DNA from: an uncultured virus (IMG/VR IMGVR_UViG_3300025613_000003)
Taxonomy: Duplodnaviria > Heunggongvirae > Uroviricota > Caudoviricetes
Virus record (IMG/VR): IMGVR_UViG_3300025613_000003
DNA length: 20,000 bases
Direction: 5' to 3' (one strand)
A model generated the notes under the pieces. It was not told where the DNA came from, searched no databases, and saw nothing but the letters and a program-made list of their open reading frames with translations. A program made the position numbers and the translations under genes. Of this stretch, positions 1 through 20,000 are shown piece after piece; positions within the stretch are counted from its first letter, which is position 1, and each line of letters starts with the position of its first letter.

Positions 1-1
1 T

Positions 2-1204
2 GGCAGCATCAAACTCAGTAACGGCACCTACGACCTGATTCAGTTCAATAACGTCATGAACAGTAGCCGTATCCTGGACACCGGCACCGCCACGGCAATA
101 TTCAATTTGGAATACAATGTTTGTGATGGAGCCAGCACTTTTGAGATCACGGACATGAGCGCCGAGGACGTTTCCTACAACGTCTTGGGCGGCAACTCCG
201 TTTTCGATCTCACCTCGGCGGTGGTGACTGCAAATGTTGAGGGCAATCAAGTCTTTGCCTCAACCTTTACCACGGCTGCGCTTAATTGTTCGCTATTGTC
301 TTTCAACAAAATCCAATACTCGAACTGGAACAGTGCAGCCGATACCTTTGGCCAGATCATACACAACGAACTCATGGCCGCTACGGTTTCGACAGGTGGA
401 AACAGTGGCGCAACCCTGGACGGGAACCGGATCCTTGGCGACAGCCAATTCACGCTGAGTTCCGAATCCGGCACGTACAGTAACAACACCATTGACAACG
501 GCTCGGTCGTGGCTTGTGATGGCAACACCTTCAACCGGTTCCGAAACAATCAGTTCATATCGGCATCGAATGTGACGATACAGTTCTCAGTATTTGATAA
601 CGTTGAGGGCAATATCATCAGCGGCGGCTCGACCCTGCATGGTTTCAGCGTAATCACAAATTATTCATTCAATACCATACTGAATTCGATCTACACCGAT
701 CAGGTCGTTGACAGCGGTGACGTGAATTTCAACACATTCAATACCTCCGACATCACGCTGAATTCGAGCATACATCATTGCGAGATCGTGGGAACTCAGG
801 GTCGGGTCACGGTCGTGATCCCTCAGAATTACAGCTATTGTTCATTCACCTACGGGGTGGCGTCAACATTCAATGCCACGGCTGATTTTGCCGATGCGGC
901 TCAATACAACTCCGTGACAAAGACGTGGACGCTTGCCAGCCCATACGACAGTTTTGTCGGGGTCTGGGCCATTACCAACTCCGTTGCCGGAACCGATCAG
1001 GTCGATAACGTAGTCAATGCCCCCGCCCATCCCGTCCTTGTCCAGGCCGATACCACGATTAAGCAGTTTCGTCAAAACGGAGGCAATATCCTGATCTCGG
1101 GCGCGGCCTCAACGGCGAACCTGGCCACAACAGAAGATATTATTTCCTTTATCTTAGACCGCGCCGGAACGGGATGGCGCATGACCAATCACAGAACCTA
1201 CTAA
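2..1204 (+). CDS. 5'-truncated Asn/Ser/Thr-rich right-handed beta-helix protein, probable tail spike/fibre or other virion protein
   Basis: The frame is open from position 2, upstream of ATG 56. It has repeated N-x-I/F-x-x-x-S motifs (GNRILGDSQF, NNTIDNGSVV, NNQFISASNV, GNIISGGSTL) and lies upstream of lysis-like genes. Confidence 0.6.
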   Translation, partial: GSIKLSNGTYDLIQFNNVMNSSRILDTGTATAIFNLEYNVCDGASTFEITDMSAEDVSYNVLGGNSVFDLTSAVVTANVEGNQVFASTFTTAALNCSLLSFNKIQYSNWNSAADTFGQIIHNELMAATVSTGGNSGATLDGNRILGDSQFTLSSESGTYSNNTIDNGSVVACDGNTFNRFRNNQFISASNVTIQFSVFDNVEGNIISGGSTLHGFSVITNYSFNTILNSIYTDQVVDSGDVNFNTFNTSDITLNSSIHHCEIVGTQGRVTVVIPQNYSYCSFTYGVASTFNATADFADAAQYNSVTKTWTLASPYDSFVGVWAITNSVAGTDQVDNVVNAPAHPVLVQADTTIKQFRQNGGNILISGAASTANLATTEDIISFILDRAGTGWRMTNHRTY

Positions 1205-1227
1205 CACCATCAAAATCTATAACCGAT

Positions 1228-1485
1228 ATGGCACAACAAATCCCCGCCAAACTCATCGCCAAGGTATTTACGTCCGGGCGAAAGTATGTACTGGCTCTGC
1301 AATCGCTCAAAGGCGGCGAATCGAGCTGGAAACAGGTCTTGGATGACGCCTACGACAAGCTCGTGACCGAGGCCGTGATAGTGGCCGAGGCAGGTGAAAC
1401 CGCGCCGGCAACGCCGGAGCAGGACCAGGTCAACGCCGTCATTGCCGAGATCAAGAAACAAATCGTAGAAATCTGTCAGTCATGA
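1228..1485 (+). CDS. hypothetical protein (85 aa)
   Basis: ATG 1228 follows an A-rich leader just after the upstream stop. The stop overlaps the next start (ATGA 1482-1485). Confidence 0.7.
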   Translation: MAQQIPAKLIAKVFTSGRKYVLALQSLKGGESSWKQVLDDAYDKLVTEAVIVAEAGETAPATPEQDQVNAVIAEIKKQIVEICQS

Positions 1486-2495
1486 AGCTCAAGACCAGCA
1501 TCGGCTACGGCGTAGTCATTGCCGCGGCTCTTATCGCCATGCTTGGCTCCAACGCCCGGGCGCAGGATTCGGCTTTGGTTACGGTCACGGTCAAGGTCCC
1601 GGTCAAGCGCGACACCGTCACGATCAACACCTGCGTTAAGGACACGCTGTATCGTGGCCTTTACGTTGCGAAGTGGAATACCAAAGTCGGTGACGCCGTG
1701 CGTGAAACCATGTTGTTGGACTACTGCAAGCGGCTCGGATTCAACACCCTTTCCTTTTACGATCTGGGCAGTATCCTTGGCACCAGCACGGGAAACAATA
1801 AGCAGGCCGCGTTCAACCGCAAGTGTGACAGCCTCGGTATCCGTTGCGAGGCCGTAAGGGGCAGCGCCACCGACTTTAGCCAAACCACCAGGAGCTTTAT
1901 GTTGGGGCGTTACAACCCGGCTGAACGATTTGACGGCTTCAACATCGAGTACGAGTTTTGGCGTGTGACGGATCGCAATGCCGGTTGGGTTCAGGACAGC
2001 CTCATCGTCGTCGCCATGAACACGGTCGCAAACCAAACCCTTGTCCGTGACCGAACCCAATACATTGGCTGGTTTGACGCCCCCGTGCAACGCCGCGCCC
2101 CCGAGTACCTGGCAAAGAACACCACGCACCTCCTTGTTCATTATTACCGAACCAAAGTGGAAGCCGTTTATGGTAAATACAGATTGGACAGCCTTGACAA
2201 AATCGGCGTCCCGGTCCTGATCAGGCCGATATTTTCGGCTGAACCGGATTTCATGCAGAACCTGTTCAGAACCGTTACGCCCGACAGCGCATTCCGGTTA
2301 TGGCATGCACAGTTCAAAGCCTTTGGCTACAAGAACCTGGTAAGCGATGGCTACCAAATCTTCAGCGATGACTTCCTCATGGTCAGCATAGCCCCGGCCA
2401 TGCCGGCGGCGCGACTTGCACCGGACTGGAAGTACAGCCCCTTGTTTGAGAACGTAACCAAGCCGGAGCATTTGGAGCCGCTTCGTGAGCAATAA
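1482..2495 (+). CDS. signal-peptide-bearing TIM-barrel glycoside-hydrolase-like protein (GH18-like motif)
   Basis: N-terminal signal peptide (..LGSNARA/Q), RGLYV and GFNTLSFY strands, and FDGFNIEYEFW, which resembles the GH18 FDGxDxDxE catalytic strand. Confidence 0.5.
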   Translation: MKLKTSIGYGVVIAAALIAMLGSNARAQDSALVTVTVKVPVKRDTVTINTCVKDTLYRGLYVAKWNTKVGDAVRETMLLDYCKRLGFNTLSFYDLGSILGTSTGNNKQAAFNRKCDSLGIRCEAVRGSATDFSQTTRSFMLGRYNPAERFDGFNIEYEFWRVTDRNAGWVQDSLIVVAMNTVANQTLVRDRTQYIGWFDAPVQRRAPEYLAKNTTHLLVHYYRTKVEAVYGKYRLDSLDKIGVPVLIRPIFSAEPDFMQNLFRTVTPDSAFRLWHAQFKAFGYKNLVSDGYQIFSDDFLMVSIAPAMPAARLAPDWKYSPLFENVTKPEHLEPLREQ

Positions 2496-2500
2496 AATGT

Positions 2501-3202
2501 GTGATTACCAGCGTCCTCGACACGGTTCTGGAATGGGCGGAGCGATATAAGCCCATAGCCCTGAGCCTTGGCGGCGTCAGCACATTCGTGTTGACGGCGT
2601 ACAAGATGAGGCGAAAGCTAAGGATTCTGTATAATCGAAAAGTCGTGACCATGTTCAATCGCATCACGGGCAGAACCGCGAATAAACAATACCTCGATGA
2701 CGCTATTTCGAGGCTTGAGTTGCTGCATCAAAAGCAGAACCAGGCCATGCAGGAGCAGATCAAGGTCATTGCCTCCGAGGTAAAACAGGTCAAGTACCAG
2801 CTCACGCCCAATGGCGGGGGCAATTTCTTTGGCAAGATCGAGCGCGTAGAGCAGGAGGTGAGAGAGATCAGGGGTCACCAAATGGCAAGGGAGGATCTTC
2901 AGCCCGACCCCGTCATATACATGGACCTGACCGGGTCGGTACAGCATGTGAATTTGCGGTGGATGCACATCACGGGCCGGGCCATGCACGAACACCGCAA
3001 CGATGGCTGGCTAAACAGCATCCACGAAGACGATGTGCAATACCTGAGCGACCGCATAAGCGAGAGCTGCAGGGGCAAGCGCAACATCATCACCCAGCGT
3101 CCGTTCCGGGTCATTAACAACGAGGGCGATGTCGTTGGCAGCTACAACTTGGAGGCGATCAGAACCGAAAACAACTACTATGGCGTCCTTCGACAGGTTT
3201 AA
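2501..3202 (+). CDS. membrane-anchored coiled-coil protein with C-terminal PAS domain (holin-region gene)
   Basis: N-terminal hydrophobic helix, coiled coil and LTPNGGG motif, then a PAS signature (VIYMDLTGSVQHVNLRWMHITG...GWLNSIHEDD...PFRVINNEG). GTG start. Confidence 0.7.
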   Translation: MITSVLDTVLEWAERYKPIALSLGGVSTFVLTAYKMRRKLRILYNRKVVTMFNRITGRTANKQYLDDAISRLELLHQKQNQAMQEQIKVIASEVKQVKYQLTPNGGGNFFGKIERVEQEVREIRGHQMAREDLQPDPVIYMDLTGSVQHVNLRWMHITGRAMHEHRNDGWLNSIHEDDVQYLSDRISESCRGKRNIITQRPFRVINNEGDVVGSYNLEAIRTENNYYGVLRQV

Positions 3203-3578
3203 ACTGGTTTGGGATGAGCGGGTGCGCCGAACCAAGATCACCTCGGTTTTGGCCGTGTTCATGGTCATTGCCGCGTTCGTGATTAGCATGACCATACTTC
3301 TTGGCTATTCCAAGATCAGCGGCGACCGCGAGAGCGTGATCTTGCAGCCCTGGTTCATGGCCTTATCCATGGTCATCGGCACCTTTTTCAAAGCCTCGGA
3401 TTCAAACCCGGCTCCGGCACCGGAAAGCCCAGACCTAGATACCGATGAAGTCATGGAAATCATCAACAGGGCCAAAACCGAGGGCCAAACCGTCACGGTC
3501 GAGGACATTATTAAGGTGCTGAAAATCAAGCCTAATCGTGACCAAATGGAGCAGATCAGGCGCATGGTGAAACCTTGA
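3180..3578 (+). CDS. holin-like two-TM membrane protein
   Basis: Two hydrophobic segments (VLAVFMVIAAFVISMTILLGY; ILQPWFMALSMVIGTFF) and a charged C-terminus, in a lysis-like cluster. ATG 3180 preferred. Confidence 0.5.
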   Translation: MASFDRFKLVWDERVRRTKITSVLAVFMVIAAFVISMTILLGYSKISGDRESVILQPWFMALSMVIGTFFKASDSNPAPAPESPDLDTDEVMEIINRAKTEGQTVTVEDIIKVLKIKPNRDQMEQIRRMVKP

Positions 3579-3645
3579 CGCTTAAGCCTCGTATATTGTA
3601 ATCTCTAAATCACTATATTCAATTCACTCCAAACCCCAACAAATC

Positions 3646-4341
3646 ATGAAAAAAATCAAGTTCAAATGGATTACGGGATTGTTCATGCTCCTGCTCACGA
3701 TCTCGATCTCGGCGTATTCGACACCGCAACGGCTCGATACCGACACCGGAACCGAACTCTGTCCGGGGCAATGTCAGGGATCCTGCCATGACGCCATTGC
3801 CCAGGCCGAAGCCGTAGCCGTTCATGCCGTAGTCGCGGACTACGCCTACCGCGTTCACAGCGACCACTACCGATACCTGGTCATGCGCGACGATGACGGC
3901 GGCGGAACCGGAACCGGAACTGAAGCTACTACTACCACTACTACGAATTCCACGACAACTGCAGCCATTGACACCAGCGGAAATGACGGACCGGTTGATC
4001 CCAGAACCGGTGATCCCGATAGCTATAAATTGTTTTGGAACAGCCCGTTCACGATGTGGTTCTTCGTCCTGCTCATTACGGGATGGATTGCGACAACGCT
4101 GAAGCTCAACAACGGCAAGGCCACTGTACCTATTCTATCCGCGATAGTAAGTTTTGCCATGAACATTTACGGGGACTGGATGGACCTGGGGCTTTACGCC
4201 GGATCCGGGCCGGGGGTTTCGGATTGGCAGAGCGTGATCGCCTACTCCATCGTGGCCTGGGCGCTGAGTAATGGCTTTGCCAAGGCCGATGCCGCCAGGG
4301 GATTCCTGGTCCTGATCAAGGTCAGGCCCCCGGTTGCGTAA
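3646..4341 (+). CDS. membrane protein with signal peptide, Gly/Thr-rich linker and about 3 C-terminal TM helices
   Basis: MKKIKFKW plus hydrophobic leader, a GGGTGTGTEATTTTTTNSTTT linker, and three hydrophobic segments in the C-terminal third. Confidence 0.7.
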   Translation: MKKIKFKWITGLFMLLLTISISAYSTPQRLDTDTGTELCPGQCQGSCHDAIAQAEAVAVHAVVADYAYRVHSDHYRYLVMRDDDGGGTGTGTEATTTTTTNSTTTAAIDTSGNDGPVDPRTGDPDSYKLFWNSPFTMWFFVLLITGWIATTLKLNNGKATVPILSAIVSFAMNIYGDWMDLGLYAGSGPGVSDWQSVIAYSIVAWALSNGFAKADAARGFLVLIKVRPPVA

Positions 4342-4368
4342 TCAGGAAACAAGACATTGACAAGAAAC

Positions 4369-4397
4369 AACCGGCTCGGGCAACCGAGCCGGTTCTT
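4369..4397 (+). terminator. strong stem-loop, possible terminator or processing site
   Basis: AACCGGCTCGG-GCAA-CCGAGCCGGTT is a perfect 11-bp stem with a GNRA loop in intergenic space. The U tract is weak. Confidence 0.5.
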
Positions 4398-4417
4398 ACC
4401 CTAAACACCTTTTCACA

Positions 4418-4657
4418 ATGGCGGCAAAGACCCCTCGACTGGTTTGCAAGAAAGGCCGGGACGGCCAATACTACACCTCGCTTGTGAGCCGTAACGGCAA
4501 AAAGGAAATGAGCTTGGGCGAAGGCTATAAACGTCCGTTTACGGAGAAGATGCGGGCCACGCTGATCCGCGACCTCATCGCCGCCGAACTCGTAATCGTC
4601 AGGGCCGCGGCCAAGCCAGCGTCGGCGAAATCAAATCCGGTTCCGAAAAAGAAATAA
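4418..4657 (+). CDS. YegP/DUF1508-like small protein
   Basis: KKGRDGQYYTSLVSRNGKKEMSLGEGY resembles the DUF1508 pattern (K..dGqf.f.L.a.NG......gEgY). Confidence 0.55.
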   Translation: MAAKTPRLVCKKGRDGQYYTSLVSRNGKKEMSLGEGYKRPFTEKMRATLIRDLIAAELVIVRAAAKPASAKSNPVPKKK

Positions 4658-4666
4658 GCCGATACC

Positions 4667-5350
4667 ATGCAGAATCGGTTTCCGTCATGGCTGACAATCC
4701 TCTTGTTGGGGATTGCCATTATTCTTTTCTATCAGCTATGCAATACCGCATCCGAGCTGAACCGGATCCGGGTCAACGCCGATGCGCTGAGTGACAGTCT
4801 GCATTACAGCCGCGACCGCCTTGGCCGTGAAACCGCGGTGACGGCGGCATTGACAGGAACGGTACAGGACTTTAAAAACATCAACGCCGGCAAGGACAGC
4901 GTGATTGCCCGGCTCAAGGACGAGGTCAGCAAAAAAACCATAGCCCTGGCCGTGATACAGAACGCGACCCGGACCCGGATCGTAACCCCCACCACCGTTG
5001 AGGTTATCGCCGCCGCACCGGATTCGGATCGGCCCTGCCCCGACCCGGTTTACACCACGACCTATTCCGATCACTGGAGCCAGTACACGATCCGAGCCGG
5101 ATCGGACAGCATCTACCTCGATCACAAAGCCTTCAACGAATTCGTTGTCGAGGAACGCCGCCGCCGCCGCGGCCTTTTCAAAGCCCAGGAGATTGAGTTA
5201 CGGATTACCAACGCCAATCCCAATACCACAACTTTACGAGCCGAAGCCTATGTGGTGAAAAATAAGCAGAACCGATCCGGCTGGCTTGCCGGTGGTTGGC
5301 TGCTTGGCGTACTCAGCTATCATCTTCTTTTTGGGAGCCATCCCAATTAG
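4667..5350 (+). CDS. spanin-like membrane protein (N-terminal TM, coiled coil, beta-rich region, C-terminal TM)
   Basis: Hydrophobic N-terminus, coiled coil and hydrophobic C-terminal GWLAGGWLLGVL. It is the last gene before a terminator. Confidence 0.5.
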   Translation: MQNRFPSWLTILLLGIAIILFYQLCNTASELNRIRVNADALSDSLHYSRDRLGRETAVTAALTGTVQDFKNINAGKDSVIARLKDEVSKKTIALAVIQNATRTRIVTPTTVEVIAAAPDSDRPCPDPVYTTTYSDHWSQYTIRAGSDSIYLDHKAFNEFVVEERRRRRGLFKAQEIELRITNANPNTTTLRAEAYVVKNKQNRSGWLAGGWLLGVLSYHLLFGSHPN

Positions 5351-5372
5351 GTGCCTGTTCAGGCTCATTGTG

Positions 5373-5401
5373 AAAGCCGCCTCCGTAAGGGCGGCTTTTT
5401 T
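5373..5401 (+). terminator. Rho-independent terminator
   Basis: AAAGCCGCC-TCCGTAAG-GGCGGCTTTTTT just after the stop at 5350. Confidence 0.85.
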
Positions 5402-5457
5402 ACCCTCCTTTTTTCCCGAAATGAAACATTTTCAGTTACCGCCACGAATAAACAGCC

Positions 5458-5667
5458 ATGTCCGACACTCAAAACCCGATGGAACCATTTCTCACCGGCC
5501 TTTTTGTCGGTGCCGTGGCGGGAATAGCGTTACGGTCATGGCTCCTGTACCGTCAGAACAATCTGCCCCGGCTCAGGCGAAAGCTACGGGAAGCCGTTGA
5601 ACGGGAAGATTACGAACGCGCCGCCATATTGCGGGATCGCATCAACGAGGTTTTGAATCGTAAGTGA
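5458..5667 (+). CDS. small TM protein with UVR (UvrB/UvrC-motif) helical hairpin
   Basis: A TM helix followed by LRRKLREAVEREDYERAAILRDRI, the canonical UVR motif. Confidence 0.75.
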   Translation: MSDTQNPMEPFLTGLFVGAVAGIALRSWLLYRQNNLPRLRRKLREAVEREDYERAAILRDRINEVLNRK

Positions 5668-6386
5668 TGGCAAAGGCTCGGAAGTCGGGAAAGAAACGGC
5701 CTGTGATGAAATCCAAGCCGTCACGCCGCCGCCGCGGCTCCGCACCCAACCCTGTGCCAAAACCGGCCAAGCCAAGGCGTAAACAAAAGCTACTGCCCTT
5801 TTTAAAGAAGGACGGGTCACCGAGGAAGAACACGGTGGTGACGCCGTATCTGACCAAGACCGGGCAACTCAACCGCAGATTCAAATACCCGGAAGGGGTT
5901 AAGACCCCGCTTGATCTTTACAAACGCCTGAGTTTTCCCAAGGTGGGCAAGCTCGGCCTTGGCGCAATCAAGGGCAAGCCCTGGCTGAACCGTGACGGTA
6001 GCGTAAGGAAGGGGACGCGGATATCGAAATGGCTGACCAAGACGGGTAAGATCCGCAAGAACCGGAAACTTCCCGCCGGGGTAAAAACCGTGAAGGGGCT
6101 GTATTCCTACCTTCAGAAAAAGAACTTCAAACCAAGTCAGGCCCGGAAATCAGGCCGGGCCGTATCGTTTTCCAACTCAATGTTTGTCTGGATTTTCAAG
6201 GAGTACGTTACGAAAAACTTCAAAAAATGGGGCAAGGTCTATATGGGCGGCAAACAAATAAGTTTTGAGAGATGGAACCTTTACGGTGATGACTACGTAC
6301 AACGAATTACCGACCCCAACGATAGCCCACCCTCGGTTTATTACGAGGTTGTGAGGTTGGATGACTACCGGTACCTCTTTTTCTAA
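5667..6386 (+). CDS. highly basic protein with an internal ~45-aa duplication, putative DNA-binding protein
   Basis: K/R-rich. PFLKKDGSPRKNT..YLTKTG..KYPEGVKT..LY recurs 61 aa later as PWLNRDGSVRKGT..WLTKTG..KLPAGVKT..LY. The C-terminus is aromatic and acidic. Confidence 0.75.
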   Translation: MAKARKSGKKRPVMKSKPSRRRRGSAPNPVPKPAKPRRKQKLLPFLKKDGSPRKNTVVTPYLTKTGQLNRRFKYPEGVKTPLDLYKRLSFPKVGKLGLGAIKGKPWLNRDGSVRKGTRISKWLTKTGKIRKNRKLPAGVKTVKGLYSYLQKKNFKPSQARKSGRAVSFSNSMFVWIFKEYVTKNFKKWGKVYMGGKQISFERWNLYGDDYVQRITDPNDSPPSVYYEVVRLDDYRYLFF

Positions 6387-6529
6387 GCAAACGCACAAGA
6401 TCTTACTGAGATAAAAAACGACATGAGCAAACCCGAATTCCCAACCGTAGTCCGTGACGAAAATGGAAAACAAAAAGAAGTGTGGAAATATACATATTGA
6501 ATTTCAACGTGTGTTGGGTATTTAGCCTG

Positions 6530-6629
6530 ACCGCTAACGGTTCGGGGCTTTGCGTAGTAGCCCTTAGTAAAAACTTAAAATTAACCACGACACTTGATAG
6601 GGCTATTACGCAAAACCCTTGTTAGCGGT
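6530..6629 (+). repeat. attC-like site 1 (imperfect hairpin)
   Basis: ACCGCTAAC (6530-6538) pairs with GTTAGCGGT (6621-6629). Inner arms are TTTGCGTAGTAGCCCT / AGGGCTATTACGCAAA. Confidence 0.75.
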
Positions 6630-6665
6630 TCGTGCCAGTCGAGTAACCAATTAAAAAACGATACA

Positions 6666-6920
6666 ATGGCAAATCAAACAGTAGGACTTAGTTACGGGGT
6701 GTTGTCCGACCCATTAGACAAGCAACTTGACAAACAAGGCTTGAAGTATGACAAAAAGAAGATAGCACAATTTGAGGCAGAACGTGAAGCTGTAAATACT
6801 TTGCGTTTTGGTAGTGGATTGCTAACGGATAGCATGGTAGATAAAATTCTGCCGAAACTCCATAAGAAAATCATTGCTCATGTTGCAAAGGCTAATGGTC
6901 AGTCGGTTGTCAAGGCATGA
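6666..6920 (+). CDS. cassette 1 hypothetical protein (84 aa)
   Basis: ATG 6666 follows an A-rich leader. The TGA stop overlaps the ACCGCTAAC box of the next attC-like site. Confidence 0.75.
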   Translation: MANQTVGLSYGVLSDPLDKQLDKQGLKYDKKKIAQFEAEREAVNTLRFGSGLLTDSMVDKILPKLHKKIIAHVAKANGQSVVKA

Positions 6921-7016
6921 CCGCTAACGGTTTGTGTATGAGCAGTGGCACTTGTACACACTTTCAAATTAGCACTAACTTGTCTGTGCCATTGCTTATA
7001 CACGGTGTTATGTGCC
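6920..7016 (+). repeat. attC-like site 2
   Basis: ACCGCTAAC (6920-6928) to GTTATGTGCC (7007-7016). Inner arms are GTGTATGAGCAGTGGCAC / GTGCCATTGCTTATACAC. Confidence 0.75.
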
Positions 7017-7040
7017 GTTTTTATTCAATAATTTAGAAAT

Positions 7041-7583
7041 ATGAAGAAATATAAAACAATATTGATTGACCCACCTTGGGAATATGATGTACCTGTAAAA
7101 AGAAAAGATAGTAGAAAAGGCAGGGCTGAAAGAGCAGGTAAAACTATGCACCCACCTTATCCAATGATGAAAATGTCCGAAATTGAAAAAATGCCTATAA
7201 GTGAATTAGCTGATGACAATTGCCATTTGTGGCTTTGGACTACTAATAAATATTTGCCTGATGCAATACGACTTTGTGAATTGTGGGGGTTTAAATTTTT
7301 TCATTTGGTTACTTGGGTTAAGCCGAGTGGAATAGGGATGTGGTTTGTTCATAGGACACAACCTTTGATATTCGCATATAAAGGTAAAATGAACTTTCAA
7401 CGGAAATGCAATCCCAATGTATTATTTAGCGGAAATCCTAAACGGCATAGCGAAAAACCTGAATGTAGTTATGAACTTATTGAAGCTATTAGTTCAAGCC
7501 CCAAAATTGAATTATTTGCCCGTAGAGAACGTGAAAATTGGGATGTTTGGGGAAATGAAGTTGATAGCAGTGTCACTCTTTAA
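7041..7583 (+). CDS. MT-A70 family N6-adenine methyltransferase (cassette 2)
   Basis: ILIDPPW catalytic motif, plus HLWLWTT, WGF...TWVK, HSEKP and IELFAR...WDVWGNE. Confidence 0.92.
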   Translation: MKKYKTILIDPPWEYDVPVKRKDSRKGRAERAGKTMHPPYPMMKMSEIEKMPISELADDNCHLWLWTTNKYLPDAIRLCELWGFKFFHLVTWVKPSGIGMWFVHRTQPLIFAYKGKMNFQRKCNPNVLFSGNPKRHSEKPECSYELIEAISSSPKIELFARRERENWDVWGNEVDSSVTL

Positions 7584-7586
7584 AAT

Positions 7587-7722
7587 GGCACATAACGGTT
7601 TCGGGCTTGGCGAAGTTGCCGAACCGAAAAGCTAAATTGAAAAACAAAAGTTGAAATTATGGACGAAAGTTTAATTGAAAAACAGAACGGCAATTTTGCC
7701 AAACCCGTGTTAGGCGTAGTGC
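7587..7722 (+). repeat. attC-like site 3
   Basis: GGCACATAAC (7587-7596) to GTTAGGCG (7709-7716). Inner arms are CGGGCTTGGCGAAGTTGCCG / CGGCAATTTTGCCAAACCCG. Confidence 0.75.
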
Positions 7723-8729
7723 TTTCTTTATTCGATGGTATGAGTTGCGGACAAATTGCACTCAACAGAGCAGGTATTTCCTATGGCAAATATTATGCTT
7801 CGGAGATTGATAAACACGCCATCAAAGTAACACAACACAACTACCCAAACACTATACAACTTGGAAGTGTTACAGAAATTAAAGGCACGGATTTACCTAA
7901 AATTGATTTATTGATAGGCGGAAGCCCTTGCCAAGGATTTAGTTTCGCAGGAAAACAACTAAACTTTGAAGACCCACGAAGCAAACTATTTTTTGAGTTT
8001 GTTAGATTGTTGAAAGAAACAAAGCCTAAATACTTTTTGCTCGAAAACGTCAGGATGAAAAAAGAAAGCCAAGATGTTATTTCAAAATATTTAAGGGTTG
8101 AGCCAATTGAAATAAACTCAAACCTTGTATCTGCTCAAAACAGAAGGAGGCTTTACTGGACTAATATACCAAACATTGAACAGCCAAATGATAAAGGGAT
8201 TTTGTTAAAGGATATTATAGTTGATGGTGGGATTGATTGCCGAATGACAACCGAAGATAAAGCTTATGCCTTAACCGCATCATATAACGGTGCTGTTGCT
8301 TGGAATAGTATTGAAAAGAAGCAGCGGACAATGATATTAGATGCTGTGAATGGTAAAAAGGTACATATTGATTTATTTAAAGAAGCACCTTACACCTTTT
8401 ACGAAACAAGAACCAATGAAGGTAAAGAAATGAGGCGTAAAATTAGGATTGAAACAGGTAGGGATTCAACTCCAAGAAGCAAAGAATTTAAAATGTATTT
8501 ACCATTGAAAGAGCAAAAAGCAAATTGTCTTGTAACAGTAGAAAGCCCTTTGGATTTTATAGTAGATAAAAGTTGGAAATACAGAAAGCTATACCCGATT
8601 GAAATGGAGAGATTACAAACTGTACCGGATGGATATACTAAAACAGCAAGCGATACACAAGCAAGACGAATGCTTGGTAATGGATGGACTGTTGATGTCA
8701 TCGCTCATATTTTCGGAGGGATGTCTTAG
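7659..8729 (+). CDS. DNA (cytosine-5)-methyltransferase (cassette 3)
   Basis: Motif I VLSLFDGMSCG, motif IV GGSPCQGFS, motif VI LLENV, motif VIII QNRRRLYW, then ERLQTVPDGY and motif X LGNGW. Confidence 0.95.
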   Translation: MDESLIEKQNGNFAKPVLGVVLSLFDGMSCGQIALNRAGISYGKYYASEIDKHAIKVTQHNYPNTIQLGSVTEIKGTDLPKIDLLIGGSPCQGFSFAGKQLNFEDPRSKLFFEFVRLLKETKPKYFLLENVRMKKESQDVISKYLRVEPIEINSNLVSAQNRRRLYWTNIPNIEQPNDKGILLKDIIVDGGIDCRMTTEDKAYALTASYNGAVAWNSIEKKQRTMILDAVNGKKVHIDLFKEAPYTFYETRTNEGKEMRRKIRIETGRDSTPRSKEFKMYLPLKEQKANCLVTVESPLDFIVDKSWKYRKLYPIEMERLQTVPDGYTKTASDTQARRMLGNGWTVDVIAHIFGGMS

Positions 8730-8775
8730 CATTACGCCTAACTACCAAATTGGCGAAACTTTACTTCGCCAACTA
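8728..8775 (+). repeat. truncated/degenerate attC-like site 4
   Basis: AGCATTACGCCTAAC at the MTase stop is followed only by a short hairpin, TTGGCGAA-N7-TTCGCCAA. No matching GTT box was seen. Confidence 0.5.
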
Positions 8776-8834
8776 TCTCATAAAAAGCAATAACACGAAA
8801 CCATGACTATCACCCAACCCAAGAAAGGAAAAAA

Positions 8835-9065
8835 ATGTCAACCATAGAATGCCCATCTATTGAAAAGCCTGTGAGGCAATTTTTATGCTACGTATTGCGA
8901 ACCGCAAGTAATATGCGCTATCAAGAATTTACAGGTGAATGGAAGCCAGTTCAACCCGAAAGATGGGAGAAATGGAATGTGCTTGCGGAAACAAAAGAGG
9001 GCGCAAGAAAAATTGCTAAATACCACTTTTATCAATCAAAAGGTGACAACATATATATTAAATAA
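8835..9065 (+). CDS. hypothetical protein (76 aa)
   Basis: ORF with an A-rich leader that fills the gap in a + strand gene run. Confidence 0.6.
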   Translation: MSTIECPSIEKPVRQFLCYVLRTASNMRYQEFTGEWKPVQPERWEKWNVLAETKEGARKIAKYHFYQSKGDNIYIK

Positions 9066-9096
9066 TTGCATTAATTTATAATGAACACATGATTGC

Positions 9097-9480
9097 ATGA
9101 TAGCCCCCTACTCAAAGGAAGTATTTAAGGCCAAGATTCAGGCCGGAATTAAGATCCATACCATTCGCAAGGACGTGAGTAAGCGATGGCGACCCGGCAT
9201 GGTGATTGATCACTGGATGCACAACCCGCGTCATACCGCAAAGAACCCGCACAGGTTCGCAACCGGAACCGTTACTGCTGTGCAGGACATTGAAATCGAC
9301 TACGTCAACAAGCGGGTAATGGTTGAGGGCAGGATTTTATTTCCCGAAGAAATTAAGGAACTTGCGATAGCGGACGGGTTCGACAACATCAGGCAGTTTT
9401 ATCTCTGGTTTTACCAGGCCGATACCCCGTTTGAACCCTGGCGAGGGAGATTGATTCATTGGACAAGTAAGCGATACTGA
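9097..9480 (+). CDS. ASCH/PUA-like domain protein
   Basis: FKAKIQAGIKIHTIR (G.K..TIR) and the C-terminal LAIADGF..F..WF pattern are typical of phage ASCH proteins. Confidence 0.7.
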   Translation: MIAPYSKEVFKAKIQAGIKIHTIRKDVSKRWRPGMVIDHWMHNPRHTAKNPHRFATGTVTAVQDIEIDYVNKRVMVEGRILFPEEIKELAIADGFDNIRQFYLWFYQADTPFEPWRGRLIHWTSKRY

Positions 9481-9482
9481 TC

Positions 9483-10319
9483 ATGGCCAACACATACGTA
9501 ACCTCCGGTAAGGCAGGCCAAAAAGCAAGGGCGAACGTGGAAGAAATCATTACCGTCCTGCGACCCTGTATAGTAACCTATACCCACAACTCTACCCATA
9601 TCAAGACCGATATGGGCGACATGATGTTCACCAACGGCGGGGGCAAATTAAATCTTCGTGAATTGGTATTTATTAAAAGATTCCGCGAGCATTACGTCAG
9701 GGTCGGAAAGGGACTGGACTACGACCTTGGCTATGCCAAGGTGAAGCCCGTGTATCAAAAATTCAATCCATGGAAAGGATTGGCAAAGGACGTGGTGGAG
9801 ATCGACATTCGCCGCGCCTATCCCACGGCGGGAAGGATACTCGGCATAGTCAATGACCAATTCTACGAGGAGGGGATTAAGTTCCCCAAGCAAACCTTTC
9901 TGATTGCGATAGGGAGCCTGAACCGCAAACGCAAAACCATTGCCGTGGATCAGACCGGGCGGCGTAAAATTTTGCGGGAGGAAAAGCCTATGCCATACAT
10001 GAGTAATTTGTGGAGCAGCATCGTGGGCCACATCGATTTCGTCATGCAGAAAGCCTGGGCATTGGCCGGTGCGGACGCCCGGTTTTATTGGTGCGATGCC
10101 ATTTTTGTCAGGAGGAGATCGGCGAGGAAGATACAGGAATTGCTTTTGCAATACGGTTTTGAAAGCAGGGTGGTGACGTTGAAAAAGTTGGAGTGGGGTC
10201 CTGAGCATATTCTCGCCATCAACGAATACGGCGACAAAAAGACCTATTGCTATCCCCAGACCAAGATTGTAAATTATGAGAATCTCAATGAAGTAGCACG
10301 AAAATTCATCAGGAAATGA
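9483..10319 (+). CDS. minimal family-B DNA polymerase-like protein (palm/fingers only), copy 1
   Basis: Motif A-like VVEIDIRRAYP, motif B-like KQTFLIAIGSL and motif C-like FYWCDAIF. At 278 aa it shows no recognisable exonuclease motifs. Confidence 0.65.
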   Translation: MANTYVTSGKAGQKARANVEEIITVLRPCIVTYTHNSTHIKTDMGDMMFTNGGGKLNLRELVFIKRFREHYVRVGKGLDYDLGYAKVKPVYQKFNPWKGLAKDVVEIDIRRAYPTAGRILGIVNDQFYEEGIKFPKQTFLIAIGSLNRKRKTIAVDQTGRRKILREEKPMPYMSNLWSSIVGHIDFVMQKAWALAGADARFYWCDAIFVRRRSARKIQELLLQYGFESRVVTLKKLEWGPEHILAINEYGDKKTYCYPQTKIVNYENLNEVARKFIRK

Positions 10320-10813
10320 AGCCATTAAGTGAGCAGACAGTGATTAAGGGCGACAGGGACAGCATGACCGTGACGGAGCTGCAGTCGCTTTACCGGCGTT
10401 ACCGCCACGTCTATTTCGAGAACCGGACCAGCACTGGTCCTGATGGCGAAGCTTTGGATGAGGATCCGCATGAGCAGAACGCCAGGGACGTGCTGCGGCT
10501 CCTGCGCTTGATCCGGTCCCAGAACCCGAAATGGACAAACCTTGAAATCTGGGAGAACGAGATATTCCCTGACCGGGAGTTTTGGGAGTTCATTGCGATC
10601 CGGCACCGCCTCGGCATTGACACCGCCATGGCCTATGGTGAGTTCTGGATTCAGGAGAAGATCCACACCCGAGAACTGGATCAGATGAAGGGCGAGATCG
10701 GGATCCGGTCCGCATTTAAGTATTGGTTGCCAAAACGACTGAAATATGAGCAATCTCAACAGCAGGAAGACGGTGCCTTTAGCGAACGCACCCGCGCTAA
10801 GGCAGAATGGTAG
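10316..10813 (+). CDS. hypothetical protein, possibly replication-initiator-related
   Basis: ATGA-coupled to the upstream gene. The C-terminal helical segment SAFKYWL recalls phage initiator C-termini (weak). Confidence 0.55.
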   Translation: MKPLSEQTVIKGDRDSMTVTELQSLYRRYRHVYFENRTSTGPDGEALDEDPHEQNARDVLRLLRLIRSQNPKWTNLEIWENEIFPDREFWEFIAIRHRLGIDTAMAYGEFWIQEKIHTRELDQMKGEIGIRSAFKYWLPKRLKYEQSQQQEDGAFSERTRAKAEW

Positions 10814-11780
10814 TGGTGGTGACCTCGCCCTTGTCCAGGACAAGATCGACCGCCTTCCCCTGGGCAGTACGGAACGGTTGGAGGCGATTCGGGCCTTGCC
10901 GGCGATGGCAGAGGATGAGGACGGCGTCAAGAAGGCGTTGACGCTGATCTGGATCCTGATGGGGTTAAGCCTAAACCAAACCCCGGATGCCGCCGAAAGG
11001 GTGGTTCTGATCAGGGAAATCCAAGCCCACTACGGCAACATGACCGCTGAGGAGCTATCAACGGGGTTTCGCCTGGGCCTTGGCGGAAAGCTGGATTATT
11101 TGCCGGAACTGAATCCCGGCCAGGTCTTTAGCATGGCCGTGGTATCGAAGGTGATGATGAGTTTTCAGCGTTACCGAGCGTATCAGATCAAGTCCAAGCC
11201 CGTCAGGACAGAGCCACAGCGTCAGGACCCGATGGGGCCACCGCTACCGCCGGAGATCAGGCACCGCCGCACGGTCCAGGGCTTTGAACAGCAAGTCAAC
11301 CACGTCCTCGACAGCCGCCGCCCCATCGATCACCTCGCCTTTTACGAGGAGGTTTATCACGCCATGGCCTATTTCAGGATGGTGCCGGAGATTGAACTGA
11401 ACGAGTACAACGAACCCGAGTTAGATTTTGACCACAAGACCGTATTTTATCGCTTCCTGGAGCATGTCATGGCCTTGGACATCAAACAGATCGGATTGAA
11501 GGAGGCCAAGGCCAGGTTTGAAAAGAACCGATACGGCGACATGGCCTTGTTTTACGCCAGGAAGGCCATTTGTAACGATTACTTCATCAAACTATACCAA
11601 CAGCGCCATGCCAATCAACTACAAGGATTATCACCCGAAGTGGAGGCTGATAAGCAAACTAATCCGATACCGAAGGGCGGGGAACCGATGCGAGAACCCG
11701 GACTGCAGAGCCAGGAACGGACAGCCCCACCCCGTCACCGGAAGCCGGGTCGTATTAACGGTAGCGCACCTGGATCATGA
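10746..11780 (+). CDS. phage replication-region helical protein (helicase-loader/inhibitor-like N-terminal domain)
   Basis: LIREIQAHYGNMTAEELSTGFRLGLGGKL resembles loader-like proteins found after phage initiators. The last ~57 codons overlap the HNH gene. Confidence 0.5.
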   Translation: MSNLNSRKTVPLANAPALRQNGSGGDLALVQDKIDRLPLGSTERLEAIRALPAMAEDEDGVKKALTLIWILMGLSLNQTPDAAERVVLIREIQAHYGNMTAEELSTGFRLGLGGKLDYLPELNPGQVFSMAVVSKVMMSFQRYRAYQIKSKPVRTEPQRQDPMGPPLPPEIRHRRTVQGFEQQVNHVLDSRRPIDHLAFYEEVYHAMAYFRMVPEIELNEYNEPELDFDHKTVFYRFLEHVMALDIKQIGLKEAKARFEKNRYGDMALFYARKAICNDYFIKLYQQRHANQLQGLSPEVEADKQTNPIPKGGEPMREPGLQSQERTAPPRHRKPGRINGSAPGS

Positions 11781-11916
11781 CCGGACCAACAACCGGTTTG
11801 ATAACCTCCGTGCGCTCTGTCAGCGATGCCATTTAGCGCTGGACCTTCCTCATCACATTCAGAACCGCCGCTATGGCCGGAACTGGAAACGGAATCAGAC
11901 CAGGTTGGAAATGTAA
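11608..11916 (+). CDS. HNH endonuclease (102 aa)
   Basis: MPINYKDYHPKW...RCENPDC...VLTVAHLDHDRTNN..DNLRALCQRCHL. ATG 11608. Confidence 0.9.
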   Translation: MPINYKDYHPKWRLISKLIRYRRAGNRCENPDCRARNGQPHPVTGSRVVLTVAHLDHDRTNNRFDNLRALCQRCHLALDLPHHIQNRRYGRNWKRNQTRLEM

Positions 11917-11940
11917 GTCCTGTAAAGCAAAATCATAATC

Positions 11941-12276
11941 ATGGTGACTACGAATTGGAGAGAACATCGGGTAGCAATAAAAATACTCGAACTTAACCGT
12001 GAATACGAAGTACTATCGGATGATCAACCGGTGCTTAGTATCGCAAGCCCGGTTGATAGTTTCTTTGAATGTGATTGTTGCAGTAACCTTTCCAAGTCAA
12101 TGCAAGTTCTTAGACATAAGAACAAGCGAAGCAAAACGATTCAGATATGTAACACTTGCTGCGAACTTTGGAGAGCGATTCAGGAAATACAATCGCTGCA
12201 ATTAAGAGTATGTGACGATTGCGGGTCCGGGTTTGCATCGACAGGACGATGCCCGGAATGTTTTCCCATGGGATAA
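11941..12276 (+). CDS. Cys-rich zinc-finger protein
   Basis: CDCC, CNTCC, CDDC and CPEC motifs. Confidence 0.6.
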   Translation: MVTTNWREHRVAIKILELNREYEVLSDDQPVLSIASPVDSFFECDCCSNLSKSMQVLRHKNKRSKTIQICNTCCELWRAIQEIQSLQLRVCDDCGSGFASTGRCPECFPMG

Positions 12277-12965
12277 TGAAAATAAAATTTTGGATAGACA
12301 AGAAGAAGGTTAAAAACAAATCATATCAGACCACCATGAACGACATCTGTATAAATTGTGGGAAAGAACACAAATCAAAGTTGTGGGGCGCAATATGTGA
12401 TTGCGGAAAACATAAAACCGTTCATCAAATGAAATGCAACGGCTGTGACAACATTATAGGATATTTGATTGAAGATGATTTTGTAGGGCCAAGTTTAGTG
12501 TATTGTCACGAATGCCTTAAAAAGGCAAAGACAAAAAAGGAAGATACCGTTACCATATCGGCATGGTTGGACGAGCGAATCAGTTTCATTCAATCCATAC
12601 TTGAGATGAATAAGGAAATTACCAATAAAAATTCAAAACAAGTAACGGATTGCGTCAACGCCCTCAATCAATATCAGTACGCTAAAAAACTATTATCCGA
12701 GATATTATCAAAACAGTCGGATAATTCAGACCGAGATATTTCCTATACCAGACATCTTGTTAAATTCCAAACAGTAGCAACGGAACTGATCTTTGCGGAA
12801 TTGAATACATTGGAACAACAGCAAGGATCCCCATTACCACTTCCGGGTTCTTATGAAGGCTCATCCACGAAACAGATCGAGGGCATACCACAAGAAAGTG
12901 CTGAAAGAATAAGGCAACGAGCAGGGGTGCTTACCAATCTGTATTTTCAAGTCGGCCAGTTGTGA
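12276..12965 (+). CDS. hypothetical protein with N-terminal zinc ribbons
   Basis: TAATG coupling at 12274-12278. CINC, CDC, CNGC and CHEC motifs. Confidence 0.6.
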   Translation: MKIKFWIDKKKVKNKSYQTTMNDICINCGKEHKSKLWGAICDCGKHKTVHQMKCNGCDNIIGYLIEDDFVGPSLVYCHECLKKAKTKKEDTVTISAWLDERISFIQSILEMNKEITNKNSKQVTDCVNALNQYQYAKKLLSEILSKQSDNSDRDISYTRHLVKFQTVATELIFAELNTLEQQQGSPLPLPGSYEGSSTKQIEGIPQESAERIRQRAGVLTNLYFQVGQL

Positions 12966-12967
12966 TT

Positions 12968-13396
12968 ATGACAGTAGATCAAGCCATAGACAAGGAACGG
13001 AATCAACTGCGGCTGTTTGAATCCGAAATCAATCGGGATCAAGAAACTTCGTATTTGCAGAAAAAGAAAATGACTGAGTTTTGGCAGAGCCGAGCCTTTA
13101 CCAAGCGCACATGCAAAAACCAAGACGTTGACGCCGAGGTGAATCAATTCAAGCTGGTCATATATCAATACCTTCTGGGCAGGAGAAAGGCCACGCTTTG
13201 GGATAGCGTTAACGATGCGCTATGGCATTACAATAACGGCGGCAAGTCCCTTTACCACATGGATTTCAACGAATTGAAGCAAAGGTGTTTCATTGACAAG
13301 GCGTTTTGGAATTGGTGCAGATACTACTGCGAAACCCTGAGCATGTATTTATCCAACCGCCAATCCCAGGCTCAGGACGAATACGAGCCGGGATGA
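12968..13396 (+). CDS. hypothetical protein
   Basis: ORF directly after the previous stop and the last gene of the + arm. Confidence 0.65.
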   Translation: MTVDQAIDKERNQLRLFESEINRDQETSYLQKKKMTEFWQSRAFTKRTCKNQDVDAEVNQFKLVIYQYLLGRRKATLWDSVNDALWHYNNGGKSLYHMDFNELKQRCFIDKAFWNWCRYYCETLSMYLSNRQSQAQDEYEPG

Positions 13397-13774
13397 TCAG
13401 TAACTACCGGCCAGGCCATGGCCTTCGCTTGCGCTTCCGAGATCGCGTAGTTGCTGCCGGACCTGATGCTTTTTGATGGATTTCGATCCCGTGCCTTTGA
13501 GTTCGGGAAATTTGTGTTGCGCCAAACGTTTAAGCCGGGTGATGCTGTCCGAGTTGGATAATTTGCCATCACCAAAAAGGAAAAGGAATGATTCGGCGGT
13601 TACGGATTTCGCATTCATTTTGAACTTGGAGGCGCATTCATCGCGCCAAATCCTGGCAATGAGCTTGCGGTCGCTGTTTCGGTAGCTTTCGTTTTCCCTG
13701 AGCAGGTCCACTACCTTCCAATACAGTTCGTTGTGTTGTTCACGGGTGTTTTCCGGGATGGATAGTTGTGTCAT
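13397..13774 (-). CDS. hypothetical phage protein (125 aa)
   Basis: Last gene of the - arm. Its stop abuts the + arm stop (TGATCA). It contains LLRENESYRNSDRKLI...SITRLKRLAQ. Confidence 0.7.
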   Translation of the reverse strand: MTQLSIPENTREQHNELYWKVVDLLRENESYRNSDRKLIARIWRDECASKFKMNAKSVTAESFLFLFGDGKLSNSDSITRLKRLAQHKFPELKGTGSKSIKKHQVRQQLRDLGSASEGHGLAGSY

Positions 13775-13988
13775 GGCATGGATAGATTTGTGCCAGCACC
13801 AGGTCGAGATCGATCAGGTCAAGATTAGCAAGGGCGCACCGGATCGAAACGAATTTGGTGCCGGATAGTATTCTGATAAAGACATAGGCTTGTCCGGGGC
13901 TGATGTCGGGAACCAGGCCCGGAGCCGAGCGGTTTTGATAAAGGAAGCAGGGATAATGATACCTGGCCGTCATTACCCTGCTTTCCAT
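13740..13988 (-). CDS. possible small hypothetical protein
   Basis: This is the part of ORF 13740..14126 downstream of the tRNA (ATG 13988 or 13973). It fills the gap to the next gene. Confidence 0.35.
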   Translation of the reverse strand: MESRVMTARYHYPCFLYQNRSAPGLVPDISPGQAYVFIRILSGTKFVSIRCALANLDLIDLDLVLAQIYPCHDTTIHPGKHP

Positions 13989-13999
13989 AATTACCGAGG

Positions 14000-14071
14000 T
14001 GGATCCTGCCGGGGTCGAACCGACAACCGGCACATTATGAGTGTGCTGCTCTACCTTTGAGCTAAGGATCC
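14000..14071 (-). tRNA. tRNA with CAT anticodon (probably Ile2/lysidine type; Met not excluded), CCA not encoded
   Basis: Cloverleaf: GGATCCT-TA-GCTC-AAAGGTA-GAGC-A-GCACA-CTCATAA-TGTGC-CGGTT-GTCGG-TTCGACC-CCGGC-AGGATCC-A, followed by CCT. Confidence 0.93.
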
Positions 14072-14127
14072 GGGACGTAGTCATGGCGCTGAAGCTGGTC
14101 TGTTTTTCAAAAAACACTGCATTCAAA

Positions 14128-14722
14128 TGTTACTATTGCTTGTCAGGGTTCGATTTACGCAACTGTTACTGTTTATTATGATGGCTTGGTCAATCCCCAA
14201 TAAAGTTACCATGGACTATAATGATTCGATTACCTTCTTTGATACTCATTGTATCCGAATGATCTAACTTTGGTAGTATGTTACTATGATATTAAATGAT
14301 TCGATTCAGGAGTTTGTTACTGTACTTGACAAATGCCTCAATCTATTGGGCTGATACTGAATTGCTCTTCACGGTTCAATCAGATGTGCTGTTACTTTTT
14401 TTCTGTATGATTCAATACTCTGCAATGCTACAATCGGCAGTTATGATTCATTTTGTTTATTTGGTACTGTTGCCCAGAATGATTCAATACAACTAATGGT
14501 TACTATTCCATATTATGATTCAATACGTGTAAATGTTACTGTTCCATTTCACGATTCAATTGCTTTACTTGATACGATTGTTAACCAAGTTTCAATTCTT
14601 GCATTTGTTACTTTTCAGAAAACTGATTCAATTATCCCATTTGATACTATTACCAGTTGCGATTCAATTCCTTTTTTTGTTACGCTTAGGAACGGTGATT
14701 CGATTTTTTCTAATGGTACAAC
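14128..14722 (-). repeat. TIGR-like tandem interspaced guide RNA array: 16 units of ~36 nt plus one partial unit, two 9-nt repeats alternating with two 9-nt variable spacers
   Basis: The + strand consensus is TGTTACTRT-N9-TGATTCAAT-N9. Units start at 14128, 14164, 14204, 14240, 14279, 14315, 14352, 14390, 14426, 14462, 14498, 14534, 14570, 14606, 14642, 14678 and (partial) 14714. Strand is inferred from the flanking genes. Confidence 0.88.
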
Positions 14723-14747
14723 TTCCCTTTTGCGTCTTAGATTTTAT

Positions 14748-15080
14748 TCAGTCCCCCAAGATCATGGATATGAATTCCTCGCTTGCGCCATCGTCACGAA
14801 GATACTTTTTCAGCGCGGCCAAATCTTCATCATCGGGCTTTTCGTCAAAACGGCCTGCAATAACCGCGTTCCGAAGCCATGACAGCTCGGGGAAGGGAGC
14901 CAGATCATTGGCGAGGTCGAGTTTGGGCGTAACCGAAGTTTCGGCCTTGAAGTCGTGATATTCATTGGTCTTGGCCCGGATCAGGATCAGTTTGTAACGG
15001 TTGGCATTTACGCCTTTTCGCATACACCAGCCGATGAGGATTCTGACCAGGTCTTGATCGGTACTCAGTCTTGGTTTCAT
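14748..15080 (-). CDS. hypothetical protein (110 aa) between the Nop-domain gene and the array
   Basis: ATGA overlap with the stop of 15077..16144. It ends about 25 nt before the array. Confidence 0.75.
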   Translation of the reverse strand: MKPRLSTDQDLVRILIGWCMRKGVNANRYKLILIRAKTNEYHDFKAETSVTPKLDLANDLAPFPELSWLRNAVIAGRFDEKPDDEDLAALKKYLRDDGASEEFISMILGD

Positions 15081-16144
15081 GATAGGAAATCGGGTTTGTT
15101 CGGGATGTGGATCATATCGACATGGCCGAGGTGGGCGATTGGGAACGGTGCCGGAGCCGGTTTGCGGTAATGGTATTCGTACATGACTTGGTGGACGTGG
15201 CTCAGAAAGATCTTGACGGCGAAACGCTTTGCCATGGCGTGAACATGGCCTTGTGGCAGTTTCCCCGCCGCAAGGGCTTTGTAGCTTTCCGTGGCCTTGT
15301 CGAATAGGGGCAGCAAGGCATCTGCTCGATCAGCGTAATCGCCGTTTTGGTTGCGCTGAAGGTAGTATTCCTTTTTGGCCAGGTAGAGGTGGCCGTACAG
15401 GCAATGCCTGTGTCCTGATCGTTTTACGAATGATTCCCCCGCCTTCCAGCACAGGACCTTGAGCGCGGGATTCCATGGCGTCATGGAAAGCGCCTTTTTC
15501 AGGTTGGATATGGTGTAAATCTTGGAATCAGGCAAGTCCGGGTTTTCGTTCGGGTTGGCGATATGCACCAGCATGGCGCGAATGTTCTCGGCGTTGCGGT
15601 TGCACTTGGCGGCGGCGGCGGCGAGCAAGGACTCGAAATTGACGCGGTCGCCACGGCCTCCGATTTCGTCCGCCACCTCCTTTACCAGGGCTTCGGCCTT
15701 GACCTTTCCGAGCCATTTCACGTTCGGGTTAAGTCCGGCATAACTCCAGAAATGACCGGCGGTGGGGGCCTTGGTAATGTCCAGGTAACCGATCATGCCG
15801 GCGGCAATTACGGGACCGATCCCGACCAGGCCCTTCATCCATCGCCCTACGGGATGGAAGTCGCTGTAAACGTCCAGCGCCTTCTTCATGGCGGTTTCGC
15901 ATCGCCGATCCGTTTCCATGGCCCAGGCAAAGATGGCATTGGGCTGATCCGCTTTTTCGGCCTGACCGAACTGCATGTCGCTACGTTTACGGTCGTCCTG
16001 GTATTGGTAGTAGCGATTGACGCAGTACAGAACCTCGGCCTCGGTCATGTTCTGAGCCGCCTTGGCCACGTCTTTTGGCAGGAGGATTTTAAACTCGGTG
16101 GCCTCGGCTGATTCCACGACTTCATGGGTTGGTTTAGATTTCAT
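15077..16144 (-). CDS. tasA: Nop-domain / IS110-related RNA-binding protein without nuclease domain (TasA-like)
   Basis: Coiled coil (YYQYQDDRKRSD), then WMKGLVGIGPVIAAGMI...FWSYAGLNP, PWNPALK..WKAGESFVK, Y..Y..KK and HVHAMAKRFAVKIFLSH. There is no N-terminal DEDD/RuvC and no HNH. It is adjacent to the 36-nt array. Confidence 0.8.
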   Translation of the reverse strand: MKSKPTHEVVESAEATEFKILLPKDVAKAAQNMTEAEVLYCVNRYYQYQDDRKRSDMQFGQAEKADQPNAIFAWAMETDRRCETAMKKALDVYSDFHPVGRWMKGLVGIGPVIAAGMIGYLDITKAPTAGHFWSYAGLNPNVKWLGKVKAEALVKEVADEIGGRGDRVNFESLLAAAAAKCNRNAENIRAMLVHIANPNENPDLPDSKIYTISNLKKALSMTPWNPALKVLCWKAGESFVKRSGHRHCLYGHLYLAKKEYYLQRNQNGDYADRADALLPLFDKATESYKALAAGKLPQGHVHAMAKRFAVKIFLSHVHQVMYEYHYRKPAPAPFPIAHLGHVDMIHIPNKPDFLS

Positions 16145-16367
16145 CGGTTTGGGATAGGTTTAGTTGGTTGGCTTCTGCTATGGTTTGTGCAATAAATCTT
16201 TCCTCCTTTTGGTTCCCTCCCCACACGGTTTGGGTCATGCCGCAGTTACGGCAGCGGTAGCGTATGATCGTGTAGGGCTTGGCCGAGGCGGACTTCCCTT
16301 CCTTGACCGGATCCATGGCGATTAGGCACAGCTCACATTCCGGGGCTTGGTGATGCTTCTTCTTCAT
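16134..16367 (-). CDS. zinc-ribbon protein (77 aa)
   Basis: CELC ... YRCRNCG. It overlaps the start of the Nop-domain gene by 11 nt. Confidence 0.7.
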   Translation of the reverse strand: MKKKHHQAPECELCLIAMDPVKEGKSASAKPYTIIRYRCRNCGMTQTVWGGNQKEERFIAQTIAEANQLNLSQTDEI

Positions 16368-16636
16368 TTGAGGCTGTCCCGGATTGAGATGATGGAGCCG
16401 GGGCCATATACCTGGCCGAAAAAGGACGGGAATTCGACCCGGCGTATGATTTTACCGTTGGTAAGGACCCAGTGCGTAGAATCCAGGCGGTTCACGACCT
16501 TGAAGCCGTGCCATGCCGCAAGATCAATCTGCTCCGTAACCCGCCAATCCGCGACTACGCTGTTGCGTTTGATCCTGGCCGAGCGGTAACTGCAGCCCAG
16601 GCTTGCCACTACCAATATGATCAGGACCGGTTTCAT
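16364..16636 (-). CDS. putative lipoprotein (90 aa)
   Basis: MKPVLIILVVASLGC signal with lipobox. ATGA-coupled on both sides. Confidence 0.6.
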   Translation of the reverse strand: MKPVLIILVVASLGCSYRSARIKRNSVVADWRVTEQIDLAAWHGFKVVNRLDSTHWVLTNGKIIRRVEFPSFFGQVYGPGSIISIRDSLK

Positions 16637-17115
16637 TTGCGGCGGGTTCTGGACTGAGCGATTTGCTCAAAATTTTCGAGAATATTTTCCCGTCCGTGCT
16701 GATACAGTCGAGCCACGTCAAGGGCGGCGTCAAAGTATTCCGCATCGGTTTTGGAGCCAATCCCGACCGCGCCGAAATAGCGGTCCCCCATCCTGCCGCA
16801 GCAGGACAAGATCATTTTGTACTTTTTCGCCAATTCAAGAAGCTCACGACCGAATTGGGATTCGAGATCGGCTTGACCCGGTTCGGTTGATTGTGGTTTA
16901 GCCTCGGCTGGCGCACCGGATTCGGTTTCCGGCTTTACGTTAAAGGCTTTGACATGATCGAGAATGGAATCAGGGAGAACTTTTGACTGAACCAAATACT
17001 CGATATACTTGTAAGTGAAATCACATACATAATTTGAAACTACCCCATAAGGAGGAAACTCAGCATAATTATTAAAGAATTCCCGGACGTTTAAGACTTG
17101 GATTGGAGTTGTCAT
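16633..17115 (-). CDS. hypothetical protein (160 aa)
   Basis: ORF in the coupled - strand gene run. Confidence 0.65.
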   Translation of the reverse strand: MTTPIQVLNVREFFNNYAEFPPYGVVSNYVCDFTYKYIEYLVQSKVLPDSILDHVKAFNVKPETESGAPAEAKPQSTEPGQADLESQFGRELLELAKKYKMILSCCGRMGDRYFGAVGIGSKTDAEYFDAALDVARLYQHGRENILENFEQIAQSRTRRK

Positions 17116-17159
17116 TGGCTTATGATTATGAGGTTAGAGATGGATAGTCGTTGTTTGGA

Positions 17160-17498
17160 TCACAATTCTGAACTAGGAACATTAGCCCATGAACGTGCTA
17201 ATTCGGATGCTAAACGCATAATACGGTCGGACTCTTTGAGGTATTTTTGGGTAAGCTTTCTGTTTTTCGGAGTGTCATCAATAAGAAATTCGCTTAATCC
17301 ACTTGGAACGCAGCCCTTCTTTCCTTTAAGTTTCCCCTCCACGACAGTGAATGATGTATTGCGCCCCGTTTTATCCCCCACACCGTAATAGTCATCGGTT
17401 ATGGTAACTACGGTGCCGACAGGAAACATTCCCCCTTTCATTACCCGGTACTTTAGGATGTATGTTTTGATTGTTGGCGCTTGCTTCTGCTTGCTCAT
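17160..17498 (-). CDS. hypothetical protein
   Basis: ATG 17498 (MSKQK) avoids overlap with the upstream gene. Confidence 0.65.
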   Translation of the reverse strand: MSKQKQAPTIKTYILKYRVMKGGMFPVGTVVTITDDYYGVGDKTGRNTSFTVVEGKLKGKKGCVPSGLSEFLIDDTPKNRKLTQKYLKESDRIMRLASELARSWANVPSSEL

Positions 17499-17509
17499 GG
17501 CTGTATGAA

Positions 17510-17809
17510 TTATAGTATTCGCTTCCATTCTTTTTTGTCTTCAGCGTGAATAAGTCGTTTCTCTCCTTTTTTATTTACATACACAGAGCAGCCATGTTTG
17601 TCGTAACTAATGATGGCTTCACCATCTTGATCATATCCGATTTGTCCAAGTCCTAATTCAGGTTCTCTCAATTCGGTAATAGTAAATGTCATTCCCTTTG
17701 TAATAAGCGGCTTGGTTCCATCTGCATCTTCCCACATGGAATGATTGCCCATATACTCAACCACTGATCCAATCGGGAACGGTGGCGGCTTTAGCCTTCT
17801 TGTTTTCAT
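17510..17809 (-). CDS. hypothetical protein (99 aa)
   Basis: ORF in the - strand gene run. FPIGSVVEY start is SH3-barrel-like. Confidence 0.65.
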   Translation of the reverse strand: MKTRRLKPPPFPIGSVVEYMGNHSMWEDADGTKPLITKGMTFTITELREPELGLGQIGYDQDGEAIISYDKHGCSVYVNKKGEKRLIHAEDKKEWKRIL

Positions 17810-17843
17810 GCGTATAATTTTATCCGCAATGTAATCTGGACAA

Positions 17844-18131
17844 TCAGAAATTTATTGAAACGAAATCGTTCATCACCGGGTTGTATTTCCATACCGTGAA
17901 CCCATATTCATCCATCCATTGCTGCGGCGATTTTCCTTTGATGGTGCAGCTACCAATCCACTCAAAAACATCGTTATCAGAAACCTGCTCAACATCGTTA
18001 GACTTCTCGCTGATTACGTTGCAAAGTGCTTGGATCAACTTTATCCAATCAATAATTCCGGCATCGGTGAAGTAAAAGGGCTTTCCCTGATATACGGCAA
18101 TTCTAATGAAGGAGGTAGAGGGGGTGAACAT
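17844..18131 (-). CDS. hypothetical protein (95 aa)
   Basis: ORF in the - strand gene run. Confidence 0.6.
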   Translation of the reverse strand: MFTPSTSFIRIAVYQGKPFYFTDAGIIDWIKLIQALCNVISEKSNDVEQVSDNDVFEWIGSCTIKGKSPQQWMDEYGFTVWKYNPVMNDFVSINF

Positions 18132-18136
18132 GATTA

Positions 18137-18328
18137 TTAACTTTGGGAGGTCAATTCATACATCAACGTATTTTCGGTATCAACCAATTTCTTGGCGGTG
18201 CCAGCCTTTAACTGCCGGTTGATTTCGGAAAGGACTTTTTCGGTTTTAAGATTAGCACCATTGAGTGTGCTGGACCCCTTTCCACGATGAATAATTGCGA
18301 TTTGTTTCATAGCTACTTTTACCGCCAC
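18137..18328 (-). CDS. hypothetical protein (about 57-63 aa)
   Basis: ORF that fills the gap in the - strand gene run. Start uncertain. Confidence 0.5.
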   Translation of the reverse strand: MAVKVAMKQIAIIHRGKGSSTLNGANLKTEKVLSEINRQLKAGTAKKLVDTENTLMYELTSQS

Positions 18329-18358
18329 GGAACGTAAAAGGTTACGCCTTCCAGTGAA

Positions 18359-19186
18359 TTATTTCCCCCTCTTTTTAGCCAAAAAGGGGAAATAGCGCAG
18401 ATTGGTCGTGACGAGATCGCCGTCAACCATCTGCTTGCGCTCCTTTCCCTCAACAATGATCGTATTGGGCTGAATTGTTATGGACCTCACCGGTTCCTGG
18501 CTGAATTCATACCCAAGGCGTCTGAAAGCCTTTTTTACCGCCCCGGCAGCGCTTTTTTTACAGAACATGGCATCAACCCAAAAGAACATGAAGGCGTCCC
18601 CTATGGAGCTGGAAACCTCGTTCATGTGATCCCCGACCTGCTTGCAGATAATATCCCAAAGATGCTCAGTGAGTGGGCTGCAAATTTCCGGCCTCCTGAT
18701 CTCTTTCTTACCGTCAAACTCAATGACCGTTGTCTTTTTCGCAAGCGACCCCAGGGCAGCTAATCGCGACATTTTAGAAACAAAATTCCCCTTTTCAAAC
18801 AAGTCCTTTGGCAGTAGGCCGATTTGGTAAGCCGTATTCCAATACGCAGCCTTCAGATCGATTTCAACACAGTCGTTAAATGCGGAGCCTTCCCGTAGCA
18901 GTTTCCGGTTGTATTTGAAGTAAACAATGGATTGATGGAATCGCTTGCGATCCCTAGCCGGCGGGAAGTTTTGATAAAGGCCGTCTTTGATAATCCGGTC
19001 CTTCACGGATCGGATAAATGTTAGTTCATTGACGGGGAACTGGCTTTCACGATTTCGATATGATCCGTGTTTTGAGGAAATGCTAACGGATTGGTTCGTG
19101 ACCCGATATACAAACGGTATCCGATTCTTTTTCCAAGACCGGATCACGCCCAGGACCTTCTTGTGTGGTATGCGGACCTCTTTCAT
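18359..19186 (-). CDS. minimal family-B DNA polymerase-like protein, copy 2 (275 aa)
   Basis: CVEIDLKAAYW, KMSRLAALGSL and FFWVDAMF are colinear with 9483..10319. ATG 19186 overlaps the upstream stop (ATGA). Confidence 0.65.
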   Translation of the reverse strand: MKEVRIPHKKVLGVIRSWKKNRIPFVYRVTNQSVSISSKHGSYRNRESQFPVNELTFIRSVKDRIIKDGLYQNFPPARDRKRFHQSIVYFKYNRKLLREGSAFNDCVEIDLKAAYWNTAYQIGLLPKDLFEKGNFVSKMSRLAALGSLAKKTTVIEFDGKKEIRRPEICSPLTEHLWDIICKQVGDHMNEVSSSIGDAFMFFWVDAMFCKKSAAGAVKKAFRRLGYEFSQEPVRSITIQPNTIIVEGKERKQMVDGDLVTTNLRYFPFLAKKRGK

Positions 19187-19983
19187 TGTGCCGAAGAATA
19201 TCGAACGGAGTTGTTCTTGAAGTACCGATAAACGAACGGGGTACCGACACCACCACCCTTTATGGTGATCCAAAACTCGCTTGCCGCCGCCCTGATCTCC
19301 ATTTCGTGAGAGGATGAATACCTGGAGCCGTTGATAACGAAGAATTGATACGTACCCGATTTAAGGTCGTTGTCAAGTTGGGTAATGGCTTGCCAAATCG
19401 TGTAAGGGTTGGCAGGATCCTCGATATAACCGCTACGATCCGGGTCGGTATCTGGTTCGTATTCGTCAATATCAACGTCCTCCTGCTCCGGTGGATTACC
19501 GGATGCCCGATTAAGGCCGTCCAATTCAAATTCACGTTTCAGTTGTTGATAGCGTAACCGCTCGACCTCCTTCCAATCCTTGTTTTCCTCGGCCTTATCA
19601 ATCTTCTTTTTTACTTGTGCGATTTTAGATCGCACCTTTCTTTTCTCCTGGCGCACAACATCTGAAAACTTGATAATCGTATTCAGCCGTACACGCTTTT
19701 CCTTTAGGGACGTAATTAAATCCGAAGTAGAATCTCGATACTGGTTCAGCAGTTTCCGAGCCTTGCCCTTTTGGTATTTATTCGGAGCCTCGTCCACTTT
19801 CTTGCGAAGCCGATACTCCTTGGATCGTATGCGACTGATTTCTTTTTGAACTGAAGTCCTGACCTTTCGAGGCTGCTTGACCGGCTTATCGAAATATGAT
19901 TGCGCCTCCGCTACCTTTCGGATGATGGCGGCGCCGCTTGTGGATGACGGAGGCAATGACCGCCCCCTTTTCTTCTTAGCCAT
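19183..19983 (-). CDS. basic coiled-coil protein with acidic linker, coupled to mini-PolB copy 2
   Basis: K/R-rich N-terminal two-thirds, acidic EQEDVDIDEYEPDTD linker and aromatic C-terminal domain. ATGA coupling to the next gene. Confidence 0.75.
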   Translation of the reverse strand: MAKKKRGRSLPPSSTSGAAIIRKVAEAQSYFDKPVKQPRKVRTSVQKEISRIRSKEYRLRKKVDEAPNKYQKGKARKLLNQYRDSTSDLITSLKEKRVRLNTIIKFSDVVRQEKRKVRSKIAQVKKKIDKAEENKDWKEVERLRYQQLKREFELDGLNRASGNPPEQEDVDIDEYEPDTDPDRSGYIEDPANPYTIWQAITQLDNDLKSGTYQFFVINGSRYSSSHEMEIRAAASEFWITIKGGGVGTPFVYRYFKNNSVRYSSAQ

Positions 19984-20000
19984 GTTGAATAAGATTGAGT

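Follow-up and report, generated by a model that had tools for sequence, protein, structure and literature searches.

A conserved gene pair of a basic protein and a mini family B DNA polymerase lies near the genome ends of a group of uncultured viruses

Introduction

Could a family B DNA polymerase (PolB) of 275 residues and the basic protein encoded just upstream of it serve the ends of a viral genome, and why should one genome carry such a pair twice? The question is raised by a 20,000-nucleotide stretch of DNA (the window) from the uncultured virus IMGVR_UViG_3300025613_000003, which forms the final 20 kb of a viral contig of 71,460 bp, rated 50% complete. An original prediction, made from the DNA letters alone, held that a K/R-rich gene and a mini-PolB gene form a module that is apparently present twice, each polymerase having a cognate partner that might act as a primer or as a DNA tether. 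The two pairs were compared with each other, with their relatives in other viral records and with known systems of protein-primed replication.

Results

Two gene pairs in the window

Partner 2 (266 aa; 19183..19983, minus strand) is the first gene from the contig end, with its start 17 bases inside. Its stop TGA overlaps the start ATG of mini-PolB copy 2 (275 aa; 18359..19186, minus strand) as ATGA. The other pair is split. Partner 1 (239 aa, K/R-rich; 5667..6386, plus strand) lies 3.1 kb upstream of mini-PolB copy 1 (278 aa; 9483..10319, plus strand). A low-GC stretch at about 6.5-8.7 kb separates them, occupied by a methylase cassette (6530..8740, plus strand) with a small ORF and MT-A70 and C5 methylases, followed by two small genes on the plus strand that encode 76 aa (8835..9065) and 127 aa (9097..9480). 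The 127-aa product belongs to phrog_8581, a PHROG of unknown function. The methylase cassette is accessory and stands outside the polymerase-partner module. These ORFs, the ATGA overlap behind the 266-aa K/R-rich gene, and the low-GC island and two small genes between the 239-aa K/R-rich gene and copy 1 are all as the original prediction described them. Pfam, PHROG and PDB sequence searches found a family for 0/4 of the two polymerases and two partners.

Several other features of the window were recorded. The methylase cassette is strain-variable, since joints skipping 6533-8738, 7943-8739 and 7615-7694 were present in other sequencing runs, some of them short-sided. One contig from run X4 departs from the window at position 5548, a short way before partner 1, and stays unlike it for at least 255 bases; the break could be where module 1 was inserted, or the contig could belong to a different virus. 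An AT-rich array at 14129-14690 is made up of some 8-12 degenerate copies spaced 36 and 75 nt apart, with a GATTC core. It sits among small genes downstream of a gene for a 355-aa IS110/IS116-like recombinase (15077-16144, minus strand; PF02371, E 7e-5; phrog_4285, E 4e-31) in the terminal arm. In the lysis region, a 233-aa protein (2501-3202, plus strand) has an N-terminal hydrophobic segment, a coiled coil and a C-terminal PAS fold (PF08447, E 3e-5).

Predicted fold and motifs of mini-PolB copy 2

An AlphaFold model of copy 2, built from a 25-sequence alignment, had a pLDDT of 94. Foldseek returned family B polymerases for this model, the best query TM-score (0.58) being that of phi29. VIA-align placed five phi29 entries on top (Z 11.3, rmsd 5.3) and matched 266/275 residues of the model to phi29 residues 55-552, while RNA-primed PolBs aligned over about 160 residues with Z no higher than 10. 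The top matches from both programs were all PolBs. Copy 2 is thus predicted to have a PolB palm-fingers fold of the phi29 type. Because 275 residues span phi29 55-552, most of TPR1 and TPR2 are probably missing or short in the modeled protein.

The hallmarks of PolBs are the motif A Asp with the steric-gate Tyr, motif B as KxxxNxxYG, and the last Asp of motif C. Six residues were invariant in 52 sequences and were assigned to motif A (D110, Y115), to the motif B spacing (K138, G146) and to motif C (W203, D205). Some members of a sister clade have Phe at the steric-gate position. K138 and G146 are correctly spaced, with Leu in place of the motif B Asn and Leu or Ile in place of Tyr, and the first motif C Asp is substituted. 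With these changes in motifs B and C, catalytic activity is uncertain. Active PolBs that lack the first motif C Asp are reported in section 10 of PMC11071308.

Among the roughly 105 residues before motif A, the 52 sequences had no invariant or near-invariant acid, so the exonuclease has been lost. The PF03175 (DNA_pol_B_2) profile did not match copy 2, and a search of related records for protein-primed PolB (pPolB) gave no match either, its positive control also giving no signal. The Atlas lists one cluster with 10% PF03175 at a score of 0.90. The Atlas cluster that holds the copy 2 family has 1,311 members, 98% of them viral.

Mini-PolB copy 1

Copies 1 and 2 are homologous, as judged from 25% identity over 225 aa (E 3e-19). 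Copy 1 keeps the catalytic Asp positions (D108 and D205) and the Tyr of motif A, and 6 of the 8 strain differences that fell in it among the rows listed (40 of 193) were synonymous. In a quick tree of 63 sequences this paralogue formed a long branch, and its placement there is unsure. Scans of viral contigs confirmed no relatives of partner 1 or polymerase 1, and found no relative with both a partner-1-type and a polymerase-1-type gene.

The presence of two copies is not a family trait. Among 41 related records, each of the 20 positive ones had a single polymerase match. Pair 1 is most likely a second module, anciently diverged and still intact, that came from a related virus; it was more probably captured in this way than inherited as part of a two-ended design common to the family. 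Copy 1 lies 10.5 kb inside the right contig end and points outwards. The predicted duplication of the module thus holds for the genome, which has two homologous polymerases and likely homologous partner domains, but it does not extend to position, since copy 1 is internal and not terminal.

Partner proteins and their C-terminal domain

Partner 2 has 47 K/R among its first 150 residues, then an acidic stretch (151-200). Residues from about 186 to 266 form a confidently modeled C-terminal alpha/beta domain with the order helix, two strands, helix, two strands, in which Trp197 is near-invariant. No Ser, Thr or Tyr was invariant in 23 aligned partner rows. Position 248, in a Thr-Pro motif, was Thr in 15 and Ser in 1 of the 23, and Thr248 is the best candidate for a priming residue in partner 2. 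The counterpart candidate in partner 1 is Ser220, in Ser220-Pro. Partner 1 also has two internal LxxDGS...LTKTG...PxGVKT repeats.

BLASTP detected no similarity between the two partners (best E 1.2), and an HMM of partner 2 scored partner 1 only at E 5-12. Only profile-profile comparison linked them. An iterative search with a profile of the last 90 residues of partner 2 covered 1,422 ORFs from related loci. It collected 35 sequences, for the most part basic proteins encoded ahead of a polymerase, together with stand-alone domains encoded downstream, and scored partner 1 at E 5; the partner 1 profile was built with three homologues. Profile-profile comparison of the C-terminal domains gave probabilities of 85.5% and 80.7%, depending on direction (pairwise E 6e-6 and 1e-5). 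The score of 31.6 was not reached in any of 200 column shuffles (maximum 17.1), the reversed profile scored 8.2, and two decoy families both stayed below 1%. Because the score exceeds all shuffles and the decoys remain below 1%, the two domains are likely, though not certainly, homologous. The aligned segments are exactly those that had been singled out by eye as weakly alike.

The search of partner residues 152-266 against 48,161 chains had no known terminal-protein fold among the matches listed (best Z 4.4), and no viral structure model matched them (best E 0.15). The lack of a match does not show that the fold is new. Stand-alone paralogues of the C-terminal domain were found downstream of the polymerase in 7 loci (L002, L003, L013, L016, L026, L053 and L062). 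They match the partner domain at a profile-profile probability of 91.5%, and lack the basic region and mostly also the Thr-Pro.

Co-folding of polymerase 2 with partner residues 152-266 scored 0.54, the best control scoring 0.01. The runs agreed in at least 49% of contacts, with a partner pLDDT of at least 68. The co-fold mark was reached by 116/157 solved pairs and 2/215 mismatched pairs; marks at or below 0.60 comprise 18 solved pairs and both passing mismatches. Co-folding thus gives weak support to an interaction between polymerase 2 and partner 2.

Linkage of partner and polymerase across relatives

Scans for related loci gave 90 loci (in the metagenome scan, the best 80 of 380), which fell into 75 polymerase clusters at 90% identity. 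Sixteen of the 75 had less than 700 nt of upstream sequence, and the other 59 were assessable. A partner-type gene was present upstream in 46/59. In 34 clusters a gene matching a partner profile was adjacent, in 9 such a gene lay further upstream, in 3 an adjacent basic gene had no profile match, and 13 had none. The count is partly circular because the partner profiles were built from these same genes. With this reservation, the conserved linkage of mini-PolB to a basic gene that the original prediction expected is borne out. Most of the 13 partnerless clusters were of a marine type with an HNH gene upstream. In relatives of this type (L036, L045 and L057) the partner sits right at the end of the contig, 2-5 kb from the polymerase, and a split arrangement like that of copy 1 is therefore normal.

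A scan for an FtsK/A32-like ATPase gave 52 related viral loci, and 41 records were searched for the polymerase. It was found in 20/41, 19 of which form the sister clade. At least 18/19 sister-clade records have a basic gene of 286-351 aa within 600 nt upstream. The sister-clade partner had no detectable homology to partner 2 in the profile-profile comparison (probability 0.4%). Weak probabilities (4-19%) were obtained for the partner types of L004, L012 and L058. The L066-type partner showed no link to partner 2 (below 1%).

The polymerase was present in 1/401 Bacteroidota genomes, namely on a 9-kb contig of the metagenome-assembled genome (MAG) that had seeded the search, and is therefore not a usual cellular gene. 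With polymerase 2, a sister-clade polymerase and the ATPase as queries, tblastn returned nothing from 50,697 phage records. A full-text literature search, largely of openly available papers, found no description of the gene pair or the virus group. The duplicated module and the partner 2 family are new.

Position at genome ends

In 25/25 contigs of at least 12 kb, some of them near-duplicates, the polymerase faces inwards no more than 6 kb from the upstream end, against 7.1 expected. A control ATPase gene was within 6 kb of the upstream end in 3/46 (a hand count on a different collection mix), and this control ruled out a bias of the tool toward contig ends as the cause of the terminal location. 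All 20 polymerase matches in ATPase-bearing records, those of the sister clade included, also face inwards and lie 1-24 kb from the record end.

Contigs of the same virus from different runs stop at 19915, 19942, 19971, 19982 and 20000, and at 13, 27 and 44 bases beyond the window. Runs X1, X2 and X4 may be the source of the window itself; three other studies supplied X5, X9, X16 and X17. Runs that contained fewer than half of the words did not serve as evidence, and the low-depth run X10 was excluded from this count. The ragged stops make 19915..20000 a likely physical genome end. They fit such an end and do not prove it, and contig ends can instead mark low-complexity or repeat breaks.

Inverted terminal repeats were found in 3/41 related records. 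They are perfect (123 bp in G020, 123 bp in G028 and 653 bp in G022), and all three records have the polymerase. The first 99 bases of G003 repeat 61036-61134 in inverted orientation, an overlap that points to a collapsed 3.1-kb repeat; each end would then hold a partner, a polymerase and a gene for a stand-alone domain. The window's own contig, which is incomplete, had no terminal repeat. The polymerase was present in 8/13 records rated at least 90% complete. Of the five that lack it, one has direct repeats, the sole such record (n=1), and three have no end repeats and may for that reason be missing their arms.

Short tandem or strongly skewed tracts open several contigs just ahead of the partner, in the first 60 bases of L002, L005, L006, L017, L081, L003 and L048. 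They include (CTAC)n in L002, (CCAT)n in L005, (GCA)n in L017, and also (CT)n. The tracts vary from locus to locus, and none is present at the end of the window.

The virus group and its other replication genes

Four genes are near-universal in 11 related records of 54-102 kb: an FtsK/A32-like ATPase, a capsid-like beta protein with its paralogue, and a 264-aa protein. On the G000 contig these shared core genes are at 29293-30120, 37079-37867, 41320-42114 and 42062-42691. No terminase was found among the core genes of the related records, and Terminase_6N had no match in 5/5 records. The group looks like undescribed tailless phages. Its hosts are probably Bacteroidota, judging from one Flavobacterium MAG contig.

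PolA, PolB and protelomerase were found in 0/27 records, which may be incomplete, with positive controls. For the protelomerase profile PF16684, a marker of hairpin ends (0/27), the control signalled in 1/14.

A short motif, [FLMY]xxGGx[IVL], recurs in these genomes. It is repeated up to 14 times in giant proteins (14116-25999 on the G000 contig; also in G032, G039, G041, G012 and G022). It occurs 15-52 times per genome in 10/12 genomes and 6 and 8 times in the other two, while shuffled sequences gave 2-8. It also ends 16/17 aligned sister-clade partners. The motif may be a protease-cleavage or packaging signal.

Discussion

The two-gene module is real, conserved and end-located. What it does has to be read from its parts. 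The pair likely acts at the ends of linear genomes in which no other DNA polymerase was detected, either starting DNA synthesis there or capping it. More specifically, we give about an even chance to protein-primed initiation or patching of ends, analogous to Tap and Tpg, with the partner as primer and cap. The chemistry, which we infer throughout, would run as follows. The basic N-terminal region of the partner would grip the DNA end, and the exonuclease-less mini-PolB would likely bind the C-terminal domain. That domain would present a hydroxyl, to which mini-PolB would add the first few nucleotides. The enzyme's product would be no more than a short protein-linked primer or patch, like the one that Streptomyces Tap makes on Tpg, and host polymerases would copy the bulk of the 50-130 kb genome. 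The partner would serve as primer and cap at the ends of the linear genome. This reading draws on the coupled genes, the predicted fold, the conserved catalytic residues, the linkage and terminal position in relatives with their inverted repeats, and the lack of any other detected polymerase. Against it stand the absence of an invariant hydroxyl residue in the partner, the altered motifs B and C, the missing terminal repeat of the window's contig, the presence of the polymerase in only 20/41 ATPase-bearing records, the sister clade's looser position and seemingly unrelated partner, the chance that contig ends are assembly breaks, and the internal, outward-facing copy 1.

The partner may instead be a non-covalent DNA-binding tether, a processivity factor or a virion-core subunit that brings mini-PolB to the ends; we think this rather improbable, and hold the same doubtful view of its corollary that priming comes from elsewhere, by self-priming or from a fold-back end. 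The very basic N-terminus and the absence of an invariant Ser, Thr or Tyr suit such a role, as do the stand-alone domains without Thr-Pro downstream of the polymerase in 7 loci, and the terminal [FLMY]xxGGx[IVL] of 16/17 sister-clade partners hints at packaging or processing. But a terminal protein would also be expected to be packaged, the priming residue varies between Ser, Thr and Tyr among the known terminal proteins treated in PMC11071308, and the modeled enzyme most resembles protein-primed polymerases. The changed template-contacting positions of motif B, together with the short tandem or skewed tracts at the start of several related contigs (such as L002, L017 and L005), could point to a template-independent or slipping nucleotidyltransferase that protects ends by adding short repeats or modified nucleotides. 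This is unlikely, in that the tracts differ between loci and are absent from the window's end, and the perfect inverted repeats of three records suit templated copying.

Slightly more unlikely again is that mini-PolB is a dead PolB remnant, the pair an early operon in a terminal repeat with an anti-host or structural role, and the contig ends assembly breaks. A remnant would account for the lack of any Pfam, PHROG or PDB sequence match and for the changed motifs B and C, and the structure search did return other small divergent viral PolB folds. It fits poorly with an invariant set that falls exactly on the motif A Asp and Tyr, the motif B Lys and Gly and the motif C Asp, and the first motif C Asp is also lost in active PolBs described in PMC11071308. 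The least probable reading makes mini-PolB a full replicase that starts from a terminal protein and copies the whole genome, like the phi29 or PRD1 enzymes. It draws on mini-PolB being the only polymerase-like gene detected, and on the cultured 11-kb tectivirus phiKo, whose genome has inverted ends of 15 bp and encodes a 315-aa protein in which the three motifs follow the same order. Yet 275 residues without a conserved exonuclease would hardly be processive over 50-130 kb, and the phiKo sequence match is not significant (E 0.096).

Short protein-linked priming or patching can be set against several known systems. The pPolB and terminal-protein (TP) pairs of phi29, PRD1 and Bam35 resemble the module in that phi29 is the best fold match over nearly the full length, a basic gene lies directly upstream, and related genomes, which encode an FtsK/A32-like ATPase and gave no Terminase_6N match (5/5 records), are apparently linear, with inverted terminal repeats in three records. 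Unlike those polymerases, mini-PolB is about half the size, has no conserved exonuclease acids, has altered motifs B and C and has no PF03175 match. The partner domain matches no solved or viral fold, the genomes are 50-130 kb, and one genome here has two modules. Tap/Tpg and Tac/Tpc of Streptomyces are described in PMC4513846 as two-gene operons of linear replicons in which one protein deoxynucleotidylates the other, Tap/Tpg making a short 13-nt primer that other polymerases then extend. The likeness to these two-gene operons is a functional analogy only, and the module described here has a 275-aa PolB-fold enzyme, encoded downstream of its partner, in phages. Eukaryotic pPolB derivatives share a pPolB-derived palm without the exonuclease and without the first motif C Asp, and are predicted to be active. 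They differ in being fused to TP, vOTU and helicase domains and in keeping motif B and TPR1/TPR2, while mini-PolB is unfused and comes from phages.

The top viral structure match to copy 2 was a 315-aa protein (E 1.5e-8, TM 0.58), which we infer from its length only to be gene 21 of phiKo. This phage is a tectivirus of Thermus (PMC7515739). Gene 21 encodes a hypothetical protein of 315 aa that is similar in size, aligns across 130 columns with motifs A, B and C in the same order, and lies near the left end of a linear genome. It differs in its canonical motif B, and the sequence match is the non-significant one given above. No basic partner was found among 11 phiKo proteins. The gene is unannotated (L235, 1784-2731) and is a possible bench model for minimal PolBs.

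Taken together, we regard the module as a new variation on protein-primed end replication that falls outside the canonical pPolB and terminal-protein families. A fuller version is doubtful as a whole: an undescribed tailless lineage of 50-130 kb with the smallest known protein-priming polymerase, a terminal protein of new fold and, in this genome, two orthogonal cognate pairs, one for each end or one captured.

The mini-PolB family is large, and no cultured relative of it turned up among the 50,697 phage records. If the pair does prime DNA ends, it would be a protein-priming enzyme of 275 residues, half the size of the phi29 polymerase, and a phage version of the end-patching logic of Streptomyces built from a PolB. 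Its terminal protein would then have a new fold, and the system could become a compact means of linking proteins covalently to DNA. With its two diverged pairs, this genome has a specificity experiment built in.
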